Origin: a virus
Virus record (IMG/VR): IMGVR_UViG_3300032323_000939
Coordinates: 1 to 64,000 of that record
Length of the DNA: 64,000 nucleotides
Direction: 5' to 3' (one strand)
Positions 1 through 64,000 of the stretch are shown piece by piece (within the stretch, counting starts at the first letter, position 1; every line of letters starts with the position of its first letter). The position numbers were made by a program, and so were the translations under genes. The notes under the pieces are model-generated. The model did not search any database, had not been told where the DNA came from, and worked only from the letters and a program-made list of their open reading frames with translations.

Positions 1-1020
1 ACCATTACGGGCAATGCCATCAATTATGTTGTCTAAGTTATCTCCTACATTTACAGAGACAGAGTTGTTAGACATCCATGCCCAGCCTGGGTTTGATGGA
101 TCATACGAATTTCTATCAGGGAATGCTTCTGAGTTCTTTAAGTTTAAGAAGTCTGCATCATCAATGCGACCAATCAGTAACTCAGCAGACCGCCGAACAT
201 TACCAGATACAACACACACCCCAATAAGGTTCCCAATATCAGCGATATCAATGCGAGTAAGTTTTCCCCCAGCACGACCTTTAAAGATGCGCCTAATGTG
301 TTCATGTAGTTTGATGAGTGGCTCTGGGCCTGCTGCGGTTCCACCAAAGATCTTGATTGGCTCACCCGCTTTACGAATTTGTGAGTAGTCGAATTTAGGA
401 GCCTTCGTGTCTGAGCGTAAGTAAGAGTTAATAAGGCTCGATGTTGATTCGACCCAGCCTTCTCTGGTATCTGGAATGACATATGTTTCCCCCTCTTGAG
501 ATTCATAAATAGTGAAGTCTTTATCGGCGCCCTTATCGTCGAAGCCAACTCCAACACCAAGCATACTCGCTTCCATTAGGAAGGCAAAAGGCTTGGCTGG
601 ATCAGTCTTAGTCATTGAGCCAGTAGATACGAAAGCACAGTTTTGAAGTGCTGCAGAGTTACGCTGAACGTTTACAAGTGGCGTACCCATTACCCATAGG
701 CCACGGCCAGGAGGTGTCCACTTTAGGTTCCACAAACGATCAAAGGCTTCCTTGGCTGAGGCTGCTGCCTTGGCATCTGACCAAGGTAGGCGATTAGTTT
801 TAGCATGGTCTTTTTGTAACGAGTACATTCCGTTAATGACTCTCTCGCAGACATCTACCCATGTTTCTTTAGTACCATCTGCCTTAAGTCGTGAATAGGT
901 GCGAAGGAACGTTATCTCTCCTACAGAATTACCTGCGGCATCCTGATAACCAAATGGCGCCTTCTTGTTCCTATATGGCGCAATAAAATCTTCGGTTAAT
1001 TTAAAAGAGAATATGTTCAT
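1..1020 (-). CDS. nrdJ: Class II (B12-dependent) ribonucleoside-triphosphate reductase, 5' part (runs off window)
   Basis: Not in ORF track; own translation MNIFSFKLTEDF...FLRTYSR...ETWVDVCERVING...WTPPGRGLW...LQNCAF...MLGVGVGF...PDTREGW...VVSGNVRRSAE matches monomeric RTPR motifs. Confidence 0.93.
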   Translation of the reverse strand, partial: MNIFSFKLTEDFIAPYRNKKAPFGYQDAAGNSVGEITFLRTYSRLKADGTKETWVDVCERVINGMYSLQKDHAKTNRLPWSDAKAAASAKEAFDRLWNLKWTPPGRGLWVMGTPLVNVQRNSAALQNCAFVSTGSMTKTDPAKPFAFLMEASMLGVGVGFDDKGADKDFTIYESQEGETYVIPDTREGWVESTSSLINSYLRSDTKAPKFDYSQIRKAGEPIKIFGGTAAGPEPLIKLHEHIRRIFKGRAGGKLTRIDIADIGNLIGVCVVSGNVRRSAELLIGRIDDADFLNLKNSEAFPDRNSYDPSNPGWAWMSNNSVSVNVGDNLDNIIDGIARNG

Positions 1021-1148
1021 AACCCCTACCATTTCTAATTGAATGCAAATACCCCTCGATGGGAACGCATATTATGATGGGCCGAAACCTATCACACACT
1101 TATTAACTTGGTTGACTGGTAACTGGGAAGACAAAAGCCTAAACTGGC

Positions 1149-1174
1149 CTCCACCTTGCTCCACTACCCTCCAC
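1149..1174 (-). repeat. Three GTGGAG direct repeats with exact 10-bp period upstream of nrdJ
   Basis: ctccac at 1149, 1159 and 1169 on plus strand. Confidence 0.75.
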
Positions 1175-1193
1175 TTGCTATTATCAGATAAAA

Positions 1194-2699
1194 CTATTCT
1201 TCAATTGATTGTTGAATAATCTTAGTTATTGATTCTTCTTTAAGAGATTCTGGTAACTCTTTTAATGCCTGTGCACGATCTCCAAAGATGGCTGACAGCA
1301 CTCCGCCAGAACTTTGACGCTCTGCAGTGATGCGAACAAACTCTCTGTTCTCTTCTAACTCTTTTAGATTTCCTACAAGTTTAAATAAACGATCAATCTC
1401 TTGAGATACATTTGGATCAGCATACCCGCCATTCATTTCTTCAGCAAAACGCATAAAAGCCACTCTCTGGCCTTGCATTTCAATAATTGCAGTTAATAAA
1501 GCCTTTAGTTGATCTTTAGTTTTTACCTCTACAGGAAGGTTGAAAGCACAACTATTGTCAGGCTTGAAAGCAGGACAATTCGAGGCAACAAAGCATGTGT
1601 TACATTGGCGAAGTGACGAGTACTGATTATTAAGAACTGGAACATCTTTTAAAACCTCTTTACCTTCATCATCTGTATCTACAATTGTTTTCATCTTAAC
1701 ACCAAAAACTGGGAGGTTTTGAATCTCAGATGGATCTCTTTCTATCACTTCATTGGCAGATTTTTTCCGCACTTCAAGGTCACTGTTATCAGATGCACCA
1801 CCCATCAATTCCATCAAACCAGTTAGTAGTGGTGTATCGCTGTTATCAGATACTTGGGCATTTTTACCGCCTTCAATGATGTGAAGATCAGGTGTTTTCT
1901 TATCCATTGATTCCTCTAGTTTCTTGTATGACCAGACCGCAACCTTAGTCGCTTCCAGGGTACTATCTTGTATAAACTCTAAATAGTCCAACCCAGCCTT
2001 CTCTACAATTGCCTTGTATCGTGGGCGTGCTTGGTCTTTCATCTTCTTTGGATAACGAACTAACTTAGTGCCATTCCATATTATAGTCTCGCCCCTTCGC
2101 ATTGGCGAAAGCCAGGACAATGTGCTGGCGGTGTTAAATACTACCTGTCTCAGGTTGTCAGGTTTAGCGCACCCAAGTGCGTGATAGGTAGTCCCAAACT
2201 GACTGGAGTAACTCCTAGTTACCGCCGCCAAGTTAGTGATGGACTCTAACTCATCGTACGGAATCATCACGTTCTTATGTTTCTCAGACATCTCTTTTAA
2301 TTTTTGTAACCCGTATTCCTGATGCCATACAACCCATAACTTAGGGTCGTTACTAAAGAATGAGCGTTGAGTTTCTACCCACTCAAGACCTAAGATTAAA
2401 GAGTCAAACTCTTGAAAGGCTTCGGCTCTATCAGCATTGTTTACAAGGAACTCTTGATAATCCGCAGCAATGTTAACTAACTCCTCTTTAGATAACCCAG
2501 CCTTATCAGCCTGTGCTGCACCTGATTCTATGTAGACCTTTGTCTCTGGAGTAAAGTGTTCGCTTATAAGCCACAACTTAGTTTTAGGTAGACCTCGTTT
2601 ACGAAGTCCCCAATAGTTGAGTCCCATCGACTCAACCTTCATAGCCTCCAACAGAGTTCGATTAGAGCCTACTTCTGTCCCACTAAATATTAACTTCAC
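1194..2699 (-). CDS. TGT/DpdA-like TIM-barrel protein (catalytic residues degenerate) with C-terminal Cys-rich and helical domain
   Basis: Motif order VYIESGA / FQEFDS / VVWH / YHALG / FNTASTLSW resembles DSGA / LD / PVFH / HGLG / SxDSxxW; C-terminal CxxC-x5-C-x8-C. Confidence 0.5.
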   Translation of the reverse strand: MKLIFSGTEVGSNRTLLEAMKVESMGLNYWGLRKRGLPKTKLWLISEHFTPETKVYIESGAAQADKAGLSKEELVNIAADYQEFLVNNADRAEAFQEFDSLILGLEWVETQRSFFSNDPKLWVVWHQEYGLQKLKEMSEKHKNVMIPYDELESITNLAAVTRSYSSQFGTTYHALGCAKPDNLRQVVFNTASTLSWLSPMRRGETIIWNGTKLVRYPKKMKDQARPRYKAIVEKAGLDYLEFIQDSTLEATKVAVWSYKKLEESMDKKTPDLHIIEGGKNAQVSDNSDTPLLTGLMELMGGASDNSDLEVRKKSANEVIERDPSEIQNLPVFGVKMKTIVDTDDEGKEVLKDVPVLNNQYSSLRQCNTCFVASNCPAFKPDNSCAFNLPVEVKTKDQLKALLTAIIEMQGQRVAFMRFAEEMNGGYADPNVSQEIDRLFKLVGNLKELEENREFVRITAERQSSGGVLSAIFGDRAQALKELPESLKEESITKIIQQSIEE

Positions 2700-3187
2700 T
2701 AATCTTGCCAGAACTCTAAATCTTTAGGCGCTGATGCATCTTTAGACTTGGCTACATTTACTCTGTTTATTGATTCTTCAATTTGATCCCAAGTACGTCG
2801 TTTTTTAGGGGCATCAGGTCTATGGTCTATAGCAAGGTATCCTGGATTCATAAACATAACGGCTGGAATACCTTGTTCTTCAAATACCCATGCACACATG
2901 GCGGGATCAGCATCTACATACATCTCAATTGGAGCACGACTACGGCTCATAACAAACTGACGTTTCTTTAGGTCTTCACCTTCGAGGTAGTACGCACGAT
3001 CAATCAAGTCATCGTAATTAATAATTCCATGGGAGTTTAACCAGTGTTCGGCATCTTCAGTCTTACGACTTGTCATTAAAGCAACTCTGTTGTTTATATT
3101 TAACGCATAGTAAAGCATTACTCCTGCACGGATTGGTTCTCCTGTATCCGAACTAAGTACGCCGTCTAAATTCAACAATATGTTCAA
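2699..3187 (-). CDS. HAD-superfamily protein (motif I NxD instead of DxD)
   Basis: ILLNLDGVL, LMTSR, YVDADP motifs. Confidence 0.65.
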   Translation of the reverse strand: MNILLNLDGVLSSDTGEPIRAGVMLYYALNINNRVALMTSRKTEDAEHWLNSHGIINYDDLIDRAYYLEGEDLKKRQFVMSRSRAPIEMYVDADPAMCAWVFEEQGIPAVMFMNPGYLAIDHRPDAPKKRRTWDQIEESINRVNVAKSKDASAPKDLEFWQD

Positions 3188-3190
3188 GTA

Positions 3191-4129
3191 TTATCCTTTT
3201 GCTCGGTATGTTGCCGCTCTACGAATTAGGGTCTGAGTATCTGGCAGTTCAATGCCATATGTCTCTTCAGCCTCTTGTGCTTTGTACGCTGACCAGTACT
3301 CAGACAGTTGTTTTAGGGCAGGAACTGTTCCATACTTTTTACCAGCCTGCCATCTATAGTTGTTAAAATCAAAGTAACCTTTTCCATCTGGTCTAAACGC
3401 ATAGCGTCGAGACTGATGAATATCTTGGAATAACATAGTTCCCTGCATAAGAGCCTGTTGTAATTTAAACTCTGCATTTCTACGAGACGCATCATTTTGT
3501 GAACCCTGTAGATCGGTCAAGGCTTGAGAGTATCTGCTAACTATTTCAGATGCTTTTGTTTTATCTTTTAATGCTAGTGATTCCCACTCCTTGTTCTCTG
3601 GAGCAGCCTCTTTTAACGGGAATACAGTCCACTCATTATGTGTTAAATCATAGGCTGCATAAGGATTTATAGTTTGAATGTCCGTTGCTCCAGGATTTAC
3701 ATAAAAGGTAACTTCAAAACCATTCCAGTTCTCTGTCTCTGGCTGTAAATTGTTTCTAAAATCCTCATTTAACATCTTGCTAATCTCTAGATCGCTAAGA
3801 CCCATGTACTCTGGGTGTGCTTTACGAAACTTAATATAATTTACGCCAATTAACACATCTAGATCTGCTGGCTCACGATTAGCAGACCACTGATATGAGA
3901 CTGCTGATCCAGCAATCCATACTCTAGTCCATGTATCTGGATGACGGTAACCAGCGTTAAGGAATGACATTAATTTTTCTAGTATGCCATTTCGTACCCA
4001 ACTCTTCATAGTTGTATTAATAAAGAGATCTGGGTCTAACTCTTGCTCAGGGGCAGAAAAATAGGATGTAGGAGAACCCTGTAGTTGTACGGGACCTACA
4101 AATCTATCTAAGCCATCTGGACGGTTCAT
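3191..4129 (-). CDS. Pol-beta superfamily nucleotidyltransferase
   Basis: hGS...DLDV signature (WIAGSAVSYQW...ADLDVLI) plus third acidic residue in FEVTFY. Confidence 0.75.
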   Translation of the reverse strand: MNRPDGLDRFVGPVQLQGSPTSYFSAPEQELDPDLFINTTMKSWVRNGILEKLMSFLNAGYRHPDTWTRVWIAGSAVSYQWSANREPADLDVLIGVNYIKFRKAHPEYMGLSDLEISKMLNEDFRNNLQPETENWNGFEVTFYVNPGATDIQTINPYAAYDLTHNEWTVFPLKEAAPENKEWESLALKDKTKASEIVSRYSQALTDLQGSQNDASRRNAEFKLQQALMQGTMLFQDIHQSRRYAFRPDGKGYFDFNNYRWQAGKKYGTVPALKQLSEYWSAYKAQEAEETYGIELPDTQTLIRRAATYRAKG

Positions 4130-4141
4130 AGTCCTAGTCTA

Positions 4142-4423
4142 TTAGACTGAAGGAGTTTCTATGCCCCTATCACTTAAAGCATCTAGTATTTTTGCTTTAA
4201 GTTCTGCTGAATTGTCCTTTGGTTGAATACTTGCAAGTACTGTTCTAGCCACTCTATCAGCGAGTAGTTGGCTCTCGATATCAGAGACTAACTCCTTGCT
4301 AGTTTGATAGATGTCAAAAGTACCTGCTTTGCGACGAACTGTTTCATCTGGTTCAGCAATCTGAGTTTTAATCAACCCATTTGTGTCAACCATTACTGTG
4401 TAGGCATAATCAATTTCAGACAT
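4142..4423 (-). CDS. Hypothetical protein
   Basis: ORF coupled to upstream gene by TAATG. Confidence 0.7.
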   Translation of the reverse strand: MSEIDYAYTVMVDTNGLIKTQIAEPDETVRRKAGTFDIYQTSKELVSDIESQLLADRVARTVLASIQPKDNSAELKAKILDALSDRGIETPSV

Positions 4424-4971
4424 TATTCCATTCCTATCAATTTACGTTTACGTTGAGATACCCCAACTGCAACTGGACAAAAATCACACAGGTAGGTCTT
4501 TGGACCTGCCTCATCTTGGTAACGAGCCATACCTTCGGCTTTACGTTCCTTAACTGTTTTTGGTATAAGGAGTTTAGACTTATCATGCCAATCAGAACAT
4601 CCATCTACTGGTTTGTTGTGGCGTTGATAGCACTCCATTGCACCTTCCATAAAGGTGGAACGTGAATCATAGAAACTCTCATCAATTTCTGCAAGGCCAG
4701 CGGAGCCTCCGCTTTTAATTTGACGAATAATTTCTTTTTTTGATTCTGTCTTTGCCCACGCTCTTAATGGCAAAACAAATAACTTACCTTTGTGCGGTTC
4801 TCCAGAAGGAAATACGTGGCTCTCACACGCAACGGCTAGTAGCATATCTAATTCGGGATCTCCATCATATGGAGGTAACTCTTCTAATGTTCCGCAGACA
4901 AGGCAGTGCAATAAACGAAACATTGGTTCATTGTCTTGTTTCTTTTCACCAAGAATAGGGATATTACTCAT
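4423..4971 (-). CDS. Hypothetical Cys/His-rich (Zn-binding) protein
   Basis: CxxC at both ends plus C/H clusters; SD AAGGAG. Confidence 0.75.
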   Translation of the reverse strand: MSNIPILGEKKQDNEPMFRLLHCLVCGTLEELPPYDGDPELDMLLAVACESHVFPSGEPHKGKLFVLPLRAWAKTESKKEIIRQIKSGGSAGLAEIDESFYDSRSTFMEGAMECYQRHNKPVDGCSDWHDKSKLLIPKTVKERKAEGMARYQDEAGPKTYLCDFCPVAVGVSQRKRKLIGME

Positions 4972-5007
4972 TGTGCTCCTTATATTAGTCCATGTAGCCT
5001 AGCGCAT

Positions 5008-5181
5008 TTAAGCGGCTATGGCTATTTTACGGTGTTGTTGATCGTGTCCTAGGCGGACTGTACTCTTTAGAGAGTAACCACAGCAAGATTTACCCTTTTT
5101 TACATTTGATCTTGGATTTTTTTTATTTGACTTACCACATTTACGAGCATCATTTCGCCCACCACTGCTTTTTTTAGCCAA
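5008..5181 (-). CDS. Small basic hypothetical protein
   Basis: Lys/Arg-rich ORF, probable TTG start (MAKKSSGG...). Confidence 0.5.
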   Translation of the reverse strand: MAKKSSGGRNDARKCGKSNKKNPRSNVKKGKSCCGYSLKSTVRLGHDQQHRKIAIAA

Positions 5182-5518
5182 GAGGAATACCGTAATCGGG
5201 ATTCTTTGCGTTGTCATGACCACTTTGGAAGTGGTTATTTAAAGCACGCTTTACAACGCCTTGATGACGAGAGGTTGTTTGAGAATATTTAGATGTTGAT
5301 TGTTGCCATCCAGCATCACCATGCCATGCAATTGGAGTGCCATAAGAACGGACTGTGTACGTAGGATTTGATTTACGATACTCACGAGTCTCATCATCTG
5401 ACATATAGCCAGGGCCAGTAACACCTTCTACACCAGATAAGGCTGATGCTTGAAACGGTATCTTGCTTGAAATAAAATCTGGTGCTTTTGCTAGATTAGT
5501 TTTTGCTACCTTAGCCAT
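5174..5518 (-). CDS. Conserved phage hypothetical protein (SYxTPIA...YSxTTSRHQ family)
   Basis: Motif recurrent in phage small proteins. Confidence 0.7.
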   Translation of the reverse strand: MAKVAKTNLAKAPDFISSKIPFQASALSGVEGVTGPGYMSDDETREYRKSNPTYTVRSYGTPIAWHGDAGWQQSTSKYSQTTSRHQGVVKRALNNHFQSGHDNAKNPDYGIPLG

Positions 5519-5793
5519 TAGTAATCAGACTCCTTAATCCAAGAATGCAAGTGATGTGCTTCTACAATTGCTGATGCTGGTGCGGACTTTTGTCCACGAT
5601 ACAAAACACCAGTTGGTAATTTAATTTTAGAATCGTGCTTACCACGATTTACAGCGTTAATGGCACGCTTTGATGGGCCAAGCATAGATGCAGGAACTGG
5701 TGGATAATGATTACTTTGTAGGTGTGCAAGTAATCCCATGTCCTTGTTCTTACCCTTCATTGAAGAGTATTCTTCAGCATGCATGTTGCCCAT
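5518..5793 (-). CDS. Hypothetical protein (HLQSNHYPPVP...IVEAHHL)
   Basis: His-rich motifs; TAATG coupling. Confidence 0.7.
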   Translation of the reverse strand: MGNMHAEEYSSMKGKNKDMGLLAHLQSNHYPPVPASMLGPSKRAINAVNRGKHDSKIKLPTGVLYRGQKSAPASAIVEAHHLHSWIKESDY

Positions 5794-5802
5794 AATTAAT
5801 CC

Positions 5803-6102
5803 TTAATCTCTAAAAGATTGACGTTGAGTTTTTTGCATTCCTTGCAACATTCTACCTGCTCTACCTTTACCCTCTACACTGGCTCTTGCACTTCTTGTTG
5901 CTTGTGGATCAGTTTCTCTATATTGACCACTTGCAAGTGCTCCTGCAGATAAACCTGTAGTAACTCTATGAGTTCCACTTTGTTCAATCATTGCTTTTGA
6001 TTCTGCAGCAGATTTTGCTCCCATAGGAGTTACAGAACCAGACCAACCACCGTCTTTAGCCTCTACAGTGTGTGTAAATTGTTGTGGTTGTAAATTAGGC
6101 AT
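5803..6102 (-). CDS. Hypothetical protein, N-terminal LxxxQF motif
   Basis: ORF track; MPNLQPQQF. Confidence 0.7.
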   Translation of the reverse strand: MPNLQPQQFTHTVEAKDGGWSGSVTPMGAKSAAESKAMIEQSGTHRVTTGLSAGALASGQYRETDPQATRSARASVEGKGRAGRMLQGMQKTQRQSFRD

Positions 6103-6104
6103 CT

Positions 6105-6305
6105 TTACTTACCTGGGTTTACCTTTGCTGGGTATTCAGATGTCATAAAGCCATAACCATAAAATGGATGTAATGATTGACGGTTTGCTTCAGTCCCTGT
6201 TGACTCAGTACCTACTTCAGTATCAGGACGAGCCTTGCGATACTTACCATCTGTTGATCCCTCTTCAAGGGACTTGTTCATTGAACGTGATGAATTAACG
6301 GCCAT
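6105..6305 (-). CDS. Hypothetical protein
   Basis: ORF track; TAATG coupling. Confidence 0.7.
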   Translation of the reverse strand: MAVNSSRSMNKSLEEGSTDGKYRKARPDTEVGTESTGTEANRQSLHPFYGYGFMTSEYPAKVNPGK

Positions 6306-6502
6306 TACTTTTTCTTCTTTCTGTTTGCCTCAATTACGGTGTCTACCGCTTGAGCAGATTGAGCGTACTGCTCTTTGCGTGATGCTGGAAACTCTCCTGT
6401 TCGAGAAGAGATAAAAGCACCCGTATCCCGAACTAAATTATGAACCCTCTGACGTTCTTTAGCACTCTGAATGCGAGTTTTTCTACGGTCATTAAACATC
6501 AT
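6305..6502 (-). CDS. Small basic hypothetical protein
   Basis: Start reassigned to ATGA overlap (MMFNDRRK...). Confidence 0.6.
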   Translation of the reverse strand: MMFNDRRKTRIQSAKERQRVHNLVRDTGAFISSRTGEFPASRKEQYAQSAQAVDTVIEANRKKKK

Positions 6503-6699
6503 GCCATTTTGTCCTTTATTCGTTTTTGGTTCTTTTGAGTCAAACAAGAGAGACATTGTCCTCTGTTAGCCATAAATTCAATAGGATTCATAACCATTCC
6601 ACAGGTAGGACATGGCGCTGACCCATTGTAGCGAGTTGCATTTTCTACAATTTGTTTTGCCTGTAATTCCATAGTGTACATGCCGTCGCCATCATCCAT
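6499..6699 (-). CDS. Zn-finger small protein
   Basis: CPTC...CLSC. Confidence 0.7.
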   Translation of the reverse strand: MDDGDGMYTMELQAKQIVENATRYNGSAPCPTCGMVMNPIEFMANRGQCLSCLTQKNQKRIKDKMA

Positions 6700-6896
6700 T
6701 AGTAAGCCCCTTTATCTGCACAGCCCTTGCATATTCTTCCAACACCTGCATAATCTTGTGCGCCTTTAGATCCGCATCCTTCACACTTCCATTTTGGATT
6801 GTCGCCCTTAGCAACTTGTGCTTTACTCACTAAACTCATATATGAACTTGGGACACGTTTTGGATCGTTACCACGATCAGGAACCATAGTTGGCAT
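6699..6896 (-). CDS. Zn-finger small protein
   Basis: CEGC...CKGC. Confidence 0.7.
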   Translation of the reverse strand: MPTMVPDRGNDPKRVPSSYMSLVSKAQVAKGDNPKWKCEGCGSKGAQDYAGVGRICKGCADKGAY

Positions 6897-7258
6897 TAGT
6901 TGCTCCCTAGTGCGTTTCGTTCGGCTGCTTGATAACCAGCAACACCGCCAGAGAACCAGGATACTCTTGGTTCGGCATACTTTCTATCAATACTAACAAT
7001 GTCATCAATTCCAGGTTGAGAGCGATCTCCATACCCATATCGTTCTGGAAATAGTTGAATCTGTGGCAATGGTGGTCGAACCATCTCTTGGATATCTTTT
7101 CCAGGAATATTCATAATCATTAACGCCTGTTGTGTTAGTCGTTCCATGTTAGACGCAAAAGGACCGTGATAGGAATATCTCTTTGCTACTTGATCTGGCT
7201 TTACTGGAGCACGCCAAGGTTTGGTGTGATCATATACACCATCAAATTTTTGACTCAT
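6896..7258 (-). CDS. Hypothetical protein
   Basis: ORF track; overlap coupling. Confidence 0.7.
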   Translation of the reverse strand: MSQKFDGVYDHTKPWRAPVKPDQVAKRYSYHGPFASNMERLTQQALMIMNIPGKDIQEMVRPPLPQIQLFPERYGYGDRSQPGIDDIVSIDRKYAEPRVSWFSGGVAGYQAAERNALGSN

Positions 7259-7917
7259 CCTATTGCCCCTCTATGTGCGACCCATGATGTTGCTTGTACT
7301 TTATTAGGTACATCAACACCCAATTCTCCAGCAGCATGCTGATATGCGTGAACAAAATGCTTATAACGACCCATTGAACTTAGTCCTAGATCTTGAGACA
7401 TAACTCCTGTCTGACGTGGTTCTTCGGCTTTCTTTCCCTTGCCTTGACCAATAAATGGTCTACCCATTGCAATGTCGTATGCGTGACGATCAATAGTTAC
7501 TGGAGATGGGTTGCTTGGATCATGGATATTTTTAAAGAAGTTAGTTACTTTATGACCACCCAGTACTTTTTCTGGTTCTTCACCTTCGTGAATGCGACGA
7601 GCCTTCTCAACATTTGCTGGAAGCAGAGCGCTTTTTACTGTGCCAGTTTTTGTTAATTCTTTTGCTTCTCTTACGTTACGGTCCCAGTCACTTAAAGGAG
7701 AGAGTGCCGCAATAATTCCTGCACCACGGACTACATTTCCTCCACCAAGTTTAGTTGCTTCTTCATGGGCTTTTTCATACCACTCATGTCCGCCTTTTAT
7801 AAAATCTGGAGAGGCTTCACGGTACTTACCAATAATGTTCTCTACATGTCCTTTAAATTGTGCTTGGGCAATATTTGCGTCCCAGCGACCATGTGGATCT
7901 ACACCAAATTTTGCCAT
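7255..7917 (-). CDS. DUF7178-like protein, HhH-GPD/DNA-glycosylase-like
   Basis: WY...AGIIAALSP..W..N...GHKVTNF..NI...VTIDRHA...QATSW pattern. Confidence 0.6.
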   Translation of the reverse strand: MAKFGVDPHGRWDANIAQAQFKGHVENIIGKYREASPDFIKGGHEWYEKAHEEATKLGGGNVVRGAGIIAALSPLSDWDRNVREAKELTKTGTVKSALLPANVEKARRIHEGEEPEKVLGGHKVTNFFKNIHDPSNPSPVTIDRHAYDIAMGRPFIGQGKGKKAEEPRQTGVMSQDLGLSSMGRYKHFVHAYQHAAGELGVDVPNKVQATSWVAHRGAIG

Positions 7918-7918
7918 G

Positions 7919-8452
7919 TTATGCCCACGCTGGTCTCAAGTAAGCAAGCATTGCTTGTCTACGGGCATTAACTTCTCCTGGTTGATTAGCCATTGTATTG
8001 GCTTTACCATCATTCACTAGATGTGGAGCAGGTGTAAGTTGAGTCTGAGGAGCATTTCTAGGGAACATGTAAGTTACTGCACCATTGTTGTTAACGAGCA
8101 CTGATTTCATCTGACGTTCAATACCCATCATTGGATGCACTTGTTCTGGCCAGTAGTACATTGATGGCTCAATGCGCTCACCTTTGTGAACACCACGTTG
8201 ATAAGCCTTTTGATTTACACGGTTCTTAATTGAGTCTAATAAACGATCATCTCGACGTGATCGTATTGTTCCTAAGTAACCGTCTGGGTATTCTGCTGAA
8301 GGAATTCGTCCAACACCAATACGTAAAGAATCAAGTGTGTCACGGGCAATTGGAGTTCCTGCACCGCTTTGATTGTTGTAACCGTTTAAACCTCCGCCAC
8401 CAAGTGACTGCCAGTTTTGAGAGGCTGAAAAGTTGTTATAGCCACCAGCCAT
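7919..8452 (-). CDS. Hypothetical protein (AEYPDGYLGTI...YQRGVHKGE)
   Basis: ORF track; TAATG coupling. Confidence 0.75.
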   Translation of the reverse strand: MAGGYNNFSASQNWQSLGGGGLNGYNNQSGAGTPIARDTLDSLRIGVGRIPSAEYPDGYLGTIRSRRDDRLLDSIKNRVNQKAYQRGVHKGERIEPSMYYWPEQVHPMMGIERQMKSVLVNNNGAVTYMFPRNAPQTQLTPAPHLVNDGKANTMANQPGEVNARRQAMLAYLRPAWA

Positions 8453-9027
8453 TACACACCTCTATTTCTACGGTTCTTAGCAATTGTAGAATAAACTTCA
8501 TTTATTGAAATATCTTTACCTTTAGATTTTGCGCCACGACTAATGTGTGATTGCTCTGCAAACTCCATAGCCTTTGGCTTTGGTTCCATACGCTCATACT
8601 CAGCGGTTCTATGTGCACTCTCTTGAAACTCTGGGTTAGATTCAACTCCAGGAAGTTTACGATTAAAGTAAACATTTCCACCACTCATGCGACGGGCATC
8701 AGTTCCACCTAAGTCATAACCAGCAATTTGTTCTTGTGCTACTCCAGCCTTACGTGCTGCTGGAAGGGTTGCATGTTTTTCACTTATGTCTGAAAATATT
8801 TTATCTCCAGATTTCCATGCACCTTGATAAACATCGCCCGTTGCTTTACCAGCATATTGTTGTTTAAAACTCTTTGCTTCTTCAGCAGAGTACGGGGCTT
8901 TTGTAATTCTTTCAGCACCAGGAATTGAAACCATAACTCCAGGACCTTTTGGTGCCTCACCAGTTTTAAAACTACGACTGGCTCCACCTTGATTTGTTAA
9001 ATCTGCGAACTGCTCATTACTCAGCAT
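8452..9027 (-). CDS. Hypothetical protein, N-terminal LxxxQF motif
   Basis: Start reassigned to MLSNEQF (AGGA upstream); YQGAW...DISE...QEQIAGYDL domain. Confidence 0.7.
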   Translation of the reverse strand: MLSNEQFADLTNQGGASRSFKTGEAPKGPGVMVSIPGAERITKAPYSAEEAKSFKQQYAGKATGDVYQGAWKSGDKIFSDISEKHATLPAARKAGVAQEQIAGYDLGGTDARRMSGGNVYFNRKLPGVESNPEFQESAHRTAEYERMEPKPKAMEFAEQSHISRGAKSKGKDISINEVYSTIAKNRRNRGV

Positions 9028-9250
9028 TTCTTCCTGCACCTTTATCAGATTTTGGAAGTTGAGAACCTTGAGAGTCGTCATCCCACTTAAATGTAGTTCC
9101 AGCAGTTTTTTTAGAATACGCTAAAGGAGTAGAACCTTTTCTAGGTGTACGCCAAGCAGTCTGCTGTGCAAACGAACCTGTGGTGGACGAACCCAACGAC
9201 ATCGGTGTTGGTGTATCGTCTCCACTAAATTGGGATGACGATAAGGGCAT
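9017..9250 (-). CDS. Hypothetical protein, N-terminal LxxxQF motif
   Basis: Start reassigned to MPLSSSQF, 1 nt after upstream stop. Confidence 0.6.
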   Translation of the reverse strand: MPLSSSQFSGDDTPTPMSLGSSTTGSFAQQTAWRTPRKGSTPLAYSKKTAGTTFKWDDDSQGSQLPKSDKGAGRNAE

Positions 9251-9251
9251 C

Positions 9252-9668
9252 TTAGTAGTTGCCTTCCATTCCGTATGTAAAGTTAGGCGCTTGACGACCA
9301 ACAACAGATGGAATAACTCTTGCATTCATCATTGTTGCTGATGCTTCGCTATTAATTGGAGCAGGCATCTTTGCAGTGATGCGATGCTGTGCACCTTTGC
9401 GCTCAACAAATTTACGGTTTGCTTTGTTATTAATAGTTCCATCTGCTGATTGTGTGTTCTTCTTTGGCATTAATTTGCCGACTAAAGAAGTTCCACTTGC
9501 GTTATTAAACTTGTACGCATCATTGCCCATATATGCACGGGACCCAGACGCAACAATTTGTTCTGGTGATAATTCTTTGTTCATGTTTTTACCTGCTGAC
9601 TCTAGATGGGAAGAAGGCGCACCCATGCGACGACGCATTGCGTGACCTACTGATGACCAAGTTGCCAT
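9252..9668 (-). CDS. Hypothetical basic protein
   Basis: SD AAGGAG; TATCCT -10-like element upstream. Confidence 0.75.
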   Translation of the reverse strand: MATWSSVGHAMRRRMGAPSSHLESAGKNMNKELSPEQIVASGSRAYMGNDAYKFNNASGTSLVGKLMPKKNTQSADGTINNKANRKFVERKGAQHRITAKMPAPINSEASATMMNARVIPSVVGRQAPNFTYGMEGNY

Positions 9669-9705
9669 AATTACTCCTTACAGTATGTCTAAGGATAGAA
9701 CTGTT

Positions 9706-9999
9706 TTAACTGGCTGTAATGGCAAAGACGATGGCGCTAATTTCTCCATCACGAGATTCAATAGTGGTAAATCCTGGTTTACAGGTTAAATCTAAACCTC
9801 TGGGGGCTACATAGCCACGAGAAATGGCAATTGCTTTAACTGCTTGGTTTACTGCTCCAGCACCTACGGCACGTAACTTAACTTCGTGTTTTTCATAGAT
9901 TGCGTGGGCGATTGCTGATGCAACGCTCTGTGGATTCGATGATGCGCTGACTCGTAAAAACGGTTCTTCAGCAGGAATTACTACGGGTTCTGTATTCAA
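9706..9999 (-). CDS. spoVS: SpoVS-family (Alba-like) protein
   Basis: LRVSASSNPQSVASAIA...AVGAGAVNQAVKAIAISRG...PGF is the SpoVS signature. Confidence 0.9.
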   Translation of the reverse strand: MNTEPVVIPAEEPFLRVSASSNPQSVASAIAHAIYEKHEVKLRAVGAGAVNQAVKAIAISRGYVAPRGLDLTCKPGFTTIESRDGEISAIVFAITAS

Positions 10000-10051
10000 T
10001 TGTTAGTCCTTTGGTTCGAGTTAGTGTGCCATCCTGGAATACAGAGTAAGG

Positions 10052-10642
10052 CTAAAGTCGTTGTTGGTCTCGATATTTGGGATCTTTTATTTGTTCAACA
10101 ATTGTCTTTTCTATTGCACTTATGTGGTTACCAGAGGCTAACCTTGCTAAAGCATAAGAATCAGCGGCATTGTCATCATTAAACTCAATACCCCACCGTT
10201 TGTAGATTTGTAAGAGCATCTCTTGTTTTTTAGCATTACCCTTACCTGCTGCATATTTTTTAAGAGTCATTGGTGGAATTTTTAATGGGTAACGTCTTTG
10301 ATCACCTTCATCAAAAAAATCGTAAATAGCCAATCTAACTGTTGCAGATAACTCACCCAGTACTAGAGCAGCATGGCTGGCTAGTACGGTGCCTTCCATA
10401 GCAATGTCTAATATGTTTGCCTCTAATTCATCCTCAATGTATGAGAGGTGATCTACTAGCCATTGTCGTATGTCTGCTAAACGTTCTATGCCAAAATAAG
10501 GAGATTTATAAACCCACGTTAAGTGAGTAGATGGTGTCTTTGTATCTAACACAGTTAAAGCAAATCCAGTTAATGATTGATCAATGCCAACAGTAACTTC
10601 TTTACTTTTTGGAAGCCCGCCATCAATTAGTTTGGTAGGCAT
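10052..10642 (-). CDS. RuvC-like Holliday junction resolvase
   Basis: GIDQSLTG, AMEG, PMTLKKYAAGKGNAKK, DNAADS. Confidence 0.85.
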   Translation of the reverse strand: MPTKLIDGGLPKSKEVTVGIDQSLTGFALTVLDTKTPSTHLTWVYKSPYFGIERLADIRQWLVDHLSYIEDELEANILDIAMEGTVLASHAALVLGELSATVRLAIYDFFDEGDQRRYPLKIPPMTLKKYAAGKGNAKKQEMLLQIYKRWGIEFNDDNAADSYALARLASGNHISAIEKTIVEQIKDPKYRDQQRL

Positions 10643-11173
10643 TTATTTCAATAATAACTCTATAGTTTTTTCTAAGTCATTCTTACCAGAGTCATTTACA
10701 ATTGTATGATTAAATACGTAAGTATCCATAGCGGTCTCAGAAATATGAGAATTTATTGGAGCAACTCCTGGTCTTGCTACTCGCCAAATCTGTGCTTTGT
10801 CATACATCTTTATTGCATCCGCTTCATTTGGAAATCTAACATCAGTTATTACTATCTTTTCTAAACTACTACCTATTCCTTTTAACGCTTGATTAACCCA
10901 AAAACTGTTTCCATATCTTTCACGACCAACTTCACTTCCGTATACCTGAAGTAATCTTCTTAACTCTGGATTTTTTACCTTAGCGTTATCCCAGCCATAA
11001 GAGTCAACTAATCCTTGTACTCTAAATCCTTCTCTAACAATTGGGTTTAAAACATATATAGAGTCTCTGATTGCATCTGCAAACGCAATTCGTCTATATC
11101 CATGATTATCAATCAATACTTTTGCAACAGTGTCTTTGCCAGTTCCTGCATAACCTGATAATCCAATAATCAT
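10643..11173 (-). CDS. Deoxynucleoside monophosphate kinase
   Basis: GLSGYAGTGKDT P-loop, AFAD, RRLLQVYG, ITDVRFPNE, HISE. Confidence 0.9.
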   Translation of the reverse strand: MIIGLSGYAGTGKDTVAKVLIDNHGYRRIAFADAIRDSIYVLNPIVREGFRVQGLVDSYGWDNAKVKNPELRRLLQVYGSEVGRERYGNSFWVNQALKGIGSSLEKIVITDVRFPNEADAIKMYDKAQIWRVARPGVAPINSHISETAMDTYVFNHTIVNDSGKNDLEKTIELLLK

Positions 11174-12033
11174 GATATCTTAATAAACCTTCCAGTTGTC
11201 CAAGAGTTGTGCGTAAGTATACTGGTGCTTATTAGATAAGCAAATGTTTCATCAAATGTTTCTTTTTTGTTTAAAATCCACCAACTAGCAAGTGCTGCAG
11301 TTGCGTTGGATGTTCCAATAGTTATTGATTTAGAACCATCTAAATTTAAGGTTGTATATCTTGGGTCTAAATAAAAGTCTGTTAATTCACCTGTTCCATT
11401 ACTGTAACTTGCAATTGCTGGTGTTCCGTCAGCATAGGTTAACTCAGTTGCACCAACAGAGACCGTATCTGGTAAGCAAGACGGATTCCAGACATGTTTT
11501 TTACTTCCACCATTTCCAACGGCTGCTAATACAGGTATGTTTTCTTCTTTTAACTTTGCAATTGCTTCTTTCATTGATTTTGGAACAGTACATCTCTTGT
11601 TTATACTTCCTTGAGATAAACTTACAGCGACAATATTAAATTTTTTATAATTTTTAATTACCCATTTTAAGGCAGCATTTATGTCGTCTTGATAATAATT
11701 GCTTGGAACTCCTTTATTGCTCATTCCAACAATTCTTATAGGTATAATTTTTGCAGATGGGTTTACCTGAGTAATTACTGAAATCATTTGAGTTCCATGA
11801 TCCATGTACTTGCTTTTAGTTGTAGGTAAATTTGCTGCGCCAACACCTTCCATAATTTTTTTGCCATTTGGACAGGTAAATGATGAGACTATACAGACCT
11901 CATAAATAATGCTGTCTTTAAACAATGACGTGTTTGTACCACTGTCTATAACGGCTATAGATTGAGGGTTTGTAGCGTGTACTGGTACTGCTTGACTAAA
12001 AAGCAGTACCAATACAAGTAACGCTTTTTTAAT
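11170..12033 (-). CDS. Secreted S8 subtilisin-like serine protease
   Basis: IAVIDSG, HGTQM, AAVGN, GTSNAT (intact D/H/N/S); signal peptide (I/M)KKALLVLVLLFSQAVPVHA; start uncertain (ATT at 12033 or TTG at 12012). Confidence 0.85.
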   Translation of the reverse strand: MKKALLVLVLLFSQAVPVHATNPQSIAVIDSGTNTSLFKDSIIYEVCIVSSFTCPNGKKIMEGVGAANLPTTKSKYMDHGTQMISVITQVNPSAKIIPIRIVGMSNKGVPSNYYQDDINAALKWVIKNYKKFNIVAVSLSQGSINKRCTVPKSMKEAIAKLKEENIPVLAAVGNGGSKKHVWNPSCLPDTVSVGATELTYADGTPAIASYSNGTGELTDFYLDPRYTTLNLDGSKSITIGTSNATAALASWWILNKKETFDETFAYLISTSILTHNSWTTGRFIKIS

Positions 12034-12673
12034 TCTTTACCCAATCCTTAAGTAAAGCAATTAAGTTGTTTAAATTGGCTCGTAATAAACTTAATTCTTC
12101 AGTAAGAGACGCTCTGAGTTGTTCTACAGTTTGTGATGTAGGGTAAGTTTTAGTTTCAAAATATGTACCCTGTTGTGCAAATATTGTTGCAACAGTATTT
12201 GTGTCTACTTTAGGTTTAAATTCCATTTTATTATTTTTAAAAGTATTTGGTCCAAAAGTAAGGACTTCTGAATAAACAATTGTTTTTAGTGTTGTTGTTT
12301 CTACAACTTCAGTTGTTACTGTTGGGTTTAAATTTAAAAAGAACTCTTGTGCTTGTGAGTCATACTTAACAGTCATATCAGGTTGACCTGGTTTAGGTTG
12401 TGGATTGTAATACCCACCTTGATTTTCACCTGTTACAGAATTAGCGGGAACTTGTAAAATCAATCTTTGTCCAGCAAGAGGATTGTCGTTAGGCATAACA
12501 CCACTCCAAGTTCCGTTAGCACCACACACTGATGCAGCACAAACAAGAATATTTGTTACTACACCGTTATCATCAACAACAGCATAGGTTGCGTCACCTT
12601 CTGCGTGTGCAGGAATTGCAAATAAACTACTAAAAATAGTAGTTATTAATAATACTTTAATTAAGTTTTTCAT
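12029..12673 (-). CDS. Secreted hypothetical protein
   Basis: Signal peptide MKNLIKVLLITTIFSSLFAIPAHA. Confidence 0.75.
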   Translation of the reverse strand: MKNLIKVLLITTIFSSLFAIPAHAEGDATYAVVDDNGVVTNILVCAASVCGANGTWSGVMPNDNPLAGQRLILQVPANSVTGENQGGYYNPQPKPGQPDMTVKYDSQAQEFFLNLNPTVTTEVVETTTLKTIVYSEVLTFGPNTFKNNKMEFKPKVDTNTVATIFAQQGTYFETKTYPTSQTVEQLRASLTEELSLLRANLNNLIALLKDWVKN

Positions 12674-13137
12674 GTTATGAATGTATCCCTCCGTCCCATT
12701 CGGGACTCGTTTGTTCGTCTTGTTATTTCCCTAGATACTAGGGTGATATCTCGTTCTTGATTATCAACCATCATCTCTAAGATCTTGCGATAAGCATAAC
12801 GCTCCTCATGCACATCTCCTAATTGGAGAATTTCTGGGTCAACTGAGATCTGAGCCTTAACAAGCGTGACTCGTGACCCTTTCTCTACTGAGCCCATCTT
12901 TGTGATTAACATCCTACTCTCAGCAATTTCTAGGGCTCGTTGAGCCTCACGCTCTTTTAATTGAGCCTGAACTAACTGAGACGCAAAATAATCTGCCCAA
13001 CCAGTGAGAATAGTGAACATCTCCGCTAATTGCTCACTGCTTAATTCTGTAATGTCTGGTGGAAGAATTACTTGGTCATACTTGGGCTTGGGTAAGTCTA
13101 AGCCCTTCTTCATTAAAACATCTATCTCATTCATCAT
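12670..13137 (-). CDS. Helical hypothetical protein (possible UvsY-like recombination mediator)
   Basis: Coiled-coil character and position next to exonuclease/RecA; function inferred. Confidence 0.45.
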   Translation of the reverse strand: MMNEIDVLMKKGLDLPKPKYDQVILPPDITELSSEQLAEMFTILTGWADYFASQLVQAQLKEREAQRALEIAESRMLITKMGSVEKGSRVTLVKAQISVDPEILQLGDVHEERYAYRKILEMMVDNQERDITLVSREITRRTNESRMGRRDTFIT

Positions 13138-13979
13138 TCTCCGATCAAGTCACACTGCTTGCAGCCACTTGGGTCAACATTACATTTTGGCATAACGCCG
13201 TCATCTACTGCTTTGTTTATTTTTTCTGCTGCATAAAACACACGACTTACAGTGTCGTAATCTGCTTTTACAATAAATTCTTTGTAATCTTGGTTAGCCT
13301 TTAATTCGTATAAAAACACAATCTCATTTGGAGCGTCATCTCCAAACATGCGCTTTGCTAATTCTAGATACATTTGACCTTGTAATAGATGACCACGGAA
13401 TGGGCGACGTATATTCTTCCAGGCCTTTGTAACATCTCCGTTAGCATCATAAAGAAGATCTGGTGCTTCAAATCTTAGTGTTCCTTCGCCAATAGACTTA
13501 ATCTCAATCAAAAAATCTTTTCCTAAATCTTTAACCCAACCATCAGTGTGTCCAGCAATTCTTAGAGAAGGATCTACCAGTGCTACTTCAGCGTACTTCA
13601 TTAGTGTTCCTGAACAATGCTGACATTCTCTTGGAGATAACCCAGAGGTTATACCACTACAAGAGACGCACTTAAAATCTCCCCAAAGGTTACCCATTTC
13701 ATAAATGCGATTTTGCCATTTTTCATGGATAAAGTGACCCTCATCAAATATGTTTTGTAATCTTAAGTTTGGCTTATCTTTTTTCTTTGTGCCACCCGTA
13801 AGCAAGTAATATGAGTACCGATAACAAAAATCAGACTTTATCATTTCGGATGGGTGTAAGACAGTGGTGCTTCTATTCTCATCTGGTCTACGCAATAGGT
13901 GTCGTTCAATAGGTCCTATAAGTCTTGTTTCAACCTTTTTAGTGTCTAAAAACTTTTTTAACTCTGTTGTTTGAACCAT
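13134..13979 (-). CDS. Cas4-like PD-(D/E)XK exonuclease
   Basis: HPSE, FC, GHxIH, GHTDG, IEIKS, QGQMY, C-terminal Cys cluster. Confidence 0.85.
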   Translation of the reverse strand: MVQTTELKKFLDTKKVETRLIGPIERHLLRRPDENRSTTVLHPSEMIKSDFCYRYSYYLLTGGTKKKDKPNLRLQNIFDEGHFIHEKWQNRIYEMGNLWGDFKCVSCSGITSGLSPRECQHCSGTLMKYAEVALVDPSLRIAGHTDGWVKDLGKDFLIEIKSIGEGTLRFEAPDLLYDANGDVTKAWKNIRRPFRGHLLQGQMYLELAKRMFGDDAPNEIVFLYELKANQDYKEFIVKADYDTVSRVFYAAEKINKAVDDGVMPKCNVDPSGCKQCDLIGE

Positions 13980-13983
13980 TGTA

Positions 13984-14304
13984 TTAATCCTTATCCTTGT
14001 TAAATATAAAGTCTTTTAATGTCATCTTCTTTTTATATCTTTTTTGCCACTTTCTAATTAACGCATTACGTTCTCTGTGGCTTAAGCCTCCCCAGATTCC
14101 GTGTGGCTCATCCCTTTTAACGGCGTCCCATAAACATTCGGTGCGTACAGGACAATGGTTCTTTCCTGTTTCACCAAGACAAAATGACTTTGCCTTAGTT
14201 GCAATTGCTTTGTACTGCTCTTTGTCACGAGGAGGGTAGAAGATATCGGTATCTTGTCCTGAACATCTTGCTTTGTATCTCCAGGAGTACTCTGGTTCAT
14301 CCAT
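13984..14304 (-). CDS. whiB: WhiB-family Fe-S transcription factor
   Basis: Four Cys, AKSFC...CPVRTECL, GIWGGLS.RER. Confidence 0.95.
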   Translation of the reverse strand: MDEPEYSWRYKARCSGQDTDIFYPPRDKEQYKAIATKAKSFCLGETGKNHCPVRTECLWDAVKRDEPHGIWGGLSHRERNALIRKWQKRYKKKMTLKDFIFNKDKD

Positions 14305-14307
14305 TTG

Positions 14308-14625
14308 TTAGGCATCCTTTAGTTTCTCTCGCATTTCTAAGAAGTCATCCTCAATAAGTAGAACATAGTTCTTATTGTTAAGGCTGACACCTAGAACTGG
14401 CATTCGGCTCTCAAGTATTGCCTCTCTTACTATCTTTTCTAAAACATCGGCTTTTAATGAAAAAGATTTTTTTCCTGTCCACTTATGTTCGATCAGTAGG
14501 TCATCTGATCTTACATCGCCTTTTCTTGACCAAAGAGCCCCAGATGCTGCGTTACGAGAACCGCCAATTTTATTAGCAAGTCTTTTCTCGTGCTTCTGGG
14601 ACTCTTTCTGTCCTTTAGTCTTCAA
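14308..14625 (-). CDS. Hjc-like PD-(D/E)XK nuclease / Holliday junction resolvase
   Basis: E.R.A, ASGA, KGDV, IEHK. Confidence 0.7.
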   Translation of the reverse strand: MKTKGQKESQKHEKRLANKIGGSRNAASGALWSRKGDVRSDDLLIEHKWTGKKSFSLKADVLEKIVREAILESRMPVLGVSLNNKNYVLLIEDDFLEMREKLKDA

Positions 14626-14866
14626 GTTCTATTTTGCCTTCTTCGTAGCCTTTTAGCAAACGAGGAACAAGATAGAACAATGTCTCACGCCAAAAACATT
14701 CTGAACAACCACAAAACGATTCTCCTGAAAGTGTCTCTGTTTCTGGAACATCTTCATCATTCCCATCCCATAACGCTTCTAAAAGCATATCTGTGTAGGA
14801 CTCAACGCCTTTCTCTAAGTCATGCGCCCATGCTTGATCGTTAACAACAAACTCTTTATTTTTCAT
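14615..14866 (-). CDS. Hypothetical protein (FCGCxxC)
   Basis: ORF track. Confidence 0.7.
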   Translation of the reverse strand: MKNKEFVVNDQAWAHDLEKGVESYTDMLLEALWDGNDEDVPETETLSGESFCGCSECFWRETLFYLVPRLLKGYEEGKIELED

Positions 14867-15905
14867 TGTCTTCTCCTGTCATGGGATTATCTGGAGTTTC
14901 AAAAACTAACTTTTGTAACTCTTCTTTTAAATTAATCTCTTCACGAATACTATCAATAACCGATTCTATCCCTTGCCATTTGCGATCACCAAAGTAGAAC
15001 CAACCACCCTTACGAGTAACAATGTCTTTTACTACCGCTAGTGACGCCACTTCTTTAGCAAAATCATAATCACCACGAGTACAGACTCCGCCATCAGCAA
15101 AGTAAAAATCAAAGTAAGCAACACGTTGTGGTGGAGCGGTTTTGTTTTTCAATGTTCTAACCTTGATGCGTTGTCCAATACGTACCTTATTTGTACCAGA
15201 GCCAACCTCAATCCACTCATCACGACGAATCTCACAACGAGTAAAGAAGGCATAGTTCTTACCTTCGCCACCAGGAGTTGTACGTGGGTCTCCATGCATA
15301 ACGCCAATCTTCATACGATACTGGTTAATAATTAAACCAAGAACTGGTCTCTCATCCTCAACTAGGCTGCGTTTCATTGCTGTACCTACTACACGGAAGA
15401 ACTTGTTTGTAAGTAAGGCACCCCTACCAACAGTCATTTCACTCATGTCTTTCTCCATTTCTGGAGCAGGAGAGAGTGCTGGTAATGAATCAATAACAAT
15501 TGCATCTACGGATTTTGATTCGGCAAATTCAATTACAGACTGATAAGCCTCCTCCATAACGGATGTTTCAATAACAATAACTCTACTTGTATCTACTCCA
15601 CACATTTCTGCATACTCTGGAACCCACTGCTCAGCAGCAACCCACACAGTTGTATGATTAGGATTTATTGCTTGATTAGCCGCAATTGTCTTTAATGCAA
15701 CAGCAGTCTTACCGTGAGATGGTTCTCCAATTAATTCGTTCCATTGGTTTCCTGGGAATCCTCCTCCAAGGACGTAATCCAACGTAGTACTACCAGAGGT
15801 AATACGAGGAATAAGGTCGCCCCTAATATCAGAAGCAAGGACGACCACATTATTGCCGAATTTCTTGTTGAGTTGTGCAACGATTTTTTTCGCTTCATCA
15901 TTCAT
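14856..15905 (-). CDS. recA: RecA recombinase
   Basis: GEPSHGKT Walker A, IVIDS, INQYRMKIGVMHGDPRTTPGG, KNKTAPP. Confidence 0.95.
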   Translation of the reverse strand: MNDEAKKIVAQLNKKFGNNVVVLASDIRGDLIPRITSGSTTLDYVLGGGFPGNQWNELIGEPSHGKTAVALKTIAANQAINPNHTTVWVAAEQWVPEYAEMCGVDTSRVIVIETSVMEEAYQSVIEFAESKSVDAIVIDSLPALSPAPEMEKDMSEMTVGRGALLTNKFFRVVGTAMKRSLVEDERPVLGLIINQYRMKIGVMHGDPRTTPGGEGKNYAFFTRCEIRRDEWIEVGSGTNKVRIGQRIKVRTLKNKTAPPQRVAYFDFYFADGGVCTRGDYDFAKEVASLAVVKDIVTRKGGWFYFGDRKWQGIESVIDSIREEINLKEELQKLVFETPDNPMTGEDNEK

Positions 15906-16279
15906 TAATCTACCCTTCCAATTATTCCTTGAGGATTCCAATTATTTTGTGAGTCATTTCCTATAGAACTCTTTACTGTTCCTTCAACTTTAGCGCCAGT
16001 TAATGAACCAAATTTACTGCCAGACTGTTGAATTGGGTAACCACAGTCGTAACATCTAAGGCTTATATTTTGAGCAGGTGCCATGTAATTTCCTGAACCA
16101 CAATCAGGACAGTTCTGTGTTTGTTTAGCACTCTGTGCTTTTGTTGTTGGCTCTTGCGGTTGTGGCGGTATGTAAGTAGTCATTGGTTGTTGAGAAGCGG
16201 GCATTGGAGCATTTGGTTGTCGTTGTGTTGAGGGTTGCTGTGTCCCTAGTTGTTTTGACCACCAGTCTGAATTGCTCAT
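15905..16279 (-). CDS. Zn-ribbon protein with Pro/Gln-rich N-terminus
   Basis: CPDCGS...CYDCG; TAATG-coupled start. Confidence 0.7.
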   Translation of the reverse strand: MSNSDWWSKQLGTQQPSTQRQPNAPMPASQQPMTTYIPPQPQEPTTKAQSAKQTQNCPDCGSGNYMAPAQNISLRCYDCGYPIQQSGSKFGSLTGAKVEGTVKSSIGNDSQNNWNPQGIIGRVD

Positions 16280-18279
16280 TATTTTGCTTCTCCCCACTTG
16301 TTAACTATTTTTACATCTGCAATAAGCGGAACAGTTATTTCTGGAAAAGAAATACCTTCCATAGACTCACGAATTGCTTCGGCAGTCTCTTCTGCAAGAT
16401 CTTCACGGGCAACTGTAACCAACTCATCATGCACAGTCAAAACAACATTTACATCTGGTTCATCAACGAAACACGAATGGGCCCTAATCATTGCTAATTT
16501 CATTAAATCTGCTGCAGATCCTTGAATAACGGTGTTAAACGCTTGTCTTTCGGCTCTAGCCTTTAATCCAGTTTCTTTACTTCTTAACTCTGGTATGTAT
16601 CTTCTGCGCCCCAATAAAGTTGATACGTAAGGCACTGGGGTTTGGGCTACTGCCTGTCGGAGAACTCTTCCTCTATATTTTTGAATATCGGAAAACTTTT
16701 TTGTAAAGTCATCTAATAGTTTTTTAGCGTCAGTCACAGTACAACCTATGCTTTGTGCAATTTTTTCAGGGCCAACACCGTATGCAATAGAGAGAACAAG
16801 AACCTTTCCTGCTTTACGGTCTAGCCCCATAGTATTTCCAATAGTGGTGTATATATCTCCACCCTCTAAGTAGTTAGTGACCATAATTGGATCGCCTGAA
16901 AGCGACGCAATAATACGTGGTTCAATTTGTGAGTAATCAGCCACCACTAACTTGTAACCTGGTGGAGCAATAAACAGATTACGGATAAGTTTTCCGTACT
17001 CTCCGCTACTGGGAATGTTTTGAAGGTTTGGATCACTGCTTGAAAATCTACCTGTTTCTGCACCGTGGGCTTTGAAATTTGTGTGAACTTTTCCGTTTAT
17101 CATTAGGCTTTTTTTAGCAACAATTTTTTCTTTACCCATAGTGGTACGTGTTATGTCTCCACCAAGATATGGCATTACGTAGGTTGTCATTAACTTATTT
17201 AAGTCTTGATAATCTAAAATTGCATCTACTAACTCATCTTTTTTACGGTAAAACTCTAAAGCATCTGAAGAAACAGAGTAATGTCTAATATCTAAGTTTG
17301 CTGGACTAGTTGCAGCAACCTCTTGACCTTTTGCAGTTAATGCAATCCTAATACGAAGATTTGGTTTAATACCTCTACCCTCTGGTTTTGGAGAAAACAA
17401 TAATTCTTGTTTTTCTTTTACTGAATTCATAGAAAATGGTTTACCAGTTAACTTCCATGCCCTGGCTTTGGTAGCATCTAAATCTTTTTCAATACGTTTT
17501 TTTAAAGACTTAAGTTCTTCTACATCTATGTTTGCACCTGTTAACTCCATGTCACAAAGAGCAGCAACTACATCCATCTCTAATGCCCATACTCTTTTTA
17601 AACTACCTTGAAGTTTTGGCTCAAGTTCTTTATATAGATTCCAAGTTACCTCAGCATCAAAACCAGAGTAATGGGCAACGTCGCTAAATGAATGGATCTC
17701 AACCATTGCTCCGATGCCCTTTTCAACCTTTACCTTTAGTTCTCTTTCAGCACATGCTGCTAGTCCTAAATTGTTTCGATTACGGTTATCTATAACAAAT
17801 GATGCCATTAATGTATCGAAGAAAGGCTTGGTTGGTACTACGCCACGGTAATATTTTGCAATAGATTTTAAATCAAACTTTACGTTATGACCAATCTTTA
17901 GTTTGTCACTAAAAAATAACGGTTTTAATGCTTGAAATACCTCTCCAGGAAGTAATTGCTCTGGTGCTTTGTCAAACACTGGTGTCCACTTTGCTTCATT
18001 CTTAGAGTAATCCGCATCTTTTAACTCTTTACCAGCAGCCACTTTTCTTTGACCACTAAGAAGCAACTCTTTTTCCCAGTGTAAGAACTCACCATTAGGA
18101 TGTCCCATAGGGATAACGTCTGTGCGACCGTCTGTTGCTAAAGAAATCCACAACACATCGTTAACTACAGGTTGTATTCTGTTTTCTCCAACAGACTCTA
18201 TATCAAAAGCAAAGGCATCTACTTTTAAATAAAAGTTAACTAAATCTTTTAATTGTTCTTTTGTTGTAATTATATTCAT
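16279..18279 (-). CDS. polA: Family A DNA polymerase (3'-5' exonuclease + polymerase)
   Basis: FDIES, GHNVKFD, TGRFSSSDPNLQNIP, ADYSQIEPR, K..L...YG, TVHDE. Confidence 0.95.
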   Translation of the reverse strand: MNIITTKEQLKDLVNFYLKVDAFAFDIESVGENRIQPVVNDVLWISLATDGRTDVIPMGHPNGEFLHWEKELLLSGQRKVAAGKELKDADYSKNEAKWTPVFDKAPEQLLPGEVFQALKPLFFSDKLKIGHNVKFDLKSIAKYYRGVVPTKPFFDTLMASFVIDNRNRNNLGLAACAERELKVKVEKGIGAMVEIHSFSDVAHYSGFDAEVTWNLYKELEPKLQGSLKRVWALEMDVVAALCDMELTGANIDVEELKSLKKRIEKDLDATKARAWKLTGKPFSMNSVKEKQELLFSPKPEGRGIKPNLRIRIALTAKGQEVAATSPANLDIRHYSVSSDALEFYRKKDELVDAILDYQDLNKLMTTYVMPYLGGDITRTTMGKEKIVAKKSLMINGKVHTNFKAHGAETGRFSSSDPNLQNIPSSGEYGKLIRNLFIAPPGYKLVVADYSQIEPRIIASLSGDPIMVTNYLEGGDIYTTIGNTMGLDRKAGKVLVLSIAYGVGPEKIAQSIGCTVTDAKKLLDDFTKKFSDIQKYRGRVLRQAVAQTPVPYVSTLLGRRRYIPELRSKETGLKARAERQAFNTVIQGSAADLMKLAMIRAHSCFVDEPDVNVVLTVHDELVTVAREDLAEETAEAIRESMEGISFPEITVPLIADVKIVNKWGEAK

Positions 18280-18301
18280 AATCCCTCTTTTTGTTATTGA
18301 A

Positions 18302-18333
18302 AGAGAGCCTGAACTAAAAAGCGCAGACTCTCT
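18302..18333 (-). terminator. 10-bp hairpin between ssb and polA (weak terminator or processing site)
   Basis: AGAGAGTCTG-12 nt-CAGGCTCTCT followed by only TTC. Confidence 0.45.
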
Positions 18334-18348
18334 CTCAGCGGAAGCGTA

Positions 18349-18996
18349 TTAGGCTACAGAACGAGCAACTTCTAGCATTTCGGAGCGAGGGGTCTCTCGA
18401 ATTACTTCTGCTGTGAACGGTACAGCGGTTGCTACAAGTTCTTGAACAGCATCACTGTTCAACTTCCATTCCTCAGCAAGGTCACGACCACGTACGAAGT
18501 TTAGTGTGTACTGCGTAGTTGGTCCCATACCTAGTCGAGAAATTTCCCAGAACTCTTTTGATAGAGGTCCTTTGCGCTCATCTTCATGAGCCTTTTTAAT
18601 TTGACGTGCCAATGATGGTGGCGCTGTCAAAATTTGTACTCCTTGTGTATCCCCACTTAACACAAGAACATTAAATGAAAACTTGCCACGAGGCTTATCG
18701 CCTAGTACGTCGCAAAGTGGGCATGCATCACCGATACATACAAAAGATTTTTTACCCTTTGGGCGTTCAATCCAGTGTTGTTCATATGAAGCAAACGGTG
18801 CATCCTCTAAGAACTTAACAAGTTGTGGTTCTTCAGAGAAACGGAAGTCAGTTGGAAACTCTGATGTCTCCGACTTCACTAATGTATCAAATGCATCCCA
18901 GCCCTCTTGCACGGTTGTGCCGACTTTTGGTGAAGCATTTTCGCTGTCCTCATCTAAAAATGAGTCAGCACTGATTGTTGGTTTTGCTATAGGCAT
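18349..18996 (-). CDS. ssDNA-binding protein (T4 gp32-like, Zn-binding)
   Basis: YEQHW...FVC...CPLC, FNVLV, SRLGMGPTTQY; adjacent to polA. Confidence 0.7.
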   Translation of the reverse strand: MPIAKPTISADSFLDEDSENASPKVGTTVQEGWDAFDTLVKSETSEFPTDFRFSEEPQLVKFLEDAPFASYEQHWIERPKGKKSFVCIGDACPLCDVLGDKPRGKFSFNVLVLSGDTQGVQILTAPPSLARQIKKAHEDERKGPLSKEFWEISRLGMGPTTQYTLNFVRGRDLAEEWKLNSDAVQELVATAVPFTAEVIRETPRSEMLEVARSVA

Positions 18997-19058
18997 TTAC
19001 TTCTTCTTTCGGTAATGAGGCACGGAATAATCTTTGTATCTCTGTACAAAGTTAATTA

Positions 19059-19535
19059 CTACTGGCTCTCGATGGATGTGATTTCCTTCCAGCGCTTTAA
19101 TAAAGCATCCGTCAGGTCTTCGTGTTGGTTCCACTCTACACGAGCAGTTCCAAGTAAGCCACGCTTGTTGAACTCTTCAACAGCAGACTCAATGAGACTT
19201 CGGGTATATACCCGATTTCCTCCAGTCTTTTGACCTTTTAAAGTCTTAGACCGAAGTCGATACGGGGCACGAGGAATGTACCCTTTTCTCTCCCATAAAC
19301 GAATAGTTACAATTGTCTTTTCCAACGCCTGTGCTAATGCACCGATTGTAAAGACCTCTGTCTCTTTTCCTCCTAGGGTTTTAATGGTGGGACTTCCATC
19401 CCAGCCATTACTCTCACCGCTTTTACGGCGAGAAACTTTTGGATCTGGATCTCTACGTTTTTTCTTTGAACCAGGAATGTATTCAAGATCAGCAAATGCT
19501 GCCTCAATCTCATCATCCCCACGTAATCCAGCCAT
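19059..19535 (-). CDS. MerR-like HTH DNA-binding protein
   Basis: FTIGALAQAL...TIRLWERKGYIP...RVYT. Confidence 0.8.
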   Translation of the reverse strand: MAGLRGDDEIEAAFADLEYIPGSKKKRRDPDPKVSRRKSGESNGWDGSPTIKTLGGKETEVFTIGALAQALEKTIVTIRLWERKGYIPRAPYRLRSKTLKGQKTGGNRVYTRSLIESAVEEFNKRGLLGTARVEWNQHEDLTDALLKRWKEITSIESQ

Positions 19536-19540
19536 AGTTC

Positions 19541-19981
19541 CTACTTCTTATTTAAGATTAATGCCCACACTACCTTTTGTGGATACATTCTATCTATTTC
19601 TTCTTCGGTCAGTTTACCCTCATACAAAGCAGCCATTAAAGCATCTTCATCAACTACACGGATTGTTTTATACAACTCTTCTTCTAATCCCTTTTCAACA
19701 ATAACTTCATCTGCTGCTAACTCATCTATCTTACGAGTAACACGACGTTGCTTCTGTATGGTTCGAACTCCCTCAATCTCATCAGGTAGTTCAACAAAAA
19801 CATTTCCGTTTCCATCTACTTCACCAGCAGAGTCGACATGTTCAAATATCTTTTCTTTTAGACTTTTTAATTGTGAATCAAAATAGTCAACTTGTTTTTT
19901 AACAAAGATGTATTGTCTAGCAGATGCTTCGAAACTATTGTCATCTACTATTCGTGATTCTTCTGATTTTATTCTTGGCAT
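19541..19981 (-). CDS. Hypothetical protein (coiled-coil N-terminus)
   Basis: ORF with GGAGG SD before MPRIK. Confidence 0.7.
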   Translation of the reverse strand: MPRIKSEESRIVDDNSFEASARQYIFVKKQVDYFDSQLKSLKEKIFEHVDSAGEVDGNGNVFVELPDEIEGVRTIQKQRRVTRKIDELAADEVIVEKGLEEELYKTIRVVDEDALMAALYEGKLTEEEIDRMYPQKVVWALILNKK

Positions 19982-19992
19982 ATTTTCCTCCC

Positions 19993-21564
19993 TCAAGGTC
20001 TTGCTCTTTGTAGGAACCCTATCAAAGATCCAACGGTCAGGTCAATTCCTCCTTTGGAGTTGATACCTTCGCCATCTAAAACCGCTTCTGCTACTGCATT
20101 TTTTTGCTGTAACATCTCATGCTGGCGTTCTTCAAGAGAGTGCTCTGTAAGAATATCTTGAATTGTGATGCTGGGCCAACGACTAGATGCTCTCTTAATT
20201 CTACCATTTCTTTGAACAGCCAACCCTGCGCTCCAGGGTAGGTCATAGTTTACTAAGAGGTTAGCGTTTGGTAAGTCTACGCCATACCCACCTGCATCAG
20301 ACGAAATGAATACACGACAATCTGGATCAGTTAAAAACTTTTCTTTACTGGCTTCTTTTTCTTTTGAGTTCATATAACCAGTGTATAAAGTTCCTCCAAC
20401 CTCATCCTTTATTAAATTTAACATTCCTACATAAGAAGTAAAGATAACAACCTTTGCATCTGGGTCTGTGTCTAAATGATCATTTACATAACTCTTTAAA
20501 GCGTTTAGTTTTTTAGATCCCTTTACTCCTTCAAATAAACCACGATACTGTAAAGAACTGCAGTAGGCGCTACCTTCTCCCTCTCCTTTATCAAATTTAA
20601 TTGCGCTATCTAATAACAAAGAGGGATGATTACACAACATACGAAGTGCAGTAATCTTACTCATGATAGAACCACGAAGGGCATCTGCTGGGCCACCCTG
20701 CTTGCTATCGTGACCATAGTGAGCCAACAAAGAAAATCCAGATCCAAGAAGTTGTTGTGCCTCCATTAGTTCCTGTGCTAGTTCATCTGCAATAGTGTTA
20801 TATAGGGCCGATGTTTCTGGGCCTAAGTTAATTAATATAGGGTCTCTGTAAATAGTGTCTGGCAAGTAAGGTGCTACATCTGGGTCGGTTTGAACTTTTC
20901 TAACTGATGCTTGTTTCATCTTTTCATGGAAGATAGGTAGGTTTCGATACCTTTGTACGCCGCCAAAATGATTTCTAACAATAAATGTTTGATCAAACAA
21001 ATCAAAACGACCCAATAACTTAGGGTCAACAAATTGCATAATGCTGTACAACTCTTCTGGTCTACCATTTTCAATCGGGGTTCCAGTTAAAGCAAATCGA
21101 ATAGGTACATTAGCGGACAACTTCTTAACAGCCTTAGATCGTTTAGACCTAAACCCCTTTATAGCAGTTGCTTCATCACAAACGATGGCTCCCCACTCAA
21201 TTGCTTCTATCAAGTCCCAGTCGTTTACTACGGCTTCATAGTTACAAATTACGTACTTATTGTACTGTCCTAACCCTGATTCATTTCCCCACCTAGTAGT
21301 ACGAGTAGATTTAGACCCATCAACTACTACTGTGCTGGCATCAGAAAACTTTTTAATTTCTTTTTCCCATTGATACTTTAAACTAGATAATGCAATAATT
21401 AAAATTGGTTTTGTTAATTCTTTATTTTCTCTTAATTTTTCTAAAGCAGCAATTGTCATACAAGTCTTTCCTAAACCCATCTCGTAAGCAACTAACATCT
21501 GTTTACGATCAACCATCTTATCTACAGCCTCTGGTTGGTATGGCTTTAACTCTCCTTTAAACAT
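19993..21564 (-). CDS. SNF2-family helicase/ATPase
   Basis: EMGLGKT, CDEA, LTGTPIEN, GGYGVDL, QRNGRIKR. Confidence 0.9.
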   Translation of the reverse strand: MFKGELKPYQPEAVDKMVDRKQMLVAYEMGLGKTCMTIAALEKLRENKELTKPILIIALSSLKYQWEKEIKKFSDASTVVVDGSKSTRTTRWGNESGLGQYNKYVICNYEAVVNDWDLIEAIEWGAIVCDEATAIKGFRSKRSKAVKKLSANVPIRFALTGTPIENGRPEELYSIMQFVDPKLLGRFDLFDQTFIVRNHFGGVQRYRNLPIFHEKMKQASVRKVQTDPDVAPYLPDTIYRDPILINLGPETSALYNTIADELAQELMEAQQLLGSGFSLLAHYGHDSKQGGPADALRGSIMSKITALRMLCNHPSLLLDSAIKFDKGEGEGSAYCSSLQYRGLFEGVKGSKKLNALKSYVNDHLDTDPDAKVVIFTSYVGMLNLIKDEVGGTLYTGYMNSKEKEASKEKFLTDPDCRVFISSDAGGYGVDLPNANLLVNYDLPWSAGLAVQRNGRIKRASSRWPSITIQDILTEHSLEERQHEMLQQKNAVAEAVLDGEGINSKGGIDLTVGSLIGFLQRARP

Positions 21565-21730
21565 TGTCTATTGGCGTTGGTGCTGTTGCCAATGCTCCAC
21601 ATAAAGCACATTCCATATCTAACATGTACAAAGATATTTCGCCTTCTTCAAACATAGCCTTTACTTTCCACAAGGTAGACCCACATACACAAACTTCTAA
21701 TGGTCTCTCACTATCACGAAGGTCTATCAC
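21557..21730 (-). CDS. Small Zn-binding protein (57 aa; not in ORF track)
   Basis: Own translation MIDLRDSERPLEVCVCGS...MECALCGALATAPTPIDNV; fills gap with overlap coupling. Confidence 0.8.
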   Translation of the reverse strand: MIDLRDSERPLEVCVCGSTLWKVKAMFEEGEISLYMLDMECALCGALATAPTPIDNV

Positions 21731-22656
21731 AGGTAGGCTGCTTTGCCATAGATCATGTCTTTTGAATTACTAATACCAAAATTAATTTGCTCTTCTGTCA
21801 TGTCTCCGACATCTTTCATGTCAATACCTTGGTAATTAAAGTAAGATAATTCCATTCCATACTTTTTAGAAAATCCAAGAATCTGTTCGTTTGCAGATTG
21901 GCCAGCCTTATCATTATCAAATGCTGCTAATAATTTTGGTGCACGCCTCATTAACTTTGCTTGATCTTCACTTATAATTGCACCAAATGTTGATATGGCA
22001 TTATGCCCTAACCCAGTAAGACGAACCGCATCTAAAGGTGACTCGACTACAATTAAGGTATTAACTGAATCCATAATTTGAATACCAAATACTGTCTTTG
22101 ATTTTTTTACTCCTGCTGGTTGGTTCTTAAAGAACCGACCACGGGCGCCTTTCTCTTGCCAACCCCACAAAGTAAAATCATCTGGATCACGAATAGGTAA
22201 GATCCATGCGTTGTTTGTCTTATCCCACAGTACCCCGTGAGCAGTAACTGACTCTGTCTTTAAAAATCTTTTCTTTAATTCAATCTCTGGTGGGTCTGTG
22301 TATACAGCAAGGCGTGCTTCTGACATACCTATTGGCTCTTCTGCCTGTATGTACTGTGGTAGTTCTTGTAACCGTTTCATTAGAGAGTCAATCGGTGTTC
22401 CTGATTTTCCCTTTATAAATTCTTTAGCGCCATTTAAATTTACGCCAAGCATGTCTTTTACAAGAGTAAATATGTTTCCTTTATAGCCGCAAGAAAAACA
22501 AATGTGTGCACCAGTCTCAGTGTTTATCCACCAAGATGGATGGTTGTCTTCTTTTCCAGTTCTCTCTTTATGCATTGGACATAGTCCATTTACTTCTGCG
22601 CCTCTTTGAGCGTATAAAGAAAGGTCTAAAGATAAAAGGATTTTTTCAATATCCAT
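21727..22656 (-). CDS. DNA primase (CHC2 Zn finger + TOPRIM)
   Basis: CPMH...CFSC; VVESPLDA; FDNDKAG. Confidence 0.9.
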   Translation of the reverse strand: MDIEKILLSLDLSLYAQRGAEVNGLCPMHKERTGKEDNHPSWWINTETGAHICFSCGYKGNIFTLVKDMLGVNLNGAKEFIKGKSGTPIDSLMKRLQELPQYIQAEEPIGMSEARLAVYTDPPEIELKKRFLKTESVTAHGVLWDKTNNAWILPIRDPDDFTLWGWQEKGARGRFFKNQPAGVKKSKTVFGIQIMDSVNTLIVVESPLDAVRLTGLGHNAISTFGAIISEDQAKLMRRAPKLLAAFDNDKAGQSANEQILGFSKKYGMELSYFNYQGIDMKDVGDMTEEQINFGISNSKDMIYGKAAYL

Positions 22657-23906
22657 TACATTCTGCCCCAGTCAGAACAGAACTTGCACTTCATCATCTC
22701 TTCTTCATCGTGGAAACAACCAGTTTCCCAACGCCAAGTTAAAGCCGCTTCAGTTGGACCACAGTTACGGCTGGCTACTACCTTCAATAACCTAATGTCC
22801 TCATCTTCTTCTACTGGCTCTAAGCCAAGTATTACATCTGAGTCTTGGAAGAAAGAAGAAGAGTAACCAATTGAATCAGCAGTAACTTTACCAGCACGCA
22901 TTTTCCAAAGCAGAGTCTGTGTAGTAATTATAATTGGCTTATCAATCTTTTGCGCTAATCGTTTTAGGGCACGAGTTACATTTGTTATTGCTTGTGGCGT
23001 GTTCATCTCGCCTGTAACTTCATCCAGCATCAAGTAAACACCGTCTACAAATACTATGTCTGGCTTGGTTTGTTCAATCTTTGCTGATAGGGCAGAAACA
23101 GTAATTCCGTTTACGGCATCAATTAAATGAAAAGAATGTTCTTTTTCCATCTCATTTAACACATCTACATATCTGGCCTCTTCTGCAGGAAGCAACTTAC
23201 CTCTTCTTAATCTTCCGTGAGATATGTGAGAGCGCATAGAGTCATGGCGTTGTTGTTGCTCATGGTTGTTCATTTCAAATGATTGGAACATTGGAGTCTT
23301 ACCAAGTCTGTGTACGTTGATAGCCATCTGTAAAGCAATTTGTGACTTACCAGTTTTTGGTGGAGCAATAATTGTTATTAACTGACCTCCTTGAAGACCA
23401 GCAGTTGCTTCATCAATCTTTTTAAAGCCAGTTGGAATTCCTAAAAACTCTTGGTTTTGAAGTGCTTGATACTCTTTGTATCGCTCTTCGGTATTCTTAG
23501 TTAAGTCAACCTCATGAGTTCCTAGTACACCCTGCTCATTAACTTTAGAAATCGTTGCTTCCATAGCAATGAGGGCTGCATCATGATTGTTATCTTGTAG
23601 TTGCTCAATAGCAACTTCAAGACCCTGTCTAGTGAGGAGTCTGCGACGGAAATCAACCATCGTATCAAGTAAATAATCAATGCTGTCTTGAACATCTAAT
23701 ATCTTAAAGTTTGGATAATGATCTTTAACTGTTACAGCAGTAGGGACTTCGCTGTACTCTCCATAATGCTTTCTAATAAAGAACCAGACTTTTTTATTGT
23801 CATCATCAAGAAACCAAGAATCGTTTACACCACGATGTAAGGCAGGGACTATGTCCCTATCACGTATTACCTTACTGACTAATCTGTGTTCGTTGTCCGC
23901 CGCCAT
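22656..23906 (-). CDS. dnaB: DnaB-like replicative helicase
   Basis: GIPTGF, APPKTGKS, SFEM, FVDG, QDSD. Confidence 0.9.
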   Translation of the reverse strand: MAADNEHRLVSKVIRDRDIVPALHRGVNDSWFLDDDNKKVWFFIRKHYGEYSEVPTAVTVKDHYPNFKILDVQDSIDYLLDTMVDFRRRLLTRQGLEVAIEQLQDNNHDAALIAMEATISKVNEQGVLGTHEVDLTKNTEERYKEYQALQNQEFLGIPTGFKKIDEATAGLQGGQLITIIAPPKTGKSQIALQMAINVHRLGKTPMFQSFEMNNHEQQQRHDSMRSHISHGRLRRGKLLPAEEARYVDVLNEMEKEHSFHLIDAVNGITVSALSAKIEQTKPDIVFVDGVYLMLDEVTGEMNTPQAITNVTRALKRLAQKIDKPIIITTQTLLWKMRAGKVTADSIGYSSSFFQDSDVILGLEPVEEDEDIRLLKVVASRNCGPTEAALTWRWETGCFHDEEEMMKCKFCSDWGRM

Positions 23907-23918
23907 TTGTAGCCCCTC

Positions 23919-24335
23919 TTACAAGTTATCTAACTCTATCCCTGCTGATCCATATCTAGCCACTCTACCAGGTATGTCAATTATTCCCTTAAGGTTAGCA
24001 CGGTATGGAAGTGCTCCGACTAACTCCTCTACGTTCTCGTATAACTGCCAGTAGTTAAATGGATTAACTACACGACGCTCTAACTTCTCAAAGGCCTTAT
24101 CAAGTAACTCTTCGGTCCAACCTTGGTCTTCAAAGCCAGCCAACTCTAATGCTATCCCGTAGTTACTTGATAGCAACCAAAGTTTATTAGCGCTTTGTAA
24201 ATTAACATTACCAATTTTTTGTTGAACTTTTTTTGATAGCAGTCTTCTAGACTCCTCCTCGACTAATTCTATTACTACATCTGTTAAACAGATTACTTGC
24301 GGGGAGGAGACGTTAGATATGTCTCCATTTTTCAT
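23919..24335 (-). CDS. Hypothetical protein (possibly degenerate HAD-like fold)
   Basis: MKNGDISN N-terminus; alpha/beta pattern. Confidence 0.55.
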   Translation of the reverse strand: MKNGDISNVSSPQVICLTDVVIELVEEESRRLLSKKVQQKIGNVNLQSANKLWLLSSNYGIALELAGFEDQGWTEELLDKAFEKLERRVVNPFNYWQLYENVEELVGALPYRANLKGIIDIPGRVARYGSAGIELDNL

Positions 24336-24643
24336 AGGACTTCTATCTTAGCGTGCTTTACTACAAACTCTCTAAACTTCTTTGGATCATTACTGGCTTG
24401 AACCGCCAACTCTTCAGGTACCTCATTTGGAACCAATATTGAGTAATGACCTTTATTTAATTTCATTTTGTTATCAACAAACTTTACATGCTTACAACTG
24501 GCGGTTTTTTTCCATACTGGACAATTGCAACGTGTCTTCTTTGTATCGGTGTCTACTTCCACCTCAAATATTCCAGCAGCCTGAGCAGAGATAAACATCT
24601 GAACAGTCCTCCAAGGACTCCTCATAATTCTGCCGCCTTTCAT
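24332..24643 (-). CDS. SWIM zinc-finger protein
   Basis: CNCP...CKH. Confidence 0.8.
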   Translation of the reverse strand: MKGGRIMRSPWRTVQMFISAQAAGIFEVEVDTDTKKTRCNCPVWKKTASCKHVKFVDNKMKLNKGHYSILVPNEVPEELAVQASNDPKKFREFVVKHAKIEVL

Positions 24644-25362
24644 TGGGCTGCTCTCATGTCTGAACCAATAATAGGAACTCGTATAAAGGCTTCATGTGCA
24701 AAACTTGCCATGGCTTCCTTGTATTCGGCTTCCCAATTCTCTAACCTAACATTCGTCGTAACGATTGTTGGAAGAGCCTTGTCGTATCTAAGTCGAAGTA
24801 TCTCATCGAATGAGGTGTCATCGTACTTTGAACCGTATTCTTTTCCTAAATCGTCAATTACTAGGATTCTCACATTTAACCAGTCAAACTTAGACCTTCC
24901 ATGGAATCCATCAATCTCGGATATAGATTGTTTCTTATCATCCATATCTGAATCAAAGGTCGCTTTCTTTCTAGATAAGAACTCTGGATAAGTCATGTAA
25001 TAGACGGGTCGTGCACCAAGGCCAAAATCAGAAGCACTCATACCCAGTACCTTTGCAGCATCTGCATCGTTATCTGGGAGATTACGAACAAACTCCATAG
25101 CAGCAACTACTGCGTGTGTTGTCTTACCAATTCCTGGTCCACCATCAAATAGTAAGCCAACACCGTTAACACCGATGTTACCAATCTGCTTAATGACTCT
25201 TCCCTCAACGGAGTCGTTTATCCATGTAGAGACCTCTACTGGAAAATCTCCAGATCTCTTTTCTATATCAGATGGCTCTAACCCCAAGAACCTGCGGGGT
25301 ATGTTTGAATTACGAAGTAACCAGTGCTTCTTTAGAGAAGATAGTTGATTAATGTCATACAC
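24640..25362 (-). CDS. DnaC/IstB-like AAA+ helicase loader
   Basis: GGPGIGKT, LVIDDLGKE, R...LPTIVTTN. Confidence 0.88.
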   Translation of the reverse strand: MYDINQLSSLKKHWLLRNSNIPRRFLGLEPSDIEKRSGDFPVEVSTWINDSVEGRVIKQIGNIGVNGVGLLFDGGPGIGKTTHAVVAAMEFVRNLPDNDADAAKVLGMSASDFGLGARPVYYMTYPEFLSRKKATFDSDMDDKKQSISEIDGFHGRSKFDWLNVRILVIDDLGKEYGSKYDDTSFDEILRLRYDKALPTIVTTNVRLENWEAEYKEAMASFAHEAFIRVPIIGSDMRAAQ

Positions 25363-25374
25363 TTTTTCCCCACC

Positions 25375-26046
25375 TCATTTGTAGCCTTTTCTAGTCCAAA
25401 AGTTGTCTCTGTAGATGTTCTTACCTAAAGAGTCTAACATAATGTTATGTTCATTTTGCAAATCCTCATTAAACGTCTCTAACTTGACTTCCCAGTTCTC
25501 TCTTTTAAAAGGAAATATTTGATACATAGGTGTTCCTGCTGGGATCACTCCTTCAAAATCTTTTTTAAAATAAAAAGGGATATTACCAATCTGGGTATAC
25601 TGAAATTTATCTGCATCTACAATCCCAGAAATAGTGGTAAAAGGTAAATCTAACCTATTGTGCGGATGAGTAATCAAAACGCTGTAACCTTTAGGTAAAA
25701 CTGGTACCCAATAACTTCTCCAAATAAACTCTTCTTTTAGATAGGAATCTGAAACACTTAGACTAGATATAGTTCGTTTGTTAATCATCTCTAACTCTGA
25801 GTTATTTTCAATTATTAACCTATCTAAATCTTTTTTTACAATAATGTTAGACCAAGTTTGTTGGGTATAGCCAGAAGATAACGTGTCTAAGAATGGCATG
25901 CAAAACTTTAAATTATTAGAGTTAATAACTAAATCTTTTGATTTAGGCAGTTCTCTATACCAATCAGGAATTGAAAACTTAGAAGGAGTCGGTGCTGGGC
26001 ATTGTCTTTTTAAATCCTCGACTCCTTCTCTAAAAACTATTTTCAT
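25375..26046 (-). CDS. DUF6065-like protein (paralogue 1)
   Basis: PDWY, CMPFLD..SGY, HP.NR.DLPF...GIVDAD, GTP..Q.FPFKRE.W. Confidence 0.65.
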   Translation of the reverse strand: MKIVFREGVEDLKRQCPAPTPSKFSIPDWYRELPKSKDLVINSNNLKFCMPFLDTLSSGYTQQTWSNIIVKKDLDRLIIENNSELEMINKRTISSLSVSDSYLKEEFIWRSYWVPVLPKGYSVLITHPHNRLDLPFTTISGIVDADKFQYTQIGNIPFYFKKDFEGVIPAGTPMYQIFPFKRENWEVKLETFNEDLQNEHNIMLDSLGKNIYRDNFWTRKGYK

Positions 26047-26050
26047 TTAC

Positions 26051-26197
26051 TTAGATGTCGTCTTCCTCAAACTCAAACTCGTATACTCCACCATACTTCA
26101 TACCTATGTGAAGAAACCAACTACTAATTAAAAGCATTGTGTCGCCAAAAAATCTAAGCAATTTATTATTGGTTGGATAAACTAATCTGCTACTCAT
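26051..26197 (-). CDS. Small hypothetical protein (48 aa; not in ORF track)
   Basis: Own translation MSSRLVYPTNNKLLRFFG...EFEEDDI. Confidence 0.6.
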   Translation of the reverse strand: MSSRLVYPTNNKLLRFFGDTMLLISSWFLHIGMKYGGVYEFEFEEDDI

Positions 26198-26339
26198 GTG
26201 GCCCTCTATCTACTATTACTTTCTCCCAATCAGTATTGCACTGATTGCACTTTAAGTCCAATGACATGCTCTCTCTTTCGATAGCGACGCCTTGGCTCTT
26301 ATTCTTACAAGATGGACAGAAGAAACTAAACTCGAGCAT
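26190..26339 (-). CDS. Zn-ribbon small protein (49 aa; not in ORF track)
   Basis: MLEFSFFCPSC...KCNQCNTDWEK. Confidence 0.7.
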   Translation of the reverse strand: MLEFSFFCPSCKNKSQGVAIERESMSLDLKCNQCNTDWEKVIVDRGPHE

Positions 26340-26341
26340 AT

Positions 26342-26623
26342 TTACGCTTTGAAGTTTAACTCTCCGCTAAATGAGAGTGGCTTACCTTTTAGGTCTTTTG
26401 CATCTGTAGCCACCATCTTTACGCTCTTGCGTGGAGTTAACTTCTGAACCATCTCCTTGACCCAACGTTTTCCTGCTGATGCGTTAGCCCAAGCAGAATC
26501 AATCATTACATCTACTGCTTCAATACCTTCTTCTTGAACAGTTACAGTTGCCATCCATGCGCCACCTTTAACGTTGTTCTTTGTTAGATCTGCTTTAAAG
26601 ATCTTACTTATTTTTTTAGCCAT
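26342..26623 (-). CDS. Hypothetical basic protein
   Basis: Start at MAKKISK with GGAG SD. Confidence 0.7.
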   Translation of the reverse strand: MAKKISKIFKADLTKNNVKGGAWMATVTVQEEGIEAVDVMIDSAWANASAGKRWVKEMVQKLTPRKSVKMVATDAKDLKGKPLSFSGELNFKA

Positions 26624-26670
26624 TTTATTTCTCCGATCTTTTGTTGGTTGATTTTTACTGGTAACTAACT

Positions 26671-27384
26671 TTATTGGTAACTTTTCTTTTCCCAAAAGTT
26701 CTTTTTATAAGACCCAATAAATGTCTTCAAAAAAGAATGATATCTTTTATAGTGCTCATCTGGGTTATGTTTAGTAACTTTTGAAGTCCATTTTTCTCTC
26801 TTTATAAAGTTTAATTGACATACAGGAGTTCCTGCTTCAATTACTCCTTCAAAATTTTTCTTTAATAAAAAAGGAAACTTTACTGAAATAAAAAAAGAAT
26901 CACAATCAACTATACCTGTAAGTGTGGTAAATGGTAAATCAAAACGATTTGCAGGATGAGAAAACATCACGCTATAACCTTTAGGAGTACTAATCTGCCA
27001 TTCGTTGTTCCATTTCAAAACTGCGTTATCGTACTCCTCAGTAATTGGAAGTCCATCAAATTGTTCAAAGGAATGGTGTGTCACTAGCGTACTTCCTGTT
27101 CTCCACCTAACAAATGGGCTTCCGTCTTCTGCTCGATCTACATGCAGGTCTTCATTTAAGTAAGCCATGTAACCAGAAGTCAATGCGTCTAAAAATGGTA
27201 CGCATTTTTTCATGGAAACATTTGGCATACCATACTCAAGTGGAAATTTAAGTTTTTTATCGTTATTTGTATACTGCTTTATTGCCACATACCATTTTGG
27301 AATAAATTTTGTAGATGACTTAGGAAACCCATCGGATAAGTAAGCCTCGTTATTGTCTGGAGTAAATACCACCTGTTTACTCAT
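26671..27384 (-). CDS. DUF6065-like protein (paralogue 2)
   Basis: Same motif set as 25375-26046. Confidence 0.65.
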   Translation of the reverse strand: MSKQVVFTPDNNEAYLSDGFPKSSTKFIPKWYVAIKQYTNNDKKLKFPLEYGMPNVSMKKCVPFLDALTSGYMAYLNEDLHVDRAEDGSPFVRWRTGSTLVTHHSFEQFDGLPITEEYDNAVLKWNNEWQISTPKGYSVMFSHPANRFDLPFTTLTGIVDCDSFFISVKFPFLLKKNFEGVIEAGTPVCQLNFIKREKWTSKVTKHNPDEHYKRYHSFLKTFIGSYKKNFWEKKSYQ

Positions 27385-28365
27385 TTATTTTCCAATCATC
27401 AATTTCTTTTCATATCGCTCTAGTTGTGCACGTCCAGACATTGAGTTCTGGAATACACGGCCATCACTTGCAGTGAGTGTCCCCATCTTAACCACAGTCT
27501 CTGCTGGGGCGCTAATTTTACCTAAGCCTAAGTTTTCACGGGCCTGGTTTATCCTTTTTCCAAAGGAGGCTAGGAACATCTTGTAGAGGAACGGGGCTTC
27601 GTCACCGACATCTTTGAAGTTACGTTCATCTGCCATAAACAGACGGAGTAACTCTAACTCAATTAGGGCGTTGGTCTGGTATTGGGTTCTGAACTTTGCG
27701 AGTGCTCCACTGAGTTGCTTGACGCTAACTGTTCCAGGGAGTAAGGGATACTTCCTGCCGACACGATAAGAAAACTCTGCAGCGACATCCATTGGGGTCC
27801 ACTCATGCTCTGGTCGCTTTCCCCTAGTCCGAGGATCGGATTTTCTGATCTTGGGCTGTGGCGCATCCTTCGGCTCAACCAATCCAAAACCTGCCAAGTT
27901 GTCTCCATCATCTTCCCATTTTCTCATAGGCACCTTTATTTCTTTAGTGAAACTTTTAGTTTCAATATCTTTTAATTTATTACTATCTTTACTATTAGGT
28001 ACTAATGGCTTATTAGTAATACTGCTACGTGACCTATAGTCATGTGAGGTGCGGACATTTGAGGCCCGCTGCTCTTGGGCTTCTAAAGTCCCAGAAGTCA
28101 CTTGTGGGCTTGTAATGTCCAGCAAGTCCTTGCCACGAAATCCGTTGGCTCTCTTTGTCTTAGTTCTCTTTATGAACCCAGCCTGCTCAAGGGCTAGGAG
28201 GCCTCTACGGACCGTCTTCTCATTGACTCCGCCTGTCTCTATACCAAGTGACTCTGCTGAAGCCTGCAGATGGCCTTCAGAGCCCGATAAGTGGCAGATG
28301 GTGGCAAGTAGTCGGAACTGGTAATCAGTGAGGTTGGCTGAATAAGCCTCTAGCGGGATTCTCAA
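27385..28365 (-). CDS. Replication initiator with N-terminal wHTH
   Basis: LTDYQFRLL...EKTVRRGLLALEQAGFI; upstream of DnaC-like and DnaB genes. Confidence 0.7.
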   Translation of the reverse strand: MRIPLEAYSANLTDYQFRLLATICHLSGSEGHLQASAESLGIETGGVNEKTVRRGLLALEQAGFIKRTKTKRANGFRGKDLLDITSPQVTSGTLEAQEQRASNVRTSHDYRSRSSITNKPLVPNSKDSNKLKDIETKSFTKEIKVPMRKWEDDGDNLAGFGLVEPKDAPQPKIRKSDPRTRGKRPEHEWTPMDVAAEFSYRVGRKYPLLPGTVSVKQLSGALAKFRTQYQTNALIELELLRLFMADERNFKDVGDEAPFLYKMFLASFGKRINQARENLGLGKISAPAETVVKMGTLTASDGRVFQNSMSGRAQLERYEKKLMIGK

Positions 28366-28943
28366 AGGCCATCTTCCTCAAACGGTGATATGTCCTTACT
28401 AGATTCATCCTGCTTAATTCGCTCAGTAATTTCTTCCTGAAGCACGTCCAATACCTGTGACGTTACGTAGTTAGCAAACGCCTCAATAAAACTGTGCATG
28501 TGGTCAAACATCTCATCCCGTATGTCATCGGTCGTATCTTCACGGTAATCCACCTCTATGACATCTAGTCCATCCGATATGTTCCAAGTCTCTAATCCAA
28601 AATCTTCCAGGGCGTGAAGAGCAATGTGAGCCTCAGTGCTCTCATCCCATACAAGAGCAAGTATGTCATTGGGGGTAATGTGTCTCATAATTTCTTTATT
28701 GGGATCAATACAGAAAGTTATATCGTCTGCCTTTACTACTTCTTCAATGGCTCCGTCTTCAGAAAAAAATAACTGAAAAGAAGATTCCTTTTCTAGAATT
28801 GCTTTGAGGGCGCTCTTTACAAACTTGCTGTTACTTATAACTGGTAACAACACTTCTGCATCTGGATACTTTTCTATTAATTCTAGAAGACCATCATAGA
28901 CATCTATGTTTTCTTGAAAACTTAAAACAGCAATCTGAGTCAC
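28362..28943 (-). CDS. Acidic hypothetical protein
   Basis: ORF track; SD AGGAG. Confidence 0.7.
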   Translation of the reverse strand: MTQIAVLSFQENIDVYDGLLELIEKYPDAEVLLPVISNSKFVKSALKAILEKESSFQLFFSEDGAIEEVVKADDITFCIDPNKEIMRHITPNDILALVWDESTEAHIALHALEDFGLETWNISDGLDVIEVDYREDTTDDIRDEMFDHMHSFIEAFANYVTSQVLDVLQEEITERIKQDESSKDISPFEEDGL

Positions 28944-28951
28944 TATGCTCC

Positions 28952-29227
28952 TTATATTAGTCTTGGAAGTCTCGGCGCCTGTACAACCTGTGGCTTATTT
29001 AACCACATCCCAATTACAAGTGAGACAAATGTTGCGGCAGGAACTAGTACAAAGAAATCATAACTTAGTTCTAATTGAACAATCATTCCGCCAAAACTAA
29101 GTGGAAGTGCTAAGTATTTGTTTAGAGTTGGTTTAGTTAAAAACTCTGAAATAAATAAATCTAAGAATTCAATTACGTAGGTAACTGCAAGTCCTGTGAG
29201 TAGTACGGATATTAGTAGGTCAGTCAT
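28952..29227 (-). CDS. Small membrane protein (3 hydrophobic segments; holin candidate)
   Basis: Hydrophobicity; lies at end of tail module. Confidence 0.5.
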   Translation of the reverse strand: MTDLLISVLLTGLAVTYVIEFLDLFISEFLTKPTLNKYLALPLSFGGMIVQLELSYDFFVLVPAATFVSLVIGMWLNKPQVVQAPRLPRLI

Positions 29228-29237
29228 GGACCGCATA

Positions 29238-31178
29238 CTACACGGTTAAGTTGGTGTACTCCACTCCCTCATAACTACGGAGCCTCCAGAAGGCATTCAT
29301 AGGCATCCAATCAATTAAGGTTTTTGCCAATCTATCGACCTTTTGTGGCTTATTAGGGTATAGGTGACTGTACGAGTTATCTTCAGTTCCTTCCCATACA
29401 GCACCAAACTCTACAGGTAGGGAGCCGTCAAAGTAATCTGATGCAATAGGGCTCTTCTCAAACTGTATGCAGTCTAAGTAAAAGTCTCCAGCGCCACCAG
29501 AAAACACTATCTCATAAGTAGCCACTGTAGACAAGGTGGCATCCACTAAGTCAGTCGCAGTAAATCGAGACCAGTTACTTATGGTTCCTAATGGATAGAC
29601 ATCTTCATCTTCAACAATGTCGCCTTCGCTATCTCTTCCAATAAAAGTTACTGTTAAATTACTAGTTGTCTTTGCTAATCCAGATGCCGTATAAAAAGTT
29701 CCTACTGTAATTGGCATTCGATTAGAGGTTAATGTCCAAGAACCTGTCGCTGTTATTAAGCCACTTCTTGAACCAGAGAACGCTAAATTAGATACGTCGA
29801 CATTTCGGGCAATTGTTGCAGATCCACTTAGTGTCCAATTGTCTGTTGCATTAACTTCAAAAGATGGATTTTTAATTAAATTTGTTTTTGTTGGATTTAA
29901 AAATATGTCTACAGAACGAGCCTCATCATAAGCAACTGTGTCTCCTTCTTGCATACAGACCTGATCTATGTAGTATGTTCCAGCAGCACTGTAGGCAACA
30001 GTTATGACTGCGTAAGAAGAGTCCTCGTCAGATGTAGCAGTTACACTAGATGATTTCCAAGTGTTGTTAGCGGCTACAGCAGTTGCAGATGTTGCAGTAG
30101 ATGTCGCTGCTCCATCTTTATCGTAGAACCTTACTGAGAGAGTGATGTTTCCAGCACTTGCTGGTGACTTTAATTTACAAGACACTATGTACTCAGTGTC
30201 TGGCGCTACTGGGACACCCTTAGTAATCGGGTTGTCTAATCCAAGAGTCATACTTCCAGATCCTGAAGCAACAACTTTTCCAGTTCTTACTGTATCTATT
30301 TGATTTGTTGCAGAGTCTGGCACCTGCTCAGTTGAAGAGGTAAGTACACCACTTGTTGCAACCCAGTTACCTATTCCTCCATAGAAGGTAGAGTCTTGAA
30401 CTGATAGGAGTAAGTTATCTGACACAGTTATTGTTGGTTCAAAACCAGTAAGTGATTCTACATATGTTTCAATTCCTAGTTTCGTACCTTTACGTGAATA
30501 CATATACAAGGCTTCACGAATTAATCTTTTTCTATTTTTAGTTGGAAGAGATGGCTCTTGAATTAACCCAAAGTTAGATGCCTCTATAGGAAGTAGTTGA
30601 AGAGGGGTCTCTAAGCCAGTATGACGAGGTCGCAACAGATCTAAGAAGGTCAATGACTCCTCAAATGTAAACATTAACCCATCTATAAATTTATATAGAT
30701 CAGAGTTGGTATTTACTGCTCCTAGGGGGGTTTGCTCAGCACTCGTAAATACCCGTGGTAACGTATTCATAAATTTAAGTTGAGCATTATGGTCAGATGG
30801 AATAGTTACATTTATTGATCCAGCAACCCTCCACACATTCTGATCTGTAAATAAAAAGAAGCGGTAATAAGTTTGACGTCCAGAAACAAATGGGACATCA
30901 TTTGGGTTGTCTTCTCCATCAATAAAGTAAGATCTAGAAACAGTTCCTTCTGTAGCGTACTCATCAAAAATTATTACGCCATCTTCTGCTGTCTCAGGAT
31001 AACCCGCTTGATTCCTTACAAGTCTTACTCTAGAAAATTCTCCTCTTGGTGTTTGCCAAGACACTTTAACTTTTGTAAAAGTAAGTACCAATGCAGACAT
31101 TGGTTCAACTGAAAAGGCAAGTTTTGCAAATGCACCATACTTAGATGCACCATAGTAATTTACGCCATATCTAGCCAC
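29238..31178 (-). CDS. Baseplate wedge/tail protein (P2 gpI-like) with CBM-like domains
   Basis: LYMYSRKGTKLGI motif; NLIKNPSFE; YFDG. Confidence 0.75.
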   Translation of the reverse strand: MARYGVNYYGASKYGAFAKLAFSVEPMSALVLTFTKVKVSWQTPRGEFSRVRLVRNQAGYPETAEDGVIIFDEYATEGTVSRSYFIDGEDNPNDVPFVSGRQTYYRFFLFTDQNVWRVAGSINVTIPSDHNAQLKFMNTLPRVFTSAEQTPLGAVNTNSDLYKFIDGLMFTFEESLTFLDLLRPRHTGLETPLQLLPIEASNFGLIQEPSLPTKNRKRLIREALYMYSRKGTKLGIETYVESLTGFEPTITVSDNLLLSVQDSTFYGGIGNWVATSGVLTSSTEQVPDSATNQIDTVRTGKVVASGSGSMTLGLDNPITKGVPVAPDTEYIVSCKLKSPASAGNITLSVRFYDKDGAATSTATSATAVAANNTWKSSSVTATSDEDSSYAVITVAYSAAGTYYIDQVCMQEGDTVAYDEARSVDIFLNPTKTNLIKNPSFEVNATDNWTLSGSATIARNVDVSNLAFSGSRSGLITATGSWTLTSNRMPITVGTFYTASGLAKTTSNLTVTFIGRDSEGDIVEDEDVYPLGTISNWSRFTATDLVDATLSTVATYEIVFSGGAGDFYLDCIQFEKSPIASDYFDGSLPVEFGAVWEGTEDNSYSHLYPNKPQKVDRLAKTLIDWMPMNAFWRLRSYEGVEYTNLTV

Positions 31179-31192
31179 AGATTAATTGCTCC

Positions 31193-31579
31193 TTATGCCG
31201 TTAGGTCGCCAGATAGTAACCATTCGTTTGCTGCAATCTTTATTAGACGTGCCTCTGAATACTGACCATTAGTAATGGTATTACCAGACTTTGAACGCAG
31301 AGTTACACCTACAGCCCCAGAAACGGTAACCGCTCCAGTTCCTTTTTGAACAATTAAAATGGTTTGACCTATTACAAAATTGTAAGTTGACTCTGCAGGA
31401 ATAACTAGGCTCATTGCAGAACTACTGTTCATAACTAATGCTTTACCAGCATCAGTTGACAAGATGGTGTAAGGAGTTGTAGTTACATTTCCCACAGTTC
31501 TTTGAAACGGGTCAGCAACCGCAACTGCTAAATCTACCCATTCTGAGCCAGTGTAAACTTGTGCTGACTTGTAGGTCAT
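31193..31579 (-). CDS. Tail fibre-associated small protein
   Basis: YTILSTDAGK...QKGTGAV...EWLLSGDL domain. Confidence 0.65.
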   Translation of the reverse strand: MTYKSAQVYTGSEWVDLAVAVADPFQRTVGNVTTTPYTILSTDAGKALVMNSSSAMSLVIPAESTYNFVIGQTILIVQKGTGAVTVSGAVGVTLRSKSGNTITNGQYSEARLIKIAANEWLLSGDLTA

Positions 31580-32229
31580 ACTGCGCCTCCCATAAGAATT
31601 AATATTGGGTCTACCTCTGGAACGTAAGGACTTACCCAAGCAGTATCATAATCACTGCTAGAACTCTTTGCTAGTAATTGACCAGATTCTCCACCTGATG
31701 GAAGACCTGATGAAGTTGTTAGTTGTGCGACATTTGATGTTGAATCAACCCAGATAGTTCCTGCTGGAACAGACGATGGTTGAGATGATGCGTAAACAAT
31801 TGGAACTAATTTCTTATCACTTGTGTAGATTTCGCCAGCAGCATCTACCTTGGATATTACAGTTCCTGCTGAAGTTTGAAATTCAACTAGGTTTGCTGTT
31901 TGACTAGATGCGCCCTTTACAATTAATCCCTTTATTGCGGCGCCAGAGGCCACAATACTTGAGCCACCACTGCGTGACACATAGTCATCATAGACATCTT
32001 TAATGCCATACTCCATATTTGCAAGACGATCTTTTAAGGTGTTCCAGTTTGTAGTGACTACATCAAAAACACCAACCCAACCAGAGCCAGTCTTGATAAA
32101 TGTTCCTAGGTTTGCCTGTAAGGAGTTAACCTCTTCTTGAAGGCTATTTACGTGTTCGGCAAGTACAGTGTCAGTAAAGTCGACCTTTGTAGTAAAGGAC
32201 TTTACCGATGCGGGATATGATGCTGTCAC
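31576..32229 (-). CDS. Tail fibre/baseplate-attached protein
   Basis: AEHVNSLQEEV; GLPSGG..GQLLAK.S..DYDT.W. Confidence 0.65.
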   Translation of the reverse strand: MTASYPASVKSFTTKVDFTDTVLAEHVNSLQEEVNSLQANLGTFIKTGSGWVGVFDVVTTNWNTLKDRLANMEYGIKDVYDDYVSRSGGSSIVASGAAIKGLIVKGASSQTANLVEFQTSAGTVISKVDAAGEIYTSDKKLVPIVYASSQPSSVPAGTIWVDSTSNVAQLTTSSGLPSGGESGQLLAKSSSSDYDTAWVSPYVPEVDPILILMGGAV

Positions 32230-32294
32230 TTAACTTCCTCTCAGACCTATCGGTCTATTTTCTCTTGTTTGCCCCTTATTTACTTCCTGAACTC

Positions 32295-32996
32295 CTATGC
32301 GATCTGATTAACCGTCAAAATAATAGATGGGATTCCTGGTCTAGTTGGGCTAGTTTGAGCGCCCTCTGCGTAAAGTCTCATGTCTGTATCTGCGGAGGAC
32401 CAGTTTATTTGAAAATAATCTTTAGCCTTTGCCTTAACGAACCAGTTCCAAGCAGCAACCATTTTCATATTGTTTTTATCAAGTTCAATTCTAGTATTTG
32501 AATTTGGAACATTTGTTCCATTTTTAGAGATCCAAACATCAGCATTGTCATTTCCAGAGTCGGTCTTATCAAATTGAGCAGAAAATTGAATGTTATAGGT
32601 TCCAGAAAATTCAAGAGTTATTCTTGAAGAACTAACTATAGAGACACCCTGGGTTATATCAGTGTTGTTAAATGTCATTATATTTCTAGAGGTAGCACCA
32701 GCGTTAGTCTGTATCTGTGTGCTGTAAAAAGAACCATGAGAAAACATTCCTTGAGGAGTGCCACCAAATTCCCCAATCCATACTGGATAATCTGGGTCCC
32801 CACCAATATAAAATACGTAGACTCCAGAACCTACTTTTGGCGGTCTTTTTGTAGAGAGTACAGGCCAAATCCAATCAGTTGTTTCTGTATCAGTAATTTG
32901 ATTTATAGAAACTTTAATTCTACGTAAATTTTGTGGGTCTTTTATGTTTTTTACAACAGCCCTATAAATTCCGTAATAACGTTTTACGGGGTCCAT
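32295..32996 (-). CDS. Baseplate spike (gpV/gp5 OB domain) with C1q-like C-terminal domain
   Basis: YGIYRAVV...DP..LRRIKV...P.VG.GV.V.YIGGDPDYPVWIG; GTYNIQFSAQF. Confidence 0.75.
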   Translation of the reverse strand: MDPVKRYYGIYRAVVKNIKDPQNLRRIKVSINQITDTETTDWIWPVLSTKRPPKVGSGVYVFYIGGDPDYPVWIGEFGGTPQGMFSHGSFYSTQIQTNAGATSRNIMTFNNTDITQGVSIVSSSRITLEFSGTYNIQFSAQFDKTDSGNDNADVWISKNGTNVPNSNTRIELDKNNMKMVAAWNWFVKAKAKDYFQINWSSADTDMRLYAEGAQTSPTRPGIPSIILTVNQIA

Positions 32997-34552
32997 TACG
33001 CCTCACTAAGGTTTATGTTCTCTTCTTTAATGCGGAAAATTTCTCCAGCACTTCCAGTTAGAGTTGTAAGCCCACTGTCACCCTCTTCATGCAAGGCAGT
33101 AACATTAACGGTTTTTACTCCTGGTGCCTGTTGAAGAACAAACTCAATATCTACTGGATAGATTGTGTCTTGAAATTGCATTCCGTTATATCCAAATCCA
33201 GTAAGCAATGCTATTTTTAAGTTTTCCTCAACTTCAGCAACTGTGTACTGATCTAATTTTACGTATGAAAAAGTAATTACAACATCTACATAGGTAGGTG
33301 GTTGAATGGTAACTGTTGTTCCAATTAAAACCTTATCAGACAGTGTTTCCTCTACTTCTTCTTTTATTCTTTCATATTCAGCGGTAGGGTCTCCATTATC
33401 ATCTAACCCAGGAGCCAGGTCGGTATCTAACGCAGTCCTACTTGGGGCAATATAGACAGTAACTGATGTCCAGACAGCCGCTGTCGCATTTGCTTTCCCT
33501 ACCCCACTTGCTGATAGAGATAGATCTGAAAAATCTTTTAATGTTACCGCTCTATTTCCAGAGCGCAAAGAGGCAGGAGCAGCAATTCTAATTTGTTGAT
33601 CGCTCTCTGGATCAGATCCTCCAACACCAGTTGTAGCATTTGTAACTGTTACAGAACCTTGTAATGCTGTAAGTTGTGCCTCTGATAGCCCGTCAACATA
33701 GGTAATAGTATCTATGACACTTGCTACAATATTTCCAACAGTTCCTCCACCAATAATATATTTTGCTCTTATCTCTGAGAATGAAGTTGGAATAACTCCA
33801 GATACTCCATCACCAAAATTTATTGTGACGACGTTGTTTTCATCAACAAAGACCGTGTACACAAGATCAGTTGAACTGTAATCAATTAGATGCTGTACCT
33901 CAGTCCACTTAGAGTATATGTCGCCATCTTGAATGTAGATCTCAATTGATCCGTCTACCACTGGGGTTTCCCCTAATTCAAAAGACATATTAGGAGAACC
34001 ATTAGATGTGCCAATTAACTCTCCGTATGCATTTGTTCCCTCAGCAATTAGTGTCACTGATTGTCCATGAGAAGCACTGACCGTGTCTTCTCCAGGAACC
34101 TCATCTACAGCAGCAGGAATAGTTGCTTCTACGTTAGTTGTAAAGTAAAGGGTTTCAACAGTGTCGGCAGTCCTGACATCTCCAGCCACAACACTGCCTG
34201 CAGGTATTGTTACGGTTGCGTCAGATGCGTTAAAGAAAGTTACATCAACTGTTGCTTGTCTATAGCCAGCAGGAACATATCCATATGTCTGGGCAATATT
34301 TAAAAGGCTGTCTCTTTGCGTAGCGGTTTCAATAAACGCTTCATTTGCTGTTCTATCAATATAGAAAGAAACCATGTCTCCTAGATATGCAAACGCTTCA
34401 ACTAGAGCAACACCAAAGTCTGCTGGATCTGCTGCTGTCCAGTTTGGTACTCTCTCTTGGATACGAGTAATTAAGACCTCACGTAAAGAGTAATAATCTC
34501 TTCCTGTGTAATCAATAGAGATAGGGATATTTGATACAGGCGTTACTGTCAT
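32996..34552 (-). CDS. Baseplate J-like protein
   Basis: DYTGRDY, DFGVALVE, FGDG, GGSDPES, RAVTLKDF. Confidence 0.9.
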   Translation of the reverse strand: MTVTPVSNIPISIDYTGRDYYSLREVLITRIQERVPNWTAADPADFGVALVEAFAYLGDMVSFYIDRTANEAFIETATQRDSLLNIAQTYGYVPAGYRQATVDVTFFNASDATVTIPAGSVVAGDVRTADTVETLYFTTNVEATIPAAVDEVPGEDTVSASHGQSVTLIAEGTNAYGELIGTSNGSPNMSFELGETPVVDGSIEIYIQDGDIYSKWTEVQHLIDYSSTDLVYTVFVDENNVVTINFGDGVSGVIPTSFSEIRAKYIIGGGTVGNIVASVIDTITYVDGLSEAQLTALQGSVTVTNATTGVGGSDPESDQQIRIAAPASLRSGNRAVTLKDFSDLSLSASGVGKANATAAVWTSVTVYIAPSRTALDTDLAPGLDDNGDPTAEYERIKEEVEETLSDKVLIGTTVTIQPPTYVDVVITFSYVKLDQYTVAEVEENLKIALLTGFGYNGMQFQDTIYPVDIEFVLQQAPGVKTVNVTALHEEGDSGLTTLTGSAGEIFRIKEENINLSEA

Positions 34553-34950
34553 AACAACTCCTCATAAATTGGTTTAGCACCGTCAATAAGAACCAAACCA
34601 ACTATGGTGCTAACTACTTCGTTGTTTGGCAATCCGTATACGACCTCTATGTTCAAAACATTAGTGTACTCATCTGACGTTACATTAACTTTTTCTAGAG
34701 TAAGGAGTTGAAGTTGCTCTCCAAATGCCTTGTTAACTTCAGCCCTAATTTCTGCAACCGCAGACTCCTCAGAGTTAAATAGTGAGAATGGAATAATTGT
34801 GCCTAGAGTTGGGCGCATTACTCTCTCTCTTAAAGTTGTGCCTAAAACAGAACGAACTCTGTCAGCCCACAACTTAGATTGCTCTGTAGTAACTCCAACA
34901 GATCCATATGGATCAATAGAGAAAGGTAATGAGATAGAGGCTTCAGCCAT
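34549..34950 (-). CDS. gp25/GPW-like baseplate wedge protein
   Basis: LGTTLRERVMRPTLG. Confidence 0.85.
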   Translation of the reverse strand: MAEASISLPFSIDPYGSVGVTTEQSKLWADRVRSVLGTTLRERVMRPTLGTIIPFSLFNSEESAVAEIRAEVNKAFGEQLQLLTLEKVNVTSDEYTNVLNIEVVYGLPNNEVVSTIVGLVLIDGAKPIYEELL

Positions 34951-36206
34951 TATTTACCCTTCCATGTTCTTGGTGTTACTTTATACCCAACAATATTTTG
35001 ACTAACAATAGTTGTAGGAGCACTTAGTTTAGTCGAGGTTGGCTTCCTTTTGTTGGCGGTAACTAACTCTTTCTTTACATTCCTAACAGGAATTGAGCCA
35101 GCGGTTGAGGGCCTGTACGCACTCGGCTTATTTTTTCCAACGCCATCTGTTGCACAGGTAAATTCCACCTGATATCTACCATCAATATGGAGGAAGTGTT
35201 CAACTTGCTTTATAATCCAAAAGCCATCACTTGTATCTCCAGTGCCTCTAACCTCAATAGTTCTCCAAGGAGCAATTCTTGGGTCTCCTTGTCCAATTCC
35301 CTTTGCTGGTATAGATAGCCTTGCCATCTGTGCTCTCGCTTCAGATAGATACTTAGACATATCCTTACTTGCAATAACTGTAGATGTTTCAATACTAGAA
35401 AATAATGGTGCCTTTGTATTTTCTCTGAAGTTCTTTCCCACCGTATTAGGAGAAGAACTAGATTTATAGACTTTTCCAGAGATTGGGTCTACACCTCCAA
35501 CAGTATTACCTGTTCTAGAGTAGTCATTGGTCTCAATATAGTCTCCAATTTTAGGCTCAAACATATCTAGGGTTGGTGCATTGTAGACGCTCATAGGACT
35601 CTGTAGTGGGTTCTTAAAAGACATTACTGGGATAGTTGTCATAAATAAATTTACCATTTCATCTATTGGATGAAAGTGAAGTTCAGTTCCTATTACTTGA
35701 ACACCGTATCCGATGCGATTGGCTAACTCATTTAACTTTTCCCAATATGAATGACCAGCCAATGATTGTTGAGTAAACCGTATTGGACTAGGTGTTACGA
35801 ACGGCTTTAGTTTTACTCTTTTAGCAATGTCTAATGCAATATCAGATGCGGTTTTATTTATCCAGATCTTAGAGGTTCTTTCTTTTAAGGGATATGAAGC
35901 ACCAATAACCGTAACCTTGATTCCCCGCTCAATCTTTTGAACTGTTGGATAAGAAACATCAACAGCATACCCATAAAACTTCTCAGACATTTTGTCATTA
36001 CTCCAAAGAATTTCTACAGGAACTCCTGTTTTCAAACCTCTAATGATGGCTGAACTAATTCTTGAATAGTATAATTCAACTATATCGTGTTTCCCTATTT
36101 CTTGATTTATAGTAATACTACGGACAGGTAGGTTTACTCCAGGAAAATCTGGATAAGTTACTTTAAAAGAACTTCCAAATCTATTTTGACGTAAAGGATC
36201 ACGCAT
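34950..36206 (-). CDS. Baseplate hub (gpD/gp27-like)
   Basis: WEKLNELANRIGY; GDPRI...GFWIIKQVEH; synteny. Confidence 0.8.
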   Translation of the reverse strand: MRDPLRQNRFGSSFKVTYPDFPGVNLPVRSITINQEIGKHDIVELYYSRISSAIIRGLKTGVPVEILWSNDKMSEKFYGYAVDVSYPTVQKIERGIKVTVIGASYPLKERTSKIWINKTASDIALDIAKRVKLKPFVTPSPIRFTQQSLAGHSYWEKLNELANRIGYGVQVIGTELHFHPIDEMVNLFMTTIPVMSFKNPLQSPMSVYNAPTLDMFEPKIGDYIETNDYSRTGNTVGGVDPISGKVYKSSSSPNTVGKNFRENTKAPLFSSIETSTVIASKDMSKYLSEARAQMARLSIPAKGIGQGDPRIAPWRTIEVRGTGDTSDGFWIIKQVEHFLHIDGRYQVEFTCATDGVGKNKPSAYRPSTAGSIPVRNVKKELVTANKRKPTSTKLSAPTTIVSQNIVGYKVTPRTWKGK

Positions 36207-36474
36207 CTGGAATTCTTAACTGTGTGCCAGCAGGAATACTGGTTGGATCTAGTATCTCTGGATTAATGTCTAATATTTCCCACCACATCGACGGATCACC
36301 CAGGTATCTTGATGCTAGGTTATCTAGCCGATCTGTTTCTGTAAATTCATATATAAAGAAAGACTGGACATAAGTTGGTTGCTCTCTAAATACGGATAAG
36401 TCATACTGTCTTTTACGAGCATTCCACGCCTTAAAGATACGGCCATCTGCATAACGACTGTCTAAAAATATCAT
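36199..36474 (-). CDS. LysM/tail-X baseplate protein
   Basis: DRLDNLASRYLGDP..WW.I.DINP...GTQLRIP. Confidence 0.85.
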   Translation of the reverse strand: MIFLDSRYADGRIFKAWNARKRQYDLSVFREQPTYVQSFFIYEFTETDRLDNLASRYLGDPSMWWEILDINPEILDPTSIPAGTQLRIPDA

Positions 36475-36481
36475 TGTCTAG

Positions 36482-37837
36482 TTACTCCTCTGTCGCTGAA
36501 TCGTAGAATCGGTGGCACGTTATATCCACAGAAGAAATAATTGGAACCATTCTGTCGTTGAATATTAAGTGCTTAACTTCTAAAGAACCAATTCTTACTA
36601 AGTATCTAAGGCCATCTCCTAAATGAAGTTCTATAGGCAATCCGTTTAACCAACCCTTATCTGCTGTCCTACCATTTAATCCAGAATCATATGTAGAGTT
36701 TAATCCCATAAGTGTTTTGAACAGGTACTCCATGTCGTACATGGTTCCTCTTCTATAGATTTCCTGTAAGTCACTAGTAGCAACAGTAAACGGATATGGG
36801 TCTTTAACTCCCGCTATTAACCCATTTGAGTTTAAGTAAGACATATCATTTGTTCTATTTAAAAGCACAGTAAAAGAGATAGTGCTGTTTAATAAACCTA
36901 AACTTACTGGAGTAGATTTGTCTAGTCCGCTTTGCACAACTTCCCAGTTAACACCAGTTGCAATACCCCAAGTCATACCAACTTCTTTAGGGTTGTATAA
37001 AAATTTAAAGCCGTATAACTGGTCATCGTAATCTGCTTGTCTTCCAGTAGTAGATCCGTACAAACTTGTTAAAAATGCTCTACTCATTTGAATAGTGCCT
37101 TTTGCGCCAGTAACTCCCTTCCAAGCATTTTCTGCTCTCTCGTAATTACCTGGATCAGAAATTGTTCTTAAAGTATTTTGTTGTTGTGGGCTTGCATTAA
37201 CTACAGATGTACCATCTGCATTGGTTACTGTAATGCCAGGAGTTAGATACGAAGTTCTAGTCATTGGAGCGTTGTACTTATATACAACTGGTGCAGGCGC
37301 AGCGTTCTTTACTACAGGTGAACCAGACGGCTTCTTTGTTGTTTTTTTAGTGGTTTTAGTTTCTTTACTAACCTTTACTTGATCTTTAGCATCTTTTGTA
37401 GCGCCCTCAATAATTGTTTTTTGAATTGATAGTCTTGTATTGTAAGCATTTGTGTATGCGGTAGTTAATGAGTTTACTTGAGCCTGTAATGGAGATACGT
37501 TTAATCCAAAATAAGCATTGATAGCGTTCTGTTCACCTACAGTAATGGTGGTGCCTCCAGGAGATCCTGGTTGTATAGCAGCAACCTTTAAATTATCAAG
37601 TTCTGTTTTTGCTGTTGCTAAAAGTTTTTCTGCAGAAAGTTTCTGTGCTTTAAAAGAGTTCTCAACTTGTACAATATACTGAAGTCGTTGCTGAGTTTTT
37701 GCTCGTGCCGCTGCGGCAGCCTTTACTTCTTTTTCTTTTGCTCTTGCATTTGCTTGAGCCTCAAGTTGAGCCGCATAGGCTGCGCCAATGTTTGCTGGTC
37801 TAGAAAATGCATTAGGATTTCCGTGTTCGCCAGCCAT
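36482..37837 (-). CDS. Tail tube initiator-like protein with N-terminal coiled coil
   Basis: GFKFLYNP...FNDRMVP; position after tape measure. Confidence 0.65.
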   Translation of the reverse strand: MAGEHGNPNAFSRPANIGAAYAAQLEAQANARAKEKEVKAAAAARAKTQQRLQYIVQVENSFKAQKLSAEKLLATAKTELDNLKVAAIQPGSPGGTTITVGEQNAINAYFGLNVSPLQAQVNSLTTAYTNAYNTRLSIQKTIIEGATKDAKDQVKVSKETKTTKKTTKKPSGSPVVKNAAPAPVVYKYNAPMTRTSYLTPGITVTNADGTSVVNASPQQQNTLRTISDPGNYERAENAWKGVTGAKGTIQMSRAFLTSLYGSTTGRQADYDDQLYGFKFLYNPKEVGMTWGIATGVNWEVVQSGLDKSTPVSLGLLNSTISFTVLLNRTNDMSYLNSNGLIAGVKDPYPFTVATSDLQEIYRRGTMYDMEYLFKTLMGLNSTYDSGLNGRTADKGWLNGLPIELHLGDGLRYLVRIGSLEVKHLIFNDRMVPIISSVDITCHRFYDSATEE

Positions 37838-39915
37838 TATTTACTCCCAACTGTATTAAGTGCTCTATCTTTTAACAGGATGTCTCTTACTCTCTTTGCA
37901 AAGGCAATTGCTTCTGCATCAGATGCCTTATCAATTGTTAAAGTAATGTTCACTGTTTGTCCGCTACCCATTGGTGCATTACTACCAGTGTTATTAGCAC
38001 TATAACCTGGGATAGTTGTTCCCCAAGGAGAAGCGTTTACTGCGCCAAGGACTGCGGCAGTACTTGTTCCTTGTTTTAATGCTGCAAGGATATTACTGTA
38101 TCTTCCATTTTGCAGCGTTTGAACAGTTGCAGATAATCCAGCATCATAACTTGCGTATTTTTGTACGCCAACAGAGTTCATACTTCCAGTTGAACCGCTT
38201 GTCCTTAACGTAGTGTTTAATGGATTAAACATCGCACTGTTTATACCAAGACCAGTTGACTTACCGCCACCGCCACCTTCAAACTTCATCCAAGTAGTCA
38301 TAGCAGCAATATTGCTATCGGTTATTGGCGCATTAATTCTAGATAATAAATCAGTTGCAAATTGTGTCTCTGTTGCATTTCCACTTATTACTGGTGCATT
38401 CTTTGTTGAGGTCATTGATTGAACTGCTTTTGTTCCAAGATAACCTAGACCTGTAAGAACTCCACCAGCAATTGCACCTGGTACAGCACCAACACCACCA
38501 GCAAATGAACCAGCAATACCACCAGCAGCAGCGCCAATACCAACACTACTTAAGAATCCCTGACCACTAGCAGCACCTACAACGCCTCCAACAATAGGTA
38601 CGGCTCTTCCAAGAGCCATTGCACCACCTCTAACAGCAACACCTCCCGCTGTTTGTGCAGCAGTCTGTGCAACTGTTGTAGCAGCCACTTGTCCAGCACC
38701 TCTAGCCGCCATTGCGATCCCTGCTTTAGCCAACGCTGCACGAGCACCAGCAGCAACGGCAATTGTGCCTGCTGCTCCAGCAATACCGCCAAGCACTCCG
38801 CTTACACCAGCGCCAGGACCTGAACTTGAGAATGCTTGTAACGCACCTTTTAATTCAAAAAATTTATCAGGCAATCCCTCTAATGATTTATTTAATTTTG
38901 TTATTAAATCTGCTGCGCCACCAAGACCACGCAGTTGTGCCTCTGTTCCACGTTCCATTAAAGATGTTGCCGAAGTATTCATCTGGTAAATACCCATACT
39001 TGGGTTATCAGCACCAGACATGTTTGCTAAATCAAAGCCCTGTCCTTGACTAAAGGCGGTGAATGCCCTAACCATTAATTCTTTTTGATTTGTATCAAAT
39101 CCTAGGTTTGTAAGTTCAGCACCAGCAAAGCCCTCTCGAACTGAGACCGCAATATCTCTCGCAGTTAATCCTTGTTGATTTCTAAATAAACGTCTGTAAA
39201 GTTGTCTAGCAATATCTTCAGTACTTCTAATTTCTCCAGTCTTTGTATTGATTGTACTTATACCTAATTGATAAAGATTCCCACCCATTGCTCCAGTGTG
39301 TAATCCACCAATTGCTGCAGCCGCAGTTGCATTAGGCATATTAAATCCACGAGCAGCGCCACCAACTTCTCCCATAGCCTGAGTGAATGACGCTGTTCCA
39401 GGAAGTATGTTGTAACCCTGAGCAAGCATTGCAGCGGCTGCTGCATCTTCTCCCATGCCAGTAATGCCACCCCTAAGAGCACCAAATGTTGCTGCTGCTA
39501 AGCCAGCACGAGTCATTCCTGGTGCACGAGTGGCTGCTCCATAGAAACCAGAAGCACGAGATACAGTCATTCCTAAATCTGGAAGTGCGGCATAAGCACC
39601 GCCTGCAAGACCTAAGCCAAGTTGAATACCACCAATAGTCGCTGCGCCAGTTTTAGAGTATGCCCAAGGCATAGCATTTTGAGCACCACCAGTAGTTGAG
39701 GAGAAGGTGGCATTACTTGTTCCCAAGTTCATGCCAGGGCTTTGTCCCATGTTCATACCTAGGACCTGTTTTACACTGCCAAGAGTTGTACCAGCAAGGC
39801 CAGTTACTTTTTTTAAACCTTCGACAAGTTTATCTACTTGAGAGTTTAAACCCTTTAAACCTTTTTCAACATTGGAAATAGAACTAACGGGATCGTTATT
39901 GCCAATACTAACCAT
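37837..39915 (-). CDS. Tape measure protein with C-terminal lysozyme/transglycosylase-like domain
   Basis: Ala/Gly-rich; W..FE...NPLNTT...GVQKY...G..AT..TL..GRY. Confidence 0.85.
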   Translation of the reverse strand: MVSIGNNDPVSSISNVEKGLKGLNSQVDKLVEGLKKVTGLAGTTLGSVKQVLGMNMGQSPGMNLGTSNATFSSTTGGAQNAMPWAYSKTGAATIGGIQLGLGLAGGAYAALPDLGMTVSRASGFYGAATRAPGMTRAGLAAATFGALRGGITGMGEDAAAAAMLAQGYNILPGTASFTQAMGEVGGAARGFNMPNATAAAAIGGLHTGAMGGNLYQLGISTINTKTGEIRSTEDIARQLYRRLFRNQQGLTARDIAVSVREGFAGAELTNLGFDTNQKELMVRAFTAFSQGQGFDLANMSGADNPSMGIYQMNTSATSLMERGTEAQLRGLGGAADLITKLNKSLEGLPDKFFELKGALQAFSSSGPGAGVSGVLGGIAGAAGTIAVAAGARAALAKAGIAMAARGAGQVAATTVAQTAAQTAGGVAVRGGAMALGRAVPIVGGVVGAASGQGFLSSVGIGAAAGGIAGSFAGGVGAVPGAIAGGVLTGLGYLGTKAVQSMTSTKNAPVISGNATETQFATDLLSRINAPITDSNIAAMTTWMKFEGGGGGKSTGLGINSAMFNPLNTTLRTSGSTGSMNSVGVQKYASYDAGLSATVQTLQNGRYSNILAALKQGTSTAAVLGAVNASPWGTTIPGYSANNTGSNAPMGSGQTVNITLTIDKASDAEAIAFAKRVRDILLKDRALNTVGSK

Positions 39916-40051
39916 CAGTACTCCTTCCATATCTATTCTTGGCTATCTCTAACCAGTTATTTCTTTCTCTTTTAGACAAAATCTTTATGTCTTCTAGAGT
40001 CCAACCTTCGTACAAGTGCGTTAATGCTGCCCACTCAGAGAATAGGCGCAT
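39908..40051 (-). CDS. Small tail assembly chaperone partner (47 aa; not in ORF track)
   Basis: MRLFSEWAALTHLYEGWTLEDIKILSKRERNNWL; classic position between chaperone and tape measure. Confidence 0.7.
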   Translation of the reverse strand: MRLFSEWAALTHLYEGWTLEDIKILSKRERNNWLEIAKNRYGRSTDG

Positions 40052-40064
40052 GTAGTGCGTTACG

Positions 40065-40874
40065 CTAGAACCGAAATAATGATCCTAAATTAATAGGAAC
40101 CAGTACCTCACTTTCACAATTTGGACATGTAACAGTGACGTCGTCAAATTGTGGACCTGGCGCTCTGTGGTTTATTTCATCGATAATTGCTCTGCGATCT
40201 GAAACACTAAGTGTTTGAACCTGTGCCTTGCTAAACACTGGAGACTCGCCAATTCTAACAACGGTATTTTCTAAAATAATTGTGCTTAATTCGGCAGATG
40301 TCTTTTCCATATTATTAATCATTTCTTTTTGAACAACTCCATTTGGCAGTTTTACAACGTACTCAACAGACTTGCCCTTTACAGTAAAGACACGATCATT
40401 AACTGGATCAGTTAATACCTTAAACTTTATATCTGTATCAATATCTACCTGAACAATCTTTTGATCAGAGCAGCCATTACAGTAAGCAGGTACTTCAACC
40501 TTTTGACCAAATGTATTCTTTAAAATCCCAAGTAAAATTGCATCTCTATCACCAATTAATAACTGGTCTAGTAGGCGTTCATCCGCTTGTTCATCTCCAA
40601 CCTTGACCGTTCCACGGTTAAGAATTGTCATGATTGCTTTTCCTAAATTTGTTGCTTTTGATATTGCCTCTTCATCTCTACCGTTAAGTTCACGAACTTC
40701 AACAGTTTTGATAACCTCCCCAGCGGCGTTTATATAGCCACCAGGAAGGTTTACAGTTGTGTCCGAAGGAAGGACAATATCTGGAGCAAGTTCCTTTGGC
40801 TCTTCTTTTAGAGCCTTTGTTAAGAGTTCGTTTGCCAATGCGGGATTAGCCGCTGCATTAATTGTGTTCGACAT
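40065..40874 (-). CDS. Tail assembly chaperone (T4 gp26-like)
   Basis: VRELNGRDEE, LLIGDRD, CxxC twice. Confidence 0.75.
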   Translation of the reverse strand: MSNTINAAANPALANELLTKALKEEPKELAPDIVLPSDTTVNLPGGYINAAGEVIKTVEVRELNGRDEEAISKATNLGKAIMTILNRGTVKVGDEQADERLLDQLLIGDRDAILLGILKNTFGQKVEVPAYCNGCSDQKIVQVDIDTDIKFKVLTDPVNDRVFTVKGKSVEYVVKLPNGVVQKEMINNMEKTSAELSTIILENTVVRIGESPVFSKAQVQTLSVSDRRAIIDEINHRAPGPQFDDVTVTCPNCESEVLVPINLGSLFRF

Positions 40875-40891
40875 TATTTTCCTTTGTTAGA

Positions 40892-41521
40892 TTATGCTGG
40901 GAATGCTGCTGCTGAAGTAGTTAAGTTTGTTGCCCAGTTAACATCAAAGCCCTCATGGACTAGTGTCATTTGTTCAACAAACAGAGCGTTGTCTCCAGCA
41001 TTTAGATCAGAGTATGCCACAGAAGTTGGCCAGCAGTTATACACGTTAAAGCGCATCGCTACGTGGTCTGTGTCTGCTGGAGTATTACTGTCTGGAGTAG
41101 AACCTGGAATTGGGTGAGACAAAACTGCAATCTCTAGTTCGCAACGGAAATTCTCACCACGAGCACGGGTTGAACCTCCACCTTGAACTGTTGCAAACAA
41201 GTTTCTCATCCACTCCCAGTTTTGATTTGTTCCAAGAATTACACCACGTTGCAGTGTGATAGGAGCAAATGTAGTTTGTCCTGGAATCTGGTGAACGGTT
41301 GTGTTGTATCCACCTTCACGGTAAGGAATAGAGTCTGTTGTAACAGCCATTCCTGATATAGATGTAAAGCCTAGAGTTGCAGTTCCCAAGTTCTTTGTTG
41401 CAGTACTTGTAGCCGCAGCACCAGTTGCTGTACTTGTTAATGGTTTAAACGTAACTAAAAATCTAAAGTTACGTAATGGATCGGTAATTAATGATGACCG
41501 ATTGTTAATGATTGTAGGCAT
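40892..41521 (-). CDS. Tail tube protein (T4 gp19-like)
   Basis: DPLRNFRF, YREGG, PGQTTFAPITLQRG, WP...SDLNA, LVHEG. Confidence 0.92.
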   Translation of the reverse strand: MPTIINNRSSLITDPLRNFRFLVTFKPLTSTATGAAATSTATKNLGTATLGFTSISGMAVTTDSIPYREGGYNTTVHQIPGQTTFAPITLQRGVILGTNQNWEWMRNLFATVQGGGSTRARGENFRCELEIAVLSHPIPGSTPDSNTPADTDHVAMRFNVYNCWPTSVAYSDLNAGDNALFVEQMTLVHEGFDVNWATNLTTSAAAFPA

Positions 41522-41541
41522 TTATTTATTTCTCCTTCGGA

Positions 41542-43044
41542 TTAGTTCAAAGTCTTTTGACTTAGATCGATGACAATGAACTCTGCTGGGTATTGAAGAG
41601 CAACACCAACCTCTATGTGTACTTCTCCATTTGCAATTTGTTGTGCGTTATTGTTTTCATTATCGCACTTTACAAAGTAAGCCTGTGAAGCAGTTGCTCC
41701 ACGAAGACCGCCTTGATTACGGTATTCATTTAAGAATGAACCAAGACTTGTACGAATCTGTGCCCATAGACGCTCATCGTTATTTTCAAAGATTGCGAAT
41801 TCAGTAAGATTCTGTAGTTGCTTACGGATGTAGATTAATGAACGACGCATGTTTACATACTTGTTAGCAGTTCCATCTTGCTTCAAAGTACGAGCACCCA
41901 TCACTGAAAGACCAGCACCAGGAATCTGGCGAATTGGGTTTACTGGTGATGTGCTTGCGTTCATTGTGTCTAACTCAGTAGATGTGAATGACTTCTCAAC
42001 TGCAACAACTCCTAGTAATGAGGTTGTAATACCAGCAGGGGCTTTGAATACGCCTCTGTTAGCATCAGTTGTTAAGTACAAGCCAGTTACTGCACCTGCT
42101 GGGCCAATCTTACGAAGAGCGCCAGTTCCACGGCCAATTGGATCAGCAATGAAAACAGGTGGGTAGTAGACAGCGGCATGACTTGAGTCAGTTAAACTTC
42201 CCGCAAATGAAACAGCGTTAGCCACTGTTAAATCTGGATCAGTGTCAATAACTACAAATCCTTCATTGCTTTCAGCCCAAGATGTAGCAGCGTCAAATAC
42301 TGAAACTGTTCCAGAGGCTAGTGCGTTTGCTGCTGGTATAAACAGAACTAGTGCACGGTTTAAAGAGGATAGTCTTTCAAATACAGAAGAAGCAGTTCCC
42401 TTGTAAGCAGTGTAGTCAGTAGATGCTGTTGCAGTTCCATTAGATCCACCAGTTAGTGGATAGGTTGCTGAAACAATTGTTCCTGAAGTAGACGCACTGA
42501 TAGAGATGTTTGGTGAAACTAAGTTAATAACAGTCTCAGCAAAATCACTTGATGTTGGATCGTTAAATACAACATTCTCATAACGCTCCAGAAGAACGTC
42601 ATCAGTAATATCATTAGCAACACCTGACTCTTTGTAAAGAGTGAGTGTGTATGTGCTTGCAACACTACCTGCAGACACAACAACACGAAGGGTGTTGCCA
42701 TCTGTTCCTGCATTCTTTGAGGTTACAGTTGCAACTACTGCGCTTCCAGAAGTTAATAGATCTACTGAAGCAGCATCTGCATCACTTGCTAGTAGGCGTT
42801 GAACATATAGTTCACGTCCGCCATTAGCAAAGAAAGAGCCAACTTGGAAGGTGGCTGGATAGGAAGCGTTGTAGCCTCCAAAATTCTTAGTAAATTCATA
42901 CCAAGATGTAACAAGCGTTACTGATTCTGGGCCTTGTGCAAAAGGTGCAACAACTGCGCCAGCAGCATTTGCAGTAACTCCTGTTGGGAGTACTGCGGGT
43001 AGAAGGCGTTCACTGATGTAAACACCTGGACGGCTGTAAGCCAT
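41542..43044 (-). CDS. Contractile tail sheath protein
   Basis: PGVYISE, FFANGG, GVFKAPAG, GARTL, FENND, PAEFI. Confidence 0.95.
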   Translation of the reverse strand: MAYSRPGVYISERLLPAVLPTGVTANAAGAVVAPFAQGPESVTLVTSWYEFTKNFGGYNASYPATFQVGSFFANGGRELYVQRLLASDADAASVDLLTSGSAVVATVTSKNAGTDGNTLRVVVSAGSVASTYTLTLYKESGVANDITDDVLLERYENVVFNDPTSSDFAETVINLVSPNISISASTSGTIVSATYPLTGGSNGTATASTDYTAYKGTASSVFERLSSLNRALVLFIPAANALASGTVSVFDAATSWAESNEGFVVIDTDPDLTVANAVSFAGSLTDSSHAAVYYPPVFIADPIGRGTGALRKIGPAGAVTGLYLTTDANRGVFKAPAGITTSLLGVVAVEKSFTSTELDTMNASTSPVNPIRQIPGAGLSVMGARTLKQDGTANKYVNMRRSLIYIRKQLQNLTEFAIFENNDERLWAQIRTSLGSFLNEYRNQGGLRGATASQAYFVKCDNENNNAQQIANGEVHIEVGVALQYPAEFIVIDLSQKTLN

Positions 43045-43075
43045 GATTTCTCCTAACTAGATTGGTATGGGTTCC

Positions 43076-43735
43076 TTATTGTTCTACGATGAATGATTCG
43101 ATAGCGGTAAAATCTGAACGACCAATTACTTGGCTTCCAGTTGTACCAGTGACGTTAATTTGTAGCGCTTTGTATACTTGGTTGTAGGTTTCTGGTGCAA
43201 TCTCACTTGAGACACGCACCGTTATTGCGTTTACGAATAAACGCTTTCCTTGCTCCGTGATATCTCTCTTAGAAATATCAAGGACATCTAGACGCCGAGT
43301 TGTACCGTACACGGTATTCGGACCTGTTTCTAATACAGCAAATCGTAATGGAATTTTTGTGTAAAGAAGTTGTGACAGCAATTGACGATCATGCCTTGGT
43401 TGACGAGCATAGGTTGTAATTTGATAATCGATGTTTACTGGAATTGGCCAGTTAATATCCCAGTTTTCTGTTTCTGAATTATACCCACTAGTTGGATCTT
43501 GAAGATATGCAGGCTTTACTCTTCCACGCATAGCACGAGGAATATCCTCAGAGATATCGATCATATCAATTGTTATGTATGGGTATGACTGATTACGAAT
43601 TTCTTGATCAGGTTGACCAAACCATACGCCAACTGATCTGTTGGATACGTTATCAGTTACTGACTTTTGATCAGTCACATACATGTTTTTTAATAGATTT
43701 CTAAGTGCTTCATCTTCATCTAATAGGAATGACAT
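43076..43735 (-). CDS. Tail terminator/completion protein
   Basis: YPYITID...PVNIDYQIT; directly upstream of sheath. Confidence 0.7.
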   Translation of the reverse strand: MSFLLDEDEALRNLLKNMYVTDQKSVTDNVSNRSVGVWFGQPDQEIRNQSYPYITIDMIDISEDIPRAMRGRVKPAYLQDPTSGYNSETENWDINWPIPVNIDYQITTYARQPRHDRQLLSQLLYTKIPLRFAVLETGPNTVYGTTRRLDVLDISKRDITEQGKRLFVNAITVRVSSEIAPETYNQVYKALQINVTGTTGSQVIGRSDFTAIESFIVEQ

Positions 43736-44052
43736 TATCGGTTACCTAAATGTTTGGATGTTCGGCCAATTAAAAACTTTTCAGTTTCTTGTTGACGATT
43801 TTTAAACCGTCTAATGGCAGCGGTAGGTTGGGTGCTTGGAGTTCCGTACTCAAGGTCCATAGCCTCAGCACGATGACTCTTGTGCACGTTAACTGAGAAG
43901 GAGCCCTTGTTATGAGTCACATTTAATCCTCTTACAATATGAGATGGCCATCCAGAAGCCTGTGCTTCAGAACGAAGGTGGGCAGACATCATCCGTGTTG
44001 TTTCAACACTGGCTTTGTTTAGAGACTCTTTAAAGTTGTTTAGGTAGTTCAC
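43735..44052 (-). CDS. Neck/tail completion protein
   Basis: LEYGT motif; synteny. Confidence 0.55.
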   Translation of the reverse strand: MNYLNNFKESLNKASVETTRMMSAHLRSEAQASGWPSHIVRGLNVTHNKGSFSVNVHKSHRAEAMDLEYGTPSTQPTAAIRRFKNRQQETEKFLIGRTSKHLGNR

Positions 44053-44243
44053 TTCTTTTTCTTCGCCTTCGACACAACCCTTGCTGCACCTAACGCATAG
44101 GCGGCAGTAGTACCAAGTATTAAGGCTGCGACGGCAGGACGCTTTTCTTTAGGGCGGAAACCAAACACACCCTTTATAAACTCTTCACGTTCATTCTGGT
44201 TGTTCATTTCAGCAACTTGCTGATACCAAGGCTTATAAGCCAT
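44049..44243 (-). CDS. Small hypothetical protein with hydrophobic C-terminal segment
   Basis: ORF track. Confidence 0.6.
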   Translation of the reverse strand: MAYKPWYQQVAEMNNQNEREEFIKGVFGFRPKEKRPAVAALILGTTAAYALGAARVVSKAKKKK

Positions 44244-44281
44244 AATAAATAACCCCTTTTTCGCAACCTGTGGGACAGTAG

Positions 44282-44318
44282 TCAGGCACCGCAGCGGTGT
44301 TCTGATACAGCAATGATA
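44282..44318 (-). promoter_or_regulatory. Putative promoter (-10 TATCAT) and palindrome CACCGC-A-GCGGTG for neck/tail operon
   Basis: Located just after a terminator; 13-bp perfect palindrome flanked by TCAG/CTGA. Confidence 0.45.
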
Positions 44319-44322
44319 AATG

Positions 44323-44346
44323 AAAAAGCCCCCTAGTTGGGGGCTT
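44323..44346 (-). terminator. Rho-independent terminator closing micropeptide operon
   Basis: AAGCCCCC-AACTA-GGGGGCTT followed by TTT. Confidence 0.85.
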
Positions 44347-44354
44347 AGTCATTA

Positions 44355-44603
44355 CTACTTTTTAAACTTCTTTTCTCTTTTGTCTTCAGCCTTCTCGCCC
44401 TTCTTACCTTCTTTGGCTTCGTGCTTCTTAGACATAGATTTAATCTTTTTTACGTTAGCAACATCCATCTTGCGGTCATCCTCTTGGGACTTAGGCTTGC
44501 GATGCTTCTTATCCATCTTTTCAAACTTAGCCTTTTCCTCTTTGTCAAGACCTTTAGTGGTCTTGGCATCCTGCTTCTTGTCGGAGGCCTTGGTGTACTT
44601 CAT
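44355..44603 (-). CDS. Lys/Asp/Glu-rich small protein
   Basis: ORF track; TAATG coupling. Confidence 0.75.
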   Translation of the reverse strand: MKYTKASDKKQDAKTTKGLDKEEKAKFEKMDKKHRKPKSQEDDRKMDVANVKKIKSMSKKHEAKEGKKGEKAEDKREKKFKK

Positions 44604-44740
44604 TACATGCCCTTCTTACGAGGAAGCATGTTTTTGGTTTTACCCTTTTTTAAGGCTTTAAAATCAGCGCCAGTAATTTTATTTGTTGGCTTTGCAGCAC
44701 TAGCAATCTTCATCTGCTTAGGTGTAAGGTCTTTCTTCAT
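44603..44740 (-). CDS. Lys-rich micropeptide (45 aa)
   Basis: MKKDLTPKQMKIA...KITGADFKALKK; TAATG at both ends. Confidence 0.75.
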   Translation of the reverse strand: MKKDLTPKQMKIASAAKPTNKITGADFKALKKGKTKNMLPRKKGM

Positions 44741-44805
44741 TATTTACCTTTCTGGCAAGTAGGGCACTTGCACTTGCAGTTCTTCATAGTGCATTTAAGG
44801 GCCAT
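44740..44805 (-). CDS. Cys/Lys-rich micropeptide (21 aa)
   Basis: MALKCTMKNCKCKCPTCQKGK; TAATG at both ends. Confidence 0.7.
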   Translation of the reverse strand: MALKCTMKNCKCKCPTCQKGK

Positions 44806-44921
44806 TATTTTTTGTCCTTTTTCTTATCTGTCTTCTTTTTAGCATACTTTTTGTTAGCAGCGGCTAGAGTCTTTTCTCCGTGTTTATCTTTTGGCTTCAT
44901 ACAGCCACAGGTAGCGCACAT
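44805..44921 (-). CDS. MCATCGC Lys-rich micropeptide (38 aa)
   Basis: MCATCGCMKPKDKHG...; TAATG at both ends. Confidence 0.75.
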   Translation of the reverse strand: MCATCGCMKPKDKHGEKTLAAANKKYAKKKTDKKKDKK

Positions 44922-45010
44922 TATTTACCCTTTGGCTTTGGTTTGGCTTTTGGACCCTTACCGAATCCTGGTTGACCTTTTTTCTTACCGCATCCACATG
45001 TTGCACACAT
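44921..45010 (-). CDS. MCATCGC Lys-rich micropeptide (29 aa)
   Basis: MCATCGCGKKKGQPGFGKGPKAKPKPKGK. Confidence 0.75.
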   Translation of the reverse strand: MCATCGCGKKKGQPGFGKGPKAKPKPKGK

Positions 45011-45019
45011 TGGCTTTTC

Positions 45020-45256
45020 CTATCTATGTCTTGCCGTTTTTTTGGCAATTGATTTGGGTTGTTTTACAAACTGCTTTCCCTTGCTATTGCCTTCTGCTTT
45101 AGCACGGTTGGTCGCAGCCTTTTCTGAAGGAGTAAGAGTATCCCACGCTTTGTCTGGTAGGTAACGCTTTTTACCTTTAGATTCTTTGCCATCTGAAGTG
45201 CGCCATTTTTCATTGCCCCACTTCTTTAGGGATTGTTGTGATTTAGCAAGAGCCAT
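45020..45256 (-). CDS. DUF5872-like C-terminal half
   Basis: QQSLKKW..EKW.T.DG...RYLP.KAW...GKQFV. Confidence 0.7.
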   Translation of the reverse strand: MALAKSQQSLKKWGNEKWRTSDGKESKGKKRYLPDKAWDTLTPSEKAATNRAKAEGNSKGKQFVKQPKSIAKKTARHR

Positions 45257-45453
45257 TACTTGTACCCTCCGCCTGCTTTCTTATATTCAGAAGCAAGAAG
45301 TTGAGCCTTACGAGCAGACCACTCTCCTGGATCTCCGCCTTTAGTTCCAGCCTTTATCTTCTTAAATAAACTCTTACGCATTCCAGGCTTGGTGTAATTA
45401 CCAGCCTCATTTACTTTTGACTTTGGTTTTGCTGCTGCTTTTTTTGCTGCCAC
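45256..45453 (-). CDS. DUF5872-like N-terminal half
   Basis: YTKP..R...KGG.PGEWSARKAQLL..EYKKAGGGY; GTG start with AAAGGAG SD. Confidence 0.7.
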   Translation of the reverse strand: MAAKKAAAKPKSKVNEAGNYTKPGMRKSLFKKIKAGTKGGDPGEWSARKAQLLASEYKKAGGGYK

Positions 45454-45547
45454 TTTTTGCTCCTTTCGATGCTGGTACACAGTTAGGCACTCTCTTGCCA
45501 TTCTTTATCTTAAAACCTTTTTGAACGTAACCTTCCCAACATGCCAT
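45407..45547 (-). CDS. CWxGY...VPNCVP basic micropeptide (46 aa)
   Basis: MACWEGYVQKGFKIKNGKRVPNCVP...; TAATG start. Confidence 0.7.
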   Translation of the reverse strand: MACWEGYVQKGFKIKNGKRVPNCVPASKGAKSGSKKSSSKTKVKSK

Positions 45548-45777
45548 TACTTTTCCTTACCTTTATGGGGGTTGTTCTTGTGCCAATCCTTAACTGCTTT
45601 AACGCCCTGCTTAACTGTTTTAGATCCACCCTTTTTAGTTAGGTTTATCTTATCCCACTTACCTTGATCACCAGCGTGATCCACAATTACATCGCCTCTT
45701 TTATTCTTTTTAACAGTGTGCTTAGTGCCACCAGCCTTTAAAGTTTTTGGCTTCTCATCTTTCTTTTTGTTAACCAT
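45547..45777 (-). CDS. Lys-rich small protein
   Basis: ORF track; overlap coupling. Confidence 0.75.
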   Translation of the reverse strand: MVNKKKDEKPKTLKAGGTKHTVKKNKRGDVIVDHAGDQGKWDKINLTKKGGSKTVKQGVKAVKDWHKNNPHKGKEK

Positions 45778-45959
45778 CAGGCTACCGACTTCTTATGTTT
45801 GTAACGCATTGGGGCCTTTGGTCTTCTAATTACGCCACCTTTTTTTCGCTTTGGTTTAGCGCCACCAGACTCATATCTACTTTCAGCAATGTTTGTTTCA
45901 ACATTCTTCTGAGGCTGTTTACCAGCCCTTGCACCAATTCCTGAACGACGTTTCTTCAT
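45777..45959 (-). CDS. Lys/Arg-rich small protein
   Basis: ORF track; overlap coupling. Confidence 0.75.
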   Translation of the reverse strand: MKKRRSGIGARAGKQPQKNVETNIAESRYESGGAKPKRKKGGVIRRPKAPMRYKHKKSVA

Positions 45960-46135
45960 TACTTACTCTTCTTTTTCTTAGACATTCCCGCTTCGCTCAT
46001 TGCAATAGCAATTGCTTGTTTCTTTGATTTAACTACTGGGCCTTTTTTAGAGCCGCTATGAAGTTTTCCTTCTTTGTACTCTTTCATAACCTTCTCTACC
46101 TTACCCTTTTTAACAGCACTTGCTTTCTTAGCCAT
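45959..46135 (-). CDS. DUF6496-like basic protein (58 aa; not in ORF track)
   Basis: KVEKVMKEYKEGKLHSG...VKSKKQAIAIAMSEA. Confidence 0.8.
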   Translation of the reverse strand: MAKKASAVKKGKVEKVMKEYKEGKLHSGSKKGPVVKSKKQAIAIAMSEAGMSKKKKSK

Positions 46136-46254
46136 TATTCCTCTTCCTCTTCGAACTCTTCATCAAAGGCATGATCATCATACTCTTTGTCATAGAATAG
46201 TATCTCATCTTCTTCAAAGAGATCTGGATCTAATTCAGACTCAAAATCTTCCAC
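46135..46254 (-). CDS. Highly acidic micropeptide (39 aa, 22 Asp/Glu)
   Basis: MEDFESELDPDLFEEDEILFYDKEYDDHAFDEEFEEEEE; TAATG-coupled to next gene. Confidence 0.65.
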   Translation of the reverse strand: MEDFESELDPDLFEEDEILFYDKEYDDHAFDEEFEEEEE

Positions 46255-46260
46255 AATTTA

Positions 46261-47463
46261 TTACACTGGAAACACTAGACTAGAAAGCCAAGCAGAGGTT
46301 GAGTCAGGGGTAACATTCCCATTAGTGTAAACAGTGATGTGCGTTAACTCAGAGGTGCCAAATTTTTGAGCAGGAATTACAACATCTACAGTTGGTCTAT
46401 ACTCAACTGGCAAATTAAACGCTGTAGAATTAGCAGTTCCACCAGATACATTTCCTCGTAAATAAACTACTCCATCTATTTTTTTATATGCTGGTGAGTT
46501 ACCTCCTGTATAACTATTGCTAAAAGAAGAAATTGAAATCCAACCAGAATCTGTAGTTGCACCAGAAGGACCCTGTGTGCCTTGAGTGCCCTGTGCACCA
46601 GTTCCACTAGCACCTTGTATACCGACTGTGCCTTGAATACCCTGTACTCCCTGAACGCCTTGTGCACCTTGTGCTACTGCGGAACCACTAAGTCCTTGAG
46701 CACCATTAAATCCTTGGACTCCTTGAGAGCCATCTCTACCCTGAACTCCTTGAGCGCCTAATGTTCCTTGAGTTCCTTGTAATCCTTGTACACCAATGTT
46801 TCCTCTTGTACCTTGAACTCCTTGTGCAGCAAATGCACCGTCTAATCCTTGAGTTCCTAGGGCACCTTGCACACCTTGAGTACCACGAGTTCCTTGTGTA
46901 CCTTGAATTCCATCATTACCAACGGTGCCCTGAATACCTTGTGCACCTTGTGCACCAACAGTTCCAGTTCTACCTTGAACACCCTGCGTCCCTTGGGAAC
47001 CAGTTGCACCTTGAGCGCCAGTTAATCCCTGTGCACCACGGGTGCCTTGCACACCTTGAGTTCCTGTAGCACCTTGTGTACCAGTATCGCCCTTAGTTCC
47101 TTGTACGCCTTGAGCGCCAGTAGATCCCTGCGTACCAAGTGCTCCTTGAGATCCAAGTGTGCCCTGTGCGCCAACAGTTCCTTGCGTGCCCTGTGAACCA
47201 GTCGCACCAGTAGATCCCTGTGTTCCTAACAATCCCTGTGTACCTTGTGATCCTGCAGTACCTGCAGTGCCTTGTGTACCTGCCCCAGTTGCACCACGAG
47301 AACCTTGTACACCAGTTCTACCTTGCACACCTTGCGGTCCTTGAATGCCTTGAAGAGTTGCGTCTGTTTCAATTCCTTGAACTCTTGTATTTAAATTATC
47401 TAATGCAGCATTTAAAGTAACATCCCAATTATTTGCACCTCTAACTGGCTTAACAAATGTCAT
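46261..47463 (-). CDS. Collagen-like fibre protein (Gly-X-Gln) with C-terminal globular tip
   Basis: Long GxQ repeats; DSGW...YKKIDGVVYLRG...LP.EYRP tip domain. Confidence 0.9.
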   Translation of the reverse strand: MTFVKPVRGANNWDVTLNAALDNLNTRVQGIETDATLQGIQGPQGVQGRTGVQGSRGATGAGTQGTAGTAGSQGTQGLLGTQGSTGATGSQGTQGTVGAQGTLGSQGALGTQGSTGAQGVQGTKGDTGTQGATGTQGVQGTRGAQGLTGAQGATGSQGTQGVQGRTGTVGAQGAQGIQGTVGNDGIQGTQGTRGTQGVQGALGTQGLDGAFAAQGVQGTRGNIGVQGLQGTQGTLGAQGVQGRDGSQGVQGFNGAQGLSGSAVAQGAQGVQGVQGIQGTVGIQGASGTGAQGTQGTQGPSGATTDSGWISISSFSNSYTGGNSPAYKKIDGVVYLRGNVSGGTANSTAFNLPVEYRPTVDVVIPAQKFGTSELTHITVYTNGNVTPDSTSAWLSSLVFPV

Positions 47464-47475
47464 TAGATACCTTTC

Positions 47476-48069
47476 CTAAACTCCATAAGTTTCACTACCA
47501 AATTCGCCCTCACCAAATCCATCATTAACTGTAAGTGGAGAGTACTCACCGTTAAACTGTGGATCATTAACCAATTCTTCTGGGTTAACTTGATTACAGT
47601 CAATAGTTACTACCGCATAATTCTCAGCGTAATGACCACGAGGAAGGACACGAGTAGGAACAAAGACTATATCTTGATAAACAATTCTATCTTTTATATG
47701 GTCATTTGGATTGGTAAGCATGCTAGGCACTAACCTGTTTAAATCCGCAACGCTAATAACTAAACGCAAGGTATCGACGGTGTAGAAACCTCGTTCGTTC
47801 ATGACGTTGGTACCACGAATAACCTGAGCCAGAATTACAGGCATCTTAAATGAATCGTTCCATCGGCGGCCCTTGCCATCTGTCTGATTTGATACATCGT
47901 AAATTGGGTCTACGTAGTTGTCGTAATCAGCGACTAATGCGGCATCGTCCCAAACCCACCAGTCAACCTCAGTACCAACGGGATCACGAAGTTCGTCAAC
48001 GATGCCTTCATCAATTGACTTGTTCTCAAAGGGGATCTTAAATCTTCCCTGAACTTTAGTTCCACGCAT
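47476..48069 (-). CDS. Head closure/neck protein
   Basis: DPIYDV...RGFYTVDTL...DRIVY; synteny. Confidence 0.6.
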   Translation of the reverse strand: MRGTKVQGRFKIPFENKSIDEGIVDELRDPVGTEVDWWVWDDAALVADYDNYVDPIYDVSNQTDGKGRRWNDSFKMPVILAQVIRGTNVMNERGFYTVDTLRLVISVADLNRLVPSMLTNPNDHIKDRIVYQDIVFVPTRVLPRGHYAENYAVVTIDCNQVNPEELVNDPQFNGEYSPLTVNDGFGEGEFGSETYGV

Positions 48070-48113
48070 AGAGGGTATTGTCCCTTATGAAGGCTAGGAA
48101 TAAAGGATAAAAA

Positions 48114-48809
48114 TTAAGCCTTGCTATTCCAGTATAGGTTGTAGTAATCGGCGTTTAATTGGAACCTTTTTATGTGGGTTGCAATCGCTCCAGTATGGGC
48201 ATGCAAAGGAATTCCTACTTTTTTTAACTTTCTAAAAAAGGACACATCTTCACTTATAAACTCGTCCCCTACACCTACTTGTTCAGCAAACAACGATTCA
48301 TTCGGGTACTTATTTTTTAGTTTTTCAATAATTGATTTATGCATTAATACCAGTCCCATTCCAGCAGAATCGCATCTAATAACTTGGTTTTGTGGTAGTG
48401 GGTGAATAAACTCTACTTGAAAAGTATTTTCTTCAACATCGTTAAAAACAACTGGGTAAGGAACCATTAACGATCCATCTAATTCTTTTGATACAAAATA
48501 AACACCAGTTATAACTGGATGCGTATCTTTGTCTGCAACATCCCAAAGTTTTTGTAGTACATCAATTGTTACACAGATATCCGAGTCTACCCACAGTAAC
48601 CAATCACTCTTTAAAGTATTTGACCAATAATCAAAAAGAACTTGACGTTGCCTTCCTATTTGGTTTCCTTCAACACGAACTGAAGATGAAATATGTATTC
48701 CATTTTTAGGACCAGAAACTAGAGCACCTACAATTCCATCTGTAAATCTACCATCAGTTGTCCCATTATCGCACCAACCAATAGAGACTTTTTCATTGTT
48801 TTCTATCAT
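48114..48809 (-). CDS. GT-A fold (GT2-like) glycosyltransferase
   Basis: WLLWVDSD DxD, GMGLVL, SEDVSF, H.K. Confidence 0.75.
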   Translation of the reverse strand: MIENNEKVSIGWCDNGTTDGRFTDGIVGALVSGPKNGIHISSSVRVEGNQIGRQRQVLFDYWSNTLKSDWLLWVDSDICVTIDVLQKLWDVADKDTHPVITGVYFVSKELDGSLMVPYPVVFNDVEENTFQVEFIHPLPQNQVIRCDSAGMGLVLMHKSIIEKLKNKYPNESLFAEQVGVGDEFISEDVSFFRKLKKVGIPLHAHTGAIATHIKRFQLNADYYNLYWNSKA

Positions 48810-48810
48810 T

Positions 48811-49491
48811 TTAGTTGAACTCCTTACGAGTCCAAAACATTGTTTTATATTTATCAAAAAATTTTGTAACTAATATACTAGTTACTTTATTCTGTTCTTT
48901 TATTTCTTTTTCAAATCCTAGTTTTATTTGCCATTTGTCTCTTTTAAAAGGTATAACTTGTGCTATTGGAGTTCCTTTTGGAATGAGTCCTTCAAAGTTA
49001 GGATCATTAACAATAAAAGGAAAATTAACTGGAGCAGTATAAGTATCCGTATCTACAATTCCTGGAAGAATAGTAAATACTGCTTCTCTGTGCATTGGTT
49101 GGGTAAATAAAGTTGAATATCCTTTAGGAGTTTTAACAGCCCAAGGGTTCATCCATTTAGGATAAGCGTGTTGATTACGTGCTGGATGGTTAGGCGCTTG
49201 TTCAATTGGGTGGAAACTTATAAGCCCCAAAGAAGACCATTCAAAAAATTGAATACTTTCTTTAAGACTTACGTATACATCAGCAGGTGAAGTAATGATA
49301 TACCCAGCAGTTATAGCATCAAATACTGGTATACAACGTTTTATTGTAGCATCAGTAGCGCCTGCACCAGTTGGTTTTTTAATGTTGCCAATATAAGATT
49401 TAGTGTCTTTGTACCAATCTGGTGTAAATTTGGAAGCAGGTTGTGGCTGTTCTATGTCCACACCAGATGTGTTAGTAAATGTGATCTCCAT
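48811..49491 (-). CDS. DUF6065-like protein (paralogue 3)
   Basis: PDWYK, KRCIPVFD..TAGY, GIVDTD, GTPIAQVIPFKR..W. Confidence 0.65.
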   Translation of the reverse strand: MEITFTNTSGVDIEQPQPASKFTPDWYKDTKSYIGNIKKPTGAGATDATIKRCIPVFDAITAGYIITSPADVYVSLKESIQFFEWSSLGLISFHPIEQAPNHPARNQHAYPKWMNPWAVKTPKGYSTLFTQPMHREAVFTILPGIVDTDTYTAPVNFPFIVNDPNFEGLIPKGTPIAQVIPFKRDKWQIKLGFEKEIKEQNKVTSILVTKFFDKYKTMFWTRKEFN

Positions 49492-49581
49492 GTTACGCCT
49501 CGTTACTAATTGATGATTGTTGTATCTTATAACATCAAAAAGAATTTTGGCAAACTTTTATATGCGTTACTTTTAAATTGG

Positions 49582-49929
49582 TTATTCTATTTCTTTCCAA
49601 TTTACGTCTTCTTCTGACCAATCATATCTTTTTCCATCAGTAGGGTAACTAATAGGTGGCACCCAATTACATGTTGTTTCATCTAATACTGATGATGGAT
49701 AAGGTTTTGGTCCAATAAACGCATCTCTTTCTTCATCGTACGTAAAACCAATTCCAGCATAATTTTTACGAAACCCATTAGTTGCGGCATTGTAGGATGT
49801 TTTTACCCACCTGCCACCAAGATTATTGACTAACCAGGAGTAACCCTCATCACCAGCAGGGTCATTGTTATCCCCAACAAGAACTCGGATAACTTTGTTA
49901 TCAGCGTCTAATTCAGCCCAATGTGACAT
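49582..49929 (-). CDS. Conserved fibre-associated protein (putative assembly factor for Gly-rich tips)
   Basis: W.KTSYN...FRKNYAGIG.TYD..RDAFI.PKPYPS. Confidence 0.65.
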   Translation of the reverse strand: MSHWAELDADNKVIRVLVGDNNDPAGDEGYSWLVNNLGGRWVKTSYNAATNGFRKNYAGIGFTYDEERDAFIGPKPYPSSVLDETTCNWVPPISYPTDGKRYDWSEEDVNWKEIE

Positions 49930-49950
49930 TTTATCTCTTTTCTCTCTGTG

Positions 49951-50667
49951 TTATTCAAACCAAGTAACAAAACATACGCCAGACCCACCAGCACCACCAT
50001 TACCACCACTACCATCACTAGAGCCACCACCGCCGCCTCCGCCACCAACGTTTACAGATCCTGACGCAGCATTTTCACCCTCTCCACCATCTCCCCCACC
50101 AGCGGCACCAGGAGTTAATCTTCTTCCAACGCTATTGGTTCCGTACCAACCCCCTACACCACCACCGCCACCAAACCCAAAACCTCCAGGTTGACCAGGA
50201 GTTGGATCAAAAGAATAACTAAGGTTACCAGTTTGCGCAGTTGAGTCTGATACTCCACCTCTTCCAGAACCTTCAGGAACAGAAAGAGTTCCACCTTGGA
50301 TTGTCCCACCTTCTGAAGTTAGCAAGTTACCAAAACTAGAAGCACCACCTGAATTTGGTGCAGATCCGCCACCTCTAACACCACCAGTACCACCAGCACC
50401 AATTGTCACAGTTACATTTCCAGATGCAATTTCAAAACTTCTATTTTTAACTGCTCCACCAGAACCGCCAGAAGCGCCTTGCGATTGACTAAAGTTTGCT
50501 TGTCTACCACCAGCACCGCCACCTACTAATAATACTTCAACACTTCCACCGTAATTAGATACAGTTGGTACAGCGAATGTTCCACTGGCATTAAAGACCT
50601 GCTGTTTTTTTGAACGCACTCCACCACCACCACCTGCTGATGGAATTGGAAATACTGAAAGTCCCAT
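49951..50667 (-). CDS. Glycine-rich fibre tip/adhesin-like protein (copy B)
   Basis: F.ASGTF, VLLVGGGAGG, GGAGGSGV. Confidence 0.8.
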   Translation of the reverse strand: MGLSVFPIPSAGGGGGVRSKKQQVFNASGTFAVPTVSNYGGSVEVLLVGGGAGGRQANFSQSQGASGGSGGAVKNRSFEIASGNVTVTIGAGGTGGVRGGGSAPNSGGASSFGNLLTSEGGTIQGGTLSVPEGSGRGGVSDSTAQTGNLSYSFDPTPGQPGGFGFGGGGGVGGWYGTNSVGRRLTPGAAGGGDGGEGENAASGSVNVGGGGGGGGSSDGSGGNGGAGGSGVCFVTWFE

Positions 50668-50685
50668 AATGTGTTTTATCCTTTT

Positions 50686-51396
50686 CTATTCAAACCAAGT
50701 AACAAGACATACGCCAGACCCACCAGCACCACCAGAGCCACCGCTAGAGTTGTCTGAACTTCCGCCGCCGCCACCACCGCCAGCATTCACAGATCCTGAC
50801 GCAGCAGTACCAGGTCCTTCACCACCATCTCCACCACCAGCGCCGCCAACAGATCTTCTTCTACCAAGGTTTGTATGAGCACCAGCACCGCCGCCGCCAG
50901 AGAAACCAAAAGTTCCAGGTTGACCAGGAATTTCAGTCCATGAAACTTCAGTATTTCCATTGCTGCCAAAACTTGTTTGTATTCCACCTCTTCCAGAACC
51001 TTCAGGATTAGAAATAGTTCCACCTGAGATTGCTCCACCTTCTGAAGTTAGCAAGTTACCAAAACTAGAAGCACCACCTGCACTTGGTGCGGCTCCAAAG
51101 TTTGCAACACCACCATTACCACCAGCACCTACTGTTACAGTTACAGATGCGCCAGATGTTACTGCAAGAACTCTACGCTTTACTGCTCCGCCAGAACCAC
51201 CTGCTCCAGATGCGCCAGGATGATTTGCTTGTCTACCACCAGCGCCGCCACCTACTAATAGTACTTCAACATTGCCACCGTAATTAGATACGGTTGGCGC
51301 AGTAAAAGTTCCAGTAGAATTAAATGTCTGTTGTCTCTGCTTAGTTATTGCAGCGCCACCACCGCTAGATGGAGTTGGAAATACTGATATTCCCAT
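50686..51396 (-). CDS. Glycine-rich fibre tip/adhesin-like protein (copy A)
   Basis: Tandem paralogue of 49951-50667. Confidence 0.8.
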   Translation of the reverse strand: MGISVFPTPSSGGGAAITKQRQQTFNSTGTFTAPTVSNYGGNVEVLLVGGGAGGRQANHPGASGAGGSGGAVKRRVLAVTSGASVTVTVGAGGNGGVANFGAAPSAGGASSFGNLLTSEGGAISGGTISNPEGSGRGGIQTSFGSNGNTEVSWTEIPGQPGTFGFSGGGGAGAHTNLGRRRSVGGAGGGDGGEGPGTAASGSVNAGGGGGGGSSDNSSGGSGGAGGSGVCLVTWFE

Positions 51397-51710
51397 TAAA
51401 CTATCTCCACTCCTGAAATGTGAAAATTCACTGTTGTTGCCGAGGCAGACCCTGTAATTGTTTTAGGAGTTGCATTTGCTGGGATAACTTGTTTTAAATC
51501 AAAGTAAGCAGTTGAGTTTGCAGCAAGTGATGAGCCAGACTGAATTGCAACACTGTCAATATTTATTGTAAAAGTTGCAGCAGAAGTTGCTGTATTTGTT
51601 ACGGCAATATTGGTTACTACAGTTGTTGTAGAAGTGTTGGGAACTGTGTATAGAGTTGTGTTTGAGGTCGCTGCAGCAGTTCTTGCTAGGACCTTTGAGG
51701 TTACAGCCAT
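51396..51710 (-). CDS. Small virion beta-sandwich protein
   Basis: TLYTVP...VTNI.VTN...VNFHISGVEI. Confidence 0.65.
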   Translation of the reverse strand: MAVTSKVLARTAAATSNTTLYTVPNTSTTTVVTNIAVTNTATSAATFTINIDSVAIQSGSSLAANSTAYFDLKQVIPANATPKTITGSASATTVNFHISGVEIV

Positions 51711-51782
51711 GAGTTACTGTCCTTTCGGGAGGTTATGAGGTATAGATTAAAGGTTAGTTTTAGGCTGTGTGTGCTAAACATA

Positions 51783-51800
51783 TGCTAATGTTTGGGCATG
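51783..51800 (+). promoter_or_regulatory. Extended -10 promoter for probable leaderless transcript
   Basis: TG-c-TAATGT-N6-ATG, no SD. Confidence 0.55.
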
Positions 51801-52799
51801 AATTTGGTACAAAAATCGGTATCTATGGGCGGAAAATTAGCACCCATAATTCTCCCTGGTAATGAGACCTCTGGCATGGGCTTAATGAACCCCTCCGTCT
51901 ACATAGACAAAGATGGCGATATCCTTTTAAATTTGCGCCACGTTAACTACACCTTGTATCACTCAGAGAATGATCAGAAGTTCCCATGTCCATGGGGCCC
52001 ACTCTCTTACCTTCACCCAGAAAAAGATCAGAGATTAGTAACGACTAATTTCTTATGTCTTTTAGATAAAGACTTAAATCTTGTTAAACACACCAAGGTA
52101 GATTACTCAAAGTTTGATGTTAAGCCTCTCTGGGAGTTTGTTGGCGAAGAAGATTGCCGAGTAGTCCAATGGGATGATGAGTACTACCTAATTGGTGTAC
52201 GAAGAGATACAACTCCTAATGGCCAGGGCCGAATGGAGTACAGCAAGGTTGAGATTGATAAAGAGGCTTGGACGGTTAAAGAGGTCTCTAGATTAAGAAT
52301 CCCACCCCCAATAGATCCTAACTCTTACTGTGAAAAGAACTGGATGCCTATTATTGACATGCCGTTTCACTTTGTTAAGTGGGCTATGCCTACAGAGGTT
52401 GTTTGGGCTAATCCAGAAAAGCAAGAGACTAAACAAGTTATTGTAAAAGATACTCCACGCCCAAAGATTGATCAACGAGGTGGCTCTCACGTTGTTAGGT
52501 GGGGTGAGTACTACATAACAGTTACTCATGAGGTAAGACTTTGGAAAAATTATTTAAACCAGAAGGACTCCGTATATCGTCATAGAGTAATCGTTTGGGA
52601 TAAAGAGTTTAATTATTTGGGGTTAAGTAATGAGTTTTCCTTTTTAGATACTCCAATTGAATTCTGCGTAGGTGCGGCAATACAGGGTGAAGACTTGCTA
52701 CTAAGTTTTGGCGTCCAAGACAATGCTGCATTTGTTCTTAGAACTCCTGCGGCAGTTGTTAACGGACTTATATCGGAGGCATTAAAGAATGCAAATTGA
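51798..52799 (+). CDS. Five-bladed beta-propeller glycosidase/phosphorylase-like protein (GH43/GH130-like)
   Basis: NPSV, GEEDCR, EKNWMP, RGGS, IEFC.G, SFGVQD. Confidence 0.7.
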   Translation: MNLVQKSVSMGGKLAPIILPGNETSGMGLMNPSVYIDKDGDILLNLRHVNYTLYHSENDQKFPCPWGPLSYLHPEKDQRLVTTNFLCLLDKDLNLVKHTKVDYSKFDVKPLWEFVGEEDCRVVQWDDEYYLIGVRRDTTPNGQGRMEYSKVEIDKEAWTVKEVSRLRIPPPIDPNSYCEKNWMPIIDMPFHFVKWAMPTEVVWANPEKQETKQVIVKDTPRPKIDQRGGSHVVRWGEYYITVTHEVRLWKNYLNQKDSVYRHRVIVWDKEFNYLGLSNEFSFLDTPIEFCVGAAIQGEDLLLSFGVQDNAAFVLRTPAAVVNGLISEALKNAN

Positions 52800-53352
52800 A
52801 CAATTAACTATTGAGTTGTCTGCAGATTCGTTTAATGCCGAAAAGAATTTTGCATTAGCACTAGAGTATGAGCGTCTTGGGCAGTTAGCCTCAGCAGCAG
52901 GCTTCTACTTAAGGGCCGCAGAGTTTGGCTATAAAACAAATCCAATTATTGCTTATACCTCCCTCTTAAAGATGGCTTTGTGTTTTGATAAGCAACAGGA
53001 TAGAGGTGGCACAGTAATAACTAATCTACTTGAGGCTATCGCATTCTTACCTGGTAGACCAGAGGCATACTTCCTACTATCTCGCATATATGAAAAGAAC
53101 AAGAAGTGGCATGAGTGCTACACATTTGCAGAGTTAGGTCTTACTGCATCAGCGGCTTCAGTTAACTTTCCATTGCCAGCATCTGTTGATTATCATGGCT
53201 CATACTGCTTAAAGTTTGAGAAGGCTGTGAGTGGCTGGTGGATAGGTCGCAAGGATGAGAGCAAGGCGTTGTTTATTTACCTACTTGATGAATATCGAAT
53301 GGCTCCTGAGTATGTGAGTGGCTGTGTAAATAACTTAAGGCTGTTTGAATGA
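52789..53352 (+). CDS. TPR-repeat protein
   Basis: ALEYE..G..ASA..FYLRAAE; P.RPEAYFLLS. Confidence 0.75.
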   Translation: MQIEQLTIELSADSFNAEKNFALALEYERLGQLASAAGFYLRAAEFGYKTNPIIAYTSLLKMALCFDKQQDRGGTVITNLLEAIAFLPGRPEAYFLLSRIYEKNKKWHECYTFAELGLTASAASVNFPLPASVDYHGSYCLKFEKAVSGWWIGRKDESKALFIYLLDEYRMAPEYVSGCVNNLRLFE

Positions 53353-53885
53353 AATTTCCAAACTGGTTTAAAAGCGTAGAAGGATACTTTCGCCACGTAC
53401 CCAATGAGCCACTACGGGCTCTACAAATTGGTACATATACAGGGGATGCTACCGCTTGGCTACTAGCCAATAGAGAAGTAGAGATGCTATACGACGTGGA
53501 CACTTGGCAAGGTAGCGATGAGCAAGCACACGACTCTTTAGACTTTTCCTCAATAGAAAAATACTACGACTTTAGATTTACAGATAATAAAAATATTACA
53601 AAGTGCAAGATGACTAGTGATGAATTCTTTAGTAAGACTACGCATACCTTTAACTTTATCTACATTGATGGAGACCACACAGCATTACAAACCGCTCTTG
53701 ATGGATTAAATGCATTTAAGGTTCTTGAGCCAGGTGGAGTAATGGCCTTTGATGATTACGAATGGTATTACGGTGGTAAGAAGTTCTTAGAACCTAAACG
53801 TGGTGTTGACGCATTCCTGTCAGTGTGTGAAGGTGAATACAAGATTATTGAAACTGGTTATCAGGTGTGGATTAAGAAGTGCTAG
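53349..53885 (+). CDS. Class I SAM-dependent methyltransferase (Methyltransf_24-like)
   Basis: LQIGTYTG, VDTW, FIYIDGDH, L.PGG...FDDY. Confidence 0.85.
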   Translation: MKFPNWFKSVEGYFRHVPNEPLRALQIGTYTGDATAWLLANREVEMLYDVDTWQGSDEQAHDSLDFSSIEKYYDFRFTDNKNITKCKMTSDEFFSKTTHTFNFIYIDGDHTALQTALDGLNAFKVLEPGGVMAFDDYEWYYGGKKFLEPKRGVDAFLSVCEGEYKIIETGYQVWIKKC

Positions 53886-54610
53886 ATAAGTGTACCTTTG
53901 AAGTATTTCATACCGATACGGGTAACTCACTTCGTAATCAATCTTACAATAATATCCTAGAGACAATGGCTGAGGTACCTAGACTTGGATCTCCTACCTA
54001 TTACTTAAACACAAAAGAAAAAGCAGAACAATACCTATCTCAAGAAGATGCAGTAAAAATAAACGTAGTTGAAGATTATGCCCAACCAGGGGAGACCTTC
54101 CCTCCTAGTTCTGGAGTAGTTGGAGTATGGGCTAGTAACTATGAGGCGTATAAAGCCTTCTTAGAGACTGATAAAGAGTACCTAATTATTTTTGAAGACG
54201 ATGTAGTACTTAGCAAGAATTTCTTGACGGTATTAGAAACTTATGTAAAGGAATTGCCATATGACTGGGATTTCTTTTCTTTCTTTGTTCCTGATGATTC
54301 TTTATTTGCATACACTCAAGAACATAATATTGGGCAATTATTTGTGTGTAGGTCATATCAGCAGTGGTCATGCGCTGGCTATATAGTCAGTAGGCAGGGT
54401 GCTGAGAATGTCTTACGTAAGGTAAGGAACCAAGGAGCCAGTGCCCCAATAGATTGGTTTATATTTAATTTTAGAATGAAGAAAGAGGATAACCAGCCAG
54501 TATTTGAGACCTACACTTTAAAGCCGCATGTGTATAAGCCAATTAAGTTTTTATTAGGCGCAGCACAGTACAGTCAAATACATAATGGCAGTACAGAAGT
54601 TATTGTTTAG
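53879..54610 (+). CDS. GT25-like glycosyltransferase
   Basis: [32 protein letters not shown]. Confidence 0.8.
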
Positions 54611-55893
54611 TAAATACCCATAACTATTTCTTCTGCAGTTACTGTACCTGTTGGAGCAGTTCCTGCTGTTCCTTGAGCACCCAAAGTTCCTTGTGTACCT
54701 TGCGAACCAATAGTTCCTTGAGTTCCAACACCAAGTGTTCCTTGCGTACCCTGTGCACCTGTAGCGCCTTGAGAACCTAATGCACCCTGAGAACCAACAG
54801 TTCCTTGAGCACCTGTGTTACCTAATGTTCCCTGTACTCCTTGGGTTCCTTGAGTACCCTGAACTCCTTGAGCGCCTAGTGTTCCTTGAACTCCTTGAGA
54901 TCCAACAGTTCCTTGTGAACCTTGTGCACCAGTTAATCCTTGAAGGCCTGTTGTAAAGAGAATTAATTCAATAGCATTATTGTTAGCAAATGAGTTATTT
55001 CCAGCGCCACCATCACCTGTTCTTGTTACTGGAATCTTTACATAACTATTTGTTACAACAGTTACAGCGCCAGTTACTTCATAAGTAATGTAGATATTTG
55101 AATCGGCTTTTTCTTGGATAATGATGTTGTCGTACTGCTTAACAAGTCCTAGATAGACGTCAATATCAACAGCACTGTCATTGATGTGGTCTACGTAGAG
55201 GAAGGTTGCAGATGTCTGCGTTGTGTTATTCCAACGAAGTTTTCCTGCACCTGGACGAGCATCTGCTGTTGTTGTATCAGCCTTGTAGTTAAAGTTAGAG
55301 GTAGAACCACCATTTAAACCAGCAGTACCTTGAACACCCTGTGCACCGTCTACGCCCTGTGTACCTTGAACGCCTTGAACTCCTTGTGTTCCTTGTATAC
55401 CTTGAACGCCTTGAGTACCATCAGTTCCTTGTGTGCCCTGAGTTCCCTGAGTTCCCTGAGTACCCTGAGTACCTTGAGTTCCTTGAATAGAAAGACTCTG
55501 TACACCTTGGGTTCCTTGGATGCCTTGAGTTCCTTGTGTACCTTGGGTGCCCTGTACTCCTTGTGCACCGTCTACACCTTGAGTGCCCTGTGTACCTTGG
55601 GTTCCTTGAGAACCAGTTTCTCCCTGTACACCTTGTAAACCCTGTACTCCTTGAACGCCCTGTAATCCTTGAACACCCTGCAAACCTTGAACGCCTTGAA
55701 CTCCTTGAACTCCTTGAACTCCCTGAATACCCTGTAATCCACCATAGGCTAAACCAGCCCAGTCAGATGTTCCGTTACCAACTTTAAATTTACCAGTGTC
55801 TGTCTCTGTTCCTACTTCACCAGCAGCAAGCGTTGGATTATTAGCAGTCCATTGAGCCGCAGTACCACGACGTAGTTTGATTGTTACTGACAT
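54607..55893 (-). CDS. Collagen-like fibre protein with Mtd/hyaluronidase-type N-terminal domain
   Basis: [11 protein letters not shown]...[16 protein letters not shown] then GxQ repeats. Confidence 0.9.
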
Positions 55894-56174
55894 TAAATTA
55901 CTCCTCCACCATCATAGGAACTTGTATACGTATCACTGCCGCCTGCTTCGTCTCCTCCATCGGCTACACCTGTTACAGTGTCAGAACCACCAACTTCATC
56001 TCCACCCTCAACTATATCTGCAGAAACGTTTGTTGTAATTTCAAGCCACTGCACTCCGTCAAATACATACACATTACGTGCATCTGTATTGTAGTAGATG
56101 TCACCTACATACCTGCCAGTAGGCTCTGTGCCTACGGCAAGTACGTTGATAGGTACGAGGGCTCTTTTACTCAT
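55893..56174 (-). CDS. Small fibre-associated protein
   Basis: GDIYYNT...YVFDG..W knot motif; acidic DGG repeats. Confidence 0.7.
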
Positions 56175-56179
56175 AGTAG

Positions 56180-59098
56180 TTAGGCTTTAACTACTACTCT
56201 ATAGGTCTCACCTGATGCAGGAGCAACTGCGAATCCAATTGCAACTCGGTTAACAGTTGATTTTGTAACATCGGTTACTACCTCTTGAGCAGTTGCGATA
56301 TCCCAGACAGTTACAAGAATATCTGTGGTGTTTAAGTTGTGATCGATATTAAAGGATGTTGCAGAGTATGGACTTACTGGAGTAATGGTCTCTGCGTAAG
56401 ATCCAAGTTGACCAGAGATACCTTGAGCACCCTCTGTTCCTTGGGCGCCAGTAGTTCCTTGAGTACCTTCCGTACCTTGGGCTCCAGTTGTACCTTGTAC
56501 ACCAGTAGCACCATCTAGGTTGATAGACCAAACAGCGTATGTTCCAGAACCTCTAACGTCATTGACGTTTACAACGAGTGTGTTAGTTCCTGATGTGTAA
56601 CTGACTACAGTTGCAGACATGTTGTTGTTTACATCGTAAGCAACTACTACATCTTGACCTACTGAGTATGAAAGATTTGGATCAGCCAGTACAAAACTTA
56701 CGTTGTTTGCTACTGCAATTGAACGTGATGTTGTAGAGGTTGTCTTGTAGCGATCAGATAGTCCTTCTGTACCTTGAGCACCCTCTGTACCTTGGACGCC
56801 TTGAGTACCGTTTGTACCCTGAGTTCCTTGTGATCCTTCAGTTCCTTGTGATCCTTCAGTTCCTTGTGATCCTTCAGTTCCTTGGGCACCGACAGTACCT
56901 TGAGTACCTTCAGTTCCTTGAGAACCTAAAGTACCTTGTACGCCTTGTGCAGCAAGTAATGTCCAGAATGTTCCTTCTGAAGGAGTATCTCCAACATTTC
57001 CACCATTAGCATTTTTGCGGTACCAAGTCTGTCCTTGGTAAGTTGCTACATCGCCAACTGCATATGGTAGTCCTGGGTTATAAGCGCCAGTAAAGTTCCA
57101 AAGTGCCGCTGTACCTTGAGTACCTTGCGTTCCTTCAGTACCCTGAGATCCAACTGTTCCCTGGGCTCCTTCAGTACCTTGCGCTCCTTCAGAACCTTGT
57201 ACGCCCTGCGTACCTTGGGTTCCTTGAACTCCCTGTGTACCTTCAACACCCTGTACTCCTTGAGTACCCTGTGTGCCTTGGGCTCCAAGTGTTCCCTGTG
57301 TACCTTGAGAACCAACGGTACCTTGTACACCCTGTGCACCAGTTGTACCTTGAGCACCAGTATCACCCTTGTCACCGACTCGTGCAAAAGTTAAGTAGGT
57401 GTTGTCATTGTTATCAAGTGCTAGTGGTCCCGATACGTATGCAACTGGAACTGTAAAGTAAGCACCAGCATTTTCATTATGAGTTCCAATAATCTGGAAG
57501 AATGCATAGTTAAGAGGATCAGTAATATCTGTTACTTTAATTGTTCCCTTGATGCCTGATGTTGAGTCATCAATAGTTTGAAGGAATGATGTAATGTTAA
57601 CTGCATTTGCATCGATATTATCAATGTAAAGTTCAGTTACAGATGAAAATGTTGTAGAGTCAAACTTGTAGTTACCTGCAGTTGGATCTGTATCTGCGGT
57701 ATTAGTTAGGTAATTGTACTCAAATGTTTCTCCACCAAATGTACCTGTAGCACCTTGTGTACCTTCAGTACCCTGGGTACCTTCTGCACCCTGAGTTCCT
57801 TGAGTACCTTGGGCTCCTTCAGATCCTTGTAGACCTTGAGTACCTTGGGTTCCTTGAGTACCTTGAGCACCGAGAGTTCCTTGTACGCCCTGTGTTCCCT
57901 GTGTACCTTGGACTCCTTGAGTTCCTTCGGTTCCTTGTGTTCCTTGAGCGCCTTCGGTTCCCTGGGCACCTTCAGTTCCTTGTGTACCATCAGTACCTTG
58001 CGTACCTTCTGTACCTTGAGATCCTACTGTGCCTTGAGTACCTTGTGCTCCTTCTACGCCTTGTACACCCTGTGTTCCCTGAGTTCCCTGTGCGCCAAGA
58101 GTTCCTTGTGTTCCCTGTGAACCAACGGTTCCCTGTACGCCCTGGGCTCCTTCAGTACCTTGTGTACCTTGAGCACCAACATCACCTGTACGTGCAAATG
58201 TAAAGAGTAAATCATCTCCATCAGTAAATGTTCCATTACCAGAAACATAAGCAACTTCTACATCAAACCAATTTGGTGCTGTGTCTGTAACACCAGCAAT
58301 TGTGTAAAGTGCAAAAGTAGCGGTATCAAATTTCTTAGATACCTTTACGTGACCCTTGATAGTAGAAGTTGAATCATCAATTGTCTGTAAGAAGTTAGAG
58401 ACGTCATAGTTACCATCAGCAGGATTATCATCTAATGCAATGCGTGTAACTAGAGTTAAATTGGCATTATTTAGACGAGCATTGTTGTCGCCTGGATCTG
58501 CCATTGTAGTAGTGTCATCATAAATATACGCAACTGTGATACCACCAAAGTTACCTTCAGCACCCTGAACACCTTGCGATCCTTCAAGACCTTGAGCACC
58601 AATTGTGCCTTGTGTGCCTTGCGCTCCTTCTGCTCCTTGAGTTCCTTGAGTTCCTTCGGAACCTTGTACGCCTTGCGCTCCTTCAGAACCCTGTACTCCT
58701 TGAGTACCTTCGGTTCCCTGCGTTCCTTCGGTTCCCTGTGTACCGTTAGATCCATCAAGACCCTGAGCACCATCAAGTCCTTGTGCTCCAGCAGTTCCCT
58801 GAGTTCCTTGAGAACCAAGTGTGCCTTGAGTGCCTTGTGAACCTACAGTTCCTTGTACTCCTTGTACTCCTTGTGCACCAGTAGTACCTTGGGTACCCTG
58901 TGCTCCAGTAGTTCCTTGTGCACCAGTGCTGCTATTAATCCATGCAGAGCCGTTCCAAGTGCGTAGAAAACCTAGTACTGTGTCAAAATAGATTTGGCCA
59001 ACAACAGGAGATCCTGGGGCCTCGGCTAAATTTTGTATTCTTGCATTTAGTAATTCTAATTTAGTTAAATCAATCGGGGTTAAAAACTTACGTGCCAT
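56180..59098 (-). CDS. Large collagen-like fibre (972 aa) with repeated globular inserts and CBM5/12-like module
   Basis: GxQ/GxE repeats; two FLQTIDDST domains; Y..GD.ATY.G.TW. Confidence 0.9.
56822..56875. repeat. Perfect 18-nt tandem repeat x3 in collagen gene
   Basis: agttccttgtgatccttc three times (EGSQGT). Confidence 0.9.
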
Positions 59099-59111
59099 TT
59101 ACGTTATCTCC

Positions 59112-59429
59112 TTAAGATAAGTATGCTTTGCCTGAAAAGGCTTGAGAGAACGAGACCGTAAGTGAGTTCAAATTAGTGTACGTTATTTCACCCTCGTAGA
59201 TTGTACCAGCAGAGTCTACAACTGTGACGTTAGGCTTAAAGCCTAAATTATGAGTTATTACCCAGGAGTTACTGACTGCTCCTTGGGTGTGCTCGTAGGC
59301 TAGAACCTGTGGCACAAATGTGGTTCCATCTGTTGTTCCAAAATTTTGCGTACCTGATGGGGTAGTAATAAGAATTACATCATTTACTACAACTGGAACA
59401 GTTGTCCCTGGTCTTACATACTGGCTCAT
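59112..59429 (-). CDS. Small fibre-base/adaptor protein
   Basis: WVITHNLG..P.VTVVD motif, similar to C-terminus of 972-aa fibre. Confidence 0.65.
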   Translation of the reverse strand: MSQYVRPGTTVPVVVNDVILITTPSGTQNFGTTDGTTFVPQVLAYEHTQGAVSNSWVITHNLGFKPNVTVVDSAGTIYEGEITYTNLNSLTVSFSQAFSGKAYLS

Positions 59430-60487
59430 TGGGTTACCTCGCTTGTCGTAAAAATACCTCCAGAAACGTATGTCTTTGTAACTCCATCTGGGCTCGTCAT
59501 TTGTACATCGTAGTAGGACGTTCCAGGAAGTAAACGTGTCTGTTCTTCAGTTAAAGATAATTTTAAGGTACGAAGCCCATCTCCGTCTGCAGAACCTACA
59601 TTTGGTTTTGTAATTGTAAACTCGGTCAGTAGTTGTGCTGCTCCTGGAAGTACACGTATCTGGGCTACTGCCTCGTAATTCGTAATTTCAATATCAAGAA
59701 GAATACTCCACTCAAAGTCATCTCCCTCGTATACATAGAGGTCTTGAACGATGGTAGTTACTGGTGGATCAGTATCCCCATAAGTTGGGATAGGAATGCG
59801 GATTCTATTAGCAACAGTCCTATCATCAATCTCTTTAGGTCTAAAGATTGGTACATAACGATTTGTTGTCTTTGAAATTCTGCGGAAACTAAATACATCA
59901 ATTTTGTATAGACCAATACCAAGTTGAGAACACAACTCTTTGTATTGTTGTTTTCTACTTTCAATCATTTGCATTAGTTGTTGGTAACGCTCAGAGCGTG
60001 GGATAGTCACACCATCTGGAGCAAAGACGTTAATATCAAAAGCAGCATCATTCGCTAGAGTGTATAAAGCCAATGTTGATGCGTACAAAATAACTGGGTA
60101 CTCTTCAAGCGTTGGAAGGTTTTGAATAGAGACGTCTCTACCATAGGCATCTGTGTGATATGCGGAATGTTGTAAAAAGGCCGTGCTTATATACTGTTGT
60201 GTCTCAGTAGTTGTAAAGTATCTAAAGTAGTTACCAGCAACAATTATTGAGTCACCTTCGTCTGGAACCGTATCAAATACAAGATATCCAGTTTGTTCCT
60301 CTACCTCTACATCTGAAGAGACATCATTATTATTTTGATTAATTACTAAGTTTGCACCATCTAGGGGGGAGTATGGAACTAAGAATCTATTTGTAGTTCC
60401 ATCTGCTGTAAATTGATACACAAAGGATTTTGGAATATCACCAAGTTCAGACCGTAATCGATCTGCTAGAGTTGCAATTGTAGCCAC
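59426..60487 (-). CDS. Head-to-tail adaptor with C-terminal Ig/BppU-like domain
   Basis: R.ELGD, DGVTIPRSERY; YEGDDF...LSLT..QT...YDVQ; follows capsid genes. Confidence 0.65.
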   Translation of the reverse strand: MATIATLADRLRSELGDIPKSFVYQFTADGTTNRFLVPYSPLDGANLVINQNNNDVSSDVEVEEQTGYLVFDTVPDEGDSIIVAGNYFRYFTTTETQQYISTAFLQHSAYHTDAYGRDVSIQNLPTLEEYPVILYASTLALYTLANDAAFDINVFAPDGVTIPRSERYQQLMQMIESRKQQYKELCSQLGIGLYKIDVFSFRRISKTTNRYVPIFRPKEIDDRTVANRIRIPIPTYGDTDPPVTTIVQDLYVYEGDDFEWSILLDIEITNYEAVAQIRVLPGAAQLLTEFTITKPNVGSADGDGLRTLKLSLTEEQTRLLPGTSYYDVQMTSPDGVTKTYVSGGIFTTSEVTQ

Positions 60488-60507
60488 AAAACCTCCGTAA
60501 AAGTACG

Positions 60508-60531
60508 GTGATAATCATCTCGTGTTATCAC
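60508..60531. promoter_or_regulatory. Inverted repeat GTGATAA-N10-TTATCAC (candidate operator)
   Basis: Perfect 7-bp arms upstream of adaptor gene. Confidence 0.45.
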
Positions 60532-60550
60532 AATTTAATCAGCGCAAAAT

Positions 60551-60604
60551 AAAAAGGTCCAACCCCCAACTGGGAGGAGGGCGGGAACCAGTTGAGGATC
60601 GGAC
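60551..60604 (-). terminator. Rho-independent terminator, 17-bp stem with C-rich loop
   Basis: GTCCGATCCTCAACTGG/CCAGTTGGGGGTTGGAC (3 G-U) followed by CTTTTT. Confidence 0.85.
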
Positions 60605-60620
60605 TATTTGCGACGGCTGT

Positions 60621-60992
60621 TTAGTTTGGCCGCCAAATGTATCCAAGTTGCTCTAGATAACTGGCAAGACCTGATGGAACACGGTACTTAACACCTTGTT
60701 TAAATGTGTAAGTATTTCCGACCCCGTAAGTCATCTCTTCGATATCGGTAATTGTTCTAATGATTACGTAGTCATTAGCAGTAGAAACTCCGATGTTTTC
60801 AATTTCATCTAGGACTAGAGGAGCATCTGGCTTCTTAGGATCAAAAACATCCTTTTCCAAACTCTCTGCCTCAACCTGATTAGCAATAGAAATTTCTTCT
60901 TTACGCTTTTTTAATGCTTCTGCATTCTTCTTTGATGCTTGTTCCGCTGCACGCCCTGTTGCGTCTAACGGACTTGTCTGTGAATTTGCCAC
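60621..60992 (-). CDS. Head-associated hypothetical protein
   Basis: Follows capsid; SD AGGAG. Confidence 0.7.
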   Translation of the reverse strand: MANSQTSPLDATGRAAEQASKKNAEALKKRKEEISIANQVEAESLEKDVFDPKKPDAPLVLDEIENIGVSTANDYVIIRTITDIEEMTYGVGNTYTFKQGVKYRVPSGLASYLEQLGYIWRPN

Positions 60993-61023
60993 GGTGTTTA
61001 TTCTCCTAAGTTAGTTTGTTGTT

Positions 61024-61064
61024 GATGGCTGTGGGCCAAAGAAGGAGTATGACCCACAGACATC
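61024..61064 (-). other. 15-bp hairpin after capsid stop with TACTCCTTCTT loop
   Basis: GATGtCTGTGGGTCA/TGGCCCACAGcCATC; no U-tract. Confidence 0.7.
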
Positions 61065-61078
61065 GGGTAATGATTGTC

Positions 61079-62206
61079 TTAGTTTGTGTAAACCTTGACG
61101 ATTGCTTGGTCTGTAATTACACCAAGACCCCAGATTGCGTACCATGCAAGAGCATGCTCACGACCGAAGTCAAGAACACCACCATCACGTAGTTCAACTG
61201 GTAGAGAGATTGCGTGACCAAAAGCGTTGTCACCAATCATGATAGATTCGTAAACTTCAGCACCGTTACCAGTTGCTGATGTTAAGTAACCTGCTTCTGC
61301 TGTGAAGTTAGCAGACTCTGGGTTACCACCGCTTCCTGGGGCTGTGTTAGCCTTAACAGGAGCATTCCAATAATCAGTTGGTACACCAACAGATGTTGAA
61401 GTTGTGTAAGAAGCGTTAATTGCTAACTTCTTAACCTGAGTTGTTTCGATGAATACTACGTCGTATAGACGACCGATTTCACCTAGCATGAAGTTACCTG
61501 GAGCAGCGTACTTCGTAACTTCGATGAACTCTGGGTTCGAACGAATATCACGAGATTGCTTTGGATGTACGAATTGTACGTATGTCTCACCTAAGCGAGG
61601 AATGTTCTTTCCTGCAAGAGTAAGAGCAGCATCCTTTACAGCACCAGTTGATAACTTGAAGTTACCATCTAGATCTGAAATTTGTGTTGCTTTTGTACCT
61701 TCGTTGTACCAGTCGTTAACACCTTGTACTGATGAACGGTCATAACCGAACACTGCAGAAGTTGCTGCAGACAGTGTGTTACGTGCTTGTAGATCTAGGT
61801 ATTGCGCCATGTGGCGACCTAGAAGACGTGACGCAGATGCCATAACGTCATCAAATGATGCGTTAAGTAATAGTTCAGAAACTGCTACTGCGTAGCCGTG
61901 CTCTGCAACTGTAATTGCAATCTGCTCTGCTGTTAATGCAGAAGTTGTCATACGAACACCCTCTGTAAGAGGTGTTGGATCGACAGCGAAGTTCTTGTAG
62001 CGTAGGAAGTTAACACGGAGACCAGGTGCTACACCTAGTTCTGTCTTCTTAACTGCAAATTGTTCGAATCGAAGAATTGGCATTGCCTGGAACAAAATTT
62101 CTTTTGACCAGATTGTTTGAATCGCTTGATTCAGGCTTGAGTTCGAGCCTGAGTAAGCGGTTGGGGCGGAAGCGAGTTGCCCTGTACCTGTAATTGCACT
62201 TGCCAT
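61079..62206 (-). CDS. Major capsid protein (N4-gp56-like, HK97 fold)
   Basis: WSKEIL...LTEG...EHG...HPKQ..D...GEIG...FIET...DFGR. Confidence 0.92.
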   Translation of the reverse strand: MASAITGTGQLASAPTAYSGSNSSLNQAIQTIWSKEILFQAMPILRFEQFAVKKTELGVAPGLRVNFLRYKNFAVDPTPLTEGVRMTTSALTAEQIAITVAEHGYAVAVSELLLNASFDDVMASASRLLGRHMAQYLDLQARNTLSAATSAVFGYDRSSVQGVNDWYNEGTKATQISDLDGNFKLSTGAVKDAALTLAGKNIPRLGETYVQFVHPKQSRDIRSNPEFIEVTKYAAPGNFMLGEIGRLYDVVFIETTQVKKLAINASYTTSTSVGVPTDYWNAPVKANTAPGSGGNPESANFTAEAGYLTSATGNGAEVYESIMIGDNAFGHAISLPVELRDGGVLDFGREHALAWYAIWGLGVITDQAIVKVYTN

Positions 62207-62240
62207 TTAGGTCAAGTCCTTTCTTAGTAGTTGTTTGGGA

Positions 62241-63008
62241 TTAACCGAACAGTCCCTGACCACGATTGCTTGCTGCAGTGCCAAGTAACTTGGCTCTTTG
62301 TTTCGCATAGTCCGCCAATGACATTTCCCTGATTGAATCAGGCGTGTACGATTTTTGTTCCGAGTCATTATCGAGGGGTCCTGCGGCAGGATTAGTAATT
62401 CTAGTTCCTGCCATTTGTTGTCTTGCGCTTTGCATCGCTTGTTGAGCGGATGACAAAATTCGAGCAGATTTTTCTTTTAACATTGCGATGCTCTGCTCAA
62501 CCTCATCAGCATTGTTTCCATCAACTAGATCAAGAAGTTCAGGAACAATATTTTCCCGTTCTTGCTCAATACGTTGTTGACGATAATTCATAACTTCTTG
62601 GAACTTACGTTCTTGATCTAGGAGCGCAAAAGCACGTTCTCTTTCAAGACGTTCAGTATCTAATAGAGCCTGAAATTCTTGCTCCTTCTTTAGGAGGAGT
62701 TCTTTAGCAGAAAGTTCAGATTCTTCTTGTTCTTTCTGCAGTGCTGTTTTACGGGCTTCTTCTTCAGCAATACGTTTTTCACGTTCTGCTTCTTTAGTTG
62801 CTTGATCTTCACGAGCCTTCTTCAAAGATGCAAGTTCTTCTTTCATCTTTTCCATCTGTGGGTACAATTTTGCTTTCTCTTGTTCACGAGCCTTAGCAAT
62901 ATCGTCTGCGCTATACACAGAATTTACCTCACTTGTGTTTTCTACTGCTGGAATTGCCGCCAGAATTTCTGGAGACAATAGGTCAGCATTCTCTACGGTA
63001 TTTTCCAT
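62241..63008 (-). CDS. Scaffolding protein
   Basis: Charged coiled coil, MSLADYAKQR C-terminus, between portal and capsid. Confidence 0.85.
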   Translation of the reverse strand: MENTVENADLLSPEILAAIPAVENTSEVNSVYSADDIAKAREQEKAKLYPQMEKMKEELASLKKAREDQATKEAEREKRIAEEEARKTALQKEQEESELSAKELLLKKEQEFQALLDTERLERERAFALLDQERKFQEVMNYRQQRIEQERENIVPELLDLVDGNNADEVEQSIAMLKEKSARILSSAQQAMQSARQQMAGTRITNPAAGPLDNDSEQKSYTPDSIREMSLADYAKQRAKLLGTAASNRGQGLFG

Positions 63009-63138
63009 AGTAATCACCTATTTTTCTTGGGTCGTTGTCCGTATGCCTTTCGGCGTATCACTGGGTTTAGTACAAGACAATTTCATTACAAAATGTGTGA
63101 AATGTCTCGCTATATCTGATTTTTTTATCAGAATTCTT

Positions 63139-64000
63139 TTATCCCTTGTCTACTGTTCTCCTTTGTGGAATCTTTGTTCCATAGGCATCAGTGACAAGTT
63201 TATTTCGGATCTCTGACTCTGCAGATTTTTCAATACCCATTAACTCTTGGTTTTCTGGAGTTGCTGCATTTTCAGGGGTCTCAGGACCAGACATTCCATC
63301 TCCTAAGATATCCCCATCACCCATTGGTTGAGGTTGCATTGGGATAGCACTGCTTCCATCAGGACCAGGCATCATTCCAGTCATATCCATAATTTGTTTT
63401 TGAATTTGAATTTTAACAAGTTGTAGAGCACCATCAGCCTCAGCATCAGCCATAAGTTCTTGACGAATCTCTTGTAGTTTCTCTTCTGGAAACTCTTCTC
63501 CAAGTTGACGTAATGCGCCTTCTTTAGACTCTAATCCCATTCCAAGTTTAGTTTGAATTTCATTTAATACAATTAACTTATCTAATGGGAGAGGTTGTGG
63601 GAACTGTGCGTAGTTTATGTAGGTAATTGGATCATTAGGATCTAGTTGAGTTACTTGGCCATCTTTGATTGGACCATCTTCTTCTGGGTTGTATAAGAAC
63701 GATTCAGGTTCTTTAATAGCAAGAGTCTTTATAACTAACTCATTAATCTTTTCTAAACCTTTTCCATACTGTGCAACTTTTTGTGAATAACGATTCATCA
63801 ATGGCTGGTATTGAATGGACAGCGCCACACCAGATGTGTTTGAAATTGGTTGAACTTGTCCCAGTGCGGTTTCTGGAATGTTCATGATCTCATGCATTGA
63901 GCGCTTTAATAGTTCTAGGTACTTCAAGGCTCCGTCAATACCTTGTGCACCGCCTTCTAAGTTGAAGACTTGAGCATCTTTTGGAAGACCGCCCCAAACC
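63139..64000 (-). CDS. Portal protein, 3' part (SPP1 gp6-like; runs off window)
   Basis: Open frame to window edge; IPETALG...SNTSGVAL.IQY; upstream of scaffold/capsid. Confidence 0.85.
   Translation of the reverse strand, partial: VWGGLPKDAQVFNLEGGAQGIDGALKYLELLKRSMHEIMNIPETALGQVQPISNTSGVALSIQYQPLMNRYSQKVAQYGKGLEKINELVIKTLAIKEPESFLYNPEEDGPIKDGQVTQLDPNDPITYINYAQFPQPLPLDKLIVLNEIQTKLGMGLESKEGALRQLGEEFPEEKLQEIRQELMADAEADGALQLVKIQIQKQIMDMTGMMPGPDGSSAIPMQPQPMGDGDILGDGMSGPETPENAATPENQELMGIEKSAESEIRNKLVTDAYGTKIPQRRTVDKG

Follow-up and report, generated by a model that had tools for sequence, protein, structure and literature searches.

A coupled cassette of one acidic and eleven lysine-rich micro-genes in a freshwater actinophage: candidate companions of phage DNA

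What use does a phage have for a chain of twelve tiny genes, the first encoding a strongly acidic peptide and the remainder encoding lysine-rich proteins, placed among the genes for its virion? The question is raised by a 64,000-nt stretch (positions 1 to 64,000 of IMG/VR record IMGVR_UViG_3300032323_000939; here called the window) from the 95.5-kb genome of a freshwater actinobacterial myophage. The cassette (~1.9 kb) takes up about 2% of that genome, within its structural core, and many of its micro-genes are overlooked by standard gene callers. An earlier, sequence-only reading interpreted it as a protamine- or histone-like kit made in fixed ratio for DNA condensation during packaging or for takeover of the host nucleoid, with the acidic peptide as a chaperone or DNA mimic.

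Twelve coupled genes at the end of a late operon

As the sequence-only reading had described, the cassette consists of 12 ORFs of 21–82 aa; they lie on the minus strand, running from 46254 to 44355 (Table 1), and make up the 3′-terminal part of a late operon of head and fibre genes. That reading was also correct on the 1-nt TAATG/TGATG overlaps, which are found at nine of the eleven junctions between micro-genes, the exceptions being p05/p06 (overlapping) and p07/p08 (separated by a 9-nt gap). The fibre gene ends in TAA TAA, 6 nt ahead of the p01 start, and the GTG of p01 lies in frame with the fibre gene, past TAA TAA ATT. A promoter scan returned three sites against 4.8 expected, giving no indication of an internal promoter, and a promoter-like site is likewise absent between the fibre gene and p01. 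At the other end, the strong terminator proposed within the virion gene region was recovered (44346–44326, folding at −23.8 kcal/mol, z −3.99), and the unit as a whole is flanked by the sheath/tube genes and the fibre gene. The next gene past the cassette, d1 (44049–44243), encodes a single hydrophobic segment.

Table 1. Features of the micro-gene cassette and its surroundings (window coordinates).
Feature	Position	Strand	Description
Collagen-like fibre gene	46261–47463	−	Directly upstream of p01
p01	46135–46254	−	39 aa, GTG start, acidic leader peptide
p02	45959–46135	−	58 aa, DUF6496 protein, net charge +15
p03	45777–45959	−	60 aa, K/R-rich, variable slot
p04	45547–45777	−	76 aa, core protein
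p05	45407–45547	−	46 aa, CW.GY...VPNCVP module and Ser/Lys tail
p06	45256–45501 (longest ORF); 45256–45453 (from GTG)	−	N-terminal half, DUF5872-type protein
p07	45020–45256	−	78 aa, C-terminal half, DUF5872-type protein
p08	44921–45010	−	29 aa, N-terminal M-C-A-T-C-G-C head and Gly/Pro/Lys tail
p09	44805–44921	−	38 aa, M-C-A-T-C-G-C head and Lys-rich tail
p10	44740–44805	−	21 aa, 5 Cys, metallothionein-like
p11	44603–44740	−	45 aa, Lys-rich
p12	44355–44603	−	82 aa, mixed charge, Lys-rich, final gene of cassette
Intrinsic terminator	44326–44346	−	8-bp stem, 6 GC, U run; closes cassette
Sheath/tube genes	41542–43044, 40892–41521		Flank cassette on the other side

The charge pattern is as first noticed: p01 contains 22 Asp/Glu among its 39 residues (8 D and 14 E; net charge −21), and the eleven products that follow are all Lys-rich, each with a net charge of +6 to +17 (+139 summed). 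As K far exceeds R in these basic products, the likeness to histone H1 implied by the earlier description holds, together with the extreme charge, while that to the Arg-rich protamines does not. Apart from a paralogous 87-aa gene coupled to the portal gene, the cassette is the sole cluster of Lys-rich small ORFs in the 95.5-kb genome, which is more than chance would give. Two plus-strand ORFs of 113 aa (44320–44661 and 44421–44762) were discarded, being Phe/Leu-rich antisense shadows of Lys codons rather than genes.

A fixed core with variable slots

A synteny survey, which the sequence-only reading had suggested, recovered all 12 families in conserved order among hundreds of related lake viral contigs; this order recurs in 39 or more distinct cassettes, and viral contigs bearing p04 number at least 456. 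For all 12 genes, pN/pS lies between 0.15 and 0.46 at pS 0.29–0.83, with synonymous sites near saturation, and the neighbouring genes d1 and d2 give similar values. These ratios, together with the collinear conservation, mark all twelve ORFs as genuine genes under purifying selection.

Across relatives, the cassette varies from 5 to 13 genes in 25 architectures, with a fixed core, variable slots, a strictly collinear order and five near-universal families. The core comprises the acidic p01, the DUF6496 protein p02, p04, a Cys-headed peptide and Lys-rich tails. Among the other members, p03 is found in 15 of the 39 cassettes (pN/pS 0.32; no family match in Pfam, NCBIfam or PHROG), p05 and a family termed N53 swap in one slot, and DUF6321 is common in sister cassettes and absent from the window's own. 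With its membership this changeable, the cassette is unlikely to be a strict stoichiometric machine, which also counts against the fixed ratio originally proposed. The idea of one conserved, translationally coupled late unit fares better, being supported by −1 overlaps at 286 of ~560 junctions across relatives, the structural context and the terminator. The gap of ~100 nt ahead of d1 is also kept, and HNH endonuclease insertions adjoin p01 in some relatives. Coupled Lys-rich mini-cassettes are not confined to this setting: in HTVC033P and MEP402, similar ones adjoin lysis or terminase genes. Among GenBank phages, the cassette region had no megablast match, and p02, p03, p04, p09, p11 and p12 had no tblastn match, to which low-complexity filtering may have contributed.

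The acidic peptide and the DUF6496 protein

Every one of the 39 distinct cassettes carries p01, followed by p02 in 38 of them. The acidic peptide has a conserved N-terminal motif, [DE]FExE[LI]DPxLFE, in which F4, E5, L12 and F13 are invariant (alignment A4), and a pN/pS of 0.37. Its profile matched nine clusters among 1.8 billion representatives, and an ESM Atlas search returned unnamed clusters throughout, with scores of at most 0.81. Two apparently long forms of p01 arise where HNH endonuclease ORFs run on into p01, and are uninformative as fusions. The p02 protein had been described as DUF6496-like and does score above the gathering threshold of Pfam PF20106 (DUF6496; 37.6 bits against a cut-off of 24, E 2.9e-9). 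The same module is found in 800 longer proteins, including polyproteins of 565–967 aa, while PDB sequence searches with p02 returned nothing.

The invariant adjacency suggests that p01 most likely pairs with p02 only. A chaperone function for the whole set, as initially envisaged, is unsupported because the −21 of p01 faces +139 in the basic products and p01 is linked to p02 alone.

The core protein p04 and the p05 module

In p04, H20, H34, D42 and H66 are invariant (alignment A1). Its AlphaFold2 (AF2) model predicts four strands and two helices (pLDDT 80.7), and fold searches with this model returned no informative relative (best Foldseek hit a PUR-alpha repeat at E 0.32; best VIA Z 4.4). The CWxGY..VPNCVP motif read from the sequence is indeed present in p05, which matches interior stretches of seven larger PHROGs. 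This module also occurs in HSTV-1 gp13 (a head maturation protease-scaffold protein), in S-PM2 p145 and in a 347-aa DSL-LC01 protein near the portal.

A DUF5872-type protein in two halves

The suggestion of a split DUF5872-like pair was borne out by alignment to both halves of fused homologues. The probable true start of p06 is the GTG at 45453, located behind AAGGAG, which would give a protein of ~65 aa whose gene overlaps the p05 tail. p06 matches phrog_17747 (1.6e-34, residues 21–81) and aligns with the N-terminal half of fused homologues, stopping at GGGYK, while p07 matches phrog_14910 (5e-37) and has homologues in pelagiphages, HMO-2011, CRP roseophages, MEP401/402 and S-CRES. Aligned end to end with the fused protein P0111, p06 and p07 show 74% and 54% identity, respectively, and the two genes co-occur in 12 of 12 cassettes. 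Many fused p07 homologues carry a precomputed PF19197 (DUF5872) annotation. This model matched neither p06 nor p07 singly at E ≤ 1, and matched the fused S-CRES1 gp97 end to end at 14.7 bits, below the 27.5 cut-off. By alignment, p06 and p07 correspond to the N- and C-terminal halves of one DUF5872-type protein, cut at the inter-half linker; in bacteria and giant viruses DUF5872 (PF19197) is one fused protein, whereas here it is encoded by two coupled genes.

More than 580 bacterial species encode the fused protein on the chromosome, which points to a basic role that is cellular rather than virion-specific. At 61 bacterial loci, no neighbour was conserved across phyla. Bacterial and viral fused forms bear H1-like AKK tails, one fused form (P0107) also matches Pfam HC2, and a fusion of an Endonuclease_7 (HNH) domain to p07 exists (P0031). 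The AF2 model of the fused protein (pLDDT 86.8, pTM 0.56) gave only Foldseek hits with E > 0.8 and VIA Z ≤ 4.1; we consider such weak fold-search results from predicted models, here and for p04, uninformative rather than evidence of new folds. No PDB entry was matched in sequence searches with p07, DUF6321 or the A2 profile.

Cysteine heads on lysine-rich tails

The MCATCGC pair of the sequence-only reading is present in p08 and p09, whose heads are identical in residues and encoded by different codons. Among 34 head peptides of 26–79 aa (alignment A3), M1, C2, C5 and C7 are invariant and G6 is conserved in at least 90%. The CxxCGC head sits on varied Lys-rich tails of 20–70 aa and is swapped among tail types: bodies of the p11 and p12 types bear it in relatives, and p10 (C-x5-C-x-C-x-C-x2-C) is fused to it in relatives to give peptides of 33–35 aa with nine Cys. 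No family model matched p10-type peptides. Both p11 and p12 are conserved in 62 loci, with p12 containing 29 K and 17 D/E (pN/pS 0.25).

HypB coordinates Ni(II) at its CxxCGC motif with picomolar affinity, using the N-terminal amine together with Cys2/5/7, and the motif binds Zn as well (PMC12284835). The cassette heads resemble this site: M-C-x-x-C-G-C opens the peptide, the spacing is identical and the Gly is shared, and 17 of the 34 head peptides match NCBIfam HypB_prefix_1, all below the 30-bit cut-off (p09 at E 0.002; its pN/pS is 0.17). Unlike HypB, however, they have neither a GTPase domain nor a hydrogenase context. With only Lys-rich tails in place of the GTPase domain, the peptides are not members of the HypB family and share the motif alone. 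By analogy, the heads could bind Ni(II) or Zn(II) as HypB does, and would in this way furnish each tail with a folded or bridging head.

Modules shared with polyproteins and virion proteins

Several products are, by sequence comparison, free-standing copies of modules that are strung into large Lys-rich phage polyproteins. The p02 and p07 modules occur within phage polyproteins of 565–1500 aa, those bearing p07 being 700–1500 aa long, and module-bearing polyproteins in metagenomes include P0007, P0024, P0137 and P0079, the last of which carries HExxH motifs. S-CREM2 gp137 and ACG-2014f gp129 (839 aa, encoded two genes upstream of TerL) both end in DUF6321, the family of the sister cassettes. 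S-CREM2 gp137 is listed in the virion proteome, detected by four peptides at 4.1% coverage, which may lie anywhere along the protein (PMC10665884, Table 3). The cassette shares with these proteins, and with S-PM2 p145, a common stock of modules (DUF6321, CW..VPNCVP, the p07 half of DUF5872 and DUF6496) and a position near neck, terminase or sheath genes. It differs from them in that its modules are separate, TAATG-joined genes rather than concatenated, and in that DUF6321 is missing from the window's cassette.

What the cassette may do

The HNH–p07 fusion and AKK tails, the polyprotein modules, and the contexts of HSTV-1 gp13 and S-CREM2 gp137 make a DNA- or virion-associated role the best available reading. 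To this extent, the earlier proposal is partly supported, stripped of its fixed ratio; takeover of the host nucleoid fits poorly with a cassette that closes a late operon of structural genes. More specifically, and tentatively, we favour the products being polycations, made late, that travel with phage DNA and are probably cargo of the capsid. Ribosomes leaving the fibre gene would re-initiate down the chain, so that the set is made late and together; in place of a polyprotein that a protease must cleave, there would be separate coupled genes. The basic products may then act as polycationic counter-ions on phage DNA and be carried in the capsid.

Phage T4 makes small internal proteins late in infection (IPI–III, with the acidic internal peptides II and VII), which reside in the head with the DNA and exit with it. 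A capsid-targeting sequence marks the T4 internal proteins, and the gp21 protease processes them. Late small basic proteins, an acidic peptide and a proposed in-head location are features that the cassette may have in common with T4; unlike in T4, neither a targeting sequence nor a protease was found, there is no sequence similarity, and packaging is putative here. Linker-histone- and HC2-like Lys/Ala-rich tails have acidic partners such as prothymosin-α. The AKK/PKK-type tails of p06, p08 and homologues are reminiscent of such tails, and an acidic disordered peptide encoded beside its basic partner may parallel the histone–prothymosin-α pairing, although the cassette proteins have no homology to either.

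As cargo, the small proteins would need a route into the procapsid, and here the evidence counts against our favoured reading: no capsid-targeting sequence or shared N-terminal leader was seen in the micro-proteins, and no S78, S77 or ClpP head protease was found in the complete genome, although the S77 control matched nowhere. A 258-aa gene between portal and capsid was assigned no family in searches. The same gap favours late intracellular nucleic-acid binders that stay unpackaged and coat or condense replicated phage DNA or the host nucleoid ahead of packaging, or protect DNA from damage; the basic composition, the HNH–p07 fusion and the H1-like tails fit them equally well, as does the bacterial chromosomal distribution of the fused DUF5872-type gene. 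We nevertheless consider them unlikely, because the cassette ends a structural operon instead of lying in an early or replication module and its modules turn up again in proteins that are located inside the capsid or were detected in virions. Similarly improbable is a hypervariable accessory island of unrelated small genes (metal, anti-defence or stress-like) at a permissive site just ahead of the tail genes. The terminase–sheath region of cyanomyoviruses has been described as hypervariable (PMC3037559), and this, together with the many architectures, the swapping of families such as p05 and N53 within slots and the HNH insertions beside p01, is what such an island would look like. Against it speak the strict collinearity with near-universal families, the extreme composition common to all products, and the co-occurrence of the families as coupled cassettes in unrelated podoviruses and within single polyproteins.

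Two further possibilities are far weaker. Lysis helpers, in the form of cationic peptides disrupting the cell envelope as infection ends, would be in keeping with the homologous small genes adjoining endolysin genes in HTVC033P, HMO-2011 and CRP-9 and with the hydrophobic segment of the adjoining d1. Eleven different peptides, however, far exceed what lysis needs, none was predicted to be amphipathic or membrane-active in the tests run, and both the module fusions, which suggest DNA or virion proteins, and the chromosomal p06/p07 fusions of bacteria make a role in lysis very unlikely. Mimicry of ribosomal proteins, remodelling host ribosomes, is hardly credible: small basic proteins from a coupled operon would suit it, and p04 alone matched uL24 (PDB single-sequence search, E 0.004), but this match was lost with a 19-sequence family profile, p04 has no Pfam KOW match, its predicted fold does not resemble uL24, and none of the products has a ribosomal match in Pfam, NCBIfam or PHROG.

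Returning to polycations that accompany phage DNA, we can also envisage a more elaborate version, a mini-chromatin, which we regard as speculative and rather unlikely in its full form. Here, modular polycationic micro-proteins would serve as counter-ions of packaged DNA in abundant ~95-kb freshwater actinophages, with HypB-type Ni/Zn heads bridging or folding the tails and the acidic peptide keeping the DUF6496 member inert until displaced by DNA, the whole being made by translational coupling and not by polyprotein cleavage.

Implications

The three Pfam families involved have received little attention in the searchable literature: DUF5872 came up only as a gene-table entry, and DUF6321 occurred in none of the papers listed. 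Polyprotein, two-gene split and chain of micro-genes appear as alternative deliveries of one module set, and with a HypB-type metal head on H1-like tails a nickel-chaperone motif would have been put to an unexpected new use. Should the products indeed be cargo of the capsid that is bound to DNA, they would reveal how packaged DNA is neutralized in phages of low-ionic-strength waters, and would add a protein layer to what such phages inject. They would also provide a function for small basic proteins common to pelagiphages, cyanophages, giant viruses and many soil bacteria.

Genome context and layout of the cassette

The window belongs to a viral record of 95.5 kb that is complete, bears direct terminal repeats, and has a GC content of 40.9%. 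Two WhiB-family genes (66.6 and 65.4 bits) point to an actinobacterial host and, with the occurrence of the locus in lake and freshwater metagenomes, indicate a freshwater phage. The minus strand encodes almost all genes; along the direction of transcription, TerL is followed by a 131-aa gene, a Lys-rich gene of 87 aa, portal, a 258-aa gene, and the major capsid protein, and then by three collagen-like fibres and the micro-gene cassette. Past the cassette terminator come d1, d2, a 219-aa gene, sheath, tube, and baseplate. The d1 product, possibly a membrane or holin-like protein, has a single hydrophobic segment, a KKKK end, and no family match.

The sequence-only reading described the cassette exactly: 12 ORFs (p01–p12), nine of the 11 junctions being TAATG or TGATG, closed by a strong terminator. 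The first product, p01, holds 22 Asp/Glu in 39 residues (net charge -21), while the remaining eleven are Lys-rich (+6 to +17 each, summing to +139). Two stop codons in a row close the preceding fibre gene; the second stop and one ATT codon make up the 6 nt between that gene and p01, which is in the same frame. Its GTG start codon lacks a Shine-Dalgarno sequence, relatives use ATG, and no promoter-like site stands out at the cassette. Elsewhere in the genome, a Lys-rich small ORF occurs only beside the portal. This 87-aa gene is coupled to the portal gene by a 1-nt overlap with its start and has no match in Pfam or PHROG; its N-terminal part shows a pattern resembling the p06 half of DUF5872 (..SAWVSKKYQQAGGQY..).

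Coordinates of the features discussed
Feature	Position	Strand	Remark
WhiB-family gene	window 14059-14283	minus	PF02467
WhiB-family gene	genome 90087-90281	plus	PF02467
d1	window 44049-44243	minus	conserved 64-aa protein, first gene after terminator
Terminator	44346-44326
Cassette p01-p12	46254 to 44355	minus	ORFs of 21-82 aa
p06 start (GTG)	45453
Fibre/p01 junction	window 46255-46263		TAA TAA ATT
258-aa gene	62241-63017		no family match
87-aa Lys-rich gene	genome 64875-65138 (L095:4876-5139)	minus	just outside window, between TerL and portal
94-aa ORF of a related locus	L075:4204-4485
ACG-2014f gp129	L091:209-2728		839-aa Lys-rich modular protein

Conservation and variable membership

Related loci were collected via the 219-aa neighbour gene (80 of 260 IMG/VR loci taken) and via p04 (80 of at least 456). 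In tblastn against these loci, all twelve families lie upstream of the anchor gene in identical order. Compared with their homologues, the cassette genes show nearly saturated synonymous sites (pS 0.29–0.83) and a pN of 0.04–0.31. The resulting pN/pS of 0.15–0.46, a range shared by the flanking d1 and d2, carries some bias as homologues were found by protein similarity, yet the contrast is large. The commonest junction by far among relatives is a 1-nt overlap (286 of about 560). Long plus-strand ORFs over the region were rejected as genes, being Phe/Leu-rich antisense shadows.

Clustering all ORFs of the cassette region in these loci yielded 39 distinct cassettes in 25 architectures, with 5–13 genes apiece and collinear in every case. 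The core comprises p01 (39/39, always first), p02 (38/39, next in all 38), p04 (38/39), Lys-rich tail proteins of the p11/p12 type (38/39), a Cys-headed peptide (34/39, plus six of a 9-Cys type), and DUF6321 (33/39; Pfam 1.6e-26), which the window's cassette unusually lacks. Among the variable families, p05 (29) or N53 (8) occupies one slot, p10 is found in 18, p03 in 15, and N66 in 10 cassettes, and p06 and p07 occur in 12, never apart. In one related locus, a 94-aa ORF joining the N-terminal part of p02 to p04 is a natural fusion between two neighbouring micro-genes. Twelve p04-bearing contigs (within L096–L170) carry p04 beside DUF6321 alone, a pair that may also belong to another phage lineage.

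The acidic peptide and the cysteine heads

In a search of 1.8 billion representatives, p01 proved lineage-restricted (9 clusters). Two longer metagenomic matches (P0242 and P0243) are HNH endonuclease ORFs of about 120–160 aa running into p01, which suggests that homing endonucleases have inserted between fibre and p01 in some relatives. The one partner fixed for p01 is p02, with mean net charges of -19 and +14, respectively.

The related loci encode 51 distinct peptides beginning M-C-x-x-C-G-C. Across 34 aligned heads, M1, C2, C5, and C7 are invariant and G6 nearly so. Five or more tail types (p08-, p09-, p11-, and p12-type and metallothionein-like) bear the head, which therefore behaves as a mobile module. 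The window's two heads differ in codons at five of six positions, showing selection on the peptide. The only family matched repeatedly is the N-terminal prefix of the nickel metallochaperone HypB (17 of 34 peptides, best E 2.3e-4), always below the curated cut-off, as expected with a 7-residue motif. The CxxCGC of HypB binds Ni(II) with picomolar affinity via the N-terminal amine, Cys2, Cys5, and Cys7, and peptide models of it bind Zn(II) too (PMC12284835). The phage heads share its position, spacing, and Gly, but have no GTPase domain; they fall outside the HypB family, and probably act like its metal site.

Identities of the basic products

p02 scores above the Pfam threshold as DUF6496. p06 and p07 match phrog_17747 and phrog_14910, and also occur in pelagiphages, HMO-2011, CRP roseophages, Methylophilales phages, and S-CRES cyanophages. 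S-CRES1 gp97 holds both as a single protein, with an end-to-end but sub-threshold DUF5872 match, and many longer p07 relatives are fused forms of 140–180 aa with PF19197. The label 'split DUF5872-like' is right, since an alignment of such proteins places p06 on the N half, ending at GGGYK, and p07 on the C half. Bacteria of many phyla, at least 588 species in all, have the fused gene on their chromosome, and in 61 loci no neighbour was shared from one phylum to another. Confident predicted structures of p04 and the fused form gave no informative structural relatives, and a tempting match of p04 to uL24 was lost in a profile test. A module of 23 residues, CW.GY...VPNCVP, forms the p05 head. T4-like cyanophages and haloarchaeal tailed viruses carry it within larger proteins, among them the HSTV-1 head maturation protease-scaffold, and Actinomycetia phage DSL-LC01 has it in a protein encoded next to the portal.

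Indirect links to virions and DNA, and possible functions

The DUF6321 of sister cassettes corresponds to the C-terminus of S-CREM2 gp137 (42% identity, E 1.5e-14), whose gene is flanked by those for the small and the large terminase and lies upstream of sheath; the S-CREM2 virion proteome lists gp137 on 4 peptides that cover 4.1% of it (PMC10665884 Table 3). A link of T4-GC119 to structural proteins found no support, Sullivan et al. describing it as a hypothetical protein that belongs to a mobile cassette (PMC3037559). ACG-2014f gp129, two genes from TerL, also ends in DUF6321; besides a CW-like module it contains FSNWRD motifs repeated at junctions, and three near-identical copies of E[HQG]FS[NS]WRD[DN] lie between modules and may mark processing sites. 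p07 and p02 occur inside polyproteins of 565–1500 aa with repeated x-G-G linkers, one of which (P0079) also has HExxH motifs. Links to DNA include a p07 fused to an Endonuclease_7 HNH nuclease (P0031) and fused DUF5872 forms, often with AKK-repeat tails, one also matching Pfam HC2. In HTVC033P and MEP402, shorter coupled Lys-rich gene chains (p06, p07, DUF6321, and others) adjoin the endolysin or TerL gene.

The DNA-condensation kit proposed earlier is partly supported. A fixed ratio is contradicted by the variable membership of 5–13 genes, an acidic chaperone present in equal copies carries too little charge to offset the set (-21 vs +139), and the late position argues against host nucleoid takeover. 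That the products travel in the capsid as cargo accompanying DNA is a tentative reading, somewhat short of even odds. Late DNA binders that stay unpackaged seem improbable, and so, to the same degree, does a heterogeneous accessory island. In the complete genome (G000), no S78, S77, or ClpP-type head (prohead) protease was recognised, which is weak negative evidence; the micro-gene chain would take the place of a polyprotein that a protease cuts. Taken together, fusions, polyproteins, gp137, and cassettes favour, as the best reading of these products, small basic modules accompanying phage DNA or virions.
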